This document shows positions 1 to 64,000 of a stretch of DNA of 64,000 nt, piece after piece. The translations under genes and the position numbers were made by a program. The stretch covers positions 82,364 to 146,363 of the forward strand of contig JAWLHJ010000005.1 of the NCBI GenBank assembly GCA_041690395.1, read 5' to 3'. The number at the start of each line of letters is the position of its first letter. Position 1 is the first letter of the stretch. A model generated the notes under the pieces. That model was not told where the DNA came from, searched no databases, and saw only the letters and a list, made by a program, of their open reading frames with translations. This DNA comes from Longimicrobiales bacterium (lineage in GTDB: Bacteria > Gemmatimonadota > Gemmatimonadetes > Longimicrobiales > Gaopeijiaceae).

Positions 1-213
1 GGCCAGATGTTCTCGCCCATCGGACAGGCCGTGATCGGGGGGCTGACCACTTCGACCCTCATGACGCTGGCGCTGACACCCACGCTCTACGCCTGGTTCG
101 ACGACATCGGGCTGTGGTTGACCGCCTTCCGGCGCCGGACGCTGGAAGTGGCGCTCGGCGACCGGGGCAGGGCCGCCGAGGAGGCGCTCGTGGCGCGGGA
201 GGCGCAGGGATAG
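1..213 (+). CDS. RND-family (AcrB/CzcA-like) efflux transporter, C-terminal fragment (5' end outside window)
   Basis: Frame open from nt 1; tail FSPIGQAVIGGLTTSTLMTLALTPTLYAWFDD resembles the last TM helix of RND pumps; stop at 211-213. Confidence 0.65.
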   Translation, partial: GQMFSPIGQAVIGGLTTSTLMTLALTPTLYAWFDDIGLWLTAFRRRTLEVALGDRGRAAEEALVAREAQG

Positions 214-228
214 CTCTCGCCCGAGCCG

Positions 229-1617
229 CTACTCCAGCTTCCGGTACAGCGTCCGGCGTCCGATACCGAGAAGAGCGGCGGCGCGACGTTTGTTGCCGTC
301 CACGCGCTCGAGCACATGCTCGACGTACCGGCGCTCGAGCTCCTGTAGCGTCATGATCTCGTCCTGGCTCACGAGCCTGGCCGCGGCACCGAGCGACGCG
401 GCCGCTCCGGGCTCGTCCCCGTTCTCCCTCGAGGGGCTCCGCACACGTGCCGGCAGGTGGCGCGGCTCCAGACGGGGGCCTTCACAGAACGTGACCGCGC
501 GCTCGACCAGGTTCTCGAGCTCCCGCACGTTCCCGGGGAATCGGTAGGCGCGTAGGGTCTCCAGGAACGGAGCCCCGAGTTCGGGCGGTGTCCGGTCGAG
601 GCGCACCGCGTGCCTCTGGACGAATCGGGCCGCGAGGAGGTCGATGTCACCGGTCCGCTCCCGCAGGGGCGGAAGCGATAGACGGAACGTCTCGAGGCGG
701 TAGTACAGGTCGTGCCGAATGCTTCCCTCTTCCTGATCCCCGTCGTCGCTGAGATCGCGGTGCGTGGCGGCGATCACCCGAACGTCGACCGGCGTGCTCC
801 GGTCGCTGCCCACCGGCCGCACCTCCCCCTCCTGCAACACGCGGAGCAGCTTCGCTTGGAGGCCCTGGGGCATCTCCCCGATCTCGTCCAGGAGAAGCGT
901 GCCTCCGTCCGCCTCCTGGAACAGACCCGCGCGGCTGGAGGTCGCCCCCGTGAAGGCGCCCTTCACGTGTCCGAAGAACTCGCTCTCCAACAGCGATTCC
1001 GGGATCCCCGCGCAGTTCACGGCCAGAAACGGCTTGCCCTTCCGGGAGCTCTCGGCGTGGATGGCCCGGGCGGCGAGTTCCTTCCCGGTCCCGCTCTCGC
1101 CCTGTAGCAGGACGGGGCCCTGACCGCGCGCGATCCTCTTCAGGTCGTGGAAGAGCTCGGTCATCACGGGACTGCGCCCGACCATGCCGTGGAAGTCGGG
1201 CGCGCCCATCGCCTCCCGGTAGCGCAGGAGCTCGTCCTTGAGTCGCCTGGTCTCGAGGACCCGGGCGACACGGACCGACAGGTGGTCGAGGTCGAGCGGC
1301 TTGGTCAGGAAGTCGTCCGCTCCTTCCTTGAGCGCCCGAACCGCCTGGTCGATCGTGCCGAACGCGGTGATCACGATGAAGGCGGGTGGGTGCTCCATGG
1401 AGCGCGTGCGCTCGAGCAGCTCGAGGCCGTTCGCTCCGGGGAGCCGAAGGTCGCTCACGACGAGGTCGACCCGGGTGCCGGCGAGGGTCTCGACGGCCGC
1501 TTCGGCCGATCCCGCAGTCAGCACGGTCGCGCCGTCGTCCTCGAGCTCGTCCTTCAGGAGGCTGCGGAGCGCTTCTTCGTCTTCCACGACCAGAACCGTT
1601 GCCACGTCACGCCTCAT
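229..1617 (-). CDS. sigma-54-dependent response regulator (NtrC/AtoC family: REC + AAA+ + Fis-type HTH)
   Basis: ATG at 1615-1617 (MRRDVATVLVVEDEE); REC Asp in LVVSDLRLPG, Walker A GESGTGKE, GAFTGA loop, C-terminal HTH RRAAALLGIGRRTLYRKL. The first ~200 codons of the 664-aa track ORF overlap the kinase gene and are not coding. Confidence 0.9.
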   Translation of the reverse strand: MRRDVATVLVVEDEEALRSLLKDELEDDGATVLTAGSAEAAVETLAGTRVDLVVSDLRLPGANGLELLERTRSMEHPPAFIVITAFGTIDQAVRALKEGADDFLTKPLDLDHLSVRVARVLETRRLKDELLRYREAMGAPDFHGMVGRSPVMTELFHDLKRIARGQGPVLLQGESGTGKELAARAIHAESSRKGKPFLAVNCAGIPESLLESEFFGHVKGAFTGATSSRAGLFQEADGGTLLLDEIGEMPQGLQAKLLRVLQEGEVRPVGSDRSTPVDVRVIAATHRDLSDDGDQEEGSIRHDLYYRLETFRLSLPPLRERTGDIDLLAARFVQRHAVRLDRTPPELGAPFLETLRAYRFPGNVRELENLVERAVTFCEGPRLEPRHLPARVRSPSRENGDEPGAAASLGAAARLVSQDEIMTLQELERRYVEHVLERVDGNKRRAAALLGIGRRTLYRKLE

Positions 1618-3058
1618 CGGATGCCTCGGTCGCGAGTGGGAAGCGGACGGTGAAGCGCGCGCCGCCCAGGGGAGAGCGGTCCACTTCGATGCCGCCGCCG
1701 TGCTTCTCGACGATCCCGTGGACGACCGCGAGGCCGAGCCCGGAGCCTTCGCCGGATGGCTTGGTCGTGTAGAACGGCTCGAAGACCCGCGAGCGAACCT
1801 CGTCGGGGATGCCCGGACCGTCGTCCTCCACGATAAGCTCCGCGTGCTCGGCCGTGACTCGTTGAGAGATGCGCACCCGCCCGCCCGGACTGGCCTGACA
1901 GCCGTTGCGCACCAGGTTGGTGATCGCTTCCTCGACGCGGCGAGCTTCGAGAGGGAGGGTGCCTGCGTTCCGTCCCCGATCGAACTCCACGACGGTCCCG
2001 GTCCGGGTCGCCACTTCACTGGCGGCGGCGACCGCCCCGTCCACCAGGTCGGCCAGCGAGGCATCTCGCCTCCGTCCGGGCTCGGACCGACCGAAGTCCA
2101 TGAGCTGGCGGATGATGGCCTCCATACGACGCACCTGCGCCCGGATGGTCGCGAGTGCTCCGTGCGTGTGCTCTCCCTCGTCGTAGTCGCGGAGTAGCCG
2201 CTGCGCCTGACCGTCGACCACACTCAGCGGCGAGCCGAGCTCGTGAGCGACGCCGGACGCCAGCTCTCCGACCGCGGCGAGCTTCTCGGCGCCCGCGAGT
2301 CGGGCCTGCAGGGCGTGCTCCGTGCGACGGCGCTCGTCGAGCTCGTCCGCGGCCTCCTCCAGCCGATCCAACATGGCGTTGAAGCTGCGCGCGAGCGCGG
2401 CGAGCTCGGACGGGCCCGACGGATCGGCCCGGTGGCCGGTCTGGCCCGATCCGACGCGGGTCATGCTCTCGTTCAGCCGGCTCAGCGGACCTCCGACTGC
2501 CGCACGGTGCCCCCGCAGCACGAGAAGGGAGACCACGGCCATCCCGAACAGGAGAAGTGCCCCCGCGCGGAGCCGAAGCCCCGTGATGTACTCCTCGAAG
2601 TCGCTCTGCCTCCGTGTAACCTGGAGGAGGCCGAGGCCTTGTCCCCACTGGTCCGTGAGTGGGACGAACGAGGAGTAGACGCGGCGTCCCGCCAGCGAGC
2701 CGAACTCGCCGGTTCGGTCTCCGACGGCGACCAATTCGTCGATGCCTTCGGGGGGACCGTCGGGATCGGCTCCTCCGAACGAGGAGACGATCTCGCCGTC
2801 CGGTCCGTACACGTAGGCCCCATAGACCCGCCCGATACTCAGCGCCGATCGGAGCGCCTCCGACACGGTGCCGGGGCGGTCACGCTCCATGGCGTGGACC
2901 AGGGGGAGTCGGAGCGCCCTGGCGACGAGCTCCACGTCGTCCTTGAGGCGCCGCTCGGCCTCGGTCTCGATCGTGTGGAGCAGCCAGAAGATCGAGCCGC
3001 CGAGCGCGAGGAACAGCGGTATCAGGACCCTCAACACCAAAGCGGTGCGTAAGCTCAT
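1607..3058 (-). CDS. membrane sensor histidine kinase (TM-periplasmic-TM, HAMP, HisKA, HATPase_c)
   Basis: ATG 3056-3058; two hydrophobic segments, H-box GVAHELGSPL, DDGPGIP and GSGLGLA boxes; 11-nt overlap with the downstream regulator gene. Confidence 0.88.
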   Translation of the reverse strand: MSLRTALVLRVLIPLFLALGGSIFWLLHTIETEAERRLKDDVELVARALRLPLVHAMERDRPGTVSEALRSALSIGRVYGAYVYGPDGEIVSSFGGADPDGPPEGIDELVAVGDRTGEFGSLAGRRVYSSFVPLTDQWGQGLGLLQVTRRQSDFEEYITGLRLRAGALLLFGMAVVSLLVLRGHRAAVGGPLSRLNESMTRVGSGQTGHRADPSGPSELAALARSFNAMLDRLEEAADELDERRRTEHALQARLAGAEKLAAVGELASGVAHELGSPLSVVDGQAQRLLRDYDEGEHTHGALATIRAQVRRMEAIIRQLMDFGRSEPGRRRDASLADLVDGAVAAASEVATRTGTVVEFDRGRNAGTLPLEARRVEEAITNLVRNGCQASPGGRVRISQRVTAEHAELIVEDDGPGIPDEVRSRVFEPFYTTKPSGEGSGLGLAVVHGIVEKHGGGIEVDRSPLGGARFTVRFPLATEASDEA

Positions 3059-3104
3059 CGCGATCCCTTCGTTTTGGTCAATCCTCGCTCCTCATTATGG
3101 CGCA

Positions 3105-3121
3105 TGTGTCATTGTGGCACA
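3105..3121. promoter_or_regulatory. inverted repeat TGTGTCA-N3-TGGCACA, candidate enhancer (UAS) for the adjacent NtrC-like activator
   Basis: 6/7 bp dyad, about 125 bp upstream of the sigma-54 promoter candidate at 3233-3248, in the divergent intergenic region. Confidence 0.35.
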
Positions 3122-3232
3122 ACATGGGGGTCCATTTCGAGTCGTCGATGGGGACTCGGCCACGGGCCACCACCCCTGAACCCCCCGGCATGACTGGGCT
3201 ACCGGCGATCCGGAGGACGAACGAGCAGCCGC

Positions 3233-3248
3233 CGGAACGGCCGTTGCA
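3233..3248 (+). promoter_or_regulatory. sigma-54 (-24/-12) promoter candidate
   Basis: CGGAACG-GCCG-TTGCA; GG (3234-3235) and GC (3246-3247) have the canonical spacing; 10/12 defined consensus positions of TGGCACG-N4-TTGCW; about 46 nt upstream of ATG 3293. Confidence 0.5.
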
Positions 3249-3292
3249 TGGAAGTGGGGCACGACCACGTCCGATCATCCAACGGAGACGAC

Positions 3293-3649
3293 ATGAACAC
3301 CCTGACACAGCGTTTCGCGGGCATGACCCTCGCCCTCTTGATGGCTCTTGTTCCCGCCCAGATCACGGCCCAGGAGGCTCCCGACCGCGCCGAGCTCGAG
3401 ACCTTCGCCGAGGCCTACGTCGAGATCGGGGAAGTTCGGGCCGAGATGAGCCCGGCGCTCGCCGCCGCGGAGACCGCCGAGGAGGCCAACGCCCTTCAGG
3501 AGCAGGCCAACGACCGCATGATGTCGATCCTCGAGGAGAACGACATGACCGTGGATCGGTACAGCGCGATCACGAACATCCTCAACTCCGATGAGGAGCT
3601 GCGTGCCGAGTTCGAAGAGATCTACGCCGAGCTGACCGGCACCATGTGA
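3293..3649 (+). CDS. small secreted protein, DUF4168-like
   Basis: ATG 3293 (MNTLTQRFAGMTLALLMALVPAQITAQE signal peptide); repeated helical pattern ELETFAEAYVEIGEV ... DRYSAITNILNSDEELRAEFEEI typical of DUF4168. Confidence 0.7.
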   Translation: MNTLTQRFAGMTLALLMALVPAQITAQEAPDRAELETFAEAYVEIGEVRAEMSPALAAAETAEEANALQEQANDRMMSILEENDMTVDRYSAITNILNSDEELRAEFEEIYAELTGTM

Positions 3650-3672
3650 CGCATGGCATCGGCAGGAAGGAC

Positions 3673-3716
3673 GAAGGCCCGGTCGGCGAAACCGCCGACC
3701 GGGCCTTCGCGTTTCC
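3673..3716 (+). terminator. rho-independent-type terminator hairpin
   Basis: Perfect 16-bp stem GAAGGCCCGGTCGGCG / CGCCGACCGGGCCTTC with AAAC loop, followed by GCGTTTCC. Confidence 0.7.
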
Positions 3717-3724
3717 ACGCATGC

Positions 3725-3753
3725 TTGACAGCGTGCGAGCCCGACCTTTAATT
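3725..3753 (+). promoter_or_regulatory. sigma-70-like promoter candidate for the TonB-dependent receptor
   Basis: TTGACA (3725-3730) - 17 nt - TTAATT (3748-3753) in the most AT-rich stretch of this region. Confidence 0.4.
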
Positions 3754-3761
3754 GCCCGGAC

Positions 3762-3784
3762 GGGATTGAAAATCATTCTCATCC
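3762..3784. promoter_or_regulatory. Fur-box-like operator
   Basis: ATTGAAAATCATTCTC (3765-3780) matches 13/16 positions of the AATGATAATCATTATC core and is itself a near-palindrome; lies between the promoter candidate and the receptor start codon. Confidence 0.55.
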
Positions 3785-3806
3785 ATACAATTCAGGTCGA
3801 GCATCC

Positions 3807-6275
3807 ATGCAAGCGTCCAAGCGATTCAGGCACCTCCTGGCCACAGTCGCGGTCATCCTCGGCGTCGGCGTGTCTCCCGCGCTCGCGCAGGATTACGGAG
3901 TCATCAGTGGAACGGTACGGAGCGTCGAAGGCGGAGCGCCGCTCGCAGGCGTCAGCGTGGAGCTGGCCGAAGCGGGACGTACCGCGCTCTCCGACGAGAC
4001 CGGTCGCTTTCTCTTCAACCGGGTTCCGGCGGGCACGTATTCATTGCGCTTCCACGTGATCGGCAGGTCCGTGCTCGAGCGGACCGTCGACGTGCGGGGC
4101 AACGCGGTCGCTCGCCCCGAGATCGCGCTGGATGCCGCGCCCGTGGACATCGACCCACTCCTGGTCCTGCTGGGGCGCACGCGTCTCTCCGAGGGGATCG
4201 ACCGGAGCCGGGTGCCCGGCTCGGTCCACGTCATCGGGCCGCGCTCGCTCCAGGAGCGTCCGGTCGTCTACGACGACGTGCACGCGCTCCTGCGTGAGGT
4301 CCCGGGTGTGAACGTACAGGAGGAGGAAGGCTACGGACTTCGGCCGAACATCGGGTTCCGGGGGACCGGGGTCGAGCGGAGCTCGAAGATCACGCTCATG
4401 GAGGACGGCGTGCTCATCGCGCCGGCCCCGTATGCCGCGCCGGCCGCCTACTACTTCCCGCTCGCCGGGCGCATGAGCGCGATCGAGGTGCGGAAGGGTT
4501 CCAGCCAGATCCGGTACGGCCCGTCCACGATCGGCGGCGCGCTCAACATGGTGTCCACGCCGATCCCGAACCGCTTTTCCGTCCTGGTCGACGGCTCGGG
4601 CGGTAGCAACGACACCCGGAAGGTCCGCGCCCGCGTCGGTGACGCAGCCGAGAACTACGGCTGGATGTTCGAGACCTATCAGTCGCGCTCGGACGGCTTC
4701 AAGGAGCTGGACTTCGGGGGCAACACCGGCTTCGACCTCCAGGACTACGTGGGGAAGATCCGGCTCAACACGTCGCTCGACGCGCGCACGTACCAGGAAG
4801 TCGAGCTCAAGCTCGGATACTACGATCAGCGCTCCGACGAGACGTACCTCGGCCTGACGGAGGACGACTTCGCGTCGACGCCGTTCCGCCGGTACGCCGG
4901 GTCGCAGCAGGACGTCATGAACGCCGACCACCAGCAGATCCAGCTGCGGCACTTCGTTCAGTTCCCCGCCGGTGTCGACGTGACCACCACGCTGTACCAG
5001 AACGACTTCGCGCGGAACTGGTACAAGCTCGGATCCGTCGACGGCGCCTCCATCGGCGGTGTGCTGGCCGACCCGGACGCGTACCCGACCGAGCTGGGCT
5101 ACCTGCGCGGGACCGAGGACGGCGTGGGCGTGCTGTCGGTCCGTGCGAACAACCGCGAGTACACGTCGCGGGGTGTGCAGTCGCAGATGGGTGTCACGTT
5201 CGGTGACGACGTGCGTCATGATCTCGAGCTCGGCGTCCGGTATCACGAGGACGACGAGGACCGGTTCCAGCAGGACGACCAGTACTCGATCTTCAATGGG
5301 CGGATGTCCCTCGAGACGGCGGGCGCGCCCGGAAGCCAGGCGAACCGGGTGAGCTCGGCGTCGGCGTGGGCGTTCCACCTCATGGACCGGATCGAGATGG
5401 GCCCACTGACGCTGGCTCCCGGCGTGCGTTACGAGACCATCGATTTCGAGCGCCTCGACTACGCGGCCGGCGACTCCCAGCGGACCGCACCCACCGGGGA
5501 GCGGACGAACTCCATGTCGGCCTGGATTCCCGGCGTCGGAGCGCTCTACGACGTGACGTCGGAGCTGCAGGTGTACGGCGGCGTGCATCGGGGCTTCGGG
5601 CCGGCCGGCCCGGGCGCGGATGAGGCCACCGAGCCGGAGTCCAGCGTGAACTACGAGCTCGGCATCCGGTCGCTCCGGCCGGGAAGCTCGTTCGAGGTCA
5701 CCGGCTTCTTCAGCGACTACGAGAACATTCTCGGTACGGCGACGCTGGCTGTCGGTGGCGGTGGAGACAACGAGGTGTTCAACGGGGGTGCGGTCCGCAC
5801 GCTCGGCCTCGAGCTCGCCGCCGCCCGCGACGTCGAGGTGGGCGCCGACGGAGCCTGGCGCCTGCCGCTCCGTGCGACGTATACGCTGACGCAGGCCACC
5901 TTCCAGTCCGGGTTCGAGAGCGACTTCGGTCCCTGGGGCACGGTGGAGGTGGGGGATCACCTTCCCTACCTGCCGACGCATCAGTTCTTCACGTCGGCCG
6001 GCCTCGAGGGCGGTCCGTGGAGCGCGCGCCTCACCGCTTCCGGGACGTCGGCCATGCGGACGAGCGCGGGCCAGGGTGACATGGACGATGCGCTGAGCAC
6101 CGACGCCTACGTGGTCCTGGGCGCAGGGGTCGAGTACGAGGTGAGCAACGGCGCCACCGTGCACGCGGCGGTGGAGAACATCGGGGACGCCCGCTATGTG
6201 GTGGCCCGCCGTCCGGCGGGGCTGCGCCCCGGCCTCCCGCGGACCCTCTCGCTGGGGATTCGCGTGATGCGCTGA
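3807..6275 (+). CDS. TonB-dependent outer-membrane receptor with N-terminal carboxypeptidase-regulatory-like domain
   Basis: Signal peptide ...SPALAQD, CarboxypepD_reg-like GVISGTVRS..GAPLAGVSVEL..TGRFLFNRVPAGTYSL, plug and beta-barrel motifs, C-terminal ...RTLSLGIRVMR ending in an aromatic/basic barrel strand. Confidence 0.9.
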   Translation: MQASKRFRHLLATVAVILGVGVSPALAQDYGVISGTVRSVEGGAPLAGVSVELAEAGRTALSDETGRFLFNRVPAGTYSLRFHVIGRSVLERTVDVRGNAVARPEIALDAAPVDIDPLLVLLGRTRLSEGIDRSRVPGSVHVIGPRSLQERPVVYDDVHALLREVPGVNVQEEEGYGLRPNIGFRGTGVERSSKITLMEDGVLIAPAPYAAPAAYYFPLAGRMSAIEVRKGSSQIRYGPSTIGGALNMVSTPIPNRFSVLVDGSGGSNDTRKVRARVGDAAENYGWMFETYQSRSDGFKELDFGGNTGFDLQDYVGKIRLNTSLDARTYQEVELKLGYYDQRSDETYLGLTEDDFASTPFRRYAGSQQDVMNADHQQIQLRHFVQFPAGVDVTTTLYQNDFARNWYKLGSVDGASIGGVLADPDAYPTELGYLRGTEDGVGVLSVRANNREYTSRGVQSQMGVTFGDDVRHDLELGVRYHEDDEDRFQQDDQYSIFNGRMSLETAGAPGSQANRVSSASAWAFHLMDRIEMGPLTLAPGVRYETIDFERLDYAAGDSQRTAPTGERTNSMSAWIPGVGALYDVTSELQVYGGVHRGFGPAGPGADEATEPESSVNYELGIRSLRPGSSFEVTGFFSDYENILGTATLAVGGGGDNEVFNGGAVRTLGLELAAARDVEVGADGAWRLPLRATYTLTQATFQSGFESDFGPWGTVEVGDHLPYLPTHQFFTSAGLEGGPWSARLTASGTSAMRTSAGQGDMDDALSTDAYVVLGAGVEYEVSNGATVHAAVENIGDARYVVARRPAGLRPGLPRTLSLGIRVMR

Positions 6276-6297
6276 GGCCGGGCGCTCTGTCGCTCTG

Positions 6298-6354
6298 GAG
6301 CCCCCGGGGGCGGGCCGCGGTTCGGCGGTCACGCTTCCGGGGGCTCGCGCGTTT
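6298..6354 (+). terminator. possible terminator hairpin after the receptor gene
   Basis: GAGCCCCCGG (6298-6307) pairs with CCGGGGGCTC (6337-6346) around a long loop, followed by GCGCGTTTCC (same tail as the 3673 terminator). Confidence 0.3.
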
Positions 6355-6479
6355 CCGTGGGGCGTGTTCCGGGTGCCGCACTGCGTGCCGAGGGCCGTGG
6401 CGCTCGACCCGGACACGCGCGCGAACCCGTCCGTTCCCCGCGGGTAGCACCGCCGTCACCGACCTCCACCCGGAATCCC

Positions 6480-6953
6480 ATGCCGCGCTCACTCCGTCCC
6501 ATGCTCGTGCTGGTCGCCCTCGGGCTGTCCGTCGGGTGCTATCACTACGTCCCCCTGGCCGAGCCCGCCCCGGCCATGACGGAGGGGACGCCCGTGCGCG
6601 TCCATCTCGGCACGCCCAGGAGCTTCGACGTGGCCGGCTTCACCGCGCACGATGTGCACCGGGTCGACGGTTCGGTGATCAGTCGCGACCGGGGGGAGTG
6701 GGTCGTCGCCGCGCAGGCGCTCCACGCCGCCGGCGGCAACCGGTTCGACGCGGCGGCCTACGCGCTGACGATTCCCGCCAGCGCGGTATCCAGCGCCGAG
6801 GTACGGACCGTCTCGTGGTGGCGCACCGCGGTGTCCGCGGTCGCCGCGGGCGTCGGCATCTTCCTGGCCTCCGAGGCGATGCAGGGGACCAGCTCGAGCG
6901 GTGACGGCGGCGGTGGCGGTGATCCTCCTCGGTCGGTCGTGCCGGGGGGTTGA
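6480..6953 (+). CDS. putative lipoprotein, unknown function
   Basis: ATG 6480; MPRSLRPMLVLVALGLSVGC lipobox-like signal; C-terminal TM-like segment and Gly-rich tail. Confidence 0.6.
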   Translation: MPRSLRPMLVLVALGLSVGCYHYVPLAEPAPAMTEGTPVRVHLGTPRSFDVAGFTAHDVHRVDGSVISRDRGEWVVAAQALHAAGGNRFDAAAYALTIPASAVSSAEVRTVSWWRTAVSAVAAGVGIFLASEAMQGTSSSGDGGGGGDPPRSVVPGG

Positions 6954-7003
6954 GCACCCGCGGCTGGACGGTCGACGGAGGAGGCCGCGCTCAGGTGCGA
7001 CTT

Positions 7004-8101
7004 CTACCGCGCGCAGGCTACCGCGAGGGGTAGGGTAACCTCGAACTCCGTGCCCTCGGGTGTCGTCGATGACACTCGAATCGAGCCTCCGAAGCGCTCC
7101 ACGATGTCTCTTGTAGTGGCCAGCCCGAGGCCAGTCCCGTCGCTCTTGGTCGTGAAGAACGAGTCGAAGATCCGGTTGAGCACGGCGTCCTCGATCCCGA
7201 CACCGGTATCCCGGACCCGGAGTACGACGGCGGTCGGGTCACTGGTCGATCCGTCGGAGCACGGGACAGTGGCGCTGTCAGCTCCCAGGACCTCCGTTAT
7301 GAACGTAATCGTTCCGCCGTCGGGCATCGCATCCCTCGCGTTCACGGCCAGGTTCAGCACGACCTGACCGATTTCGTCGGGGTCGGCCAGCACGGGTCCG
7401 CCCGTCGCACCGAGCTCGAGACGCACGTCGATGGTGTCGCCGAGGACCCTCGAGAGCACGGCCTCCATGTTCGTCACGGTATGGTTCAGGTCGACCGGCG
7501 CCACGACTCGGGAGCCTCGACGGGCGAGGGAGAGGAGACGATGCGCGAGCCCGGCGGCTCTCCGACCCGCTTCCAGGATCACCTCCGCTTCGGCCCGCCC
7601 CGAGTGGCCTTCGGGTAGCATCTCGCTCAGCGATCCTGCGCTCCCCGAGATGACCGTGAGGAGGTTGTTGAAGTCATGCGCGACACCGGTGGCCAACTGG
7701 CCGAGAGCCCCCATGCGTTGGGCGTGCAAGAGGTCCATCTCGCGGCGACGCGTCTCGGTGAGGTCGCGGACCAGGGCAAGGACCACCGGGTCTTCGTCGT
7801 CCGAGAGAGGCGCCAGGCTGATCGCGAGTGGGACCGCGTGTCCGCTTTGGTGGAGTCCCATGATCTGCAGGCCTCTCTCCATCGCCCGCGGATGAGGATC
7901 GCGACCGTACTCGGCCCGGTACCTTCGGTGTTGCCGGCGCTGACCGTCGGGAAGGAGGGCCTCGATGTCTCGGCCGACCAACTCCCGAGGTTGGAAGCCC
8001 AGCACGTCCTCCATGCTACGGCTTGCGAACAGAATGGAGCCGTCGGGGGCGACGAGAAGTGCGGCATCCGGCAACATTTCGAGGAGGTCATGAAGCCCCA
8101 C
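7004..8101 (-). CDS. soluble PAS sensor histidine kinase
   Basis: GTG 8099-8101 (alternative ATG 8077); PAS (LLVAPDGSILFASRSMEDVLGF), H-box GVAHDFNNLL, DTGVGI and GTGLGLA boxes. Confidence 0.85.
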   Translation of the reverse strand: MGLHDLLEMLPDAALLVAPDGSILFASRSMEDVLGFQPRELVGRDIEALLPDGQRRQHRRYRAEYGRDPHPRAMERGLQIMGLHQSGHAVPLAISLAPLSDDEDPVVLALVRDLTETRRREMDLLHAQRMGALGQLATGVAHDFNNLLTVISGSAGSLSEMLPEGHSGRAEAEVILEAGRRAAGLAHRLLSLARRGSRVVAPVDLNHTVTNMEAVLSRVLGDTIDVRLELGATGGPVLADPDEIGQVVLNLAVNARDAMPDGGTITFITEVLGADSATVPCSDGSTSDPTAVVLRVRDTGVGIEDAVLNRIFDSFFTTKSDGTGLGLATTRDIVERFGGSIRVSSTTPEGTEFEVTLPLAVACAR

Positions 8102-8167
8102 GATCTTTCCCCCAACCCAGCGAGTCGGCCTGCGACGACGGGGCCAACTTTGCCGCCCACCGACACG

Positions 8168-8196
8168 TTGTCAATGATACGCTCCGATCGTATCAC
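8168..8196 (+). promoter_or_regulatory. sigma-70-like promoter candidate with embedded palindrome GATACG-N7-CGTATC (8176-8194)
   Basis: TTGTCA (8168-8173) - 17 nt - TATCAC (8191-8196); perfect 6-bp inverted repeat sits in the spacer, upstream of the XRE-family gene. Confidence 0.3.
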
Positions 8197-8321
8197 ATCG
8201 GCAACACTCCGGCGGTTCTCGAAGTTGCAGGACCGTACGGTTCGGACCAAGATAGGCCTGTCGTCCGTCCGCTCGAGTTCGTCGGGCGGTCAACCCTCCT
8301 GCGACCCGAACACAAACCGCG

Positions 8322-9332
8322 ATGCCGAACCTTGGGGACCGTCTTCGGGCGGTCCGAGAAGGTGTCCGCATGAGCCTTCGCGAATTCGCTTCGAGCCTGT
8401 CGGATAACGGCGGGCTGGGGGTGTCCCACGCGACCGTGGGAAAATACGAACAGGGAACGCGCGTGCCTGCGGACTACGCGGCCGTGGTTGCCGAGGTTTT
8501 CGATGTTCCTCTGGATTGGCTCCTGCTGGGCGAGGGGCCGACCAAGCCGGTCCGTGAGCCGGCGCTCAAGAGAGCCCTGGGCCAGATTGCCGAAGCGATC
8601 GAGGATCTTCAGGCCCTACCGTCAGCCGTCCGTTCGCAGATCGACGAGTTCTTCAACGACACGCCGGAACTGTTCGCTATTCTCTCGCCGGCGGGGCAGA
8701 TCATGCGGGTCAATCCTCAGTGGCATCTCCTGCTCGGCTACCGGCAGGAAGAGCTCATCGGGAGGCCTCTGACGGATCTGGTCGACGCGAGTGACCAACC
8801 GTTCCTCGAAGAGGAGATCGCTCGCACCTTGGAGGGAGACCGAGCCCGGGTGTGCCTGATCCGAGTGCGGGCGCAGAAGGGCGGCGTCCGTTGGTTGTCG
8901 TGGATCGCGGGGTGGACGGGAAGCGTGATTGTCAGCGCGGCGCGGGACGTCACCGACGAGCATGAGGCACGAGCGAAGGAGCACCTGTTGCGGGTCGCCG
9001 TCGAGCAGTCCGCCGATTGCATGATGATCACGGATCGCCACGGGACGATCCAGTACGTGAATGGCGCGTTCGAGCGGATTACCGGCTTCGCAGTGGATGA
9101 GGCGACCGGCAAGACCCCCCGAATCCTGAAGTCGGGACGCCACGAGCCGGGATTCTACCAACGGCTTTGGACCACGATCGAGAGCGGGAAGGTGTTCAGG
9201 GGAGTGATCGTGAACCGTCGCAAGAGCGGCGAGTTGTACGAGGACGACCGGACCATAGCTCCGGTGAGAGGACCAAGAGGGGAGATTACCCACTTCGTGT
9301 CGACCGGGCGTGATCTGACGAGACCCCGGTAG
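8322..9332 (+). CDS. one-component regulator: XRE-type HTH fused to two PAS domains
   Basis: N-terminus LGDRLRAVREGVRMSLREFASSL...HATVGKYEQG is a Cro/C1 HTH; two PAS modules follow (PELFAILSPAGQIMRVNPQW..., ADCMMITDRHGTIQYVNGAFERITGF...). Confidence 0.8.
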   Translation: MPNLGDRLRAVREGVRMSLREFASSLSDNGGLGVSHATVGKYEQGTRVPADYAAVVAEVFDVPLDWLLLGEGPTKPVREPALKRALGQIAEAIEDLQALPSAVRSQIDEFFNDTPELFAILSPAGQIMRVNPQWHLLLGYRQEELIGRPLTDLVDASDQPFLEEEIARTLEGDRARVCLIRVRAQKGGVRWLSWIAGWTGSVIVSAARDVTDEHEARAKEHLLRVAVEQSADCMMITDRHGTIQYVNGAFERITGFAVDEATGKTPRILKSGRHEPGFYQRLWTTIESGKVFRGVIVNRRKSGELYEDDRTIAPVRGPRGEITHFVSTGRDLTRPR

Positions 9333-11385
9333 AATCGGCTGGAGCGGGGTCGAGCAAGCGGGAGTCGCGTCGGGGGACCGAGATGTTCAGGCGCCCGACG
9401 TGCCCGTGGTCGGCGTTCTCCCGCGGATACTCGCGCCAGGAGCGCGTGACCGGCGAGCAGGCGTACGGAAGGAAGACGCGGAAGCGGGTCCCCGTGCCCG
9501 GCGACGACTCGACGCCGACGAGCCCTCCGTGGGCTCGGACGATACCGATGGTCGTCGCCAAGCCCAGTCCGTGTCCGTCCTCTTTCGTCGTATAGAACGG
9601 ATCGAAGATGCGGTGCAAGGTGGACCGCTCCATGCCGCATCCGTCGTCCATGACCTCGAGGCACGCGTAGCGGCCAGGGGCGGCGGCATCCCCGAGATGC
9701 AGCGCCGGCAGCTCCGTGGCGTCGACCCAGGTCTCCCGCACCGAAACCGAGATCGTGCCGTGGGCGTCACCCAGGGCATCCGACGCGTTCATGATGAGAT
9801 TCATGACGACCTGGCGAATCTGGCTGGGGTCCCCGTGGATGGCATGCAGAGCCTCGGGCATGCCCAATTCGATGCGCGTCTTCGGTGACACGGCCCGCTC
9901 GAGGAGGCGGCCCATCTCCTGGACGAGCGCGGGGAGGTCGATGGGGCGTTTGACCGTGTCCGCCTTGCCCGCGAAGGTGAGAATCTGCTTGGTCAACTCC
10001 GCGGCGCGCAAAGCCGCCGTCTCGATCTGGGCCACGTACTCACTCACGGTCTCGTCGCCGTTCAACTCCAGCTTCGCGAGCTGAGCGTTACCAAGGATCC
10101 CCGTGAGGAGATTGTTGAAATCGTGAGCCACGCCCCCGGCCAGCATCCCCAGGCTGTCCAGACGCTGGGCGTGGCTGAACTGATCCTCGAGCTTCTTCTT
10201 CTCCCGCTCGGCTTCACGGCGCCAGGTTTGATCACGAGCGACCAGCAGAAGCGCGGGGACGCCTTCGTCCTCGATGGTCGTTCCCGTAACCTCCACGATC
10301 AGCGGGCCCGTCGGAGCGACCATGCGCGTTTCGAAGGCTCCTACGCCCCGGTGGCGAATCCGCTCGAGAGACGCGCGCACGTGATCGATGTCCTCTCCGG
10401 GCACAAGGTCGAGAAACGCCCATCCCGCGACCGCCCGGTCCGTCGATGTCAGGTGTGCATCTCCCCGAAGCACCTGTCCCGCCGCTTCACTGGCTCGGGT
10501 GATGGTTCCATGCTCATCGAGCACGACCACGAGGTCCGGGATCGCGTCGAACAGGGACCGGAATCTGCGCTCCGACGCGTTCAGCTCCCGGGTCCGCTCC
10601 TCGAGCATCGACTCCACCCGGATGAGGGCGCGCTCGCGTTGCGCCCGCCTCGCCAACTCGACGACGAGGGCCGGGTCGAAGGGCTTGCGGACGTACCCGT
10701 CGGCCCCCATCCGCATCAAGGATACGGGGAGGGTGAGATCCATGTCCCCCGTCATCACGAGGAGGACCGCCTGCGTGGATGACCCGCGAAGCCGCGAGAC
10801 CAGACCCTCGCAGGTGTCGTCCGGCAGATGGTAGTCCAGGAGCACGATATCAGCGGGGCATTCGTTCCAAAGGTCCATGCCCTGGGCCGCCGTCGGAGCT
10901 GCCTGGACGGTGAAGCCGTGGTGTTCGAAGGCCGTCGTCACGGCCCGTCTGACGCCGGAATCGTCCTCCACCACCAGCACCCTCGAGCGCCTGCGAGGGA
11001 CCTTTCCGTTCAGCAGGTCCACTACATGCTCGAGCAGGTCCTCCCGGTTGAACGGGAGGGGGAGGAAGGCGTTGGCTCCCAACTCCGCGGTAAGGGTGTC
11101 GGGGTCCACGTCGGTCAACGACGCCGATACGATCAGGATCGGCGTGCTGTTGTAGGCCTGGAATGCGTCCGAGCGGAGGAGGCGGCAGAATTTCCACCCG
11201 TCGACCCCGGGCATGTGCATGTCCAGGACGAAGAGGTCGGTCGTGAAGCCCCCCTCGAGGTCGGTGAGACACGCGCACGGGTCGTCGTAGGCGGTCACGT
11301 CGTACCCGAGGCGCTCGATGAGGCCCGAGATCATGCGGAGCTGGGCCCGGTCGTCGTTGATCACGGAGATCCTTCGAGCGCTCAT
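9286..11385 (-). CDS. REC-REC-PAS-HisKA-HATPase hybrid histidine kinase
   Basis: Two receiver domains (LFVLDMHMPGVDG; IVLLDYHLPDD), PAS, H-box GVAHDFNNLL, DDGCGM/GHGLGLA; ATGA start/stop overlap with the upstream gene at 11382-11385. Confidence 0.88.
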   Translation of the reverse strand: MSARRISVINDDRAQLRMISGLIERLGYDVTAYDDPCACLTDLEGGFTTDLFVLDMHMPGVDGWKFCRLLRSDAFQAYNSTPILIVSASLTDVDPDTLTAELGANAFLPLPFNREDLLEHVVDLLNGKVPRRRSRVLVVEDDSGVRRAVTTAFEHHGFTVQAAPTAAQGMDLWNECPADIVLLDYHLPDDTCEGLVSRLRGSSTQAVLLVMTGDMDLTLPVSLMRMGADGYVRKPFDPALVVELARRAQRERALIRVESMLEERTRELNASERRFRSLFDAIPDLVVVLDEHGTITRASEAAGQVLRGDAHLTSTDRAVAGWAFLDLVPGEDIDHVRASLERIRHRGVGAFETRMVAPTGPLIVEVTGTTIEDEGVPALLLVARDQTWRREAEREKKKLEDQFSHAQRLDSLGMLAGGVAHDFNNLLTGILGNAQLAKLELNGDETVSEYVAQIETAALRAAELTKQILTFAGKADTVKRPIDLPALVQEMGRLLERAVSPKTRIELGMPEALHAIHGDPSQIRQVVMNLIMNASDALGDAHGTISVSVRETWVDATELPALHLGDAAAPGRYACLEVMDDGCGMERSTLHRIFDPFYTTKEDGHGLGLATTIGIVRAHGGLVGVESSPGTGTRFRVFLPYACSPVTRSWREYPRENADHGHVGRLNISVPRRDSRLLDPAPADSTGVSSDHARSTRSG

Positions 11386-13949
11386 CGGTCGGGATCTTCC
11401 CAGTGCGTGGTACGAAGGAGCGCCCCGAGCTCCCGGGCACGGTGGACGATGGTATCCAGAAGCACATTTGCCTGCAGTCCGTCACCGGCGACCCACCGGG
11501 CCTCGGCGTCGCGTGCGGCGCGGGCGAGCCGCTTGGCCCCGATGTTGGCGGCGGAGCCTTTGAGGCGATGAGCGACCGATGCCAGGGTCTGGAAGTCGGC
11601 GTCGTCCACCCCGCGCCGGAGCTCCGCCTCCAACATCGGCCAGTCTTCCATGAAGAGGCCCGTGACGACGTCCACGATCTCGACGGACCCCCCGGTTCTC
11701 GCCATCAGGTCCATCACGTCCAGGGTCGGAAGGTCGTCGCCGGGGCTGGGCGTGGACGCCACCTCGGCCCGACGGCCGTGCTCGGCTTCGGCCGCGGGAA
11801 GCCAGCGGGCGAGCGCGGCCTTCAGGCTCTCCATGGTGATGGGCTTGGCGAGGTGGTCGTTCATGCCGCTCGCGAGGGCCCGCTCCCGGTCCGCGGGCAT
11901 CGCCGAAGCCGTCAGCGCCATGATCGGGAGGCGATCCCACCCCGCTGATCTGAGAGTCTCCGTCGTCTGGTATCCGTCCATGCCGGGCATCTGGCAGTCC
12001 ATCAGAATGAGGTCGAAGTCCTGCACCTTGAGGGCGGCGAGCACTCCGTGTCCGTTCTCCACAGTCTCGACCTCACACCCGAGATGCTGCAGCATCTCTC
12101 TCGCCACCAGGCGGCTGGTCGGGTCGTCCTCGGCCACGAGGATCCTGGCGGAACCGACCGTGCCGCTCTCGACCGGAGGACGTTCCGGGTGGCTCGGGAC
12201 CCCCTCGATGAGCGACAGGAGCCGCCGCTCCCGGACGGGTCGCCCGAGCCAGTGGTGGAACCCGTGCTCCTTCAAACGGACCCCATCGTCGCGAGCCCCG
12301 GGAGGAACCAGCGCGAGCAGCTCGCATTCCGGCGGCAGGCCTCCGGCTTCGAGCTGGCCGGGCAGGTCCAGCATCGCATCGGGGCGCCAACCGACGTCCG
12401 CGACGACCCATGCCAGGTGAGGCCGCGCGGGGAGACGGGCCAGCAACTCGGACCGGGTCGAGACCGCTTCGGCGTGGGCTCCCACCAGGGAGGCGACCTG
12501 GAGCACCCGGGTTCGTATGATGGTCCGGGGCGACATGACGATCATGGTGGGGCCACGCCGGTCGTCTCCCGCGCGCGTGCCGATCCGATCGTGACCGACG
12601 GGGTGCCCCGTAGGAAGGTCGAGCCAGAACGTGGACCCGGCGCCGGGACGGCTCTCGGCCCAGAGCTCTCCGCCCATGAGCCGTGCGAGCCTCCGACTGA
12701 TGGCGAGGCCGAGTCCGGTTCCACCGTATCGCCGGGTGGTAGAGGAGTCCGCCTGCGCGAACTTGTCGAAGATGTGCTCCAGCTTGTCGGGATCGATTCC
12801 GATGCCCGTGTCTTCGACTCCGATCCGGACCCGATCCGCGGTCCGCCCCGCTTCCACGCGGATCAGGACGTGACCGTGCTCGGTGAACTTCACGGCGTTG
12901 GCCACCAGGTTGGTGAGGACCTGTCGGATCCGACCGGGATCACCCACGATGTTCCGGGTGGCGAAGGGGTCGTAGAGCACAGCGGTCTCCACGCGCTTTT
13001 CGGCGGCCCGAGGAGCGAGTAGCTCCGCCACGTCTTCCACGCTATCGGCGAGGTCGAAGCGGATAGACTCCAACTCGATCATGCCGGCCTCGACCTTCGA
13101 GTAGTCGAGGATGTCGTCGATGATGGAGACGAGGCTGTCGGCCGAGCGGATGATGGCGCCGACCTGCTCGTGCTGCTCCTCGTCGAGGGGCGTGAGGGCC
13201 AGGAGTGAAGCCATGCCCGTGATCCCGTTGATGGGCGTACGGATCTCGTGGCTCATGTTCGCGAGGAACTCGCTCTTGGCCTTGCTCGCCGCGTGCGCGG
13301 CCTTTTCAGAGCGCTCCAATTGCTCCGTCCGCTCTGCCACCAGCTTCGAGAGGTTCTCGTTGTGCTGTGAGAGCTGGCGCTGGAGTATCCCGGATTCCAG
13401 GGCGTTGGAACAGCTCGTCAGGACGAGAGAGAGGGCCTTGTCCGCCGCATCGGGGAGGAACGTCTTGCCTTCACCCAGCCGGCCGATGAACATCCCCAGG
13501 ACCCGGGAGGGTGTCGCGAGCACGTGCAGCACGATGTAACGGTCGCGCCGGGAGCTCCGCACGACGATCGAGCGGTTCTCGTACAGAGACCACGCGAATG
13601 TCCCATGCTCGATGTGGTGGTCGACCTCGGTGCGGATCGCTTCGGTCTCCCCGGGATCGTCGATGGCCGCGATATCGAACTCCAGACCGTCCTGGTCGGT
13701 CTCCAGGAAGGCGAGAACGTCGAATTCGCCCAGACGCCGTAAGACCGGACCGGCCGCCTCGAATACGCTCCGCATCTCGGGTGTCGCCCCGAGGCCGAGC
13801 TGGAGCCGCAGACAGACCGAGGCCACCGCATCGAGAGCTCGCTCGAACCACTCGGTGCGAGCTTCGTCTCCGGCGGAGTCTCGCCACCCCATGGGATCGT
13901 CGGCCGCGGGGTCCGTCCGCGCGTCGGAGGGCTGCGGTACCGTGATCAT
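11382..13949 (-). CDS. hybrid sensor kinase: N-terminal sensor, HisKA, HATPase, pseudo-receiver, REC, Hpt
   Basis: ATG 13947-13949 (MITVPQPS...), ATGA overlap with HDOD gene stop; H-box MSHEIRTPINGI, DTGIGI/GTGLGLA, REC LILMDCQMPGMDG, Hpt HRLKGSAANIG. Confidence 0.88.
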   Translation of the reverse strand: MITVPQPSDARTDPAADDPMGWRDSAGDEARTEWFERALDAVASVCLRLQLGLGATPEMRSVFEAAGPVLRRLGEFDVLAFLETDQDGLEFDIAAIDDPGETEAIRTEVDHHIEHGTFAWSLYENRSIVVRSSRRDRYIVLHVLATPSRVLGMFIGRLGEGKTFLPDAADKALSLVLTSCSNALESGILQRQLSQHNENLSKLVAERTEQLERSEKAAHAASKAKSEFLANMSHEIRTPINGITGMASLLALTPLDEEQHEQVGAIIRSADSLVSIIDDILDYSKVEAGMIELESIRFDLADSVEDVAELLAPRAAEKRVETAVLYDPFATRNIVGDPGRIRQVLTNLVANAVKFTEHGHVLIRVEAGRTADRVRIGVEDTGIGIDPDKLEHIFDKFAQADSSTTRRYGGTGLGLAISRRLARLMGGELWAESRPGAGSTFWLDLPTGHPVGHDRIGTRAGDDRRGPTMIVMSPRTIIRTRVLQVASLVGAHAEAVSTRSELLARLPARPHLAWVVADVGWRPDAMLDLPGQLEAGGLPPECELLALVPPGARDDGVRLKEHGFHHWLGRPVRERRLLSLIEGVPSHPERPPVESGTVGSARILVAEDDPTSRLVAREMLQHLGCEVETVENGHGVLAALKVQDFDLILMDCQMPGMDGYQTTETLRSAGWDRLPIMALTASAMPADRERALASGMNDHLAKPITMESLKAALARWLPAAEAEHGRRAEVASTPSPGDDLPTLDVMDLMARTGGSVEIVDVVTGLFMEDWPMLEAELRRGVDDADFQTLASVAHRLKGSAANIGAKRLARAARDAEARWVAGDGLQANVLLDTIVHRARELGALLRTTHWEDPDR

Positions 13950-14815
13950 GCCCCGGGGTCGTCTTCGATGAGTTGGACCACCGCCAGCCACTGCTGCTCC
14001 GCGTCGTCGAGCATGCGAGGGACGACGGCGGGATCCACACCGAGGGTGTCCCAGGCGGACGGCAGGAGCACTGGAGCCGTGATGCGGCCGCTCGAGCCCC
14101 AGCCGAGAGCCGAGGCCATGAGGTCCGAGACATGGACCGTGGCGGTCTCGGTCGGGAAGCGATCGGCTCGCCGGGGGTCGTGGTGGTACCGCACGGCCTC
14201 CTCCAGCGCTGCCGGGAAGTTCCACTTCGACAGGAGCTTGCCGCCGACGAGTGCGTGGTCGCAGCCGACATGCGTTCGCTCCGACTCGGTGAGGTCGATG
14301 CCTGCGCGCCGGGCTTCGCCGAGGGCTTCACGGATTTCCTCGGCGGCGTGCATCATCATGATCAGACGCCCGATGTCGTGCAGCAGCCCCGCCACCAGGA
14401 AGCGCTCGGGGTTGTCCTCTCCCCTGTGACGGGCGAGGACGCGGGCGATCACGCCGCATCCGAGGCTGTGGCTCCAGAACGAGGAGGGGCTGACCAGATC
14501 TTCCGGGACGTCGTCGAACATGGAGATGATGGAGGTCGCGGTGGCGAGGTCGCGGATCTGGCTGATGCCCACCACGCGGACCGCCTCGGTGACGGTGTCG
14601 ACCTTCCAGGGGAGGGAGAACAGGGCCGAGTTGACGAGCTTGAGCACCCGGGCCGTGAGCGCCTGGTCCTCACTGATCACCCGGCCGATGTCCGCGATGC
14701 CGGCGCGGGGATCCGCGATGACCTGCATGAGACGCTGGTACACCAGGGGCGGGGAGGCGACGGTGGAGGCCGCTTCGATCAGCTCATTCGCTCGGGATAC
14801 GACGTGGGTACTCAT
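13946..14815 (-). CDS. HDOD-domain signalling protein
   Basis: ATG 14813-14815 (MSTHVVSRANE...); PPLVYQRLMQVIADP..., ISEDQALTARVLKLVNSALF, GLLHDIGRL are typical HDOD motifs. Confidence 0.85.
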   Translation of the reverse strand: MSTHVVSRANELIEAASTVASPPLVYQRLMQVIADPRAGIADIGRVISEDQALTARVLKLVNSALFSLPWKVDTVTEAVRVVGISQIRDLATATSIISMFDDVPEDLVSPSSFWSHSLGCGVIARVLARHRGEDNPERFLVAGLLHDIGRLIMMMHAAEEIREALGEARRAGIDLTESERTHVGCDHALVGGKLLSKWNFPAALEEAVRYHHDPRRADRFPTETATVHVSDLMASALGWGSSGRITAPVLLPSAWDTLGVDPAVVPRMLDDAEQQWLAVVQLIEDDPGA

Positions 14816-15156
14816 CGGTGCGCCTCCGTACGCGCATGGAGGCGTTCGGCACCACGCCGGACCGCGTGCGCGTGCAGAGCCACGATCAACGGATGCTCCG
14901 GATCGTTGGCCCCCATGCGGCGGTCGACCTCCGCCGTGGCGAGCTCGACGGTCTCCGGATCCAGATCGAGAGGCTCGGCGACTTGACCGTCGGGCCCCTC
15001 GATTTCGATATGGTCGATTCCCCATGTACGAAGCGCCCGCACGTGTCGCTCGGAGATCTCGCACCCCTCCGGGATCAGCAGACGCCCCCGTCGGTCGAGC
15101 ACCGGGGCCGTGAGGGTCATGCCCGGGCGGGCAGCTTCAGCCGCGATTTGGGCCAT
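14812..15156 (-). CDS. small protein resembling the N-terminal domain of HD-GYP proteins (DUF3391-like)
   Basis: ARPGMTLTAPVLDRRGRLLIPEGCEISERHVRALRTWGIDHIEI pattern; ATGA overlap with HDOD gene start. Confidence 0.55.
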   Translation of the reverse strand: MAQIAAEAARPGMTLTAPVLDRRGRLLIPEGCEISERHVRALRTWGIDHIEIEGPDGQVAEPLDLDPETVELATAEVDRRMGANDPEHPLIVALHAHAVRRGAERLHARTEAHR

Positions 15157-15219
15157 GTGTGCGATCTCGTTCGGTAGGGTCTGTGCGTACCTCGGGATCG
15201 AGCTCCCGCCGAGGCCTCT

Positions 15220-16911
15220 TCAATCGTGACGGGTGAGCCTGTCTTCCACCCGCCTCACGAGCTCAGTGACCTCGAAAGGCTTCGCGAGGAGGGCGTCTGG
15301 ATCCCAGGCCAACCACTCGGAGATCTGGGGGACGTCCGCGAAGCCGGAGACGAAGAGCACGGAGGTGCCCGGCTGCTCGGATCGTATCCATCGGGCCAGC
15401 TCCGCCCCGTCCATGCCGGGCATCATCACGTCGGTGATCACGACGTCGAACGGCGGCTGCGACCCACGAAAGATGCTCATGGCCGACGAAGCGCTCGGAG
15501 CAGCCACCACATCATAGCCTCGACGTTTCAGGGCGCGCTCCATCACGCGGCGTACAGGAGCCTCGTCGTCCACGACCAGGATCCGCGGCTCGCTTCCCCC
15601 CTTCGGACCGGGCACATGTCGACCGAGCTCCGGCGGAAGAGGGGTGGAGTCGCTCCGGTGCAGGGGTAGAAGGATCTTGACCAAGGTGCCGTGCGCAGGG
15701 GCGCTGATGACGCTCACGTGGCCTCGAGCCCTGAGCACGTGGCCGTACACCGTGGTGAGACCCAGCCCCGCCCCTCGACCCAGGGGCTTCGTCGTGAAGA
15801 AGGGGTCGAAGACTCTCCTGCGCGTGTCGGCGTTCATACCGATGCCCGTGTCTCCCACGGCGATTGACACGTAGTCGCCGGGAGGGACAGGGGGATCGTA
15901 GTCCATGCCATCCGTATCCTCCGGAGCCGAAACGTTGGCGGTCTCCAGCACGATTCGGCCTCCTCCCGGCATGGCGTTCCGCGCGTTCTCGACCAGGCTC
16001 AATAGCACCTGGGTCATGCGTTCCTGATCGATGCGCACGAGGCCCGCGTCCCGGTCGAGCCGCAATACGACGTCCACGCCCTGGCCGGCGATCATACGCA
16101 GCGTGCCCACGAGATCCGAGATCAGGTCGGTCAGGCTCAGCGTCTCGTCACACGACAGCTCCGACCTGCTGAAGACGAGGAGCCGCTCCGTGATCTCTCC
16201 GGCGCGTCGCGCGGCGTTCAGGATGTGGGATACGCCGTCCATCGCGTCGGTGTAATCGCCGGCGAGAAGTTCCTGGGCCTCGCCGATGATGGCCGCCAGC
16301 AGGTTGTTGTACTCGTGGGCGATCCCTCCCGCGAATCGGACCACCGCCTCCATCTTGTGGCTCTGGGTCGACCTCTCTCGATCTTCGCGGGCGCTGGTCA
16401 CGTCGTCGGCGCTGAACACGACGACCGGTTGCTCCGACCCCGGCAACGTCCTCAGGCGTCCTCGCACGCTCACGGTGACATCCATGCCGTCGGCTCGAAC
16501 GATGTCCAGGTCGAGAGGCTCGCCGACTCCGTTCCCGAGACGCTCACGGATGACGTCCGCGGCGAGCTCCGGGGCCCGGTGGAACGAGGCCAGGGACATC
16601 CCTTCCGCGTCCTCCTCCCCGCGAAGTCCGAGGATTCCGGCGAGAGCTCGGTTCGCGCTGAGGAGCCTCCCATCCAGGCTCGCGACGCCGATCCCCACGG
16701 GTGCCTCTTCCAGCACCGTATCGGCACGCGGTGGGGTCACGTGGGTCAGAGTCGGGCTCATGAGTTCAGGCTGGAGAGGCATCGGGCGACGTACGTCGTG
16801 GAGTATCGGCAGGACCCCCGGGGCGCTGGAGTCACGAGGTGCGTGATCACGCTCAGGCCACGGGAGGGGGCGCTCAATACCTGTCGATAGGACGTCGATA
16901 CTGGCCCCCAT
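15220..16911 (-). CDS. PAS-HisKA-HATPase-REC hybrid histidine kinase
   Basis: H-box GIAHEYNNLL, DTGIGM, GAGLGLT, C-terminal REC (VVITDVMMPGMDG). Start uncertain: ATG 16909-16911 or ATG 16780-16782 (MPLQPEL...); the 17043 track start would overlap the divergent gene. Confidence 0.8.
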   Translation of the reverse strand: MGASIDVLSTGIERPLPWPERDHAPRDSSAPGVLPILHDVRRPMPLQPELMSPTLTHVTPPRADTVLEEAPVGIGVASLDGRLLSANRALAGILGLRGEEDAEGMSLASFHRAPELAADVIRERLGNGVGEPLDLDIVRADGMDVTVSVRGRLRTLPGSEQPVVVFSADDVTSAREDRERSTQSHKMEAVVRFAGGIAHEYNNLLAAIIGEAQELLAGDYTDAMDGVSHILNAARRAGEITERLLVFSRSELSCDETLSLTDLISDLVGTLRMIAGQGVDVVLRLDRDAGLVRIDQERMTQVLLSLVENARNAMPGGGRIVLETANVSAPEDTDGMDYDPPVPPGDYVSIAVGDTGIGMNADTRRRVFDPFFTTKPLGRGAGLGLTTVYGHVLRARGHVSVISAPAHGTLVKILLPLHRSDSTPLPPELGRHVPGPKGGSEPRILVVDDEAPVRRVMERALKRRGYDVVAAPSASSAMSIFRGSQPPFDVVITDVMMPGMDGAELARWIRSEQPGTSVLFVSGFADVPQISEWLAWDPDALLAKPFEVTELVRRVEDRLTRHD

Positions 16912-18763
16912 GACGTGGTTGCGAGCGCACTCTCGTCCCTCGGTTCGTCCGGTGCCATCTTCGTCCAGCACGCCCGTGTACTCATCTGAAGAGCTGTTCC
17001 TGGAATCCCCCGTGCCGACCTTGTTCCTCGGACGTGACGGCACGATTCAGGACCTCAATCCCGCTGGGCGGCGCCTGCTCGGGACGTCCCGAGAGCGCAT
17101 CCTCGGGCGCCCGATTCTGGGCTTCGTGGACGAGGACGATCGGCCTCGAGTGCGTGAGTTCTTCCTTCGGGCGCTGAAGGGTCAGACCCGCGAGTGGACC
17201 ACCCGCCTCCGGCGCGGCGACGGTACGGTGCGCGGACAGTGGGTAAAGGCCCTCCCCTCCGTGTCGGGTGGCTCGGTCGCCGGGGCTCTCGTCTTCTGTC
17301 GGGACCTCACGGAGTCCGGGGTGGGAAGCCCCGACCGCGACCAACTCGGGAGCCTGCTCGAGAACCTCCCCGGTCAGTTCACGGCGGTGCTGGGGCCGGA
17401 TGGAAGGATCCGCTATTCGGCGGGTCTGGCGAGGACCCACTTCCTTCAGGATACGGAGGCCGTGGGTGTCCCCTATGAGGATCTGCTTGGTGTCGACGAT
17501 CCCGCGGCGTCGGTGGAAGGGATGTTGAGGGCGGTGTCGGAGAGCGGGCGTTGGAGTGAGATCCAGTGGCACGCTCGCGTCGACGGGAGCCGACTCCCGG
17601 TCAGGGTCTTCGCCTGTCCCTACCTCGATCCCGCGGACGGACGTCACATCGGCGTTCTGCTCGCCGGACGTGACATCTCCAGTGAGATGAGCTGGAGGGA
17701 GCGTGCCGGGAAGGCCGCGTCTCTCGCAACTGTCGGCGAGATCTCTCAGAAGGCGGCCGAGGAGATTCGTTCGGGACTGACGATGCTGAAGAATGCCGGC
17801 TCCACACCGGACGGGTTCGCCGCCGTCATCGAGCGGAGCTGCGGCATCGCGGAGGCCATCGAGGAGCTCGCGGGCCTCCCCGTGGGCACGGAGGAAGTCG
17901 ACCTCTACGACGTCGTGTCGGAAGTCGTCACGGCGCTCCGGGTTCGTGCCCCCGATACGGGGCCTTCCGTCAAGCTTCACGAGCGCTCCGGAGAGGGGCG
18001 CCTCGTAGCGCGGGCGAGCAGAGTGGCCGTGGCCCGGGCGATCGGGGAGCTGCTGTCCAATGCTCTCGAAGCCACCGCGGCGCTGTCGGGCCCCCCACCC
18101 GTCGACGTCTCGGTGGAAGTGTCGGCTCGCAAGGTGGTCGTCCGGGTGGTGAGCGACCTCTCCGACACGGACCGGGAGGAGCTTCATCGTGCGTTCGAGC
18201 CGTTCTTCACCACGAGAGCCGGTCACCTGGGCCTGGGCTTGAATTTCGTCCGAAGCGTGGCGGTCTCCCACGATGGGCGGGCATGGTCCGAGATCGATGA
18301 GGCGGGGCGGGCGGTGTTCGCCATCCAGCTCCCGCTCTTCGGGGACGGCGCCGCCGGTAGGTTCCGACCGGCTCCTATCTCGGTTTCGCGAGACAGGACT
18401 GTGCTCATCGTCGACGACGAGGAGTCCGTCCGCGTCGCGCTACGACGATTCCTCGGGAAGGTCGGCTTCGAGGTACGGGAGGCGTGGAGCGGCCGCAGCG
18501 CTCTCGCTCAGATCACGGCGGGCCGTCCGCCGGAGATCCTCCTGACGGACATCCAGATGTCGGACGGAGCAGGGGACTGGCTGCTCGACCAGCTGGCGAG
18601 GGATTTCCCGGATCTCCTTCGGAAGACGTTGATCATCACGGGCGCGCCCGATGCCCCCGCGGTTCTATCCCTCGCGCGTCGGACCGGTTGCACCGTCGTG
18701 CCCAAGCCCCTGGATCTGGCGGGTCTCCTGGAGCTGGTGGACGAGCTGGCGGTCCGGGACTAG
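16910..18763 (+). CDS. PAS-PAS - degenerate kinase core - REC protein (probable pseudo-kinase)
   Basis: Two PAS modules, DHp-like helix with AAEEIRSGL (Glu where the H-box His is expected), N-box ELLSNALEA, G2 GHLGLGL but no DxGxG; REC with ILLTDIQMSDGAG. Confidence 0.75.
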   Translation: MTWLRAHSRPSVRPVPSSSSTPVYSSEELFLESPVPTLFLGRDGTIQDLNPAGRRLLGTSRERILGRPILGFVDEDDRPRVREFFLRALKGQTREWTTRLRRGDGTVRGQWVKALPSVSGGSVAGALVFCRDLTESGVGSPDRDQLGSLLENLPGQFTAVLGPDGRIRYSAGLARTHFLQDTEAVGVPYEDLLGVDDPAASVEGMLRAVSESGRWSEIQWHARVDGSRLPVRVFACPYLDPADGRHIGVLLAGRDISSEMSWRERAGKAASLATVGEISQKAAEEIRSGLTMLKNAGSTPDGFAAVIERSCGIAEAIEELAGLPVGTEEVDLYDVVSEVVTALRVRAPDTGPSVKLHERSGEGRLVARASRVAVARAIGELLSNALEATAALSGPPPVDVSVEVSARKVVVRVVSDLSDTDREELHRAFEPFFTTRAGHLGLGLNFVRSVAVSHDGRAWSEIDEAGRAVFAIQLPLFGDGAAGRFRPAPISVSRDRTVLIVDDEESVRVALRRFLGKVGFEVREAWSGRSALAQITAGRPPEILLTDIQMSDGAGDWLLDQLARDFPDLLRKTLIITGAPDAPAVLSLARRTGCTVVPKPLDLAGLLELVDELAVRD

Positions 18764-18772
18764 GAGCCTTCC

Positions 18773-18799
18773 TCAACTTCCCGGGCGAAGCGCCGAAAC
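18773..18799 (+). promoter_or_regulatory. sigma-28 (FliA)-type promoter candidate upstream of the che operon
   Basis: TCAA-N15-GCCGAAAC versus consensus TAAA-N15-GCCGATAA (3/4 and 6/8, exact spacing); 90 nt upstream of cheW ATG. Confidence 0.4.
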
Positions 18800-18889
18800 T
18801 TGTCCAGGAAGGCGGAGAGAACGGTCGGCACCGGTGGGTGGCTGGCCGGCTCGATGACCCATTCAACCTGAAGAGTGAGGCTCGTGGGG

Positions 18890-19405
18890 ATGTCTACGGC
18901 TCAAGAAGCGAGCGTGGTTGCGCGAAGGGAGCGAGGCGGCAAGTACCTCAGCTTCTTCCTCGACCGCGAAGAGTACGGGATCGAGATCCTGAGGGTCCGG
19001 GAGATCATCGGCCTGATGCCGATCACGTCGGTGCCCCGAACCCCGGAGTACCTCCGAGGCGTCATCAATCTGCGGGGCAAGGTGATCCCGATCATCGATC
19101 TCCGTCTCAAGTTCGACATGCCGGGCGTCGAGCATACGGAAGAGACGTGCATCATCGTCGTTCAGAGCGGGGAGGACTCGGTGGGCGCGGTGGTGGACAA
19201 GGTCTCGGAAGTCCTGGACATCACCGACGAGAACATCGTCGACGCGCCCTCGCTCGGGGCCGACGTGAACACCGACTACATCCTCGGGATCGGGAAGTCC
19301 GAGAGCGGCGTCAAGCTGCTCCTGGACATCGACAAGGTCCTGTCGTCGGTCGAGACCATCAGCATGACCAAGGGGTCCACCGTCGCCGAGATGGCTACGG
19401 TCTGA
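18890..19405 (+). CDS. cheW: chemotaxis coupling protein CheW
   Basis: ATG 18890 preceded by GAGG; KYLSFFLDREEYGIEILRVREIIG...VINLRGKVIPIIDLR is canonical CheW. Confidence 0.93.
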   Translation: MSTAQEASVVARRERGGKYLSFFLDREEYGIEILRVREIIGLMPITSVPRTPEYLRGVINLRGKVIPIIDLRLKFDMPGVEHTEETCIIVVQSGEDSVGAVVDKVSEVLDITDENIVDAPSLGADVNTDYILGIGKSESGVKLLLDIDKVLSSVETISMTKGSTVAEMATV

Positions 19406-19447
19406 TCCGGACGGTTCACATCCATCGCATCTCAGGAGAAGCGGAAA

Positions 19448-21496
19448 ATGTCCCAGCAGGGTAACACTGGACACGAGGGCACACAGACGGCCCGCAGGGA
19501 GTACCGTCCCGGCCAGATCAGCGTGACCGACCACTCCGTGCGTCAGCGCATCGAGTTCAACGGACTCACCGAAGACGACCTCGGCGTCGTGCAGGCGTGG
19601 GCGGCCGAATGCGAGGCCGCCCTCGACGGGCTCATCGATCGGTTCTACCAGCACGTCGGCCGGAACCCCGTGACCAAGGGGGTATTGGACGAGCACACGA
19701 CGGTCGCTCAGCAGCGTCCCCGGATCACGGCGTACCTCAAGACGTTCTTCACGGGCCGCATCGACGACCGGTACGTCGACTACCGACGCGTCGTCGGTGC
19801 ACGGCACGACGACATCGACCTCGACTCGAGTTGGTACGTCGCGATGTACGAGGTGATTCGCGACGGGCTGGTGCAGGCCGTAAAGGGCTCCGGCGCCACC
19901 CCCGAGGAGCTGTCGCGCTTCGGCGAAGCCCTCGGCAGACTCATCCAGGTGGACATCGGGTTGGTGGTCACGGCGCTGACGAACTCCCGCATGGCCAAGA
20001 TGCAGGTTCTCCAGGCGGAGATCGAAGGGCAGCTCCAGGCCATCGGCCGCTCCCAGGCCGCCATCGAGTTCGACCTCGAAGGGACGATCCTGACCGCGAA
20101 CGCGAACTTCCTGTCGGTCATGGGCTACTCCCTCGACGAGATCCGGGGCCAGCACCACAGCCTGTTCGTGGATCCGTCGCACGCCGCGAGTCCCGCGTAT
20201 TCCCAGTTCTGGGCCAAGCTGAACCGTGGTGAGTTCGAATCCGGTGAGTTCAAGCGTCTCGGCAAGAACGGCAAGGAGGTCTGGATCCAGGCTTCCTACA
20301 ACCCGGTCATGGGTGCCGATGGCAAGCCGGCGAAGGTGGTCAAGTACGCCACCGACATCACCGCGCGCCGGTACGCGACGGACCAGATTTCGGAGACCAT
20401 CGCGTCCCTGGCGGACGGAGACCTCTCGGCACGGGTGCCGGACGACGTGACCGGCGACTTCGAGGTGGTGGCGCGGTCCCTCAACGAAGCGATCCGCAGC
20501 CTCGATTCGAGCCTCGCCCAGGTGGCGGCGGCGGCCGAGCAGGTGTCGTCCGCTTCCGAGGAGATCAGCAGCGGAAGCCAGTCCCTCGCGCAGAGCACGT
20601 CGGAGCAGGCCAGCACGCTCGAGCAGGTCTCGAGCAGCCTGCAGGAGATGTCCTCGATGACGCAACAGAACACCTCCAACTCCCACGAGGCGAAGAGCCT
20701 GTCGGATGCCGCGAGGCAGTTCTCCGACAAGGGAATGGACTCGATGCGGAGGCTGTCCGAGGCGATGGATCGCATCAAGGCGTCGTCCGATCAGACCGCC
20801 AAGATCGTCAAGACCATCGACGAGATCGCGTTCCAGACCAACCTGTTGGCCCTCAACGCTGCCGTCGAAGCGGCGCGTGCGGGTGATGCGGGCAAGGGGT
20901 TCGCGGTCGTCGCGGAGGAGGTCCGAAACCTCGCCATGCGGAGCGCGGAGGCCGCGAAGGACACGGCTCAACTCATCGAGGAGTCGGTGGGCAACGCCGA
21001 GGGTGGCGTCGCCTTGAACCAGGAAGTGATGGGCAATCTCGAGGAGATCAGCGCGCAGGTTGGCAAGGTCAGCGAAGTCATGGCGGAGATCTCCGCCGCG
21101 TCTGAGCAGCAGTCCCAGGGCATCGAGCAGATCACGACGGCGGTCGAACAGATGAACCAGGTGACTCAGCAGTCCGCGGCGAACGCCGAGGAGTCGTCCA
21201 GCGCCGCGGAGGAGCTCTCCGGGCAGTCGGAGGAAATGCGCTCACTCGTGGGGCGCTTCCGGATTACCGGACAGCACGACGGGCACCAGCCGGGCTACGG
21301 AAACGCCCCGGTGTATGGAAACCAGGGTGGCTGGCAGGGCGACGGCGCCCGCCCCGGGCCCGGGGGGCGTGGGCAGAACCGGCCGGGATCCGAGCCCCCC
21401 GCACGTCGAAACGGCGCCACGAAGGGCCAGCCGGCCGGGGTCGGCGCGAGCCGTCTCTTGCCGTTCGACGACGACGCGGCCCTGGGAGACTTCTGA
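19448..21496 (+). CDS. soluble methyl-accepting chemotaxis protein: globin-coupled sensor + PAS + HAMP + MA domain
   Basis: No TM segment; protoglobin-like N-terminus (FYQHVGRNP...[19 protein letters not shown]), PAS ([34 protein letters not shown]), HAMP, signalling hairpin [38 protein letters not shown]; Gly/Pro/Gln-rich C-terminal tail. Confidence 0.88.
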
Positions 21497-21627
21497 AGGC
21501 ATGGTCGGATCCGGTGCGGTGGCCGTGAGCCATCGCGCCGGACCCGGCGTCTTTCCCGCGAACCGTTCCGAGGGCCTGTGTGTGGCCCCGGGGTGGTCCA
21601 CCTAATCACGACATCGGGAGTCGCAGC

Positions 21628-22113
21628 ATGACCACGAACGGGATGGGCCAGGGGCGAGTGACGCCGGTCGCAGCGCCGGACAGCTGTCCGCTGCGGGCCC
21701 ACCGTGGTGGCCCGGGCGATGCGGTCCCCGTCCAGGGTGTCCGACGCTGGCTCCTCATCGCCGTGGGGTGGGCGGCAGTGGTCCTGGGAACCGTCGGGAT
21801 GTTCGTGCCGCTGCTTCCCACCACCTGCTTTCTCCTGACGGCGGCGTGGTGCTTCGGCAGGACGTCGCCGCGCTTCGACCGTTGGCTGCACGAGAATGGC
21901 CTGTTCGGTCGCTACCTGACGTCTTACCGAATCGAGCGCGCCGTACCGGCTCGCATCAAGCATGGCTCGTTGGTCGTGCTCTGGTCCTCGATGGCGGCTA
22001 CGGTGGTCCTGCTCACCCCTCCGATCTGGCTCCTGCTGACCCTGCTGGCCATCGCGGTCGCGGTATCCTGGCATGTCGGAGGCCTGCGCTCGCTTCCGGC
22101 TCGGTCGTCATGA
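21628..22113 (+). CDS. DUF454 (YbaN-like) inner-membrane protein
   Basis: ATG 21628 after GGGAG; VLGTVGMFVPLLPTTCFLLTAAWCFGRTSPRFDRWL is the DUF454 signature; stop overlaps cheR start (ATGA 22110-22113). Confidence 0.75.
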   Translation: MTTNGMGQGRVTPVAAPDSCPLRAHRGGPGDAVPVQGVRRWLLIAVGWAAVVLGTVGMFVPLLPTTCFLLTAAWCFGRTSPRFDRWLHENGLFGRYLTSYRIERAVPARIKHGSLVVLWSSMAATVVLLTPPIWLLLTLLAIAVAVSWHVGGLRSLPARSS

Positions 22114-22937
22114 AGACCGTGGCAGGGCGGCCCGAGTCGACCACCGATTCCCTCGAAGGCTGCTTCGAGACCATTCGCGACATCCTGTACGAGACCGCGG
22201 GCATCGCTCTCAACGAGGCGAAGCGGGAGCTCGTCCACTCCAGGCTCACGAAGCGCATTCGGCAGCTCGGTGGCGGGTCCATCAGGGAGTACGTGCGCTT
22301 CGTGCAGACCGAGGACGGTCGTGAGGAGCTCACGGAAATGGTCGACCTCCTGACCACGAACAAGACGAGCTTCTTCCGAGAGTCAGCGCACTTCGACCTG
22401 CTTCGGCGCATTCTGAAGGACCGAGGCACGTCGGGCCGGGGAATGACGATCTGGAGCGCGGGATGCTCGAGCGGGGAGGAGCCCTACACCCTGGCCATGG
22501 TGCTCGCCGAGTGCGGCCTGGCCGCCGGAAGTCGGATCCTCGCCACCGACCTCTCGGAGCGTGTCCTCGAGAAGGCACGGGCTGCGGAGTACGACGAGGA
22601 GCAGGTTCGACCCGTGCCGGCGCCGACCCGCCAGCGCTTCCTCGAGAAGGGATCGACGCCTGGCACGTTCGTGGTCTCGGAAGAGCTCGTGAGCATGGTC
22701 CGCTTCGGACGCCTGAACCTGATGGGTCCATGGCCGATGAAGGGCCCATTCGACCTCATTTTCTGTCGAAACGTCATGATCTACTTCGACGCGCCGACCC
22801 GACAGAAGCTGGTGCAGCGCTTCGAAGCGCTCCTGGCACCCGGTGGATTTCTCTTCGTGGGGCACTCGGAGAGCCTGACGTCCCTGGAGCATGGCCTGAC
22901 CTACGTCCAGCCGGCCGTCTACCGGAGATCGGCATGA
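22110..22937 (+). CDS. cheR: chemotaxis protein methyltransferase CheR
   Basis: TTNKTSFFRE, IWSAGCSSGEEPYTLAM, FDLIFCRNVMIYFD motifs. Confidence 0.93.
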   Translation: MKTVAGRPESTTDSLEGCFETIRDILYETAGIALNEAKRELVHSRLTKRIRQLGGGSIREYVRFVQTEDGREELTEMVDLLTTNKTSFFRESAHFDLLRRILKDRGTSGRGMTIWSAGCSSGEEPYTLAMVLAECGLAAGSRILATDLSERVLEKARAAEYDEEQVRPVPAPTRQRFLEKGSTPGTFVVSEELVSMVRFGRLNLMGPWPMKGPFDLIFCRNVMIYFDAPTRQKLVQRFEALLAPGGFLFVGHSESLTSLEHGLTYVQPAVYRRSA

Positions 22938-23482
22938 CCGGGGTGGCCCCCGAAATCTGCTCCACGTCCGCCGAGCCCAGACTCGTCGTGGGGATCGCCG
23001 ACCTGAAGGTGTCGTCGATCCCGTCGGAGACGCTCGTGACCTACGCGCTCGGAAGCTGCCTGGGCGTGTGCATCTACGACCCCGAGGCGCGGGTCGCGGG
23101 GATGTTGCACGCCATGCTGCCTTCGGGGAGGACGAACCCCGACAAGGCCAGGGAAAACCCCGCCCGCTTCATCGATACCGGCGTTCCCGCCCTCTTCAAG
23201 GCCGCCTATGCGTTAGGGGCCGTCAAGGAGCGGATCGTGGTGAAGGTGGCCGGCGGTGCCAGCATGGGCGGCCCCGAGCGGGAGGACGGCTTTCAGATCG
23301 GCAAGAGAAACTTCATCGAGCTCAAGAAGATCCTTTGGCGAAACGGCGTGCTCCTGACGGACCAGGATATCGGAGGGCACATATCCCGCACGGTCTCGTT
23401 CAGCGTCGAGACTGGTGAAGTGCGGGTCAAGGCGGGGGGGAGCGAATACCTCCTCGGTCGCCATTTCCCCCGCCGCGAATAG
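22934..23482 (+). CDS. cheD: chemoreceptor glutamine deamidase CheD
   Basis: ATGA overlap with cheR; LVTYALGSCLGVCIYDP...AGMLHAMLP and KVAGGASM motifs. Confidence 0.9.
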   Translation: MTGVAPEICSTSAEPRLVVGIADLKVSSIPSETLVTYALGSCLGVCIYDPEARVAGMLHAMLPSGRTNPDKARENPARFIDTGVPALFKAAYALGAVKERIVVKVAGGASMGGPEREDGFQIGKRNFIELKKILWRNGVLLTDQDIGGHISRTVSFSVETGEVRVKAGGSEYLLGRHFPRRE

Positions 23483-23503
23483 ATCCCGATCGGAGTGAAT
23501 ACG

Positions 23504-23932
23504 ATGGCGTTCAATGTCTTGGTCGTGGACGACAGCGCGGTGATGCGCTCGATGATCGTCCGCACGTTGAAGATGAGCGGTGTGCCGCTCCAGGAGATCC
23601 ACGAAGCGGCGAACGGGCGCGACGCGTTGTCGGTCCTGGCCGAACATTGGGTCGATCTGGCCCTGGTGGACATCAACATGCCCGTCATGAACGGGGAGCA
23701 GCTCATCGAAGAGGTTCGTAAGGATCCGGTCACCAGGGATCTGTCCGTCATCGTTGTCTCGACGGAGAGCAGCGAGGCCCGGATCGAGCGGATCCTGAGT
23801 TACGGTGCGCGCTTCGTGCACAAGCCGTTCACGGCGGAGTCGCTCCGCCAGACGATTCTCGGAGTCACAGGAATATCCGATGACCAATCTGCTTCAGTCG
23901 CGACTGCGCCAGGCGGCGAGTTCGACTTTTGA
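23504..23932 (+). CDS. cheY: chemotaxis response regulator CheY
   Basis: ATG 23504 after GGAG; single REC domain, VLVVDDS, LALVDINMPVMNG, VHKPF. Confidence 0.88.
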   Translation: MAFNVLVVDDSAVMRSMIVRTLKMSGVPLQEIHEAANGRDALSVLAEHWVDLALVDINMPVMNGEQLIEEVRKDPVTRDLSVIVVSTESSEARIERILSYGARFVHKPFTAESLRQTILGVTGISDDQSASVATAPGGEFDF

Positions 23933-24353
23933 GGACCTGGGGTTCGTGTTCCCCGAGGAAGATCTCGAAGACCATCAGGCTGCCGCGCCGCTGGCGTGGA
24001 GCGCGGTGGTGGCCTTTCGTGGGCCGGTGCACGGCACGCTGGAGATCCGGGTGTCGGACGGCGTGGCGGAACAGCTCGCCACGAACATGCTCGGCCTCGC
24101 GAGTCCGCCTGAAGGGAGCCTGAAGCGCGACGCCCTGGGTGAGATGGCGAACGTGGTGTGCGGCAACGTCGTACCGGCCCTGGGTAGCCCGGACGCCGTG
24201 TTCGACCTCGCGGCTCCCGATGTCACGGAGATCGCCACCGCCGCGGGTGCTCATCCCGTGGAGGGGGTCATCGCCCTGGCGTTCGGGGTCGAGAACGGGC
24301 GGGCCGAGGTGCGCTTGACCGTGAGCGAGGCTCCCGCGGGAGTCGGGTCGTGA
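23880..24353 (+). CDS. cheX: CheX/CheC-family CheY-P phosphatase-like protein
   Basis: ATG 23880; FEDLGFVF..., GTLEIRVS, LGEMANVVCGNV pattern; 53-nt overlap with cheY 3' end. Confidence 0.7.
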   Translation: MTNLLQSRLRQAASSTFEDLGFVFPEEDLEDHQAAAPLAWSAVVAFRGPVHGTLEIRVSDGVAEQLATNMLGLASPPEGSLKRDALGEMANVVCGNVVPALGSPDAVFDLAAPDVTEIATAAGAHPVEGVIALAFGVENGRAEVRLTVSEAPAGVGS

Positions 24354-25429
24354 TCAAGGTGCTGGTCGTCGACGACTCGGCCGTCGTCCGGAAGGTGCTC
24401 ACCGAGGAGTTGGCCAAGACGGGAGACATCGAGGTGGTGGGCACGGCGGTGGATCCGTACGTGGCTCGGGAGAAGATCTTCGAGCTCGAGCCGGACGTCA
24501 TCACGCTCGACATCGAGATGCCCCGAATGGACGGGCTTTCGTTCCTGGCCAAGCTGATGCGCCACCATCCGATGCCTGTGGTCGTCGTCAGCTCGGTGAC
24601 CCCGGACAACAGCGACACGGCTCTGCAGGCTATGCGGCTCGGAGCCGTGGAAGTCATTCCGAAGCCCAGCACTCAGTTCTCCGTGCCCGACGTCCGTCGA
24701 CAGCTCGCTCGAGCCATTCGGGCCGCGGCGAGCGCGAAGCTCATGCCCGGGCCCACGGAGAGCGTCACGACTCCCACCGAAGTGCGGTCCGGCCTGGATC
24801 GCTTCAGTACGACCCACAAGGTGATCGCGCTCGGTGCGTCGACGGGGGGGACGCGTGCTCTGGAGGACGTGCTCGTGCGCCTTCCTGCGGATATGCCAGG
24901 AATCGTGATCGTGCAGCATATGCCTCAGGGCTTCACGGGGTCCTTCGCCGGTCGGTTGAACGACCTGTGCGCCATCGAAGTGCGGGAGGCGAGTCATGGA
25001 GACCACGTCGTCCCCGGTCACTGTCTCATCGCGCCCGGTGGACGTCACATGCTGGTTCAGCGAAGCGGGGCCCAGGTCAAGGTGGCCGTCAAGGACGGCC
25101 CTCCCGTCAACCACCATCGTCCGTCCGTCGATGTGCTCTTCGACTCCGTCGCCCGCGAGGTCGGACGCAACGCCGTCGGCGCCCTCCTGACGGGTATGGG
25201 AGCCGACGGTGCGAAAGGACTCCTGCACATGCGTGAGTCCGGGGCTCATACGATGGCGCAGGATCGCGGCACTTCGGTGGTCTTCGGAATGCCTCGGGCC
25301 GCCATCGATCTCGGCGCCGCTGAGGACGTCGTCCCGCTGCAGGAGATCGCGAGCCGGCTGGTGGAAGCGGTTGCGAGCGACTCGGACGGTGCCCCGCGTG
25401 GGCTCCGCGCCGGTGCCTCTGCCTCATAG
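24350..25429 (+). CDS. cheB: protein-glutamate methylesterase CheB (REC + esterase)
   Basis: GTGA overlap; KVLVVDDSAVVRK, ITLDIEMPRMDG, GASTGG, IVQHMP, catalytic-domain motifs. Confidence 0.93.
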   Translation: MIKVLVVDDSAVVRKVLTEELAKTGDIEVVGTAVDPYVAREKIFELEPDVITLDIEMPRMDGLSFLAKLMRHHPMPVVVVSSVTPDNSDTALQAMRLGAVEVIPKPSTQFSVPDVRRQLARAIRAAASAKLMPGPTESVTTPTEVRSGLDRFSTTHKVIALGASTGGTRALEDVLVRLPADMPGIVIVQHMPQGFTGSFAGRLNDLCAIEVREASHGDHVVPGHCLIAPGGRHMLVQRSGAQVKVAVKDGPPVNHHRPSVDVLFDSVAREVGRNAVGALLTGMGADGAKGLLHMRESGAHTMAQDRGTSVVFGMPRAAIDLGAAEDVVPLQEIASRLVEAVASDSDGAPRGLRAGASAS

Positions 25430-25446
25430 ACGAAAGGAACGGGTTG

Positions 25447-28032
25447 ATGGATATCGACATGGAGCTTCTCCGGCGGATCAGCGATGTGAAGGTCGCGCTG
25501 GGAGGCATGGATTCCGCGGACGGTCGCGTGGACATCCGGACGAAGGTGGAGTCGGCGCTGGATCGAGCTCGCGGGCACGGTCCCGACGCGGAATCCGCCC
25601 TCACGGCGGTTTCGGGCGCGCTTCTCGACGAGCCTTCGGGTTCGTCGTCCGCCGCGGATCTATCGGAGAGATTGGGACCGGTGCTCGACCTCCTCGAGCA
25701 GGTGGTCTTCGACCGGTCCGACGAAGGTGCAGCGGATCGGCTGCGTGGCTTGGTGGCTGAGCTGTCACGAGCGCCGGGCGACGATCCGGAGGCAACAGCG
25801 GCCCCCCGGGGTGAGGAGGGGCCGCTGGAAGGCGACCTCGACCGTGAGGAAGCTTCGCTCCATTCGGTGGCCGGCTACCTGGTCCAGATGGAGCCTACCC
25901 TCATGGACTCCATCGCCACGCTGCGAGAGCACTTTTCCCATGCCATCGAAGGGTGGGAGGGCTCGTCGGACGTGCATGGGCAGCTTACCGACGCACTCGG
26001 CGAGCTGGATGCCGTCCTCGCGAACAAGCGGTCCCGGAAGGTGAAGCGGGCGGAGGCCGTGGGCGTCGTCAGCGAAGCTCTGGAGGCCGCCATGGAGGAA
26101 GAGCAGGACTACATGTTCTGGAGCCCGCCCAGCACCGAAAGGGATCGCGGCGCCGACGACACGGGCGCCGAACAGGTCGGGGTGGACGACGAGCACCATG
26201 AGGAGGAAACCCAGGGCGAGGCCTCCACCCGCCCGGATCACTTGCCGGAGGATGTCGTGACAGCCGTATCAGAAGAGCCGGATTCAACGGCGCCGAGTGG
26301 GGCGACTGCGAAGCTGACCGCGATGCCCACATCCATCGAAGCCGATCCCGAATTGGTGATCGACTTCGTGGCGGAAGGCCTCGAGTATCTCGATCAGGCC
26401 GAAGAAGCACTCCTTAACCTGGAGTCCGACCCTCGCGACCAGGAGTCGATCAACGTCACGTTCCGGGCCTTCCACACCATCAAGGGTGTCTCCGCGTTCC
26501 TCGAGCTCTCCCAGATTTCCGGGATGGCCCATGAGGCGGAGACCCTGCTCGCCCAGGTCCGGGAGGGTAGTGTGCCGTTCACGGAGTGCGCGGCGGATTT
26601 GCTGCTCACCGCCGCGGACGTGCTCCGGGGTCTCCTCGAGGGTGTCCGCAACCTCGTCCATGGTGGCGAGGCGGAACGGCCCGTTCGCCTCGAGGCCGTC
26701 GTGGACGCACTCACCGATCCCGAGCTTGCGAACAAAGTCGCACGGAACGAGTCGTTCGGACTGAAGGCGGACATCCCGGCTGCCGCCGTCGAATCCGACG
26801 ACGAGCCCGTCCGAAAGGACGTGACCGGCGCGAGCAGCCAGGACGACTCGGTGCGGATCCGGACCGAGCGACTCGATCGGCTGGTCGATCTGGTCGGTGA
26901 GTTGGTCGTGTCGTACTCGATGATCTCCCAGGATCCCGACTTGCTCGGTACGGGAGGGGGGTTGCAGAAAAAGGTCGGACACTCGAACAAGATCCTACGA
27001 GAGCTGCAGGACCTCAGCACATCCCTGCGCATGGTCCCGTTGAAGCCGGCGTTCCACAAGATCTCCCGCGTGGTGCGGGATGTGAGCAGGAAGAGCGGAA
27101 AGGCCGTCGATCTGGTCGCCACGGGCGACGAGACCGAGCTCGACCGGAGCATGGTCGGGGTCATCGTCGATCCCCTGGTGCATATGGTCAGGAATTCCAT
27201 CGACCACGGGATCGAGTCCCGCGAGGAGCGCTTGGCGGCCGGAAAGCCGGAGCGCGGCTCGGTCCGTCTCACGGCTCGTCAGGCCGGAGGGAGCGTCGTC
27301 GTCGAGATCGAAGACGATGGGAGGGGTCTCGACCGGGAGAAGATCCTGGCGAAGGCCCTGGACAGGGGGCTCGTGGACCCCGAGAAGACCCTCACGGACA
27401 GCGAAGTCTTCGAGCTCGTGTTTCATCCCGGCTTCTCCACGGCCGATCAGGTGACGGACATCTCCGGGCGGGGCGTCGGCATGGACGTGGTGAAGAGGGC
27501 CGTGGACTCGCTCAGAGGACGCATCGAGATCCAGTCCACGCCCGGTGAGGGCACCCGGTTCTCCATCCACCTCCCCCTCACGTTGGCCATCACCGACGGT
27601 ATGCTGGTGAGGATCGGCGGAGAGCTCTGCATCGTACCCACGGTCAAGATCCAGCTCAGCCTGCGGCCCACTTCCCGAGATCTCTGGTCCGTGTCTCAGC
27701 GGGGCGAGATGGTCATGCTTCACGGTCAGCTCATCCCGATTGCGCGGCTGGACCGGGTATTCGGTTTCCAGGGCGGCATTCAAGACCCGGAAGAAGCCCT
27801 GCTCGTCGTGGTTGGGGAGGGGAGCCGAAAGACCGCCCTGATGGTGGATGAGTTGCTCGGTCAGCAGCAGTTCGTGGTCAAACCGCTGACCGGGCCGGTG
27901 GCCGGGACGCCGGGCGTGGCGGGCGGCGCCATTCTCGGCGACGGCAGCGTCGGGCTGATCCTCGATCCCGAGGAGGTCATCGACCTCGCCGCATGCACAA
28001 AGAGCGGGGCACGCGCACACGTGGCCGCCTGA
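25447..28032 (+). CDS. cheA: chemotaxis histidine kinase CheA with ~300-aa N-terminal extension (Hpt-P3-P4-P5, no obvious P2)
   Basis: Hpt FRAFHTIKGVSAF at aa ~340-352, dimerisation SVRIRTERLDRLVDLVGELV, HATPase (DDGRGLD, GRGVGMDVV), CheW-like P5. Confidence 0.9.
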   Translation: MDIDMELLRRISDVKVALGGMDSADGRVDIRTKVESALDRARGHGPDAESALTAVSGALLDEPSGSSSAADLSERLGPVLDLLEQVVFDRSDEGAADRLRGLVAELSRAPGDDPEATAAPRGEEGPLEGDLDREEASLHSVAGYLVQMEPTLMDSIATLREHFSHAIEGWEGSSDVHGQLTDALGELDAVLANKRSRKVKRAEAVGVVSEALEAAMEEEQDYMFWSPPSTERDRGADDTGAEQVGVDDEHHEEETQGEASTRPDHLPEDVVTAVSEEPDSTAPSGATAKLTAMPTSIEADPELVIDFVAEGLEYLDQAEEALLNLESDPRDQESINVTFRAFHTIKGVSAFLELSQISGMAHEAETLLAQVREGSVPFTECAADLLLTAADVLRGLLEGVRNLVHGGEAERPVRLEAVVDALTDPELANKVARNESFGLKADIPAAAVESDDEPVRKDVTGASSQDDSVRIRTERLDRLVDLVGELVVSYSMISQDPDLLGTGGGLQKKVGHSNKILRELQDLSTSLRMVPLKPAFHKISRVVRDVSRKSGKAVDLVATGDETELDRSMVGVIVDPLVHMVRNSIDHGIESREERLAAGKPERGSVRLTARQAGGSVVVEIEDDGRGLDREKILAKALDRGLVDPEKTLTDSEVFELVFHPGFSTADQVTDISGRGVGMDVVKRAVDSLRGRIEIQSTPGEGTRFSIHLPLTLAITDGMLVRIGGELCIVPTVKIQLSLRPTSRDLWSVSQRGEMVMLHGQLIPIARLDRVFGFQGGIQDPEEALLVVVGEGSRKTALMVDELLGQQQFVVKPLTGPVAGTPGVAGGAILGDGSVGLILDPEEVIDLAACTKSGARAHVAA

Positions 28033-28060
28033 TCGCGGCCGGCCCGTCACCGGAGAACAG

Positions 28061-28103
28061 AGAGAGAGCCCCCGGCGTCTTCGATGCCGGGGGCTCTCTC
28101 TTT
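28061..28103. terminator. bidirectional terminator hairpin between convergent cheA and fliW
   Basis: Perfect 16-bp stem AGAGAGAGCCCCCGGC / GCCGGGGGCTCTCTCT, 9-nt loop. Confidence 0.6.
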
Positions 28104-28150
28104 GCCCGTCGTCCGCCCGCCCGGGCCTTGGCATGGCCCTCCGACGGAGG

Positions 28151-28636
28151 CTATGCCCCGGAGGCCGTGCGACGCTTCAGGTCCAGGGGGTACCGTACAC
28201 CGTGCGGGGCGTCTGTCACCACCTGTTTGCCTCGCTTACGCACCACGTCCAGCGCGATGGGGCCTTGCAGGTTGACCGTCGCCGGCGCATCCGAGCTCCT
28301 GGGCAGCGTCACGATGCACACGATGAACAGGTCGTCCGCGTCCGCGGGGCCAAGCTCGCTCAACTCACTCGCGTCGACGTCGACCACGTAGTCGGGAACG
28401 AACCGAAAAGGATCGACCACGAGGTAGGTCAGGTTCCGGTGCTCCAGAGACTGCAGCCAGAATAAGCCCTCGTTTTCGGCGGGCAGCAGCGCGAACGTCT
28501 TGGCTTCCGGGAATCCGTAGATGCCGGAGTCGAAGCCGTAGCACTGGTCCCCGGGGATGGCGAGTCGTCCCAGGAGGGCGGACTCGACGATACGCTCCTC
28601 GTCCATCCGGCTTGCGAGCTCGGTGACTGCCGTCAT
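28151..28636 (-). CDS. fliW: flagellar assembly factor FliW (CsrA antagonist)
   Basis: ATG 28634-28636; FGFPEAKTFALLP...FWLQSLE...LVVDPF...VNLQGPI is the FliW signature; only the last 161 codons of the 646-aa track ORF. Confidence 0.88.
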   Translation of the reverse strand: MTAVTELASRMDEERIVESALLGRLAIPGDQCYGFDSGIYGFPEAKTFALLPAENEGLFWLQSLEHRNLTYLVVDPFRFVPDYVVDVDASELSELGPADADDLFIVCIVTLPRSSDAPATVNLQGPIALDVVRKRGKQVVTDAPHGVRYPLDLKRRTASGA

Positions 28637-29511
28637 CTCAAGTAGTCCGCGAGAGTGATGTTCATGATCTTGGAATTCACCAGCATGGCGGCCTCGAGAG
28701 AGCCCTGCCTGTCGAGGAGTTCGGTGACGGCCTGAGCCATGTCCGCGTCGGCCAACTCTGAGCGGAACTTGCTCAGCGTCACCTCGAGAGACTCGAGGTT
28801 GGAGCCCGTCACATCGAGCTGACTCATACGGGCGCCGAGATCCCCGATGATGCTTTGTACGTTGTCGAAGGCGGTGTCGAGGTCTTCCGCCGCGGTCTGC
28901 ACGGCGGTGGCGTCGTTGTCGCCGAGCGCCGTGGACAGAGCCGAAAGCGCGTCCATCACGCCGGAATCGAGGAAGATTTCCTGGGCTCCATGCGTGGTCT
29001 CCACGAACGTCCCGCTGCCGATCTCCAACCGAGCCGAGCCCGTGGCCGGGCGGGCGGGGTCGGCGACACCGCCATCCAGCGGCGCAGTGTCGGCGTAGTC
29101 GCCCCCGAAGAGGTAGCTGCCGGCGAGCCTCGTGTTGGCGAGGCTCGTGACGAACTCCAACACGCCCTCGACCTCCGCGCGGGCGGTCCTGCGGGTCGCT
29201 TCGTCGGCAGGATCGCCCGCCTGAGATACGGCGATCTCCCGCGCGCGCACGAGCGTGGTCCCGAGTTGGTCGAGCACCGAATCCTCGACGGCGAGTCGAG
29301 ATTGCGCGGTCGCCAGATTGGACCGGTACTGCTCGACCGCACGGAGCGATCCGGAGGACTGCATGATGCTCGCGGCCGACACCGGATCGTCCGACGGACT
29401 GTTCAGGCGCTGCCCGCTGGCAGCCCGTTGACGGGCGTCCGCGAGGTCGCGCATCTGTGCCTGGAAGCCGTGCACCGCTTCCCTGGTGAGAATGCCGTTC
29501 GTGATTCTCAA
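28633..29511 (-). CDS. flgL: flagellar hook-associated protein 3 FlgL
   Basis: TTG 29509-29511 preceded by GGAG (5-nt spacer), giving (M)RITNGIL...; GQRLNSPSDDPVSA, YLFGGDY, C-terminal heptads; ATGA overlap with fliW. Confidence 0.85.
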   Translation of the reverse strand: MRITNGILTREAVHGFQAQMRDLADARQRAASGQRLNSPSDDPVSAASIMQSSGSLRAVEQYRSNLATAQSRLAVEDSVLDQLGTTLVRAREIAVSQAGDPADEATRRTARAEVEGVLEFVTSLANTRLAGSYLFGGDYADTAPLDGGVADPARPATGSARLEIGSGTFVETTHGAQEIFLDSGVMDALSALSTALGDNDATAVQTAAEDLDTAFDNVQSIIGDLGARMSQLDVTGSNLESLEVTLSKFRSELADADMAQAVTELLDRQGSLEAAMLVNSKIMNITLADYLR

Positions 29512-29596
29512 TGGGGCTCCGTGATCGTGTCGGGGCCGGGGCTGGTCTCGAGCCCGCCTCGAGCTCGCCGACGCTGCCGTCGCGCCTCCGGTCACG

Positions 29597-29625
29597 TTGA
29601 TGGCCCGGGGCGGCGTCGATACGAT
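29597..29625 (+). promoter_or_regulatory. sigma-70-like promoter candidate for the FleR/FlbD-like activator gene
   Basis: TTGATG - 17 nt - TACGAT; overlaps inverted repeat CGATAC-N8-GTATCG (29617-29636). Confidence 0.3.
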
Positions 29626-29630
29626 TACCA

Positions 29631-29658
29631 GTATCGGGGACGCGGCCCGTGATCTTTA
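29631..29658 (-). promoter_or_regulatory. sigma-28-type promoter candidate for flgL-fliW
   Basis: Minus strand reads TAAA-N16-CCCGATAC (consensus TAAA-N15-GCCGATAA); about 110 nt upstream of the flgL TTG. Confidence 0.45.
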
Positions 29659-29707
29659 GACGCGCGTCTCTCGTCCTCCCCCCAGAGAAGTGTGGAAAGC
29701 GATCGGA

Positions 29708-31090
29708 ATGGCGACCATCCTGTGTGTCGACGATGAGCCTGCGGCGGCTTCCGTATTGAAGGACGCCCTCGAGCAGTGCGGACACGACGCCGTAGCCGTC
29801 CACAACGTGGCCGCCGCCATGAAGGTGCTGTCGAGATCCGGGATCGACCTCATCGTGTCCGATTACCGCATGCCGGAGGCGAACGGGTTGGAGTTCCTGG
29901 AGGAGCTCCGCAGGGAGGGGCTGGACATCCCGCTGGTCATGGTCACGGGACACGCTTCCATCGAGCACGCCGTGGCGGCCATCAAGGCCGGAGCGGTGGA
30001 CTACATCACGAAGCCGATCCGTCCACAGCAGCTCGAGATCGCGGTCGACCAAGCTCTGGAGTTCACCCGCCTGAAGCGTGAGAACGCGCAACTCCGGGAG
30101 GAGCTGACCCAGATGCGGTCGGCACGGGAGATCATCGCCGAAAGCGAGTCGTTACGGCGTATTCTCGAGACGATCCGCGTGGTGGCGCCGACACGCGCGA
30201 CCGTCCTCCTCCAGGGCGAGTCGGGCACGGGTAAGGAGCTTCTCGCGCGAACCGTCCATAACATGAGCGATCGCTCCGAGGGGCCCTTCATTGCGATCAA
30301 CTGCGCGGCCATCCCCGAGAACCTGGTGGAGAGCACGCTGTTCGGCCATGAGAAGGGGGCGTTCACGGGCGCCGTGAAGCAGGTGAAAGGTGCGTTCGAG
30401 CGGGCACACCGTGGCACCCTCCTGCTCGACGAAGTGTCCGAGATGCGGATGGATCTGCAGGCGAAGCTCTTACGCGTGCTCCAGGAACAGGAGTTCGAAA
30501 GGGTGGGCGGCACCCAGCCCATCTCCGTCGACGTGCGCATCGTGGCGACGACGAACCGGGACCTGGCGGAGCACGCCAGGGAAGGAAACTTCAGAGAAGA
30601 TCTCTATTATCGGCTCAGCGTCGTGCCTCTCCTGGTCCCGCCATTGCGCGAGCGCCTCGAAGACATTCCGGCGCTCGTGCACCATTTCGCGGCGAGCACG
30701 GCCGCCGACGTCGGAAGGACCATCACCGCCGTGTCGCCCGAGACCATCGATCTGCTGAGCCAGTACGAATGGCCGGGGAACGTGCGCGAGCTCTCGCACG
30801 CGGTGGAGCGGGCCGTCATCCTGTCCACGGGCGACACCCTCGAACCGAGGGCGTTCGACCCCGCGCGATTCGGTCTGACACCGGGTCGTGGGCAGGGACC
30901 GGTCCTCGGTGGCGACACGTCCGCCGGCGGGGGCGCTGCAGGCGATCTGGATACGCTCAATATCGCGGAGGTCGAGGAGATCCTGATCCAGAGAGCGCTC
31001 GAAGCAACCGGGAACAACCGCACGAAGGCCGCCGATCTCCTCGGGGTTTCCGTGCGCACGCTGCGAAACAAGCTGAACAAGCCTTCCTGA
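29708..31090 (+). CDS. sigma-54-dependent flagellar response regulator (FleR/FlrC/FlbD-like)
   Basis: ATG 29708 (MATILCVDDE); REC LIVSDYRMPEANG, GESGTGKE, GAFTGA, C-terminal HTH KAADLLGVSVRTLRNKL; sits at the head of the flagellar cluster. Confidence 0.88.
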   Translation: MATILCVDDEPAAASVLKDALEQCGHDAVAVHNVAAAMKVLSRSGIDLIVSDYRMPEANGLEFLEELRREGLDIPLVMVTGHASIEHAVAAIKAGAVDYITKPIRPQQLEIAVDQALEFTRLKRENAQLREELTQMRSAREIIAESESLRRILETIRVVAPTRATVLLQGESGTGKELLARTVHNMSDRSEGPFIAINCAAIPENLVESTLFGHEKGAFTGAVKQVKGAFERAHRGTLLLDEVSEMRMDLQAKLLRVLQEQEFERVGGTQPISVDVRIVATTNRDLAEHAREGNFREDLYYRLSVVPLLVPPLRERLEDIPALVHHFAASTAADVGRTITAVSPETIDLLSQYEWPGNVRELSHAVERAVILSTGDTLEPRAFDPARFGLTPGRGQGPVLGGDTSAGGGAAGDLDTLNIAEVEEILIQRALEATGNNRTKAADLLGVSVRTLRNKLNKPS

Positions 31091-31377
31091 GCGTGGGCCG
31101 GCGTGCCCGACGCGCCGAGCCCGCCCCTGCCGCTCCGCCATCCCTGTTGGAGCCGGCTCCACGGTCCGGGGGTCCTTCGCACCCTCACCGCTCGATCCGG
31201 AAGAATCCTCCGGTTTGAACTAGGAAGGACCTTCCGGCGCCCTCCTCCGTGACCCCCGATCCTGGCTCATGGCGTCGTGGGATCGAGGCGGCCACCGTGC
31301 TCCAGGGGCCGTGTAAGTCATGACGTGGCATGGTGTTGTGGCCACGGAAGCCCAGGTGTAGGCCGGGCCTCCGTACG

Positions 31378-31393
31378 TGGCCCGCCGCTTGCT
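31378..31393 (+). promoter_or_regulatory. sigma-54 promoter candidate for the flgB operon
   Basis: TGGCCCG-CCGC-TTGCT: 11/12 defined positions of TGGCACG-N4-TTGCW with exact GG/GC spacing; about 36-nt predicted leader to ATG 31440. Confidence 0.65.
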
Positions 31394-31439
31394 TTCCGAC
31401 TGGGGCGAACCACGGTACGACTCGCTTCCGGAAAGGCAC

Positions 31440-31739
31440 ATGCTCACCAGACTCATTGGAGAGGGGACCGTGGCCGCCCAGCTCAAGGGCGGCCTGGACG
31501 ACTCCACGAAGGCGGTCAGAGGCATCGCCCACCGGGTTGCGAACGCCAGTACCCCCGGCGGGCCGGGCACCCCGGACTTCGCGGCGGCGCTCGAAGCGGC
31601 CGTGGATCCCGAGGGACGCCCGTTCGATCTCGAGCGGGAGATGGTATCCCTCGCGGACGAACAGCTCAGGTACGAGACCGCGACCAATCTGCTGCAGAAG
31701 ATCTACCAGCAGATCCGTCAGAGCGTGTCGGAGCGCTGA
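31440..31739 (+). CDS. flgB: flagellar proximal rod protein FlgB (short form)
   Basis: ATG 31440; GIAHRVANASTPG (rod-protein NxANxxT motif) and C-terminal EMVSLADEQLRYETATNLLQKIYQQI. Confidence 0.75.
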   Translation: MLTRLIGEGTVAAQLKGGLDDSTKAVRGIAHRVANASTPGGPGTPDFAAALEAAVDPEGRPFDLEREMVSLADEQLRYETATNLLQKIYQQIRQSVSER

Positions 31740-31741
31740 CC

Positions 31742-32206
31742 ATGCTCGAGGGAGCCCACGGCATCGGCCTTCGCCATCCCATGAGATCGCTGCGTATCGC
31801 GGCGAGTGGGCTGAGCGCCCAGCGGGTTCGCATGGACGCGATCGCGTCGAACCTGGCGAACGCCGAAACGACGCGGGGCGTCGACGGTGCCCCCTACCGG
31901 CGCAGGGTCGTCCAGCTGGAGGAGGCCGGATTCGAATACACGGATCGGACCGCGCCGCTCGACGCCAGGGTCGTCGAGCGGGAGGGCGGGGTCAGGGTGG
32001 TCGGCGTCGGGGAGGATCTCTCCGAAGGGCCCCTCGTCTACGATCCAGGCCATCCGGATGCGGACGCGAACGGGTACGTGCGGATGCCGAATGTGGATAT
32101 CACCCAGGAGTTGGTAGCGATGATGGAGACACGCCGTCTCTTCGAGGCGAACGCCTCGGTCTTCGATGCCGTCAAGTCAATGTTTCGCAGAGCGACCCAG
32201 CTCTAG
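31742..32206 (+). CDS. flgC: flagellar rod protein FlgC
   Basis: ATG 31742 (alternative 31781); IAASGLSAQRVRMDAIASNLANAETTR, GYVRMPNVDITQELVAMMETRRLFEAN. Confidence 0.9.
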   Translation: MLEGAHGIGLRHPMRSLRIAASGLSAQRVRMDAIASNLANAETTRGVDGAPYRRRVVQLEEAGFEYTDRTAPLDARVVEREGGVRVVGVGEDLSEGPLVYDPGHPDADANGYVRMPNVDITQELVAMMETRRLFEANASVFDAVKSMFRRATQL

Positions 32207-32216
32207 GTAGACGCTC

Positions 32217-32558
32217 ATGACCATTCACGGAATCAACCCGGGTCTCGGCATCCTTGGCGTGCCGTCCACGCCGTCCCGCCAGCAGCGGATCGACGACGCC
32301 GGCCAGGGTGACCGCGTGCGGGAGCACCCGGGCACGGTGGGGACACCGGGCTCCTACCCGGCGAACGGTGTTCGCGGATCCTCCCCGGCGGAGGCTCCCA
32401 GAGGGACGGATCCGGCGCTGTGGAGTGTCCTGACCTCCGAGGAGAGGGCCTTCTTCGCCCGGGCCAGGGAGAGTGGCCCGCTCATGTACGGCCGAGGATC
32501 GGATGGCGGCGCCCTCGCTGGCGCGCGCGTCGGCGGCCGCATCGACGTGAAGGTCTGA
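32217..32558 (+). CDS. hypothetical protein embedded between flgC and fliE
   Basis: 113-codon ORF with tight spacing to both neighbours (10 nt and 1 nt); Pro/Gly-rich N-half, motif DPALWSVLTSEERAFFARARE; no family recognised. Confidence 0.5.
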   Translation: MTIHGINPGLGILGVPSTPSRQQRIDDAGQGDRVREHPGTVGTPGSYPANGVRGSSPAEAPRGTDPALWSVLTSEERAFFARARESGPLMYGRGSDGGALAGARVGGRIDVKV

Positions 32559-32559
32559 G

Positions 32560-32883
32560 ATGAGCTCCATCCAAGGCATGGGCGCCCTTCAGGGCGCGGG
32601 CGTCGCAGGGCCTCTGGCCCCCGGTCGCGTTCCATCGCTTCCGGGACAGGACGAGGGTGACCAGCCCTCGTTCGCGGACGCGCTGCGGCGAGCGCTCGGC
32701 GATGTCTCCGAGCTCCAGGGGCAGGCCCACGACGCCATCGGCGGATTTCTGCGTGGTGAGCCCGTGGAGATCCACGAGGTGATGGCGGCGGCGGAGGAGG
32801 CCGGCATCGCCCTCGACATGCTGATCGAGATCCGCAACAAGCTCACCGAGGCGTATCGCTCGGTCATTCAGATGCAGCAGTGA
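32560..32883 (+). CDS. fliE: flagellar hook-basal body protein FliE
   Basis: SFADALRRALGDVSELQ..., EIHEVMAAAEEAGIALDMLIEIRNKLTEAYRSVIQMQ. Confidence 0.9.
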   Translation: MSSIQGMGALQGAGVAGPLAPGRVPSLPGQDEGDQPSFADALRRALGDVSELQGQAHDAIGGFLRGEPVEIHEVMAAAEEAGIALDMLIEIRNKLTEAYRSVIQMQQ

Positions 32884-32887
32884 GCCG

Positions 32888-34393
32888 ATGACTACCGCAC
32901 TCACACAGGTCGTCGATCGAATCGGTGGTGGCCCTCGCTTGGGGCTGATCTTCTTCGGTGTCGCGGCGGTCGCCGTCATCTGGGGTTTCGCTCAGTGGGG
33001 CATGGAGCCCCGCTACGTCCCGATCGCCACGGGACTCTCCGTCGAGCGTATCGGAGACGCGACCCAACGCCTCACGGAAGCGGGGATCGAGTACAGGCTC
33101 GAGCGTGCAGGCGCCATGCTCACCGTCCCCGACCGCGACGCGGCACGTGCTCGTGTGGCGCTCGCTTCGGAAGGGCTGATGGGCGCCGTCGACACACCCG
33201 GGTTCGAGCTCTTCGACCAGCCGTCGTGGGGGATGACGGACTTCACGCAGCGCGTCAACTACAGACGGGCGCTCGAGGGTGAGTTGGAGCGCACGATGAG
33301 CCGGATGAGGGGTGTCGAGCGGGCCCGCGTGCACCTCGCGCTTCGCGAGCGGTCCTTCCTGCGGGCGTCGGAACAGGCTGCGGAGGCGTCCGTCGTGCTG
33401 AGCCTGACCGACGCCTCGTCGGTCCCGGAGTCCGTCGTACGAGGTGTGCGCTCGCTGGTGGCGAGCTCCGTCGAGAACCTGACGCCCGAGAACGTGACGG
33501 TTCTCGACGATCGTGGGCGGCTTCTTTCCGAAGACGATCCGGATAGCGGCGTGGGTCTCACCCACGCGCAGCTCAAAGTGCAGTCCCAGATCGAGCAGTA
33601 CCTGGAGACCAAGGCCCAGGCCGTCGTCGCTCAGATCGTCGGAGCCGGCGGCTCGACCATCCGGGTCGCTGCGGACCTGAACTTCGACGAGATCGCGAGG
33701 ACCGTTCAGGCCGTCGATCCGAATCAGTCGGCCCTCGTGTCCGAAGATCGCGCGGAGATCACGCCTGGAGACGAAGCGCAGGGCGCGGGATCCCTCCAGA
33801 CATCCTCGGCCTTCGAAACGACCCGTTCGGTGGAGACGGTCTCCCGGGGCGGCGCGAGAGTCGAGCGACTGACCGTTGCCGTGGTCGTGGCGGATCGCCG
33901 CGCGGAGTCCGCGGACGGCGTGGTGGCCTTCGAGCCCCGCACCGCGGCCGAGCTGCGCCAGATCGAGCTCCTGGTGGGCAACGCGGTGGGGTTCTCGGCC
34001 CCGCGCGGTGACCAGATCTCCGTCATGTCGGCGCCTGTGGAACAGGCCCAGCCGGAAGTCTTCACCGACGCGGAGCGTGAGGTCGACTACGCGGGCATCG
34101 TGATGGCCGCCCAACGCCCGTTCATTGCGTTCGTCGCCCTCACGGTCGCCTTCCTCATCGCCCTCAGGGTTCTGAAGACCTTGAGGTTGGCTCCCGCGTC
34201 ACCGAACCCGGGATCCGGCACAGGAGGCTTGAAGCTGGAGGCATCGGGCGACCGCACCGACGGGCGCTCCCTTCCCCAGGGTGCGCCTGGTCGGGAGGCG
34301 GTGGAGACCGCCCCGCCACCCAGGGCGGAGCTCAAGCTCCAGGACCCGGAGATGACCGCGAAGGTGCTCCGTAGCTGGATGAGGGACAGCTGA
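32888..34393 (+). CDS. fliF: flagellar MS-ring protein FliF
   Basis: N-terminal TM, YRRALEGELERTM, VHLALRE..., second TM near C-terminus, FliG-binding tail. Confidence 0.92.
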   Translation: MTTALTQVVDRIGGGPRLGLIFFGVAAVAVIWGFAQWGMEPRYVPIATGLSVERIGDATQRLTEAGIEYRLERAGAMLTVPDRDAARARVALASEGLMGAVDTPGFELFDQPSWGMTDFTQRVNYRRALEGELERTMSRMRGVERARVHLALRERSFLRASEQAAEASVVLSLTDASSVPESVVRGVRSLVASSVENLTPENVTVLDDRGRLLSEDDPDSGVGLTHAQLKVQSQIEQYLETKAQAVVAQIVGAGGSTIRVAADLNFDEIARTVQAVDPNQSALVSEDRAEITPGDEAQGAGSLQTSSAFETTRSVETVSRGGARVERLTVAVVVADRRAESADGVVAFEPRTAAELRQIELLVGNAVGFSAPRGDQISVMSAPVEQAQPEVFTDAEREVDYAGIVMAAQRPFIAFVALTVAFLIALRVLKTLRLAPASPNPGSGTGGLKLEASGDRTDGRSLPQGAPGREAVETAPPPRAELKLQDPEMTAKVLRSWMRDS

Positions 34394-34394
34394 C

Positions 34395-35426
34395 ATGGGC
34401 AACGCCGTGACCAGGGTCCCGAAGCCGGAGGATCTGACGGGGCGTCAGAAGGTCGCCGTCCTGTTGATGGCCGTGGGAGAAGAGGCTTCCGCGGCCATCA
34501 CGAAGAACATGTCCGCCGACGAGGTGGAGGCCATCTCCCTGGAGATCGCCAAGATGGATCGGGTCTCGCCCCAACTCGTGGAGCAAGTGCTCGATGAGTG
34601 GCAGCACACCGAGCAGGCGGCTTTCAGCCTGGCGTCCGGAGGGGTCGACTACGCGCGGCGCGTCCTCGAGAAGGCCTTCGGCAGCGTGAAGGCGTCGGCG
34701 GTCCTCAAGCGGATCGAGGCCCAGCTGTTGGACCATGTGTCCCTCACGCATCTGAGGAAGGCCGACGTCGCCCAGCTGTCGGCCTTCATTCGCAACGAGT
34801 ATCCGCAGACCATCGCGCTCATCCTCGCCTTCCTCGATCCAGGCCAGACCGCCGCCATCCTGCGTGACACCGACCCGGGCGTAGGCAGTGATATCCTCTT
34901 GCGCATCGCGAGAATGCAGAAGGTCATGCCGGACGTCCTGAAGCTCCTCGAGGAGGCCATCGGTACCGACGCCGAACTCTCCAGCTCGGGCAACGGCTCG
35001 GCGGCCGGCGGACCCGGCGCGGTCGCCGAGGTGCTCAACCTGCTGTCGGCCGGCGCTGAGAAGGACCTGTTGGAGGGTGTGGCCGCGGTGGATGCCGAGC
35101 TCTCGGAGCAGATCAAGAACCTCATGTTCGTCTTCGAGGACATCGTCAAGCTCGACGAGAAGTCGGTGACCCGGCTCCTACGCGACGTGGACACCCGTGA
35201 ACTCGCGACGGCGCTCAAGCTGGCGAGCGATGAGCTGAAGGAGCACCTGATGGCATCCATGTCCTCACGCGCGCGGGACGCCCTCGAGGAAGAGATCGAG
35301 TTCCTCGGCCCGCTCCGCGTGAGTGACATCGAGGCGGCCCAGGCCAATATCGTGAAGCTGACGCGGGCGCTCGAGGATGCCGGTGAGATCGTGGTGGGAG
35401 GTGGGGATGACGTCGTCGTCGACTGA
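34395..35426 (+). CDS. fliG: flagellar motor switch protein FliG
   Basis: LTGRQKVAVLLMAVGEE, IRNEYPQTIALIL (EHPQ-type motif), MFVFEDI, torque helix region. Confidence 0.95.
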   Translation: MGNAVTRVPKPEDLTGRQKVAVLLMAVGEEASAAITKNMSADEVEAISLEIAKMDRVSPQLVEQVLDEWQHTEQAAFSLASGGVDYARRVLEKAFGSVKASAVLKRIEAQLLDHVSLTHLRKADVAQLSAFIRNEYPQTIALILAFLDPGQTAAILRDTDPGVGSDILLRIARMQKVMPDVLKLLEEAIGTDAELSSSGNGSAAGGPGAVAEVLNLLSAGAEKDLLEGVAAVDAELSEQIKNLMFVFEDIVKLDEKSVTRLLRDVDTRELATALKLASDELKEHLMASMSSRARDALEEEIEFLGPLRVSDIEAAQANIVKLTRALEDAGEIVVGGGDDVVVD

Positions 35427-36045
35427 CACGTCCGCCCCCTCCGCCTCGCGGCTCGCGCCGCGCGCCTGGCCCTGGGCCGAGCTGGAGCCCGGTGGGCAGG
35501 TGGGCATGGTGGACTCCTCTCGCGAAGAGGCGGTGGAGGAGCGCCATCGAGAGGAGCTCGAGGAGGCCTACCGCCGCGGCGTCGAAGACGGACGGACATC
35601 CGCGCGTGCTCAAGCAAGAAAGGAGCTGGCGTCGGCCATGGGCGTCGCCTTGAAGGCCATGGGCGAGATCAAGTCGGGTCGTGCCATGTGGATGTCGACC
35701 GTGAAGGAGAATCTCGTGACCCTCGCAGCCGGCATCGCCCGGCAGATCGTGGACCGGGAGCTGAGTCTCGATCCGACCATCTTCGTCGATACCGCCAAGA
35801 AGGCGATCTCCGCCTTTCCATTGGACGAGCCGCTTCGTGTCCGTGTCCACCCGGAGGATCTCGCGATGCTGGAAGAGGCCGAGGCCCTGTCACCGGACGA
35901 CCTCAAGGGAGACCGCGCTGTGAGGTGGGTGCTCGACGAGGCCATGGTGCGCGGCGGGTGCGTGGTGGAAGGTCCGGATCGCATCGTCGATGGCCGAGTG
36001 GACGAAGCTTTGGTTCGCGTCGTCAGGACGCTGACCCATGGTTGA
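35407..36045 (+). CDS. fliH: flagellar export ATPase regulator FliH
   Basis: ATG 35407 after GGAGG; coiled-coil N-half and C-terminal RWVLDEAMVRGGCVVEGPDRIVDGRVDEAL. Confidence 0.8.
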   Translation: MTSSSTDTSAPSASRLAPRAWPWAELEPGGQVGMVDSSREEAVEERHREELEEAYRRGVEDGRTSARAQARKELASAMGVALKAMGEIKSGRAMWMSTVKENLVTLAAGIARQIVDRELSLDPTIFVDTAKKAISAFPLDEPLRVRVHPEDLAMLEEAEALSPDDLKGDRAVRWVLDEAMVRGGCVVEGPDRIVDGRVDEALVRVVRTLTHG

Positions 36046-37369
36046 CGGGCTGGTGGCGAAGGTCGAGGCGGTTTCGCGGTTCGCCCAGTACGGGCGAGCC
36101 ACGCGTGTGGTCGGGCTGGTGGTCGAGGCCGTAGGGGTCGATGTGGCCATGGGCGAGCTGTGCCGCGTGCGAAGCCTCACCCACGACGCGACCGTGCTCG
36201 CGGAAGTGGTGGGGTTTCACGCCGGTGGGGTGTTGCTCATGCCGCTCGGAGACGTCGACGGCATTCATCCCGGAAGCGCCGTCGAGCCCATGGGGAGATC
36301 CTTCGGCCTGCGGGTGGGGCCGGGTTTGTTGGGTCGTACGCTGGATGGACTCGGGAACCCCATGGATGGTCTCGGGGACGTGGGGCCGACCGTCCCCGCT
36401 CCGCTCCTCGCGGATCCGCCGAATCCTCTCACGCGTCGCGCGATCGACGAGCCCATGGCCACCGGCGTGCGGGCCATTGACGGACTCCTCACGGTGGGCC
36501 GTGGCCAGCGCATTGGGATCTTCGCGGGCAGCGGTGTCGGGAAGAGCACCCTGCTCGGCATGATCGCCCGGCATGCGCAGGCCGACGTCAACGTGATCGC
36601 GTTGCTCGGGGAGCGAGGACGTGAGGTCCAGGAGTTCATCCGAAGCTCGCTCGGGCCCGAGGGTCTGTCCCGGTCCGTGCTGGTGGTCGCCACCGGTGAT
36701 CAGTCGGCTCTCGTCAGGGCGCGGGGCGCCCTCGTGGCGACCTCCATCGCCGAGTACTTCCGGGACCAGGGCAAGCAGGTCCTCCTCATGGTCGACTCCG
36801 TCACCCGGGTGGCGATGGCCTGGCGTGAGATCGGGTTGGCCGTCGGCGAGCCGCCGACCACCCGTGGGTATCCCCCGTCGGTGTTCGCCCAGCTGCCGCG
36901 CCTCCTGGAGCGGGCGGGGAACGCCGAGGTGGGGGGGATTACCGGTGTCTATACCGTCCTCGTCGAAGGGGACGACTTCAACGAGCCCGTCGCCGATCAT
37001 GTCAGGTCGGTCCTGGACGGGCACATCGTGTTGAGCCGGCGTCTGGCCGGCGCCGGGCACTTTCCGGCCATCGAGGTCACGGAAAGCGCCAGCCGAACCA
37101 GGAATCAGGTCGTGGCTCCCGAGCATTGGAACGCGGCCAACCAGCTCACGTCGCTCGTGGCGGCATACAGGGAGAAGGAGGACTTGATATCCGTGGGCGC
37201 GTACCAAGAAGGAACTGACCCGAGGCTCGATGCGGCCGTGCGGCTGCGGGACGAAACCACGGACTTCCTGTGCCAAGCGCCGGACGAGGTCGCGGACTTC
37301 GGAGAGACACATGAGCGCCTGCTCGGCCTGGTGGGCCGCGTGGAAGCCACGGGACGGACGGGGCGATGA
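36038..37369 (+). CDS. fliI: flagellum-specific ATPase FliI
   Basis: Walker A GIFAGSGVGKSTLL, Walker B VLLMVDSVTR, F1/V1-like fold motifs. Confidence 0.95.
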   Translation: MVDGLVAKVEAVSRFAQYGRATRVVGLVVEAVGVDVAMGELCRVRSLTHDATVLAEVVGFHAGGVLLMPLGDVDGIHPGSAVEPMGRSFGLRVGPGLLGRTLDGLGNPMDGLGDVGPTVPAPLLADPPNPLTRRAIDEPMATGVRAIDGLLTVGRGQRIGIFAGSGVGKSTLLGMIARHAQADVNVIALLGERGREVQEFIRSSLGPEGLSRSVLVVATGDQSALVRARGALVATSIAEYFRDQGKQVLLMVDSVTRVAMAWREIGLAVGEPPTTRGYPPSVFAQLPRLLERAGNAEVGGITGVYTVLVEGDDFNEPVADHVRSVLDGHIVLSRRLAGAGHFPAIEVTESASRTRNQVVAPEHWNAANQLTSLVAAYREKEDLISVGAYQEGTDPRLDAAVRLRDETTDFLCQAPDEVADFGETHERLLGLVGRVEATGRTGR

Positions 37370-37839
37370 GTGACCGATTCAAGTTCCGGCTCCAGAGCGT
37401 GCTCGAGCTCAAGGAGCAGGGCGAGAAGGACTCGGCGGTGGGGTTGGCCAGGGCGCGGCGCGATGCCGAGTCCGCGACTCGGGCCAAGGAGATGCTCGAG
37501 ACGGCTCGAGAGTCCGGGCGCACGGACCTGGCGCGTGCGCATGGCGCGGGCGGGTCGGTCGGGCACATGCGCAACCTGTCCTACGTCCTGGAGCGGGTGG
37601 ACGATCAGATCCGGGCCGCCGACGAGGTCTGCAAGGAGGCGGACGAGGCCGTGGTCGAGAGGCTCGAGCATTACCGTGCGGCTCTGCGTGACCGGAAGAC
37701 CATCGAAGGGCTGCGGGAGCGGAAGCTCCACCAGTGGCGGAGCGAGGAAGTACGGTCCGAACAAAAAGCGATGGACGACATCGCCATCACGCGGCACGGG
37801 CGTTCCGGATCGGCCGCGAGGTTGGGGGCCGGCGAATGA
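37366..37839 (+). CDS. fliJ: flagellar export chaperone-escort FliJ
   Basis: ATGA overlap with fliI; FKFRLQSVLELKEQ... coiled coil of expected size and position. Confidence 0.8.
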   Translation: MSDRFKFRLQSVLELKEQGEKDSAVGLARARRDAESATRAKEMLETARESGRTDLARAHGAGGSVGHMRNLSYVLERVDDQIRAADEVCKEADEAVVERLEHYRAALRDRKTIEGLRERKLHQWRSEEVRSEQKAMDDIAITRHGRSGSAARLGAGE

Positions 37840-38561
37840 GACTCGCCATGATCGGACTCGTATCCCTCATCGTCGGCGTGCTGGGCGGTGCCCTGTTCAG
37901 TGGGAACCGCATGAAGAACGCCATCCTGGAGGAGCGGGCTCAGGTCGCCGCTGACTCCCCCGAGTCTCTCGGCGGGTCGGACGTGGCGAGCGCCGCCCAG
38001 GAGAGAGCCGGAGCCGGGTCTCCGAGGGTGGCGCCTTCGACCGACCGCACGAATCCGGAAGACCGACCGGGCGTCCCGGATCGCGGAGCGGGAGAGGCGT
38101 CGACTCCCGGGGCCAGATCCTCGGTGACGACCGCCGCTCTCGACCCTCCGAGCGGAGAGCGGTCCGGACCTGAGCGCGCGTCGACCGGGACGGGCGCTTC
38201 GACCCCCGAGGTCGGCGGCAACGCGGTCTCCGTCGGGGTGGACGAGGCGGCGACGGGCGCCGCCGGCCCCACGTCGTCGGGTGGTCCCGAAGTCGCGCCC
38301 ACCGGCACGGAGGTGGCGGCGCCCGCAGGGGTAGTCGCTGACTCCGCAGCGATCCAGGGCGCCATGCAGCTGGCCCGGATGTTCAGCTCCATGAAGGCCG
38401 TCGACGCGGCCGCCGTGCTCCAGGAGCTCACCGACGCCGAGGTCGATGCGATCCTCCGCCACATGCAGTCACGGCTGGCTGGCCAGATTCTCGGAGAGTT
38501 CGAGCCGGCACGTGCGGCGCTGTTGAGCCGCACGGTGTTGGGAGGCACACCCACGCCATGA
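37836..38561 (+). CDS. MgtE_N-like flagellar protein (YlxF/FlbB position)
   Basis: ATGA overlap; N-terminal TM, long Pro/Gly/Ser-rich linker, C-terminal LARMFSSMKAVDAAAVLQELTDAEVDAILRHMQSRLAGQILGEF. Confidence 0.7.
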   Translation: MRLAMIGLVSLIVGVLGGALFSGNRMKNAILEERAQVAADSPESLGGSDVASAAQERAGAGSPRVAPSTDRTNPEDRPGVPDRGAGEASTPGARSSVTTAALDPPSGERSGPERASTGTGASTPEVGGNAVSVGVDEAATGAAGPTSSGGPEVAPTGTEVAAPAGVVADSAAIQGAMQLARMFSSMKAVDAAAVLQELTDAEVDAILRHMQSRLAGQILGEFEPARAALLSRTVLGGTPTP

Positions 38562-40729
38562 TCTCCCCCAGTCCGAACGCCGGTGGATTCGGGTTGTCAG
38601 GCCCCGGGACCGGCGTGACATCGCGCGGGACCGGTGCGGGCTTCGTCGCCGAGGCTGGCTTCGAGTCCGGAACCGTACACGAGCGCGAGACCGTGCCGTC
38701 CGGAAGCCCGGCGGGTCCGGACTTCGCCGTGGCCTTCCTGGCCGCCCTCGGTCTCGGAGATCCTGCGGAGCCGGAGGTCGGGACGCCCGGAGAGCTCGAA
38801 GAAGGAGCGCGTCCGGCCCTGGAAGATCCGGTGGCCGGCGGCTACGGGGACGTCGACGTGAGGGTTCGCGTGCGAAAGGCGCTCCTGGCACCCGGGTCCT
38901 CCGCGGTGTCCGGCGAGCCCATCAGGGGCCCGGGATCGCCTGACATCATGGCGAGCCGGGAAGCGCTTCCGAGCGACTCGTCCGTAATCGCGTCGCCGGC
39001 TGACACGGCGGGCGGTCGGCCTGCGACCGGCCCCGCCATGGGGAGAGAAGGAGCAGCGGCAGACGTCGTGCGCTCTCTACCCCCGGAGCCGGGTGGGGCG
39101 GTCGAGCGTGCGTCCGAGGCGAACCCCGTCCCGGTGCATACGATGCGCCCCGACGGCGCATCGACCGACGATCGGGCGTCCGCGACACCGGAAGGCGGGT
39201 CCCCGCACCTGGCTGGTCCCGATGCGGCGTCACAGACCGACTCTGCGGACGCCTCGACGGCGGACGATGGGGATGCGGTGTTGCCCTCTCCCGGACTATC
39301 CCAGGGCGACGCCTCGGAGGCTCCGTCGAGCATGTCCAGCGGGGCGGCTCCGGCCGCGGGAGAAGCGAGCCGGTCCTGGGAGCGATTGGATCCGGTGCTG
39401 AAGGGAAAGCTCGAGCGAGTGATCGACCGTATGCGCTCCGAGCACGGTCATGAGGTGCAGCTGATCGAGGGTTACAGGACCGGCGAGCGCCAGGCTGAGT
39501 TGTTCGCTCAGGGGAGAAGCGCTCCCGGGCCGATCGTGACCTGGACTCGCTCGTCCCGGCATATGGAAGGTCGCGCCGCGGACCTCATGGTGGATGGCAG
39601 CTTCGAGCTCGGGACGGGCTACCAGCGACTTCAGGAGGTGGCCCGTCAGGAGGGCCTCCGCACGCTGGGGCCGCGAGATCCGGGGCATGTCGAGCTGCCC
39701 GAAGGGTTGGACGCACCTTCTGCCCGGCGATTCAGGACCGACGCGACCTCGGTCGATGCGGTCCCCGGGGCTTCCGTCGAGCGCCAGACGCAGCGTAGGG
39801 CGGCGCGTCCCGAGGGAGCGGTCACGACGGTGCCTCGGACGATGGACAACGCCATGTGGACGTCGAGTCCGGTTGAGCCCGCGGAGGTGGCACGGGTGGC
39901 GGAAGTCGCGCGAGTCGCGGAGATCTCTCCTGTGGCGAAGGTCGCCCGCGTGGCCGATGTCGCTGGATCGGTGTCCCTCTCCGGCGAGGCAGGTCGCCCG
40001 CCGGTCTCCAGCGCTGGAACCGAGGTGTCGGCCACGGCTCCCATGCGTGCCGAGAATCTCGCCAGCGAGCTCCGGGACCCCGCCGTGGATCCCGGATCGT
40101 CGCGCCGGCAAGCATCGCGCCCGATCGATCCGCCACCCGATCCCGACCTCGGGCGAGACGCCGGGCATGGGGTCGCCGACGGGATCCGGACGCCGGACCT
40201 CGGGGGTTCGGGAGGGCGCCGTGGTGCCGTGGCTTCCGTAGCACCTGTCGACGTGCTCGGCCGGGTCGAGCAGGCTCTCGACATGCGCGAGCTCGGCCGC
40301 GCCACCCGCCCGGGATTCGTGTCCCTGCGGATCGGTGATGGCTTCGGCGGCGGAGACCAGGTGCGGGTCGGGCTCGCCGATCACCGGGTCGATGTGGATC
40401 TCGATCTGACGGACCGTCGCGGGTCGGAGGCCATCCGGGGCCGTGTGGCCGAACTCTCCAGATCACTGGGAGAGCGGGGCTTGAGCCTGGGTGCCCTACG
40501 GGTCTCCTCGCCGGACCCGTCCAGCGGGTGGGCCCAGGGTCTTCGATCGTCGGCCGATGGCGTGGCGGAGTTGATGAACACCTGGCTGTCCCAGCCGAGC
40601 CAGGACCGGGGCCGCGACCCCAACGGAGGCGCACGCTCACACGATGGCCGGACGCCCCAGGACGAGAGCGGCTCGAGCCGCTCACACTCGAACTCGGACA
40701 AGGAAGGGCGGCATGCCCACAAGCATTGA
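38558..40729 (+). CDS. fliK: hook-length control protein FliK-like with an internal peptidase M15 domain
   Basis: fliK synteny; C-terminal Flg_hook-like GFVSLRIGDG...VRVGLADHRVDVDLDL...GLSLGALRVSS; aa ~275-382 EGYRTGERQAELFAQGR...SSRHMEGRAADL...DPGHVEL = SxHxxGxAxD + His zinc motif of M15 peptidases. Confidence 0.75.
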   Translation: MISPSPNAGGFGLSGPGTGVTSRGTGAGFVAEAGFESGTVHERETVPSGSPAGPDFAVAFLAALGLGDPAEPEVGTPGELEEGARPALEDPVAGGYGDVDVRVRVRKALLAPGSSAVSGEPIRGPGSPDIMASREALPSDSSVIASPADTAGGRPATGPAMGREGAAADVVRSLPPEPGGAVERASEANPVPVHTMRPDGASTDDRASATPEGGSPHLAGPDAASQTDSADASTADDGDAVLPSPGLSQGDASEAPSSMSSGAAPAAGEASRSWERLDPVLKGKLERVIDRMRSEHGHEVQLIEGYRTGERQAELFAQGRSAPGPIVTWTRSSRHMEGRAADLMVDGSFELGTGYQRLQEVARQEGLRTLGPRDPGHVELPEGLDAPSARRFRTDATSVDAVPGASVERQTQRRAARPEGAVTTVPRTMDNAMWTSSPVEPAEVARVAEVARVAEISPVAKVARVADVAGSVSLSGEAGRPPVSSAGTEVSATAPMRAENLASELRDPAVDPGSSRRQASRPIDPPPDPDLGRDAGHGVADGIRTPDLGGSGGRRGAVASVAPVDVLGRVEQALDMRELGRATRPGFVSLRIGDGFGGGDQVRVGLADHRVDVDLDLTDRRGSEAIRGRVAELSRSLGERGLSLGALRVSSPDPSSGWAQGLRSSADGVAELMNTWLSQPSQDRGRDPNGGARSHDGRTPQDESGSSRSHSNSDKEGRHAHKH
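39878..39964 (+). repeat. 18-nt (hexapeptide) tandem repeat inside fliK
   Basis: AEVARV AEVARV AEISPV AKVARV ADVAGS: five consecutive in-frame units. Confidence 0.8.
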
Positions 40730-41393
40730 AGCATCGCAGCCCCCCGTCCTCCTGCCGTCTCGCATGACGGTGGGGGGAGCGCAGGGGAACCCCACGCTCG
40801 GGAAGCAGGAGTTCCTGCAACTCCTGGTAGCCCAGCTGAAGCATCAGGACCCCATGAATCCCAGCAACCCCGAGGACATGGCGGCTCAGCTCGCTCAGTT
40901 CTCGTCGGTCGAACAGCTCATCGGCATCAATGAGCAGCTGGGTACGCAGGCCTCCTCCGCGGAGGTCATGGCGTCGTCGCTGAACAACAGCACCGCGGTC
41001 GGCGTCATCGGAAAGAACGTGCTCACCCCCGGGGACCAGGTCGCCATCGACGACCCTGACGGCGGAGCAGTGACCGTCGTGGTCGGGGAGGGAGGAGGTC
41101 GCGGCGTCCTGACGCTCTTCGATGAGGGGGGAAACCGGGTCGGTGCCCGTGATCTCGGCACCCTGGACGGTGGTCGGCAGGACATCGACCTCGGGAGTGC
41201 CGCCGACGGGCTCCCGCCAGGGGACTACCGATACGAGGTCAGCGTCCAGGACGCTGACCAGTCTTCGGTCGAAGTCCGCACGCTCATGCGCGCCCACATC
41301 GACGGCGTGCGCTACGGCTCGAACGGCCCGCAGCTGCTTTCCGGGGATCTGGAGATCCCGATGGCCGACGTGATCGAAATCATCCAGCAGTAA
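40713..41393 (+). CDS. flgD: flagellar hook capping protein FlgD
   Basis: ATG 40713 after AGGAAG; LGKQEFLQLLVAQLKHQDPMNP...AQLAQFSSVEQL. Confidence 0.92.
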   Translation: MPTSIEASQPPVLLPSRMTVGGAQGNPTLGKQEFLQLLVAQLKHQDPMNPSNPEDMAAQLAQFSSVEQLIGINEQLGTQASSAEVMASSLNNSTAVGVIGKNVLTPGDQVAIDDPDGGAVTVVVGEGGGRGVLTLFDEGGNRVGARDLGTLDGGRQDIDLGSAADGLPPGDYRYEVSVQDADQSSVEVRTLMRAHIDGVRYGSNGPQLLSGDLEIPMADVIEIIQQ

Positions 41394-41421
41394 GACTCTT
41401 CACAACAGGAGAAGCCACACC

Positions 41422-42669
41422 ATGATGCGCTCACTCTTCGCCGGTGTGTCCGGCTTGCGGAATCATCAGATCCGCATGGATGTCATCGGGAACAACATCG
41501 CCAACGTGAACACCACGGGGTACAAAGCCAGTCGCGTGACCTTCGAGGAGGCCTTCGCCCAGCAGCTGCAGGGAGCGAGTCGGCCTCCGGGCGACTCCGG
41601 AAACGTCTCGGGTGGCGTGAATCCGGTGCAGGTCGGGTTGGGCATGAACATCGGCTCCATCGACCTGCTGTTCACGCAGGGGAACCTCGAGACGACGGGT
41701 GTCACCACGGATCTGGCGATTCAGGGGGATTCCTTCTTCGTCGCTTCCGATGGCTCTCAGAACTTCTTCACCCGCTCCGGGAATTTCCAGCTGGATGCGA
41801 ACGGGCGCATGGTGGCTTCCACGAACGGCTTCATCGTGCAGGGAAAGATCGCGGAAGGCGGCGTGCTGACCGACACGATTCAGGATATCCGGCTTCCGTT
41901 CGGGCAGAAGTCGGCCGCTCGGGCGACGGAGACGGTCTCCTTCGCCGGTAACCTCGACGCGGAGGCCGACATCGGCGCCACGCGCGAGACGACGATCACG
42001 GTGTTCGATGCGATGGGCGCTCGTGACGAGATGACCATCAGCTTCACGAAGACCAGCGGCACGACGTGGGACTATTCGGTGGCCTCGGGGGATGGTACGA
42101 CGGTCTCCGGAGACACGGGTACGCTCACCTTCGACAATCAGGGCCGGCTGACCGCGCCCGTGCCGACCGACCCCTTCGTCTTCACGCCGGCGTCGGGCGC
42201 CGAAGACGTGTCCGTGGACCTGCGCTTCGGAACCGCCGGCTCCATTGAAGGGCTCTCCCAGTTCGCCGCGCCGAGCACGGCGGTGGTTCGTGACCAGGAC
42301 GGGTATACGATGGGTGACCTCGAGCGGATTTCCATCGACCAGACCGGTACCGTGACCGGCGCGTTCACGAACGGGGTGACCCTGACGTTGGCGCAGATCG
42401 TGCTCGCCGACTTCAACAACCCGGCGGGCCTCATCCGGAGCGGTGACAACATGTACCAGGTGTCCGCCAACTCCGGATCGCCGGTCCTCGGCTTCTCCGG
42501 TGAGGGCAGCCAGTCCTCCATCACGTCGGGTGCTCTCGAGATGTCGAACGTCGATCTCGCGCAGGAGTTCACGGGCATGATCACCGCCCAGCGAGGCTTC
42601 CAGTCCAACGCGCGAGTGATCACCACCGCGGACGAGATGCTGCAGGAGGTCGTGACGCTGAAGCGATGA
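41422..42669 (+). CDS. flgE: flagellar hook protein FlgE
   Basis: MMRSLFAGVSGLRNHQIRMDVIGNNIANVNTTGYK..., C-terminal GALEMSNVDLAQEFTGMITAQRGFQSNARVITTADEML. Confidence 0.95.
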   Translation: MMRSLFAGVSGLRNHQIRMDVIGNNIANVNTTGYKASRVTFEEAFAQQLQGASRPPGDSGNVSGGVNPVQVGLGMNIGSIDLLFTQGNLETTGVTTDLAIQGDSFFVASDGSQNFFTRSGNFQLDANGRMVASTNGFIVQGKIAEGGVLTDTIQDIRLPFGQKSAARATETVSFAGNLDAEADIGATRETTITVFDAMGARDEMTISFTKTSGTTWDYSVASGDGTTVSGDTGTLTFDNQGRLTAPVPTDPFVFTPASGAEDVSVDLRFGTAGSIEGLSQFAAPSTAVVRDQDGYTMGDLERISIDQTGTVTGAFTNGVTLTLAQIVLADFNNPAGLIRSGDNMYQVSANSGSPVLGFSGEGSQSSITSGALEMSNVDLAQEFTGMITAQRGFQSNARVITTADEMLQEVVTLKR

Positions 42670-42698
42670 TCCGGGCTGACTGACTCGTGATCGACGAG

Positions 42699-42732
42699 AG
42701 CCTCGGGGCCGCGTGATGGCGGCCCCGGGGCT
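42699..42732 (+). terminator. terminator-like hairpin after flgE
   Basis: 14-bp stem AGCCTCGGGGCCGC / GCGGCCCCGGGGCT (one G-U pair), GTGATG loop, weak U tract. Confidence 0.5.
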
Positions 42733-42912
42733 CTTCGTGCTCCGGGGCCAAGGCGGCAATCCTGTCCGCCTCGACCCCGGAAGGATCTTCCGTACTCCCC
42801 GCGACGGACCTGTGGACGAGTCTCTTCGCGCCGAGGGGTGGCGCGCTCGTAAATCGTTGTGTGTCAGTTCTTTGGGCGCACATGGGGTGTGTCCCGCCGT
42901 GTGTCTTGGGTG

Positions 42913-42928
42913 TGGTACGACGCGTGCG
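42913..42928 (+). promoter_or_regulatory. sigma-54 promoter candidate for the fliL operon
   Basis: TGGTACG-ACGC-GTGCG; exact GG/GC spacing, 9/12 defined positions; about 44-nt predicted leader to ATG 42982. Confidence 0.5.
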
Positions 42929-42981
42929 AATAGGGGGTGCAGCGGCCCAGGCGGCCGCGTGACTGAACCCAGAGGCGCACG

Positions 42982-43488
42982 ATGTCCGAAGACCGCACCG
43001 AACTCGACGACGGCACGCCAGACGATGCGGGGGCACCGCGGAAGCGGTTGCTCCTGGCATTTCTGTTGGGCGGCGCTTGCCTGGCCGCGGGTGGTGCGGT
43101 GGGCGCCACCACGCTCGGTGGCGCGGTGGCTCCGCTGCTCGCCGACAGGGCCGAGGTCCAGGAAGAGGAATCCACTGCTCCTGCGCCCACCGCCCTCCAC
43201 CTCATCGACAACCTGGTGGTGAATCCGGCCCGCTCGCGTGGAACCCGATTCCTGCTGGTCAGCGTCGCCGTCCAGGTTCGCCAGCCGGCTACGACGGACA
43301 TGGTCTCCGAGCGAGACGTGGAATTGCGCGCGGCCCTTCTGCTCGTACTCGGCGCACGGTCCGTGGACGAGCTCACGGACATCGAGCAGAGGGCGTCCAT
43401 CGTCGACGAGGTTCGCGCGACCATCGTGGACGTGCTGGGTCCCGATGTGGTCCATGACATCTTCATCCCCCAGTTCGTCATCCAGTGA
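42982..43488 (+). CDS. fliL: flagellar basal body-associated protein FliL
   Basis: Single N-terminal TM; LVVNPARSRGTRFLLVSVAVQV..., C-terminal IFIPQFVIQ. Confidence 0.88.
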   Translation: MSEDRTELDDGTPDDAGAPRKRLLLAFLLGGACLAAGGAVGATTLGGAVAPLLADRAEVQEEESTAPAPTALHLIDNLVVNPARSRGTRFLLVSVAVQVRQPATTDMVSERDVELRAALLLVLGARSVDELTDIEQRASIVDEVRATIVDVLGPDVVHDIFIPQFVIQ

Positions 43489-44513
43489 GTACTTCCGAGA
43501 GCCTCTCCCAGAACGAGATCGATCTGCTCTTCAGCGGTGGCGGAGGTGCCGAGTCCGGTGGCTCCGAGTCCGTCCGCCGCCAGAGTGAGGTGCAGGTCTA
43601 CGACTTCCGGCGACCGGCCAGGATCTCCAAGGACCGGATGCGCTCGCTCAAGGCGATGTACGGGCTCCTGGCCAAGTCATTGGAGTCCTGGATCACGGGC
43701 CGTATGCGGGACCAGCTCGAGGTGGAGCTCCAGAGCGTGGAGCAGCTCAGCTTCGGCGAGTTCCAACTCGCTCTTCCGTCGCCCTGCTCGTCCTACATCC
43801 TGGACATCCAGGGTACGGGTCGGCAGGGCGTGATCGACTTCGGTCATGAGTTCGCCTACTTCATCGTAGACCGGCTGTTCGGGGGAACCGGTCAGCACAC
43901 GGTGCCGTCACGCACCCTCTCCGCCATCGAACGGATGGCGGTCCGGATCGTCGCCGATCGTGTGGCCTTCCATCTCGCCGAGGCGTGGAAGGACTACGTG
44001 AGGCTGACCCTCGAGGTGTCCGGCTTCGAATCGATTCCGGAGATGCTACAGGTCGCCAACCGTGAGGACCCCGTACTCGTGGCGAACCTGAGTGTGGGCA
44101 TGGGGGACATGCACTCGCTCATGATGCTCTGCCTGCCTTTCGCCACGGTCGAAAAGTTCTTCACGGGCACCACCGCGCGTAGGCCGGCCCAACCCGAGGG
44201 GTCCGAGTCGGAGCGTGCCCGCGAGCGCACGGTCCTCGAGACGACGGTCCGTGACGCGCACGTGCTCGTTCAGGCCCGCCTGCCACGCTTCAACGTGAGC
44301 TTTCGCGATCTCCTGGACCTCGAGCCCGGATCGGTCCTGAGCACCGGCCTCGAGCCCGACTCGGAGCTGGAAGTCATCATGGCCGGCCAGCGTCGGTTCC
44401 GAGGGCTTCCCGGCAAGATGGGGCGAACCCTCGCGGTCCGAGTCTCGGAGGCCGTGGATCCCGAGCCGGACGATCTCATTCACCCCGAGCGCGGCTCATC
44501 CCCGGACCGATGA
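43485..44513 (+). CDS. fliM: flagellar motor switch protein FliM
   Basis: GTGA overlap; N-terminal CheY-P binding motif LSQNEIDLLF; SpoA-like C-terminus. Confidence 0.93.
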   Translation: MSTSESLSQNEIDLLFSGGGGAESGGSESVRRQSEVQVYDFRRPARISKDRMRSLKAMYGLLAKSLESWITGRMRDQLEVELQSVEQLSFGEFQLALPSPCSSYILDIQGTGRQGVIDFGHEFAYFIVDRLFGGTGQHTVPSRTLSAIERMAVRIVADRVAFHLAEAWKDYVRLTLEVSGFESIPEMLQVANREDPVLVANLSVGMGDMHSLMMLCLPFATVEKFFTGTTARRPAQPEGSESERARERTVLETTVRDAHVLVQARLPRFNVSFRDLLDLEPGSVLSTGLEPDSELEVIMAGQRRFRGLPGKMGRTLAVRVSEAVDPEPDDLIHPERGSSPDR

Positions 44514-44567
44514 GCTCGACGCATCCCTTCACATCAGCCACCTGCAGCGGTAGACGAGGTCACGAGC

Positions 44568-44981
44568 ATGGATGAGCGAAACGAAGAAGCACTGGACGAA
44601 CGAGCACTCGAGGCCGCCATGGAGGCGGAGCTGAACGACGGGGGCGAGGAGAGCCCGGCCGCCGAGTTCGGTGAATTCCGCCGCGATGGGGTGAGCGGGC
44701 AGCCCGCGGCGCTGAACATGCTCTATGACCTCCATATGCCGGTGGCCATCGAGCTGGGCAGGACCCGTATGTCGGTGCAGGAGATCCTGACTCTCGGTCG
44801 GGGATCCGTGATCCAGCTGGACCGCCTCGCCGGAGAGCCGGTGGACGTGTTCGTGGGTGATCGGCGGTTCGCCGAGGGAGAGGTGGTCGTCGTGGGGGAG
44901 CAGTTCGGCGTGCGGATCACCCGGATTCTGAGCACGAGCGTGGAGAACGCCGCGGAGTCCGCGTCGGAGTCCGCGGCTTGA
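44568..44981 (+). CDS. fliN: flagellar motor switch protein FliN
   Basis: MPVAIELGRTRMSVQEILTLGRGSVIQLDRLAGEPVDVFVGDRRFAEGEVVVVGEQFGVRI. Confidence 0.93.
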   Translation: MDERNEEALDERALEAAMEAELNDGGEESPAAEFGEFRRDGVSGQPAALNMLYDLHMPVAIELGRTRMSVQEILTLGRGSVIQLDRLAGEPVDVFVGDRRFAEGEVVVVGEQFGVRITRILSTSVENAAESASESAA

Positions 44982-44983
44982 CC

Positions 44984-46171
44984 ATGATGACCTGGGTCAC
45001 GGTGGTTTCGGCGCTGGCCTTCGTCTTGGGTGTCGTGGCCGTGGCCGCTCACTGGGCTCGCCGCTTCGGGACACGCTCCGGCGTCACGACCCCTCAGGGC
45101 TCCATCGAGGTGGTTTCGCGGGTGGGGCTCGCGCCCAAGCAGGGCGTGGCGACGGTGAAATTCGGTGGTCGCTTCCTACTCGTCTCCTATGGCGAAGGTG
45201 GCGTCCGTGCGCTCGCGGAAATGGATGCCGCGGCGTGTGATGCGGGCGACGAAATCGACGCTGGTGCGGGGGCGCATGGCCCGGTGAGGAGCGGGTTGGC
45301 CACGCTCCCTGGACAGGCCGGTGCCCTGATTTCCCTCGCGCGGCGCCGGGTCGCGGGCCTGCGGGTGCTCCCGGCCGTCCTGATGATGGGAACTCTCCTG
45401 GTCTCGGCGCCCTCGGTGGACGCACAGAGCGCTGCCGAGGCACCGGTCGCCGCGGTCGGTGAGGTCGCCCGGGTGCCCGCCGGCGACGGATCCGCGGGCC
45501 CGCAGATGAGCGTGAGCCTCGGTGGGCAGGAAGAGGAGGGGCGGTTGGAGCTGAGCGGTCCCGTGGGGACGGTCCTGTTCATCGGGTTCATGACGCTGAT
45601 CCCGACGCTCCTTCTCCTCATGACGAGCTTCACGCGGATCCTCATCGTGCTGCACCTGCTGAAGCAGGCGCTGGGTACACAGACGGCGCCCCCCGCGCAC
45701 CTTCTCGCGGCGATGGCGTTGCTCCTCACGGGCTTCGTCATGGCTCCGACCTTCGAGCAGATCCAGGTGTCCGCGGTGGAACCGTGGATGAATGGAGAGA
45801 CGGACGAGCTCCAGATGCTCGAGACGGCGTCGGGACCCATGCGTGACTTCATGCTGTCGCATACTCGAGAGCAGGACCTGGCGTCCTTCAGCGAGATGAG
45901 CGCCGGTCCGGTGCCGGAAACCATCGACGACGTACCGCTCGTCGTCGTGACCTCGGCGTTCGTCACGAGCGAGCTCACCAGCGCATTCCAGATGGGCTTT
46001 GCGCTTTTCCTTCCGTTCGTCGTGATCGACATCGTCGTGGCGTCCGTGTTGATGAGCATGGGCATGTTCATGCTCCCTCCGGTGATGGTGTCACTCCCTT
46101 TCAAGCTCCTCCTGTTCGTGCTCGTCGATGGATGGTCGCTGATCATGAACAGCCTGGTGAGGAGCTTCTGA
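44984..46171 (+). CDS. fliP: FliO-like N-terminal module continuous with export-gate protein FliP in one ORF
   Basis: aa 1-85: TM + IEVVSRVGLAPKQGVATVKFGGRFLLVSYGEGGV (FliO-like); aa ~120-150: signal-peptide-like RRRVAGLRVLPAVLMMGTLLVSAPSVDAQS; then FliP core MTSFTRILIVLHLLKQALG...; no stop between. Track ORF begins at TTG 44978. Confidence 0.85.
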   Translation: MMTWVTVVSALAFVLGVVAVAAHWARRFGTRSGVTTPQGSIEVVSRVGLAPKQGVATVKFGGRFLLVSYGEGGVRALAEMDAAACDAGDEIDAGAGAHGPVRSGLATLPGQAGALISLARRRVAGLRVLPAVLMMGTLLVSAPSVDAQSAAEAPVAAVGEVARVPAGDGSAGPQMSVSLGGQEEEGRLELSGPVGTVLFIGFMTLIPTLLLLMTSFTRILIVLHLLKQALGTQTAPPAHLLAAMALLLTGFVMAPTFEQIQVSAVEPWMNGETDELQMLETASGPMRDFMLSHTREQDLASFSEMSAGPVPETIDDVPLVVVTSAFVTSELTSAFQMGFALFLPFVVIDIVVASVLMSMGMFMLPPVMVSLPFKLLLFVLVDGWSLIMNSLVRSF

Positions 46172-46440
46172 TGCCGCTGGGCCTGGTACTCGACCTCGCG
46201 CGTGAGGCGCTCTGGACCTCTCTCCTGCTGGCCGGACCGCTGCTCGCCGTCGCCCTCGTGGTCGGCCTGCTGGTGAGCGTCCTCCAGGCCGTGACGTCGA
46301 TTCAGGAGCAGACCCTCTCCTTCGTGCCGAAACTGTTCGCCATCGGCGCCGTCTTCATCCTGCTTCTGTCGTGGATGTTGCAGATCATGATGCGGTACAC
46401 GTCCGAGCTCTTCAGGGCGTTGCCCGGTCTGGTGAGCTGA
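46171..46440 (+). CDS. fliQ: flagellar export gate protein FliQ
   Basis: ATG 46171 (TGATG junction with fliP); LLLAGPLLAVALVVGLLVSVLQAVTSIQEQTLSFVPK. Confidence 0.92.
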   Translation: MPLGLVLDLAREALWTSLLLAGPLLAVALVVGLLVSVLQAVTSIQEQTLSFVPKLFAIGAVFILLLSWMLQIMMRYTSELFRALPGLVS

Positions 46441-46441
46441 G

Positions 46442-47239
46442 ATGGCCGAGGTCACGGGAATGGAGATCTTCCAGCCGGCCGGCGCCTCGGTTGCTGCTTT
46501 ACTGCTGCTGCGCATGGCCGGCCTCGTGTGGACCGCTCCTGTGTTCTCCGCTCAGGTCCTGCCTGCTTCCCTGAAGACCGCACTGAGCGTTCTGCTGACG
46601 GTGCTCCTCTGGCCCATCGCCATGACACATGGAGCCTCGGCAGAGCTCGGCGTGGGGACGGTATTGTCCGAGATCCTGATCGGGATGGCCCTCGGCATGG
46701 GGGCGGCGGTGTTCGTTGCGGCGGCAGAGTCCGCCGGTGATATGGTCGCGGTCCAGATGGGCCTGTCCGGTGCGAACGTCCTCGATCCCATGTCCCGAAC
46801 GCAGCTTCCGGTGCTCGGTCAGCTCCTCGGCCTCTTCGTCGTATCGCTGATCCTGGCGACCGGTGGCCATCTCGTCATCGTCAAGGCGCTGGCCGTGTCG
46901 CTCGAGCTCATGCCGTCCGGAAGTCGCGTGGCGGCTGCCGAGGGGGCCCGGGAGGTCGTGTACCTCGGTGCCACGCTGCTTTGGCTCGGGCTGCGGTTCG
47001 CGGCGCCCGTGGTCGCGGCGATGATGATCGGGAACGTGGCGCTCGGGGTCATGGCGCGCACCGTTCCCCAGTTGAACGTGCTGGTGGTGGCATTCCCCGT
47101 GCAGATCGGAATCGGTCTCTTCGTGCTGGCGGCCACCCTGCCCATGATGGCCAGCGGATTCCAGTCCTGGGACGTGAGCTACGAGGACGTGGTGGGACGC
47201 CTTCTGGAAGCCATGTCGCCCGCGGAGGACGCGCCCTGA
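46442..47239 (+). CDS. fliR: flagellar export gate protein FliR
   Basis: Polytopic membrane protein, expected size and position, FliR-like LLRMAGLVWTAPVFS... Confidence 0.9.
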   Translation: MAEVTGMEIFQPAGASVAALLLLRMAGLVWTAPVFSAQVLPASLKTALSVLLTVLLWPIAMTHGASAELGVGTVLSEILIGMALGMGAAVFVAAAESAGDMVAVQMGLSGANVLDPMSRTQLPVLGQLLGLFVVSLILATGGHLVIVKALAVSLELMPSGSRVAAAEGAREVVYLGATLLWLGLRFAAPVVAAMMIGNVALGVMARTVPQLNVLVVAFPVQIGIGLFVLAATLPMMASGFQSWDVSYEDVVGRLLEAMSPAEDAP

Positions 47240-48324
47240 TGTCCGAGGAGTCGATGCAGGAGAAGACCCAGGCGCCCACCCCGAAGCGGAGACAGGACGC
47301 GGCGCGGAAGGGGCAGGTCCCCCGCAGCCCGGAAGTGACCACGGCGTTTCTACTCATGGCCGGGGCCGGCGCTGTGGGACTGGTGGGCGGCACTGCCTCG
47401 CGTACGGTGGTGGATCTGTTCGGTCGGAGTGTCGTGGGGGTCACCGCCATGCCGGTGGGCATGGACGGGGCCGTGGAGCATGTCGAAGCGGCTGCCGGTC
47501 TGGCCCTCGCCGCGGTTGCGCCCATCGTGCTGATCCTCTCGGGGACGGCGTTGGCCATCAGCGTTCTGCAGGCTCGTGGCGTGCTGACCCTGACGCCCCT
47601 GAAGCCGCAGTGGGAGCGGTTGGATCCCCTCAAGAAGGCCAAGCAGATCTGGGGGGTGAAAGCCGTGGCGGAGCTGTTGAAGTCTCTGCTCAAGTTGGGG
47701 CTCATCGGGGTCGTGGTGTGGATCACGCTTCGAAGCATGATCGACGACGTCGGTTCCCTGTCCCAGACTTCGCCCATGGCGCTGTTGGTGCTGCTTCGCC
47801 GTTACACGGTTCGTGTTCTGCTCGCCGCCGGCGCGGCTTATCTGGTGGTGGCCGCCCTGGACTACGCCTACCAGGTGTGGCAGCACGAAAAGCAGCTTCG
47901 GATGACCCGCGAGGAGGTGAAGCGCGAGCTCAAGGAGAGCGAGGGCGATCAGGTCGTGAAGGTCCGGCGCCGGACCATGGCTCGGCAGCTCGCACACCGC
48001 CGAATGATGCTGTCCGTGTCCGAGGCGGATGTGGTCGTCACGAATCCGACCCATGTGGCGGTGGCGCTGAAGTACGATCCCGATGTGGCTCCGGCCCCCA
48101 TCGTGCTCGCCATGGGTGAGCGGAAGGTGGCTGAGCGCATCAAGGCGCTGGCCGCGGAAGAGGGCATCCCGACCGTCGAGAACAAGCCTCTTGCCCGTGC
48201 TCTCCTGGCCACCGCACGCGTCGGTCAGGCCATTCCCGTCGAGTTCTTCGTCGCGGTCGCCGAGGTCCTCGCCTTCGTCTACAAGCATCGTAGCGGTGCC
48301 GGAACGTATGGGGTCGGCCGATGA
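47239..48324 (+). CDS. flhB: flagellar export switch protein FlhB
   Basis: ATG 47239 (TGATG junction); QEKTQAPTPKRRQDAARKGQVPRS, autocleavage NPTH in VVVTNPTHVAVAL. Confidence 0.95.
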   Translation: MSEESMQEKTQAPTPKRRQDAARKGQVPRSPEVTTAFLLMAGAGAVGLVGGTASRTVVDLFGRSVVGVTAMPVGMDGAVEHVEAAAGLALAAVAPIVLILSGTALAISVLQARGVLTLTPLKPQWERLDPLKKAKQIWGVKAVAELLKSLLKLGLIGVVVWITLRSMIDDVGSLSQTSPMALLVLLRRYTVRVLLAAGAAYLVVAALDYAYQVWQHEKQLRMTREEVKRELKESEGDQVVKVRRRTMARQLAHRRMMLSVSEADVVVTNPTHVAVALKYDPDVAPAPIVLAMGERKVAERIKALAAEEGIPTVENKPLARALLATARVGQAIPVEFFVAVAEVLAFVYKHRSGAGTYGVGR

Positions 48325-50405
48325 ACCCGGAGGCATTGCTGCCCAAGCCGTTCAGGGACGCCGGCGAGATCTCCGTCGTCGTCGGCATCGTCTTCATCGT
48401 GGGGCTGTTGGTGCTGCCGCTGCCGACGGTGTTGTTGGATCTCTTCCTCGCGCTTTCCATCGCGTCGGCCCTCTTGATCCTGCTCGTGACGCTGAACGCG
48501 AATCGGGCGCTCGACTTCTCCGCGTTTCCCGCCGTCCTCCTCATCCTGACCCTGTATCGGCTGGCTCTGAACGTCAGCTCGACCCGGCTGATCCTGGGAC
48601 AGGGGGAAGCCGGGAAGGTGATCGAGTCGTTCGGGCAGTTCGTCATCGGGGGGAACTACGCGGTCGGGGTCGTGATCTTTCTCGTCCTCGTCGGCATCAA
48701 CTTCATCGTGATCACGAAGGGCGCGGGCAGGGTGGCCGAGGTGGCGGCGCGGTTCACCCTCGACGCCATGCCGGGTCGCCAGATGAGCATCGACGGGGAC
48801 CTGTCGGCGGGTCTCATCGACGACAAGGAGGCCAAGCGCAGGCGTGAGGAGGTCTCACGCGAGGCGGACTTCTACGGAGCCATGGACGGTGCCGCCAAGT
48901 TCGTGCGTGGCGACGCAATCGCGGGCCTCCTGATTACGGGCATCAACATTCTCGGGGGTCTCTTCGTCGGCGTCGTTCAGCGAGAGATGGATGTCGCGTC
49001 GGCACTGTCCACCTACACGATCCTGACCGTGGGCGACGGGTTGGTGAGTCAGATTCCGGCGCTGATCATCTCCACCGCGTCGGGCATCATGGTCACCTCG
49101 TCCGGTGGGGGCGAGCGTGTCGGCGTCGCCGTGCTCAATCAGCTCGGCCGGGACGCGCGGCCCATGTGGATCGCCTCGGGGTTTCTGGGCGCCCTGGGCC
49201 TGGTGCCCGGAATGCCGACCGTGCCCTTTCTCGTGCTGTCGGGCGGCGCCGCCGCGGCCGCACGCTACTCTGCGAAAGAAGCCGAGGAGCTCGCCGAGGT
49301 CGGTAGGATCGAGGCCGAGGAGGCTCGGGAGCCGGAGCCGGCCCCGGACCAGAGCACGATCCACGACCTTCTGCAGACGGATACGGTCGAGCTCGAGGTG
49401 GGCTACGGGCTCATCCCGCTCGTCGACGAGAAGCAGGGAGGTGATCTCCTCAGTCGCATCCGCCTGCTCCGCAAGCAGGCCGCGCTGGAGATCGGCATTC
49501 TCGTGCCTCCGATTCGAATCCGCGATGACGTCCGCCTTCCAGCCGACGTCTACGTCGTGAAGATCCGGGGCTCGGAGGCCGCGCGTGGCGAAGTCAGGCC
49601 GCGCCAGCTGCTCGCGCTGGACACCGGCGGCGCCTTCGGCGCGCTCGAGGGTGAAGACACGTTCGACCCGAGCTTCGGCATGCCGGCCAAGTGGATCCCG
49701 ATGAAGGCGCGCGTCGATGCGGAGGCCGCTGGATACACGGTGGTCGAAGCGTCCACCGTCCTTGCCACGCATCTCATGGAGACCCTCAAGGCGAGCGCGT
49801 CGGAGCTGCTGGGCCGCCAGGATGTCAAGGAGATGATCGAAGCGCTCAAGGAATCGTACCCCGCGCTGGTCGACGAGGTGGTGCCGAACCGGCTCCCCCT
49901 CGGCACGTTGCATCGCGTGCTTCAACGCCTTCTCGCCGAGCGCGTGCCCATTCGCGACATGGTCACCATCATGGAGACGCTCGCCGACGCCTCGGAGACG
50001 ACCAAGGATCCGGAGGCGCTCACCGAGCACGCCCGGCGTGCGCTGTCGAACGTCATCGGAGACCGGTTCACCGGTCCGGACGGCTCGATTCGCGGGATCA
50101 CTCTGGGCCCCTCCCTCGAGGCGGCGCTGATGGGCCTGTTCAGCCCCAGAGCGAACCGGGCGTCTACCGACATGATGGACCCCGAGCGGCTCACCATGCT
50201 CCTCAACAGGCTCGACGACCTGACGCGAGCGCACGGCGACGAGGGACGTGCCGTGCCCATCATCACACCTCCTGGCTTGAGGGTCGGCGTTCGCCGGTTG
50301 ATCGAGCCCGTTCTTCCGAACGTACCTGTCATCTCGCTGGCGGAGCTGCCCGCTCAGGCCAACTTGCGCAGCGTAGCCACCTGGGACTTGTCCAATGCAG
50401 CTTGA
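48321..50405 (+). CDS. flhA: flagellar export apparatus protein FlhA
   Basis: ATGA overlap; AVGVVIFLVLVGINFIVITKGAGRVAEVAARFTLDAMPGRQMSIDGDL and cytoplasmic ring domain. Confidence 0.95.
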   Translation: MNPEALLPKPFRDAGEISVVVGIVFIVGLLVLPLPTVLLDLFLALSIASALLILLVTLNANRALDFSAFPAVLLILTLYRLALNVSSTRLILGQGEAGKVIESFGQFVIGGNYAVGVVIFLVLVGINFIVITKGAGRVAEVAARFTLDAMPGRQMSIDGDLSAGLIDDKEAKRRREEVSREADFYGAMDGAAKFVRGDAIAGLLITGINILGGLFVGVVQREMDVASALSTYTILTVGDGLVSQIPALIISTASGIMVTSSGGGERVGVAVLNQLGRDARPMWIASGFLGALGLVPGMPTVPFLVLSGGAAAAARYSAKEAEELAEVGRIEAEEAREPEPAPDQSTIHDLLQTDTVELEVGYGLIPLVDEKQGGDLLSRIRLLRKQAALEIGILVPPIRIRDDVRLPADVYVVKIRGSEAARGEVRPRQLLALDTGGAFGALEGEDTFDPSFGMPAKWIPMKARVDAEAAGYTVVEASTVLATHLMETLKASASELLGRQDVKEMIEALKESYPALVDEVVPNRLPLGTLHRVLQRLLAERVPIRDMVTIMETLADASETTKDPEALTEHARRALSNVIGDRFTGPDGSIRGITLGPSLEAALMGLFSPRANRASTDMMDPERLTMLLNRLDDLTRAHGDEGRAVPIITPPGLRVGVRRLIEPVLPNVPVISLAELPAQANLRSVATWDLSNAA

Positions 50406-51222
50406 GACTTTTCGAGGCCGGGATCTCCCGTCCGTCATGCGGCTCGTCCGTGCCGCGCTCGGGGGCGATGCGCTGATCCTGACGACGCACGCCCTCCACG
50501 AACCGGAGGGGCGGGCCTTCGAAGTGGTCGCGGCGAAGCCCGAGGCCCTGGAGGCGTTTCGCCGTTCCCTCGATGGAGGGTTGGCGGCGGCCCGCCGGGC
50601 CAGGACGCGCAGTCGCGTCGGGCCCTACACCGTCGCGCTCGTCGGCCCTTCGGGTGCGGGTAAGACCACGACGGCGGTCAAGCTCGCGCTTCACCCCAAG
50701 GGCCTCGGTGGGCGGAAGATCGGATTCGTGACCCTCGATACGTATCGAGTGGGCGCGTTGGAGGAGCTTCAGACCTATGCCGAGATCACGAGTGTGCCCA
50801 TGGAGGTCGCCTATTCCGAGGAGGATGTCGGACCGGCCCTGGAGCGTCTCCGTGACCGGGACGTCGTTCTGGTCGATACACCCAGTCGACTCGAGGCGGA
50901 GTGCGATTGGCTTTCGATCCTCCGACGCATCGACCCCGACGAAGTGCACCTGGTGATGCCTGCGGGCCTTCGGCATGACGTGGCGCTTCGCCTCCGGGAC
51001 CGCTTCGGGGTCGCAGGGGTGACCCACGGTCTGTACACGAAGGTCGACGACCTCGAGGACGACGCGGGGCTGGCGCAGACCGCGGAGGCCGTCTCCCTTC
51101 CTGTGCGATGGATCGCGGACGGACACGAGGTTCCGGGGGCCCTCGCCGCAGCGCTTCCCCGGATTCTCGGTGCACTGGGGCGTCGTTGGAGCGACGCCGA
51201 CGCACGACGGATGGCCGGCTGA
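50395..51222 (+). CDS. flhF: flagellar SRP-type GTPase FlhF (short, NG core only)
   Basis: G1 GPSGAGKTTT, TLDTYRVGALEEL, G4 TKVDD; G3 reads DTPSR instead of DTAGR; only 275 aa. Confidence 0.85.
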   Translation: MQLETFRGRDLPSVMRLVRAALGGDALILTTHALHEPEGRAFEVVAAKPEALEAFRRSLDGGLAAARRARTRSRVGPYTVALVGPSGAGKTTTAVKLALHPKGLGGRKIGFVTLDTYRVGALEELQTYAEITSVPMEVAYSEEDVGPALERLRDRDVVLVDTPSRLEAECDWLSILRRIDPDEVHLVMPAGLRHDVALRLRDRFGVAGVTHGLYTKVDDLEDDAGLAQTAEAVSLPVRWIADGHEVPGALAAALPRILGALGRRWSDADARRMAG

Positions 51223-51240
51223 CGCCGCGCCGATCTCACG

Positions 51241-52104
51241 ATGTCTGGCGTTCGCCGCTCCCTCGATTCCCTCAAGGCCTTCATGGCCGGATCCGGAGGG
51301 AGCGCTCCTTTCGAGCCCCGCCCGGGCGTGTTCGTCGTGGGTTCCGGAAAGGGAGGGGTGGGTACCTCGGTGGTGGCGGCGCTCCTCGCCGTCGAGGCCG
51401 CGAGGCGGCACGGTCGCGTTCTCCTGGTGGACGCGGACGAGACCGTCGGATCGCTACACCTCATGTTCGGCCAGGACGACGGGGGGCCGGGCCTCGGCGC
51501 TCTGCGAAAGCCGGGGGTGGTCGCTGAAGACCTGTTGCGGCAAGTCGCGCCGGGAGTCTCGCTCCTCTCCGGAGGCGGAGGAGGTGTCGATGCCACGCTG
51601 AGCTCCGCTCTGGGTGAGCGTCGGAGCCTTCTGCGCCGTGTATCCGGACTCTACGACGACTTCACCACGGTGGTCGTGGATGGCGGCTCCCGACTGGAGT
51701 CCGTGATGGCCGCGTGCTCCGCGGGGGCCGCCCGACTCCTCTGTGTGACCACCGGTGATCGGATCTCGCTGGCGGCGAGCTACGCACTGTTCAAGGTCGC
51801 GCGGGCGCGCTTCCGCGGGCTGCCGGTGGACCTTCTGGTCAATCGGGCGGACGCAGCCGAAGCGTCGGATCTGCACGCGGTGGTCGGGCGCGCGGCCAGG
51901 AGCTTCCTGGCCACCGACATCGGATTCGGTGGGTCCATTCCCACTTCGCCCGAGGTCGTCTGGAGCCTCCAGGCGGGGGTGTCGTTGTTCGGCGTGGAGG
52001 CGCGCTCGGGCGCGGGCACGGCGATGACCGCTCTCGGCGACCGGCTTTTCGGTAGCCGCGCCTCCGGAGCCGCGGACGACCAGATCGTCCACCTGATTCG
52101 GTAG
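51241..52104 (+). CDS. flhG: MinD/ParA-family flagellar number regulator FlhG (FleN/YlxH)
   Basis: Position after flhF; deviant Walker A GSGKGGVGTS (canonical Lys replaced by Thr), LLVDAD Walker A'/B region. Confidence 0.8.
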   Translation: MSGVRRSLDSLKAFMAGSGGSAPFEPRPGVFVVGSGKGGVGTSVVAALLAVEAARRHGRVLLVDADETVGSLHLMFGQDDGGPGLGALRKPGVVAEDLLRQVAPGVSLLSGGGGGVDATLSSALGERRSLLRRVSGLYDDFTTVVVDGGSRLESVMAACSAGAARLLCVTTGDRISLAASYALFKVARARFRGLPVDLLVNRADAAEASDLHAVVGRAARSFLATDIGFGGSIPTSPEVVWSLQAGVSLFGVEARSGAGTAMTALGDRLFGSRASGAADDQIVHLIR

Positions 52105-52354
52105 CGTCCCGCTTCGGCCGGTGGCGCATGGTAAGCGCGATCGGTGCTACGGGCTACCGAGGCCTTCCCCGGCGCCTCGACCTCCCCGCGGCCAACCGGA
52201 AGATCCGACCGGTTCGGACAGGAAGCACCTTCCGGGTCACTCCTCCCGAGCCTGGCACCCGAATCGAAGCGGGCCCGTGTCCGTGAGGCTCTAAAGTGTT
52301 GCAGGACAACGTAATGTACGTATGTGACGGGCGCTCGGCCAAAGTCCTGGCACG

Positions 52355-52370
52355 TGGTACGGTGCGTGCC
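52355..52370 (+). promoter_or_regulatory. sigma-54 promoter candidate for fliA
   Basis: TGGTACG-GTGC-GTGCC, same variant as the fliL candidate; exact GG/GC spacing; about 33-nt predicted leader to ATG 52414. Confidence 0.45.
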
Positions 52371-52413
52371 CTTAAGGGGTGCAGCCAACGCTGGGAACTC
52401 TGGAGAGAGCGAC

Positions 52414-53172
52414 ATGGAACACACGACTACCGGGTGGGACGCGGCTCAGAGCGGGACGGACGTCGCTGCGCGTGACGATCTGATCTCACGGCACATGAGG
52501 CTGGTGCATCACGTCGCGCGGCAGGTGATGCGATCCACAAGCGCGGACGTCGACCTGGACGAGCTCGTCAGCGCTGGAGCCGTTGGGCTCATGAAGGCCA
52601 TTGAGAACTTCGATCCTTCGCGGGGCCTCGCGTTCAGCACGTATGCCGCGCCCAGAATTCGGGGCTCGGTGCTCGACGATCTGCGAAGGAGAGATCACGC
52701 ACCCCGATCGATCCGGAAGAAGCAGCGCGACATCTCGCGCGCCACGGAGAAGCTGCAGGCGGAGCTGGGGCGCGCTCCGTCGCCGGACGAAGTGGCGAAC
52801 GAGCTCGGAATCGACGTGACCAAGCTGTGGAAGTGGGAGCGAGAAACTGAGTATGCGGGGCGGGTGTCCATCGATGCCACCGTCGACTCCGGGTATGGTC
52901 GCGCCATGGCCCCGAAGGACGTGCTCGCCGGTGACGACGAAGTGAGCGTCGAGGAGGAGATCACTCGGAAAGAAGAAGTGGCGTTCCTGCGTGACGAGAT
53001 CCTCAACCTGAAGGAACAGGAGCGCCTCGTGCTCTCCCTGTACTACTTCGAGGAGCTCAAGCTCCATGAGATCGCTTCCATTCTCGGCGTCACCGAATCG
53101 CGGATCTCACAGATCAGGTCGCAGGCGGTCGCGAACCTGCGTGGGCGCCTGGGTCATCTTCGGGAGGACTGA
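52414..53172 (+). CDS. fliA: flagellar sigma factor FliA (sigma-28)
   Basis: ATG 52414 after GGAGAG; region 2 (GLMKAIENFDPSRGLAFSTYAAPRIRGSVLD), region 3, region 4.2 HTH (LKLHEIASILGVTESRISQIRSQA). Confidence 0.93.
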   Translation: MEHTTTGWDAAQSGTDVAARDDLISRHMRLVHHVARQVMRSTSADVDLDELVSAGAVGLMKAIENFDPSRGLAFSTYAAPRIRGSVLDDLRRRDHAPRSIRKKQRDISRATEKLQAELGRAPSPDEVANELGIDVTKLWKWERETEYAGRVSIDATVDSGYGRAMAPKDVLAGDDEVSVEEEITRKEEVAFLRDEILNLKEQERLVLSLYYFEELKLHEIASILGVTESRISQIRSQAVANLRGRLGHLRED

Positions 53173-53175
53173 GCC

Positions 53176-53745
53176 ATGAGCCTCCGCCCGACGGTGTTCC
53201 TGATGCGGCCCTTCGCCGAGGGTGTCGCGAATGAGCAGGCCCGTGCCCTCGCTCTCGAGTCGGTACCCGTGGCGCCCACGGAGTTACAGCCCTCTCAGTA
53301 TGTGGCGGCCCAGGTGCGACGGATCCTGAGAGGAGAAGGCGACGCGTCGGTCTGGGCCCGCTTGCACGAGGCGCTGGCCGAAGTCGGGAGTGGCTCGGCT
53401 TCGTTGTCGCTCCCGTCTGCCGTTCCCACGACCGGTGCGTCGCCTGCGCCCGGCGATTGGGTCGCGTTCGCTGGGAGGTGGATGGAGTCGTCCCTGAGCT
53501 CGGCCTACGCACCCTATGCGCTCGCCCTCGCGGCCGCGTGCGTTCTCGTCCTCGCTTTCGCCTTCATCACCAGACGTCGGCAAGGCCGAATGTCGCCGCC
53601 GGAGGCTGTGGCCTCCGGGAATCTCGACCGTAGAGGCCAGGTCCGCGCCCTGGCGGCCACCGGCGTTCCCGTCGCCGATATCGCCCGCCGAATGGGCTTG
53701 TCCCGGGAAGCCGTCGTCGTCCTGACGCGGGTGCGCACGTCGTGA
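53176..53745 (+). CDS. hypothetical single-pass membrane protein with C-terminal HTH-like tail (DUF2802-like?), downstream of fliA
   Basis: ATG 53176 after GGGAGGA; TM YALALAAACVLVLAFAFI then RRRQGR; tail VRALAATGVPVADIARRMGLSREAVVVLTRV; GTGA overlap with flgF. Confidence 0.6.
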   Translation: MSLRPTVFLMRPFAEGVANEQARALALESVPVAPTELQPSQYVAAQVRRILRGEGDASVWARLHEALAEVGSGSASLSLPSAVPTTGASPAPGDWVAFAGRWMESSLSSAYAPYALALAAACVLVLAFAFITRRRQGRMSPPEAVASGNLDRRGQVRALAATGVPVADIARRMGLSREAVVVLTRVRTS

Positions 53746-54431
53746 GGGTCGGGGAGGTGAGCGCTCGGGCGCTCCGGTACTGGGAGCAACGCCAGGCCGC
53801 CATGTCCAACAATCTGGCCAATGTGGAGACGGCCGGATTCAAGGCTGAGCGCGTCTTCGCTCGGCTGCTTGCCGACGGCGACCTCGTGGCCGTGAGCCAG
53901 GCCGACCACGCCGAAGGCTCCCTCACCCCTACGGGACGGGAGTTGGACATCGCCCTCGGCGGTCGCGGATTTCTCGTCGTCGAAACCCCTGAAGGGGAGG
54001 AACGGTGGATTCGAGGTGGCGCTTTGTCCCTGAGCCCCGATGGCATGCTCGTGGACATGGGCGGACGCGCCGTGCTGGGTGAAGCGGGGCCGATCGTCGT
54101 GCCGCCGGGGCAGATCGAGATCACCGCCGCCGGTGAGCTGCGGGTGGACGGGGAGCCGTTCGACCGATTGAGGCTGGAGAGGCCCGGCGACGCGGAGGTC
54201 GTCGAGCGCCGTGGGGCGAATCTCTGGCTTCCGACCGGACTCAAGACCCCCCTCGGTCCGGACGAGATTCAAGTACGCCAGGGCCACCTCGAAGAGAGCA
54301 ACGTGGATCCGGTAGGCTCGCTCGTCGAGATGATCGAGATCCAGCGCGCATATACCGCGATCCAACGTTCGATGCAGACCGAGGACGCGATGATGCAGTC
54401 CATAGCGAGCGAGATCGGCCGCATCGGCTGA
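53742..54431 (+). CDS. flgF: flagellar proximal rod protein FlgF
   Basis: MSNNLANVETAGFK, C-terminal GHLEESNVDPVGSLVEMIEIQRAYTAIQRSMQ. Confidence 0.88.
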   Translation: MRVGEVSARALRYWEQRQAAMSNNLANVETAGFKAERVFARLLADGDLVAVSQADHAEGSLTPTGRELDIALGGRGFLVVETPEGEERWIRGGALSLSPDGMLVDMGGRAVLGEAGPIVVPPGQIEITAAGELRVDGEPFDRLRLERPGDAEVVERRGANLWLPTGLKTPLGPDEIQVRQGHLEESNVDPVGSLVEMIEIQRAYTAIQRSMQTEDAMMQSIASEIGRIG

Positions 54432-54462
54432 TCCGAACGAATCTCAAGACGGAAGAAATCCC

Positions 54463-55251
54463 ATGGATCCAGCACTTCGCGCCGCTGCCACAGGCATGCA
54501 GGCACAGCAAACGAGAGTCGAAGTCATCTCCAACAACCTGGCGAACGTGAACACCACCGGGTTCAAGCGGAGCCGAGCGCACTTCGAAGACCTGCTCTAC
54601 CAGACGCGGCAAGGTGCACAGGCCATCGACGGTGCCGACAGCGAAACGACCGGGGCCGTCCAGATCGGTCGGGGCACTCGCCTGTCGGCGGTTCAGCGCG
54701 TGCACAATCAGGGAGGTGTCGAGCAGACCGGGCGGGCTCTGGATCTGGCCATCGAAGGAGAGGGGTTCTTCCAGGTGGAGCTTCCGGACGGCACCATCGG
54801 CTACACGCGTGACGGCTCGCTGGAGATCTCCGATCAGGGGACCCTCGTCACGAGCGGTGGCTACACCATCGTACCTGGGATCGCGATTCCGACCGATTCG
54901 GCCGAGCTCACCGTGTCGCGCACCGGTGTCGTCTCGGTGAGCACGGTGGGGGACGCCAGACCTCTGGAGGTCGGCCGGCTGGAGATGGCCCGCTTCACGA
55001 ACCCATCGGGACTGCGAGCGATGGGTGAGAATCTGTATACCGCGACGGGGGCGTCCGGGGAGCCGCTCCTCGGGTTCGCGCAGGAAGGCGGCTTCGGTCG
55101 CGTGCTGCAGGGCTCCCTCGAGGGCAGCAACGTCGAGATCGTGCAAGAGATGGTCGACATGATCACGGCCATGCGCGCCTACGAGATCAACTCCAAGGCC
55201 GTGCAGTCCGCCGAGGAGTTGTCCGAGATCGCCAACAGCCTGGTCCGATGA
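54463..55251 (+). CDS. flgG: flagellar distal rod protein FlgG
   Basis: ALRAAATGMQAQQTRVEVISNNLANVNTTGFK, GSLEGSNVEIVQEMVDMITAMRAYEINSKAVQ. Confidence 0.95.
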   Translation: MDPALRAAATGMQAQQTRVEVISNNLANVNTTGFKRSRAHFEDLLYQTRQGAQAIDGADSETTGAVQIGRGTRLSAVQRVHNQGGVEQTGRALDLAIEGEGFFQVELPDGTIGYTRDGSLEISDQGTLVTSGGYTIVPGIAIPTDSAELTVSRTGVVSVSTVGDARPLEVGRLEMARFTNPSGLRAMGENLYTATGASGEPLLGFAQEGGFGRVLQGSLEGSNVEIVQEMVDMITAMRAYEINSKAVQSAEELSEIANSLVR

Positions 55252-55964
55252 CGATGTCCCGGGTCGATCTCTTCCTCGCCATTGCGCTCGCCGCGGTCAC
55301 GTCGCTTCCGGAGCTCGTCTCGGCGCAGGCCGCTCCCTGGCCGACCGAAGTGGTCGAAGACGTCGTCCGGCTCGTCTCGGACCAACTCGATGCTCCCGCC
55401 GACGAGATCGTGCTCGAGTGGGGGCCCTACCGTGGCGAACCGGTTCGTCGGGATGCCCCGGTGGAGTTGAAGGGGAGTGGCGCGGGCGGGTACTGGATCG
55501 TGCGTACGGAGCAGGTGGATGGTGGAAGCGCCAGCGTCCGCGTGCGAGCCGGCCGACGCTTGGTCACAGCCGTCGCGGCGCGGAGCGTGGCCCGCGGTGC
55601 GGCGCTCACCGCTGAGGACATCACCACGGAGCCTCGTCTGGCTTGGGGACGGGTGGAGGCGGATTCGTCGTCGGTCCGATCCGGTTGGGTCGCACAGCGT
55701 CCCTTGAGGCCGGGCGACGAGCTCGTCACTCCGGCCGTGCGCCCTCCGTTGGCGGTGCTGTCGGGGCGTCCTGTGGAGATCCGATGGGATCGGGGGTCGG
55801 TACGGGTCATCGTGGCGGGAATCGCCTCCGGCTCGGCGTCCGTGGGAGAGCGCGTGACCGTCCGCACCTCGTCCGGCCGACGGCTGGTGGGCGTGGTCGA
55901 GGGATCGGGCATCGTGGACGTGAGCGCTCGAGGAACCCCCTTATCCGGAGGTGGCGCACGATGA
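55248..55964 (+). CDS. flgA: P-ring assembly chaperone FlgA
   Basis: ATGA overlap; signal peptide, SAF-like LTAEDIT, C-terminal GIASGSASVGERVTVRTSSGRRLVGVVEGSGIV. Confidence 0.85.
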   Translation: MTMSRVDLFLAIALAAVTSLPELVSAQAAPWPTEVVEDVVRLVSDQLDAPADEIVLEWGPYRGEPVRRDAPVELKGSGAGGYWIVRTEQVDGGSASVRVRAGRRLVTAVAARSVARGAALTAEDITTEPRLAWGRVEADSSSVRSGWVAQRPLRPGDELVTPAVRPPLAVLSGRPVEIRWDRGSVRVIVAGIASGSASVGERVTVRTSSGRRLVGVVEGSGIVDVSARGTPLSGGGAR

Positions 55965-56545
55965 GAACCTCGATGGGCATGCCGGTGGCGGTGTGCGTGG
56001 CTGCCTTACTCTTCGGCGCCGCAGCCGCCTCGTCCCAGGAAGTCGCGCCGGTGAGGAGCTCCTGGACATCGGACGCCTTTCCGGTGCGTGCCGGGGATAT
56101 CGTGACGATCCTCATCGACGAGTTCACCGTGGCCAGCGCCGACAGGGACGAAACGAACGCGCGTGAGCGAGATCGCGACGTCGGAGTTCGGGCGAACCCG
56201 TCCGGCACGTCGCTCGGCGGCGGGCTCCGTACGCAGAACGACGCGTCCAACCGCACGCGAGGGTCTTCGTCTCGAAGGGAACGGTTCACGGCGGAGCTCA
56301 GCGCTCGCGTGGTGGAGCTTCTACCCAACGGTGTCGCTCGGGTCGAGGGGACCAAGCGGGTCCAGATCGACAAACACGAGCAGGAAGTGCTCGTGCGCGG
56401 CTTCGTGAGGATCCAGGACATCACCGCGGACAACACGGTGCCTTCCTGGAAGATCGCGAACGCCGAGCTCGTCTATGACTCCAACGAGGAGCTCGGCAAG
56501 GCCGGTGGTATCTGGTCGAAGCTCCTGGACCTGATCGTGCCATGA
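55961..56545 (+). CDS. flgH: flagellar L-ring protein FlgH
   Basis: ATGA overlap; AGDIVTILIDEFTVASADRDE..., LPNGVARVEGTKRVQIDKHEQEVLVRGFVRIQDI. Confidence 0.9.
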   Translation: MRTSMGMPVAVCVAALLFGAAAASSQEVAPVRSSWTSDAFPVRAGDIVTILIDEFTVASADRDETNARERDRDVGVRANPSGTSLGGGLRTQNDASNRTRGSSSRRERFTAELSARVVELLPNGVARVEGTKRVQIDKHEQEVLVRGFVRIQDITADNTVPSWKIANAELVYDSNEELGKAGGIWSKLLDLIVP

Positions 56546-57663
56546 TACGCTGGACGGGGGAAACCGCAGCGGGTGTCGAGGAAGCGCCCCTGAGCAACGC
56601 GACGCTGCGACGGATGGAGGCCTGGATGCATGTGGTGGCTGCCATCGTGACGCTCGCTCTTCTGGTCACGGCGGTAGCCGTGGGCGCGCAGGAGACGCGC
56701 ATCAGCGATCTGACCGTGGGCGGGGGCGAGGTTCCCGTCCGACTCGTCGGATACGGCCTGGTCGTCGGGCTCGACGGCACGGGTGACCGGGTGGTCGGGG
56801 GGTTCTCCTCGGGCCATACCGTGCGCTCCGTCGCCAACTTGCTCAGGCGGTTCGACGTCGAGGTTCCGGAGAACATGCTCCGGACCCGGAACGTCGCGGC
56901 AGTGCTGGTGACGGCGGAGGTATCGCCGTACCTGCGTCCTGGAGGGCGCTTCGACATCCATGTCTCCTCCTTGGGAGATGCCCAATCCCTTCGGGGCGGG
57001 GTCCTGTGGATCACGCCGCTGCAGAGCGGACCTTCGATCGATCCCGTCGCGTCGGCGCAGGGACCGCTGTTGATCAGCGAAGGTTCGGCGAGCAGCAATC
57101 GATACGCCGTCGAGACCACGGCGGCCCTGCCGGGAGGTGGGATCCTGGAGCAGCCCCTCCCCCGACTGGAGTTCGGCGTCGCCCCGGTGCTGCACCTCCG
57201 GCGTCCCGATCTCGTCACGGCGTCACGCATCGCGGAGGCGATCAACCTGAGCGTGGCCCCGGGTGTCGCGGTGGTCGAAGATCCGGGCTCCATATCCCTC
57301 ACGCTGGCGGATGGCATGGAGCCGTGGGATGCGGCGCGCCTTGCCGAGATCGGCAATCTCCCGGTCCAGCCGGGCCGCTCCGCGCGCGTCGTGATCGACA
57401 GTCGGTCGGGGACCGTCATCGCCGGGGGCGACATCACCATCGGTGAGGCGGTGGTCAGCTACGGGGAGCTGACGCTCGCCATTGGCGCATCGGCGCCCGC
57501 GGATCCTCTGGTCTTCGGAGACCTTCGCATGAATCCCGGCGCTTCGGTGCAGGACATCGCCGCCGCCCTCCACGGCGTCGCAGCGCGGCCGGAAGCCATC
57601 GCGGCGGTGTTCGAGTCGCTGCGCCAGGTCGGCGCGCTCACGGCGGAGGTGACCCTCCGATGA
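56542..57663 (+). CDS. flgI: flagellar P-ring protein FlgI
   Basis: RISDLTVGGGEVPVRLVGYGLVVGLDGTGD, ...ALHGVAARPEAIAAVFESLRQVGALTAEV; start may be ATG 56614. Confidence 0.93.
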   Translation: MIRWTGETAAGVEEAPLSNATLRRMEAWMHVVAAIVTLALLVTAVAVGAQETRISDLTVGGGEVPVRLVGYGLVVGLDGTGDRVVGGFSSGHTVRSVANLLRRFDVEVPENMLRTRNVAAVLVTAEVSPYLRPGGRFDIHVSSLGDAQSLRGGVLWITPLQSGPSIDPVASAQGPLLISEGSASSNRYAVETTAALPGGGILEQPLPRLEFGVAPVLHLRRPDLVTASRIAEAINLSVAPGVAVVEDPGSISLTLADGMEPWDAARLAEIGNLPVQPGRSARVVIDSRSGTVIAGGDITIGEAVVSYGELTLAIGASAPADPLVFGDLRMNPGASVQDIAAALHGVAARPEAIAAVFESLRQVGALTAEVTLR

Positions 57664-58043
57664 CCGGTGCGATCGGCGGGAGCGGCGGACGCGCCGCCAT
57701 CGGCCCTACCGCACCGGGACCCGGTGGAGATGGGCTGCAGGCGCTGAAGGATGGTCGGGTGGAGGGAGACGCCCAGCGGCTTCGAACGGCCACCCAACTC
57801 CTCGAGGGCACCTTCTATCAGGAGGTCTTCAAGGCCATGCGCGCCACGGTGCCAGAGGGGGGGATGGTGTCCGGCGGATCCGGTGAGGAGATCTTCACGG
57901 GGATGCTGGATCAGACCGTCGCCGACGCGGCCGCGGCTCGAAACGATGGTGGTCTCGGGAGCGCTCTGTACCGGTACCTGACACAACGCATCCATGGCGG
58001 TGCTTCACCGACCCCGGGGCCGCACGGAGAAGGCGCCCCGTGA
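57660..58043 (+). CDS. flgJ: FlgJ-like rod-binding protein (single domain, no glycosidase domain)
   Basis: ATGA overlap; Rod_binding pattern ATQLLEGTFYQEVFKAMRATV...EIFTGMLDQTVADAAA...GLGSALYRYL; 127 aa in total. Confidence 0.82.
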   Translation: MTGAIGGSGGRAAIGPTAPGPGGDGLQALKDGRVEGDAQRLRTATQLLEGTFYQEVFKAMRATVPEGGMVSGGSGEEIFTGMLDQTVADAAAARNDGGLGSALYRYLTQRIHGGASPTPGPHGEGAP

Positions 58044-58573
58044 TCGCCCAGACGGTGGGTGCCGAGGAGCCTTCGGTCAGTGTGAGCAGCCGTCGCGACC
58101 GCTGGCCGGAGCTGGGTGAGGCGTTCGATACGGAGCGTCGCCTCCTCGGCGAGCTGATACGTATCCTCTTGCATCAGCGGGAGGGCTTGTCAGGGAATGA
58201 CGTGGAGATCCTCGACGACTCCGTCTACTCGGCGCAGCGCGTGCTCCTGACCCTCCACGAGGCCCGACGACGGAGACAGAGCCTGCTCAAGCTCCTCCTT
58301 CCGGGGGAAGCGGTGAATCTGTCCTCCCTGCGTGACGAGCTCGTCGGAGCACCGGCCGCGACGCTGGAGGCACTCGACCGGCTCCTGGACGCGGCACAGG
58401 CGCTGCGCCGCGAGCTCGGCATCAATCGCACCGCGATTCAGGGCGCCGCCAGCATCGGAGACGGACTGATCCGGGCGCTCACGCGTTCGGCCGGCCGGGC
58501 GACCTCGTACGCCAGACACACCGACGGAAGCCCGGCCGCTCCTTCCGGTGTGCTGCTGGACCGCCAAGGTTAG
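58040..58573 (+). CDS. flgN: FlgN-like export chaperone (putative)
   Basis: GTGA overlap; helical 177-aa protein directly upstream of flgK; LLGELIRILLHQREGL... resembles FlgN; call rests largely on position. Confidence 0.5.
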   Translation: MIAQTVGAEEPSVSVSSRRDRWPELGEAFDTERRLLGELIRILLHQREGLSGNDVEILDDSVYSAQRVLLTLHEARRRRQSLLKLLLPGEAVNLSSLRDELVGAPAATLEALDRLLDAAQALRRELGINRTAIQGAASIGDGLIRALTRSAGRATSYARHTDGSPAAPSGVLLDRQG

Positions 58574-58582
58574 GAGGCGTCG

Positions 58583-59956
58583 ATGCCCTCTCTCGGAAGC
58601 ATTCTCCAGATCGCGACCAGCGGCCTTCGGACCCAGCAGCAGGCTCTGAACGTCACCGCGCACAACATCGCGAACGCGTCGACGGAGGGGTATTCGCGAC
58701 AGCGCGCGGTGCTCACCGCCACGCCGGGGGTGCACCTGGCCGACGGGGTCTTTGGCAGCGGTGCCGGCGTCTCCGACATCCAGAGCGTACGCGATGGGCT
58801 CCTGGACGCGGCGTATTTTCGTGAGGTGTCCGCCTCCAGCGAGTTCGATGGCCGCGCGGCGATGCTGGGGCGTGTCGAAGGGCTCTTCGAGGAGCCGTCG
58901 GAGCTCGGCCTGGCCGCCGCCCTCGACCGCTTCCATTCAGCTTGGAGCGAGCTGTCGGCCAACCCGTCCAGCAGCCCGGTCCGCACCGTGCTGCGACAGA
59001 CCGCGTCGGTGCTGACCCGGCAATTCCACGAGCTGGCGGCGGGTCTCGACACCATCCGCCAGGAAGCCGAGGCCCGGCTCCAACAGGGCGTGGATTCGGC
59101 CAACTCGCTCATGTCCCGGATCGGAGACCTGAATCGCCAGATCGTGTCCACCGAATCAGACGGCACGACCGCCGGGGATCTGCGGGACGCTCGAGGCCGT
59201 GCCCTCGCCGAGCTCGCGGATCTGCTGCCGATTCAGGCCGTGGAGCGCGACAATGGAAGTATGGGTGTCATCATATCCGGCGTCACGGTGGTCGACGGAG
59301 CGGAGTCGTTGAGTCTCGAGGCTCGGGCCTCCGGGGGGGGCTGGGAGATCGGCGTCGTCGGGCGCACGGGGGCGCTGGGCGACGGTGGACGACTGGGTGG
59401 CCTCATGGATGTGGTCAACTCGGACTTGCCGGAGGTGAGACAAGGCCTCGACGATCTCGCCGCGGCTCTCGTGGAGGAGACGAATCTTCTCCATCGGACG
59501 GGGACCAATCCCGACGGCGGGACCGGAATCGACTTCTTCGACCCGGCCGGCCTGACGGCCTCTTCCATCGGACTGTCCGCGGAGGTGCGGGCCGACGCGG
59601 GAGCGATCGCCGCGGGTACACCGGACGGAAGTGGTGACTACCGTGCCGGTGCGAACGATGTCGCTCTGGGACTGGCCGCACTCCGGGACGCGACACTCGG
59701 GTCCTTGGGCGTGTCGGGCGCCGAGCACTACCGGGGGCTGGTGTCCTCGGTCGGTGTTGCCGTACGTTCGATGGATCAAGCCGCTGAATCCCACCGGATT
59801 CTCGCGGACCAGGCCGACATTCGACGGATGCGGGTCAGTGGGGTCTCCGTGGACGAGGAGCTCGTCAAGATGATCGAGTTCCAGCGCGCGTATCAGGCCT
59901 CCGCCCGGGTCATCAGCGCGGCCGACGAGATGCTCCAGTCCTTGCTGGCGGTGTGA
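58583..59956 (+). CDS. flgK: flagellar hook-associated protein 1 FlgK
   Basis: AGGAGG RBS; SLGSILQIATSGLRTQQQALNVTAHNIANASTEGYSRQ, C-terminal VSVDEELVKMIEFQRAYQASARVISAADEMLQSLL. Confidence 0.93.
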   Translation: MPSLGSILQIATSGLRTQQQALNVTAHNIANASTEGYSRQRAVLTATPGVHLADGVFGSGAGVSDIQSVRDGLLDAAYFREVSASSEFDGRAAMLGRVEGLFEEPSELGLAAALDRFHSAWSELSANPSSSPVRTVLRQTASVLTRQFHELAAGLDTIRQEAEARLQQGVDSANSLMSRIGDLNRQIVSTESDGTTAGDLRDARGRALAELADLLPIQAVERDNGSMGVIISGVTVVDGAESLSLEARASGGGWEIGVVGRTGALGDGGRLGGLMDVVNSDLPEVRQGLDDLAAALVEETNLLHRTGTNPDGGTGIDFFDPAGLTASSIGLSAEVRADAGAIAAGTPDGSGDYRAGANDVALGLAALRDATLGSLGVSGAEHYRGLVSSVGVAVRSMDQAAESHRILADQADIRRMRVSGVSVDEELVKMIEFQRAYQASARVISAADEMLQSLLAV

Positions 59957-60010
59957 TCCGATTCGATCGGCCCGCCTTCGAGGGCGGCTCCTTCAACTCG
60001 AGTTGGGTTC

Positions 60011-60283
60011 ATGCTGATCCTGAGTCGCAAGCCTGGCGACGCCGTGCTGATCGACGGTGGCATTCGCATTGTCGTCCTGTCGACGGACGGAGGAGGCGTG
60101 CGCCTGGGTATCGAGGCGCCGGCGTCCGTCGGCATCGTGCGGGAAGAGATCGCTCGGGATATCGCCGAAGAGAACGTACGGGCCGGAGCAACGCCCGAGA
60201 CGCGCGCATGGCTCGAGGCGTTGGGCTCGGACCCCGCTGAACCGGCGGAGGTCACGGACGCGGACTCCGCCGACGAAGTGTGA
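60011..60283 (+). CDS. csrA: carbon storage/translational regulator CsrA with extended C-terminus
   Basis: MLILSRKPGDAVLIDGGIRIVVLSTDGGGVRLGIEAPASVGIVREEI is canonical CsrA; followed by a ~40-aa acidic extension. Confidence 0.92.
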   Translation: MLILSRKPGDAVLIDGGIRIVVLSTDGGGVRLGIEAPASVGIVREEIARDIAEENVRAGATPETRAWLEALGSDPAEPAEVTDADSADEV

Positions 60284-60368
60284 CCGAAGCTTCGCATCGC
60301 CACGTGGTGGAGGAGCAACGTCACGGGACATCGGCCACTCGACCCCGGCCTGGACGGGGGCGCCGAGG

Positions 60369-61007
60369 TTACTTCGAGGCGCGGGACACCTCGAGGGACG
60401 GGAAGGAGACCGTCGCGCCGTCTGCCGTCACCGAACACGAGCCCGCATCCATGGCGAAGACCGCCGACAGGGCGGCGGTCCATGGGCCCGGGGGCACGGG
60501 CGCCACGGAGGGGATGTCGATGTGGGCCGCCTTCGCGTCACCGCGGACCACCACGGGCCTGTCCAGTCGGTCCCAGTCGCCTCCCAGACGATCGATGAGG
60601 AGCGCCATGGCCCGGACGGTCCTGCCTGCTCCCACCAGGACTGCCGGCGTCCCGTCCGCGACCGAAACGCGAGGCGGACGGACATAACCCTTGTCGCGCG
60701 CCTTCGCGTGCATGCTGAGCGCCTCGGCCACGAGGTCCTGAGGTAGCCGGGCTTCCGCACCGGCCTCCGGATTCGCGGGAATGAGCTGAAGCAATCGGGC
60801 GAGTTGCTCCAGCTTCGCGGTCTCGTCCTGGAATGCCTCCGGTACGGGCTCCCCGAGCTGCATGAGCTGTGTCACCGCCATGAGCGAGCTGACGCGGCTG
60901 TTCAGATCGTGACACACGCCCCGGATGATCCTGTCGACGAGCGCGCTCCAGCCGGCGCTTTCCAGGAGCGAGCCTGCGGTCGTGGGAGGATAGTCGTCCG
61001 TTGTCAC
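60369..61007 (-). CDS. small histidine-kinase-like protein with degenerate ATPase domain
   Basis: GTG 61005-61007 after GGAG; DHp-like IIRGVCHDLNSRVSSLMAV; C-terminal half lacks recognisable N/G boxes. Confidence 0.45.
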   Translation of the reverse strand: MTTDDYPPTTAGSLLESAGWSALVDRIIRGVCHDLNSRVSSLMAVTQLMQLGEPVPEAFQDETAKLEQLARLLQLIPANPEAGAEARLPQDLVAEALSMHAKARDKGYVRPPRVSVADGTPAVLVGAGRTVRAMALLIDRLGGDWDRLDRPVVVRGDAKAAHIDIPSVAPVPPGPWTAALSAVFAMDAGSCSVTADGATVSFPSLEVSRASK

Positions 61008-61014
61008 TCGTCGC

Positions 61015-61041
61015 TCCAGTTCACACGCGGGCTGTCGATAC
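61015..61041 (+). promoter_or_regulatory. weak sigma-28-type promoter candidate for motAB
   Basis: TCCA-N15-GTCGATAC; -10 is 6/8, -35 only 2/4. Confidence 0.25.
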
Positions 61042-61132
61042 TGGTACGTGCGGGAAGGATCCCGCGCCAGGGCATCGAGTCGGTGGGCGCGTCGCGTCGG
61101 CCGCAAGGCAAGGAAGCCACAGGGGGCCCTCA

Positions 61133-61993
61133 GTGTCTGTGTTCATTGGTCTCGGGGTCGTCTTCGGGAGCATCATCGTCGGATATACGATGCACCATGG
61201 CGAGCTCGCGATTCTCATACAGGTCAGCGAGTTCATCATCATCGGCGGCGCCGCGTTCGGTGCCGTGATCGTGGGTAATCCACCCTCGACGGTGAAAGCG
61301 ATGTTCGCGGAGACGATCGGTCTCCTCAAGCCCGATCCGTACGGCAAGGCGACGTTCCGGGACCTACTCCAGGTCCTGTACGACATCTTCTACCAGGCCC
61401 GAAGGGACGGGCTCGTCGGCGTCGAAGCGCATGTGGAGAAGCCCTTCGAGAGCGAGCTCTTCAAGCAATATCCGAGCTTTCGGGACAACCACCACGCCGT
61501 GTCTTTCCTCGCCGACACCATGAAGGTGTTGCTCACCGGTGCCGTCGAGGACCATCACCTGTCGGAGATCCTCGATCTGGATCTCGAGCAGCACCACCAC
61601 GAGGCGATGGTCGTGCCCACGCGGTTGCAGGCCGTCGCCGACGCCATGCCCGGCTTCGGTATCGTCGCCGCGGTGCTCGGGGTGATCATCACCATGGGTA
61701 AGATCGGTGGATCACCGGAGGTGATCGGGAAGAGCGTCGCCGCCGCGTTGGTCGGGACCTTCCTCGGCATCCTTCTGGCGTACGGTGTGGTCGGCCCCAT
61801 CGCCCAGGCCGTCGAGAACCGGGTGGTGGCACAGGAGCGCTATCTCGGCTGCATTCGTACGGCCTTGCTGTCCTTCGCGCGCGGGGACCCCCCGATCACC
61901 TCGGTGGAGTTCGCCCGCCGGAACATCGAGCCGGCGGATCGCCCCTCGTTCGAGGAGCTCGAAGAGATGACGCGTAAGCGAGGGAAGGGGTAG
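61133..61993 (+). CDS. motA: flagellar stator protein MotA
   Basis: GTG 61133 after AGGGGG; (M)SVFIGLGVVFGSIIVGYTM..., PGFGIVAAVLGVIITMG, ALVGTFLGILLAYG. Confidence 0.9.
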   Translation: MSVFIGLGVVFGSIIVGYTMHHGELAILIQVSEFIIIGGAAFGAVIVGNPPSTVKAMFAETIGLLKPDPYGKATFRDLLQVLYDIFYQARRDGLVGVEAHVEKPFESELFKQYPSFRDNHHAVSFLADTMKVLLTGAVEDHHLSEILDLDLEQHHHEAMVVPTRLQAVADAMPGFGIVAAVLGVIITMGKIGGSPEVIGKSVAAALVGTFLGILLAYGVVGPIAQAVENRVVAQERYLGCIRTALLSFARGDPPITSVEFARRNIEPADRPSFEELEEMTRKRGKG

Positions 61994-61996
61994 AGC

Positions 61997-62845
61997 GTGG
62001 CCGACAAGAAAATCGTCTTCGTGAAGAAGAAGATTAAGGCGAAACACGGGCACCATGGCGGATCCTGGAAGGTGGCCTACGCCGATTTCGTGACCGCGAT
62101 GATGGCGTTCTTCCTCGTGATGTGGATCATGAACATGGATCAGGGCGTGCGGGACCTGGTGCAGGGCTACTTCGAGAATCCGGTGGGCTTCAAGCGCAGC
62201 TACTCGGGTGGGCGAAACATCCTGTCCCAGGGGAATTCCATCATGAACATGGAGGTACGGCGGCAGCTCATCCTGAAGCGTCGTGAAGCGGAGGAAGGCA
62301 GGTTCCGGGAAGTCGCGGCGGAGATCGAGCGGCGCCTCGTGGGAAGCGAGTCCGGCACGCCAGAGGAGCTCGGGGTCGAAGTCGTCGTCGCGGACGATGG
62401 TCTGCGTATCGAAATGATGGAACCCAACCAGGGGGCCTCGTTCTTCGATGTCGCATCATCCAATCCTACCAGAGAGCTCGAGCAGGTTCTCCGCGTCGTG
62501 GCTGCGGAGCTCGCGGACCTGGACAATGGCGTCGTGGTCGAGGGTCACACCGACGCGACACCGTTCGGCAGCGCTGGGTATTCGAACTGGGAGCTCTCGG
62601 TGGATCGGGCGAACGCGGCGCGCCGGGTGCTGCTGTCCGGTGGGCTGTCCCCGGAGCGTCTGGTCGAGGTCCGCGGCTATGCCGATCGGCGGCTCAAGTT
62701 CGTCGATTCACCTTCGGATCGCCGAAATCGTCGCGTCACGGTGCTGATTCCGTTCGATACCCCCGGTATGGGGGATTTCGAGGGGTGGGAGTGGTCGGAG
62801 TCGGGGGACGGGGCCGAGATCGACTCGGGGAGTGCCGACTCGTGA
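61997..62845 (+). CDS. motB: flagellar stator protein MotB (OmpA-like PG-binding C-terminus)
   Basis: GTG 61997; WKVAYADFVTAMMAFFLVMW with the conserved Asp, VVEGHTDATP...NWELSVDRANAARRVL. Confidence 0.92.
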   Translation: MADKKIVFVKKKIKAKHGHHGGSWKVAYADFVTAMMAFFLVMWIMNMDQGVRDLVQGYFENPVGFKRSYSGGRNILSQGNSIMNMEVRRQLILKRREAEEGRFREVAAEIERRLVGSESGTPEELGVEVVVADDGLRIEMMEPNQGASFFDVASSNPTRELEQVLRVVAAELADLDNGVVVEGHTDATPFGSAGYSNWELSVDRANAARRVLLSGGLSPERLVEVRGYADRRLKFVDSPSDRRNRRVTVLIPFDTPGMGDFEGWEWSESGDGAEIDSGSADS

Positions 62846-64000
62846 GCCCGGGAGGAACGCGTTTCGACTTCCGGTGGCTCGTCCGCGTGTTCGCGGATAA
62901 GCTGGCCGAGCTCTCCGGGTCGGACAGCGTATCGGCGGCCGTGCGGCGCGCCCAGGGGGCACGCCCTGACATCCTGCTGGCGCGCGGCCCCGTCTTTCAG
63001 CGGACCGAAGTCGTGGAGGAGACGTTTTCCTTCCTGACCCACGACCTCCTACGGTCGGTAGGGCCGCTTCGCGTGCCGGGCGACCGGCTGCCCAGGAGCC
63101 TGATGACGTTGAGGGCGGCGCTCGCCCGGTCGGGAGTGCCCGACCTCGCGGCCTTTCCCATCAGGGGTGAGGGGGAGCTGGCCGGTTGTGTCATGGCGCC
63201 GTGTGAAGGTGGATCGGCCGTGTTGGAAGATTCCGGGCCGTGGGCGGCATGCGAGTCGGCGGTATGGACGGTCAGGCTGGGCGCGGCGACGGCTGCCCTC
63301 GACGCGTTGGCCGGACGACCGGCGAGGGGCGGGGTGATCGCCGACGTCGATGGTGTCATGACCCTCGACACGAGTGGGCGCATCCTGATGGCGCGTGGAC
63401 TCTGCAGGGACATTCTGACAAGAGCCGCGGCCCCGCCGCTCGGCGCTCGTATGGAGGATCTTCTCGGCGGCGAGTCGGCGTCGACCATGTTGGCCTCCGA
63501 GGAGGCCGAGGTCGTGTGGAGCGAACACCTGTTGCCGGCCTCGGCGAGCGGGGGGCTCGCCGTCGCCATGGTCCCCGATTCGAGGGGGAGCGCTCATCGG
63601 CTCGGTCACCGTGTGGTCTGCGTGCGGGATCTGCGCACCGACCCCGGACGGCGAGGGATCGGCCTGCGCTTCGAGCTTGTCGCCGAGGTCGCCTGGGCGC
63701 TCGACGCGTTGGGTGCGGTAGACTCGCCCGGCCAAGCCCCGCTTGCCGACCTGGTGACCGAGGCCTCTCGGCTCCTGGAAGCGGCGGCCCCGTCCGTCTC
63801 GCACCCGGGCGTCACGAGCGGTGACGAGTTGAACGACATCGTCCGAGCGTGCTTGCATGCCGTGGACCGGGCGCTCGCCGCGGAACGGATCCGCGTGTTC
63901 AGCTTGCTGCAGCCCGAGCTTCCGCCCGCAGCTATCGATTCGGTCTCGCTCTACAGGGCACTGCGCCGACTCATCGACCGCGCTCGGGCCTCGCTAGGGG
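62842..64000 (+). CDS. sensor protein (PAS-like plus kinase-like region), 3' end outside window
   Basis: My own translation from GTG 62842 (GTGA overlap with motB stop) is stop-free to nt 64000: MSPGGTRFDFRWLVRVFADKLAEL...GVIADVDGVMTLDTSGRILMARG...SLYRALRRLIDRA; not listed in the ORF track because it lacks a stop. Confidence 0.5.
   Translation, partial: MSPGGTRFDFRWLVRVFADKLAELSGSDSVSAAVRRAQGARPDILLARGPVFQRTEVVEETFSFLTHDLLRSVGPLRVPGDRLPRSLMTLRAALARSGVPDLAAFPIRGEGELAGCVMAPCEGGSAVLEDSGPWAACESAVWTVRLGAATAALDALAGRPARGGVIADVDGVMTLDTSGRILMARGLCRDILTRAAAPPLGARMEDLLGGESASTMLASEEAEVVWSEHLLPASASGGLAVAMVPDSRGSAHRLGHRVVCVRDLRTDPGRRGIGLRFELVAEVAWALDALGAVDSPGQAPLADLVTEASRLLEAAAPSVSHPGVTSGDELNDIVRACLHAVDRALAAERIRVFSLLQPELPPAAIDSVSLYRALRRLIDRARASLG

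Follow-up and report, generated by a model that had tools for sequence, protein, structure and literature searches.

A FliK-position protein of Gemmatimonadota with an M15/LAS peptidase domain between ruler and switch domain

The fliK slot of a flagellar gene cluster

The window, that is, the whole 64-kb stretch of DNA that was analysed, holds most of the core flagellar genes, from flgB/flgC to motB, and Pfam matches establish the order fliF-fliG-fliH-fliI-fliJ-(MgtE_N-like)-fliK-M15-flgD-flgE around the gene described here. This gene, fliK-M15 (38558..40729, + strand), is one uninterrupted open reading frame of 723 codons that runs from the ATG at 38558 to the TGA at 40727-40729, with the Shine-Dalgarno sequence GGGAGG located 11 nt 5' of the start codon. 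The upstream MgtE_N-like gene (37734..38561, +; Pfam MgtE_N E = 0.0013) occupies the ylxF position of fla/che operons, and its stop codon overlaps the fliK-M15 start by 4 nt within the sequence ATGA. Its slot is also filled in two relatives, where the gene shows a weak MgtE_N match (L081) or no Pfam match (L083). Downstream, the hook-cap gene flgD (40713..41393, +; Pfam FlgD 1.6e-20) starts at the ATG at 40713 with a Shine-Dalgarno sequence of its own, AAGGAAGGG, and overlaps the 3' end of fliK-M15 by 17 nt. The reading frame and both overlaps are thus as described in an earlier, sequence-only reading of this DNA, which had also placed the gene at the fliK position; the conserved synteny of relatives bears this out, with FliI/FliJ found upstream in 56/56 and FlgD/FlgE downstream in 57/58 informative loci.

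The 723-aa product comprises, from N- to C-terminus, a disordered ruler, an M15 peptidase domain, a linker with a VA-repeat, a T3S4 switch domain and a disordered tail, and AlphaFold (AF2) predicts only two folded domains, with the remainder of the chain disordered. Of 80 Gemmatimonadota genomes, 74 encode both domains in a single ORF, with the same domain order and synteny, which answers the survey of fliK orthologues that the sequence-only reading had proposed. Five of the six exceptions are truncations at contig ends, and in one relative (L077) the M15 and T3S4 domains lie in two overlapping ORFs. The last case would be the expected trace of an assembly or annotation artefact, in which a frameshift or a chimeric contig had joined two genes, but the recurrence of the single-ORF layout in independent genomes effectively refutes this explanation. 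Indeed, the coding-frame signal of the gene is uniform, with a GC3 of 0.75-0.80 throughout in a single frame, and the best 150 of the 533 representative clusters of the family (50% identity; E <= 1e-30) score >380 bits on a two-domain profile, most of them near full length. The M15-FliK fusion is genuine and no artefact, and the family extends over 163 species-level genomes.

Full-text literature searches found no earlier description of a FliK-M15 fusion, in agreement with the sequence-only reading, which had been aware of none. To our knowledge, no FliK or YscP with an enzymatic domain has been described. We note that database annotations of the family are inconsistent, ranging over 'M15 family metallopeptidase', 'FliK', 'CwlK', 'YcbK' and 'hypothetical'.

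The switch domain and the disordered segments

The C-terminal folded domain, aa 562-655 (40241..40522, +; pLDDT 87-95), is a Flg_hook-like T3S4 substrate-specificity switch domain of the FliK type. When a model of this domain alone is searched with Foldseek, the best two PDB matches are 2rrl, the C-terminal domain of Salmonella FliK (TM 0.52, rmsd 3.3 Å, probability 1.0), and 5cuk, PscP (TM 0.53/0.61), both of which are also matched by the whole-protein model. A leave-one-out family HMM matches the C-terminal domain of the window protein with E = 1.5e-21, and Pfam Flg_hook (PF02120) is matched by 43 of 50 aligned family members (E <= 0.01; best 1.9e-9). The window protein itself has no Pfam Flg_hook match, and its membership would hold only by transitivity, through the family profile. 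The Flg_hook-like C-terminus that had been proposed for aa ~565-655 is thus upheld by the FliK-C/PscP fold and by the relatives, but not by a Pfam match of the protein's own. Alignment of the C-terminal domain to E. coli FliK with hhalign gives the correct register, but with a non-significant E of 0.013-0.15; the fusion protein and enterobacterial FliK have diverged so far that a pairwise sequence comparison no longer yields a significant match.

The N-terminal segment, aa 1-270 (38558..39367, +), consists to 56% of Pro, Gly, Ala and Ser and is predicted to be intrinsically disordered (pLDDT <50), as expected from its earlier description as a Pro/Gly/Ala/Ser-rich, ruler-like region. Its identity across the family is 18-26%, with M1, P16, F56 and L61 nearly invariant; residues 56-63 (FAxxLAxA) are predicted to form a short conserved helix. 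This is the sole helix predicted ahead of the M15 domain and, with 8 residues, is too short to span a membrane and to serve as an anchor; no N-terminal membrane anchor of the kind present in TagX is predicted. Disorder (pLDDT <50) is also predicted for aa 386-560, which include a conserved (Val/Ile-Ala-x) tripeptide repeat of 8-9 units at aa 441-469 (39878..39964, +; 55% identity across the family, leave-one-out HMM E = 1e-12), and for the charged C-terminal tail at aa 656-723 (40523..40726, +).

The overall architecture is similar to, but distinct from, that of FliK (Flg_hook PF02120) and of the injectisome rulers YscP/PscP, which likewise combine a disordered, Pro/Gly/Ala/Ser-rich ruler with a compact alpha/beta T3S4 domain and a disordered tail, FliK also sharing the slot after fliJ and before flgD-flgE. 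What sets the fusion apart from these proteins is that its ruler and T3S4 domain are separated by a folded zinc peptidase of ~115 aa and the (VAx)n repeat. The weak similarity to E. coli FliK and the missing Pfam match of the window protein might be taken to indicate that it is not a hook-length ruler at all, but a wall hydrolase exported by the type III system with a borrowed T3S4-like domain, the canonical FliK being encoded elsewhere in a genome of which 64 kb were inspected. We regard this as very improbable, given the FliK-like arrangement of disordered and folded segments, the Flg_hook matches of the relatives and the exact fliK slot at nearly all informative loci. Moreover, the window contains most core flagellar genes, yet no second FliK-like ORF or ORF fitting the T3S4 profile is found within its 64 kb, nor is a second M15-like ORF.

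The M15/LAS peptidase domain

The domain inserted behind the ruler, aa 271-385 (39368..39712, +), is an M15/LAS zinc peptidase domain of the Ply500/CwlK/T5 type (L-Ala-D-Glu endopeptidase-like). The structure prediction that had been suggested for aa 270-390 yields a folded domain over aa 271-385 with a pLDDT >90, to which AF2 and Foldseek assign the LAS/hedgehog-type alpha/beta fold. Foldseek matches of this region include 8q2g (LysECD7, 6e-5), 5opz (ChiX, 3e-4), 23ri (RB49) and 2mxz (T5), as well as M15B/C endolysins in BFVD. As a single sequence, the domain matches 2vo9 in the PDB with E = 6.6e-5, and the family profile matches 2vo9 (Ply500) at 7e-12 and 6akv (LysB4) at 4e-11. Comparison of the family with an Aeromonas phage L-Ala-D-Glu endolysin by hhalign gives a probability of 99.5% (E = 1.4e-22), the identity between this endolysin and the M15 domain being 43%, and a tblastn search with the domain retrieves 65 phage records, in which the endolysin matches span 84-95% of the domain.

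Curated M15 models, in contrast to these searches, remain below threshold on the window protein, with VanY at 16.9 versus 25 bits, Peptidase_M15_2 at 14.6 versus 27 and MepK at 17.4 versus 185. The HMM check that the sequence-only reading had proposed thus fails with Pfam on the single sequence, but succeeds with family profiles, hhalign and Foldseek; the leave-one-out family profile, from which the window protein was excluded, matches its M15 region with E = 2.7e-57. The domain represents a divergent subfamily that escapes the present M15 models of Pfam and NCBIfam, and both the M15 and the Flg_hook assignments of the window protein rest on profiles and structure prediction, beyond single-sequence Pfam. 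We note that Pfam alone would have led to the mistaken verdict that there is no significant M15 hit.

The intact M15 domain claimed earlier, with the ligands His335, Asp342 and His377, is borne out in each of these positions. The SxHxxGxAxD motif at aa 333-342 (39554..39583, +) reads S333-R-H335-M-E-G-R-A-A-D342 and contains the predicted Zn ligands His335 and Asp342, whereas the DxxH motif at aa 374-377 (39677..39688, +) reads D374-P-G-H377 and contains the likely general base Asp374 and the predicted third Zn ligand His377. Among the matches listed, both zinc motifs, ~41 aa apart, are kept in 119/120 homologues and the DxxH motif in 120/120. The Ply500 motif SNHNYGVAVD aligns with aa 333-342, such that His335 and Asp342 coincide with residues that we take to be the Zn ligands His80 and Asp87 of Ply500 (the expression tag being allowed for). 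Five columns, R307, H335, D342, D374 and H377, are invariant across the family and three annotated phage L-Ala-D-Glu endolysins; Gln312, Ser333 and the substrate-groove motif QGR-PG-VTWT are invariant as well, the latter being common with Ply500. The domain thereby shares with the M15C/LAS endopeptidases (Ply500, 2vo9; LysB4, 6akv; T5, 2mxz; RB49, 23ri; LysECD7, 8q2g; and B. subtilis CwlK) the fold, the motifs SxHxxGxAxD and DxxH, a conserved Arg and the sequence AQGRTxPGxIVT. By likeness to these enzymes, Zn-dependent cleavage of peptidoglycan is predicted, most likely at the L-Ala-D-Glu bond.

Two features set the domain apart from the M15C endolysins, which are standalone or fused to a cell-wall-binding domain: it is embedded mid-ruler, and the 'WGGDW' loop that precedes DxxH in the phage enzymes is absent from the FliK-M15 family alignment. 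The absence of this loop could alter or abolish substrate binding. Together with the location of the domain within the ruler and linker part of FliK, it would fit a purely structural module, in which a zinc-stabilised unit refolds outside the channel as a ratchet, an anchor or a length setter and cleavage of peptidoglycan is irrelevant; fold stability alone would also conserve the zinc ligands. However, positions other than the ligands are invariant too (Asp374, Arg307, Gln312, Ser333 and QGR-PG-VTWT), a pattern typical of an active enzyme. In addition, conservation within the protein peaks in the M15 domain, with a mean family identity of 62%, compared with 43% for the T3S4 domain and 18% for the ruler, and a spacer should drift as the ruler does. 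The peptidase is under strong purifying selection, and we consider a structural module unlikely.

A putative wall-opening enzyme carried by the ruler

In beta- and gamma-proteobacteria, FlgJ carries a hydrolase domain. By contrast, flgJ of the window (57660..58043, +) encodes a protein of 127 aa that consists of the Rod-binding domain only (Pfam PF10135, 3e-13, the sole match), with no peptidoglycan hydrolase domain according to Pfam. No other peptidoglycan hydrolase is found among the window ORFs scanned, and the fliK-M15 product has no Rod-binding domain according to Pfam. Single-domain FlgJ proteins depend on separate lytic enzymes (PMC8517470). Because the FlgJ of the cluster lacks a hydrolase, the proposal that a peptidase is delivered to the periplasm via the export channel gains support, although a Sec-exported lytic transglycosylase encoded outside the 64-kb window could be the real flagellar wall-opener.

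With a probability of roughly 60%, we interpret the gene as a Gemmatimonadota FliK orthologue with a catalytically competent M15/LAS peptidase between ruler and T3S4 domain, which acts on the wall during flagellar assembly. Like other substrates of the rod/hook class, FliK-M15 would pass through the flagellar type III channel in an unfolded state, with its N-terminus leading. The zinc enzyme within the ruler would then have to remain unfolded in the cytoplasm, which is plausible since FlgJ is itself exported by the flagellar type III system in a state that is unfolded in the cytoplasm. As long as the rod is still in the periplasm, the exported copies would be freed there, where the M15 domain may fold, take up Zn2+ and cut peptidoglycan stem peptides locally, most likely at the L-Ala-D-Glu bond, and thereby widen the mesh at the assembly site for the passage of rod and hook. 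Once the hook has passed the outer membrane, FliK-M15 would be released outside the cell and wall-cutting would stop, after which the C-terminal domain would carry out the usual FlhB switch. In this scheme FliK-M15 would take the place of the hydrolase domain of FlgJ in beta- and gamma-proteobacteria.

More tentatively, and at rather less than even odds, peptidoglycan in Gemmatimonadota may be opened for rod and hook by no hydrolase other than the M15 domain of FliK, which would have functionally replaced that of FlgJ. As delivery of FliK to the periplasm would end when the hook crosses the outer membrane, the length-measuring molecule itself would restrict when and where the wall is cut, and the (VAx)n repeat could act as a tether or an autoinhibitory element.

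The closest relatives of the domain include endolysins, and some endolysins, a group to which Ply500 and LysB4 belong, lyse Gram-positive cells from outside; model organisms, moreover, release FliK into the medium. The M15 domain could on these grounds be an exported effector whose targets, after hook completion, are other bacteria nearby, Gram-positive ones above all, or free muropeptides, with the flagellar type III system as a mere secretion route. Yet little FliK is exported, and this only while the hook-basal body is being assembled, and no immunity-like gene is evident beside fliK-M15. The strict conservation within the core flagellar operon and the hydrolase-less FlgJ also fit a role in assembly better, making an effector quite improbable.

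The assembly role that we favour instead has parallels in other secretion machines. ChiX is exported by a holin-like protein. ChiX, which is involved in Serratia chitinase secretion (5opz), and TagX belong to the same family of Ply500-like L-Ala-D-Glu enzymes and are both dedicated to secretion. TagX is required for secretion by the Acinetobacter T6SS and has been proposed to allow passage of the machine through the peptidoglycan of the producer (PMC5061870). This contrasts with the arrangement here, as TagX is a separate membrane-anchored protein, whereas in FliK-M15 the enzyme is built into a presumed export substrate of the very machine that it would serve.

The passage of flagella and other trans-envelope machines through the wall is known for few lineages, the described solutions being the muramidase of FlgJ, lytic transglycosylases of the SltF type or of other types, and M23 fusions. 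One counterpart is dual-domain FlgJ, in which a rod cap is fused to a GH73 muramidase (PMC8517470). It would share with FliK-M15 both the proposed job and the delivery logic, the enzyme being fused to a rod/hook-class type III substrate. The partners of single-domain FlgJ (SltF and the LTase BB0259) and the M23-fused FlgJ variants likewise serve to open the peptidoglycan locally. Unlike in the FlgJ systems, the carrier here is FliK, and the predicted chemistry is that of a stem-peptide peptidase rather than of a glycosidase or lytic transglycosylase acting on glycan strands.

Collectively, these observations suggest that in these bacteria the wall-cutting enzyme is carried on the ruler itself. 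If this is true, a stem-peptide L,D-endopeptidase would represent a third chemistry, and FliK a new carrier, for flagellar wall opening, and the protein would be the first ruler of the FliK/YscP family with an enzymatic domain. How a folding segment affects length measurement and export, and whether wall opening is timed by secretion of the ruler, are questions raised by a fusion that is conserved across apparently the whole of the poorly studied phylum Gemmatimonadota.

Gene neighbourhood at the fliK position

The fusion protein is encoded by a single ORF of 723 codons on the forward strand, which runs from the ATG at 38558 to the TGA at 40727–40729 and carries a coding signal in one frame along its entire length (GC3 of 0.75–0.80, with GC2 lowest). 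The start is preceded, at a distance of 11 nt, by the Shine-Dalgarno sequence GGGAGG, and its ATG shares ATGA with the stop of the upstream gene. The ATG of flgD at 40713 is preceded by a Shine-Dalgarno sequence of its own, AAGGAAGGG. The overlaps with both neighbours, 4 nt upstream and 17 nt downstream, are as claimed in the sequence-only reading, and the proposed fliK position is borne out by Pfam, by which the gene order reads fliF, fliG, fliH, fliI, fliJ, an MgtE_N-like gene, the ORF, flgD and flgE. Most core flagellar and chemotaxis genes are recognised by Pfam in the remaining window, including cheW, cheA, genes for an MCP and for an activator of sigma-54, flgB/C, fliE, fliL/M/N/O-P/R, flhB/A/F/G and fliA, and furthermore flgF/G/A/H/I/J/N/K and motA/B. 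FlgE of the window is 87% identical to that on a 'Gemmatimonadetes bacterium' MAG contig (locus L062), and FliI is ~72% identical to several Gemmatimonadota/Longimicrobiales loci, similarities that place the window in Gemmatimonadota. An exact-sequence search for the fusion protein itself found no entry in public assemblies.

The gene at 37734–38561 (+), between fliJ and fliK, has a weak MgtE_N match (~35 residues, E = 0.0013) and is translationally coupled to fliK via the ATGA overlap. Its position is also occupied in relatives, with a weak MgtE_N match in L081 and no Pfam match in L083, two distant Gemmatimonadota loci. A small ORF between flgC and fliE (32211–32558, +) has no Pfam match, nor do its counterparts in the same two loci (L081 1541–1906 and L083 1765–2112); the product is conserved at ~115–121 aa and may be an unrecognised or diverged flagellar component. 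The 189-aa ORF between fliA and flgF (53176–53745, +) gives only weak helix-turn-helix matches (E ~0.01) and might encode a regulator, such as an anti-sigma or FlgM-like factor. Beside cheW, the methyl-accepting chemotaxis protein at 19406–21496 (+) combines an N-terminal protoglobin sensor with PAS and HAMP domains, and may be a chemoreceptor for gases or redox state. Two sigma-54-dependent response-regulator activators are present (229–2223, −, and 29660–31090, +), the latter directly upstream of flgB/flgC, as is also the case in L081, a position that points to regulation of the flagellar operon by sigma-54. A single stop-to-stop ORF at 44978–46171 (+) matches FliO at aa 67–134 and FliP at aa 242–432 by Pfam, and may represent either a fused fliO-fliP gene or a pair of neighbouring genes that share a frame.

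Domain layout and the M15 domain

In the AlphaFold2 model, computed from an alignment of 50 family sequences, two domains are predicted to fold with high confidence (pLDDT >90 or near), one spanning aa ~271–385 and the other aa ~585–655, with a helix at 566–580 ahead of the second. The rest of the protein has a pLDDT <50 and is predicted to be disordered, including aa 1–270, of which Pro, Gly, Ala and Ser make up 56%, in agreement with the ruler-like character ascribed to this region from its composition. Starting ~55 aa C-terminal to the M15 domain is a tripeptide repeat, (Val/Ile)-Ala-x, of 8–9 units (ARVAEVARVAEI..VAKVARVADVA; aa 441–469, window 39878–39964), which is kept in 50 of 50 aligned family members (leave-one-out HMM E = 1e-12) and is predicted to be disordered despite this conservation. 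A search for a match to a known motif or function found none for the repeat, which could serve as a binding, tethering or autoinhibitory element.

For the middle domain, single-sequence Pfam and NCBIfam scans gave only sub-threshold matches, VanY reaching 16.9 bits where the cut-off is 25 and both Peptidase_M15_2 and MepK being weaker still, such that profiles and structure prediction were needed. The M15 peptidase domain proposed from the sequence therefore falls short of Pfam thresholds as a single sequence, but is recovered by profile, hhalign and Foldseek matches. The isolated domain matches the Listeria phage L-Ala-D-Glu peptidase Ply500 (2vo9) with E = 6.6e-5, and family profiles match 2vo9 and LysB4 with E-values of 4e-12 to 4e-11. 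By tblastn, the domain finds 65 phage records, mainly Bacillus and Listeria endolysins, the best match being an Aeromonas phage endolysin with 43% identity, to which the domain profile aligns with an hhalign probability of 99.5% (E = 1.4e-22). Foldseek matches the model with LysECD7, Serratia ChiX and the L-alanoyl-D-glutamate peptidases of RB49 and T5, as well as with M15B/C endolysins in BFVD.

The motifs S333-x-H335-x-x-G-x-A-x-D342 and D374-x-x-H377 are found at exactly the residues originally quoted for them. When the domain is aligned with three phage endolysins annotated as L-Ala-D-Glu enzymes, E304, R307, Q312, S333, H335, G338, A340, D342, D374 and H377 occupy invariant columns. H335 and D342 align with SNHNYGVAVD of Ply500, at residues that correspond, once the 12-residue expression tag of 2vo9 is subtracted, to the reported zinc ligands His80 and Asp87. 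The HMM alignments to Ply500, LysB4 and 1lbu end before the DxxH motif or mis-register it; the third ligand was assigned instead via direct alignment to the phage endolysins. The phage enzymes carry a 'WGGDW' loop before DxxH, whereas the FliK-M15 family does not. The sensitive tests for M15/LAS identity are unambiguous: fold, ligands and similarity all place the domain in this class. With the curated models, it scores below threshold.

The switch domain and the fusion across relatives

The C-terminus had been read as a Flg_hook domain, a claim for which Pfam gives no match with the window protein alone, but which is supported, by transitivity, by matches in 43 of 50 aligned family members (best 1.9e-9) and, directly, by the predicted fold. 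Residues 562–652 match a family sub-profile built without the window protein with E = 1.5e-21. With the whole-protein model, Foldseek finds Salmonella FliK-C (2rrl) at E = 3e-4 and the switch domain of PscP (5cuk) at 2.5e-2, and with a domain-only model (pLDDT 75) these two are the top matches among ~350,000 PDB chains, both with a probability of 1.0, a TM of ~0.52–0.61 and an rmsd of 3.3–4.0 Å. Alignment by hhalign to E. coli K-12 FliK gives the correct register (EcFliK 258–315 with aa 587–644) at non-significant E-values (0.15 and 0.013), and the C-terminal profile returns nothing meaningful from the PDB sequences, only spurious matches to designed proteins. The predicted structure provides the clearest support for assigning a FliK-type T3S4 switch domain; fold, position and architecture agree with FliK membership, with the window protein below the curated-model threshold. 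Taken as a whole, we place the probability that the fusion protein is a FliK orthologue carrying an intact M15 domain above 0.9. The alternative, that it is not the real ruler and that a canonical FliK might sit elsewhere in the genome, is disfavoured by synteny and by the lack of another T3S4 ORF in the cluster.

A first database search yielded 161 relatives, inconsistently annotated as 'M15 family metallopeptidase', 'FliK', 'CwlK', 'YcbK' or 'hypothetical', all of which are from Gemmatimonadota where the source name bears a taxon. Both catalytic motifs, at a spacing of ~41 residues, are present in 119 of 120 relatives among the matches listed. With one family-specific peptide pattern as query and each species represented by a single genome, a relative was identified in 163 genomes, 80 of which were kept for locus analysis; by record title these are nearly all Gemmatimonadaceae, Gemmatimonas, Gemmatimonadales or Longimicrobiales. 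M15 and T3S4 domains share one stop-to-stop ORF in 74 of the 80 loci, always in the order M15 to T3S4, the six exceptions comprising five that are truncated where the contig stops and L077, which is apparently frameshifted. Among loci with room, FliI/FliJ lie upstream in 56 of 56 and FlgD/FlgE downstream in 57 of 58. The same insertion, with order and synteny kept, is thus found in orthologues, and the possibility that the fusion is an assembly artefact, in which a frameshift or stop separates two genes or a chimera joins them, is effectively refuted by the one-ORF architecture of the 74 loci, with the uniform coding frame in the window also speaking against it. In L077 (7410–9193), the two domains occupy two overlapping ORFs, which suggests a frameshift, sequencing error or pseudogene. 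The only match with a bin name outside Gemmatimonadota, a 3.5-kb contig binned as Chloroflexales (L074), is probably mis-binned.

When 1.84 billion representatives were searched exhaustively with HMMER, 533 clusters (50% identity) matched at E <= 1e-30, the top 150 of which all score >380 bits and mostly span nearly the whole two-domain profile. Mean pairwise identity within the family is 62% for the M15 domain, above all other regions (55% for the repeat, 43% for the T3S4 domain and 18–20% for the ruler and linkers), such that no other part of the protein is under constraint as strong as the peptidase. A purely structural role, as a zinc-stabilised ratchet or spacer, fits poorly with conservation so far above the rest of the ruler, and with the invariance of catalytic and groove residues that are not ligands. 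The fusion is genuine, has existed for a long time and is subject to selection.

Proposed wall opening by an exported ruler

FlgJ of the window (57660–58043, +; 127 aa) consists of the Rod-binding domain only (PF10135, 3e-13), with no glucosaminidase, lytic transglycosylase or M23 domain by Pfam, and no peptidoglycan hydrolase was found among the window ORFs scanned with Pfam. No other window ORF matches the T3S4 or M15 family profiles, which rules out a further fliK or M15 gene within the window. In dual-domain FlgJ proteins, the muramidase opens the peptidoglycan. Where FlgJ has a single domain, it relies on a distinct lytic enzyme, for example SltF or BB0259 (PMC8517470). A role of the M15 domain as a secreted antibacterial effector is less probable, as it squares less well with an operon so strictly conserved and with a FlgJ that lacks a hydrolase.

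We infer, as somewhat more probable than not, that exported FliK-M15 opens the peptidoglycan for the rod and hook. In Salmonella, FliK is an export substrate of the rod/hook class and is secreted in an unfolded state, with the N-terminus leading. For as long as the rod lies within the periplasm, exported copies of FliK-M15 would be released there, and the M15 domain would fold, take up zinc and cleave stem peptides, with L-Ala-D-Glu as the most likely bond, thereby enlarging the peptidoglycan mesh at the assembly site. Once the hook has passed the outer membrane, FliK would leave the cell, such that the wall-cutting activity would be self-limiting, and the T3S4 domain would then perform its normal switch at FlhB.

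Both the ruler and the enzyme family are known, but their combination and its role are undescribed: in the openly accessible full-text literature, we found no description of a FliK-peptidase fusion, of which the sequence-only reading was likewise unaware, nor of flagellar assembly or wall penetration in Gemmatimonadota. ChiX of Serratia, a top structural match of the M15 domain, has a role in chitinase secretion comparable to that of TagX. T6SS secretion depends on TagX, a Ply500-like L-Ala-D-Glu endopeptidase that has been proposed to open the producer's own wall to the T6SS machine (PMC5061870). The fusion protein is neither a FlgJ-type hydrolase, because it lacks a Rod-binding domain, nor a TagX-type enzyme, because it lacks a membrane anchor, yet it would act in the manner of both.
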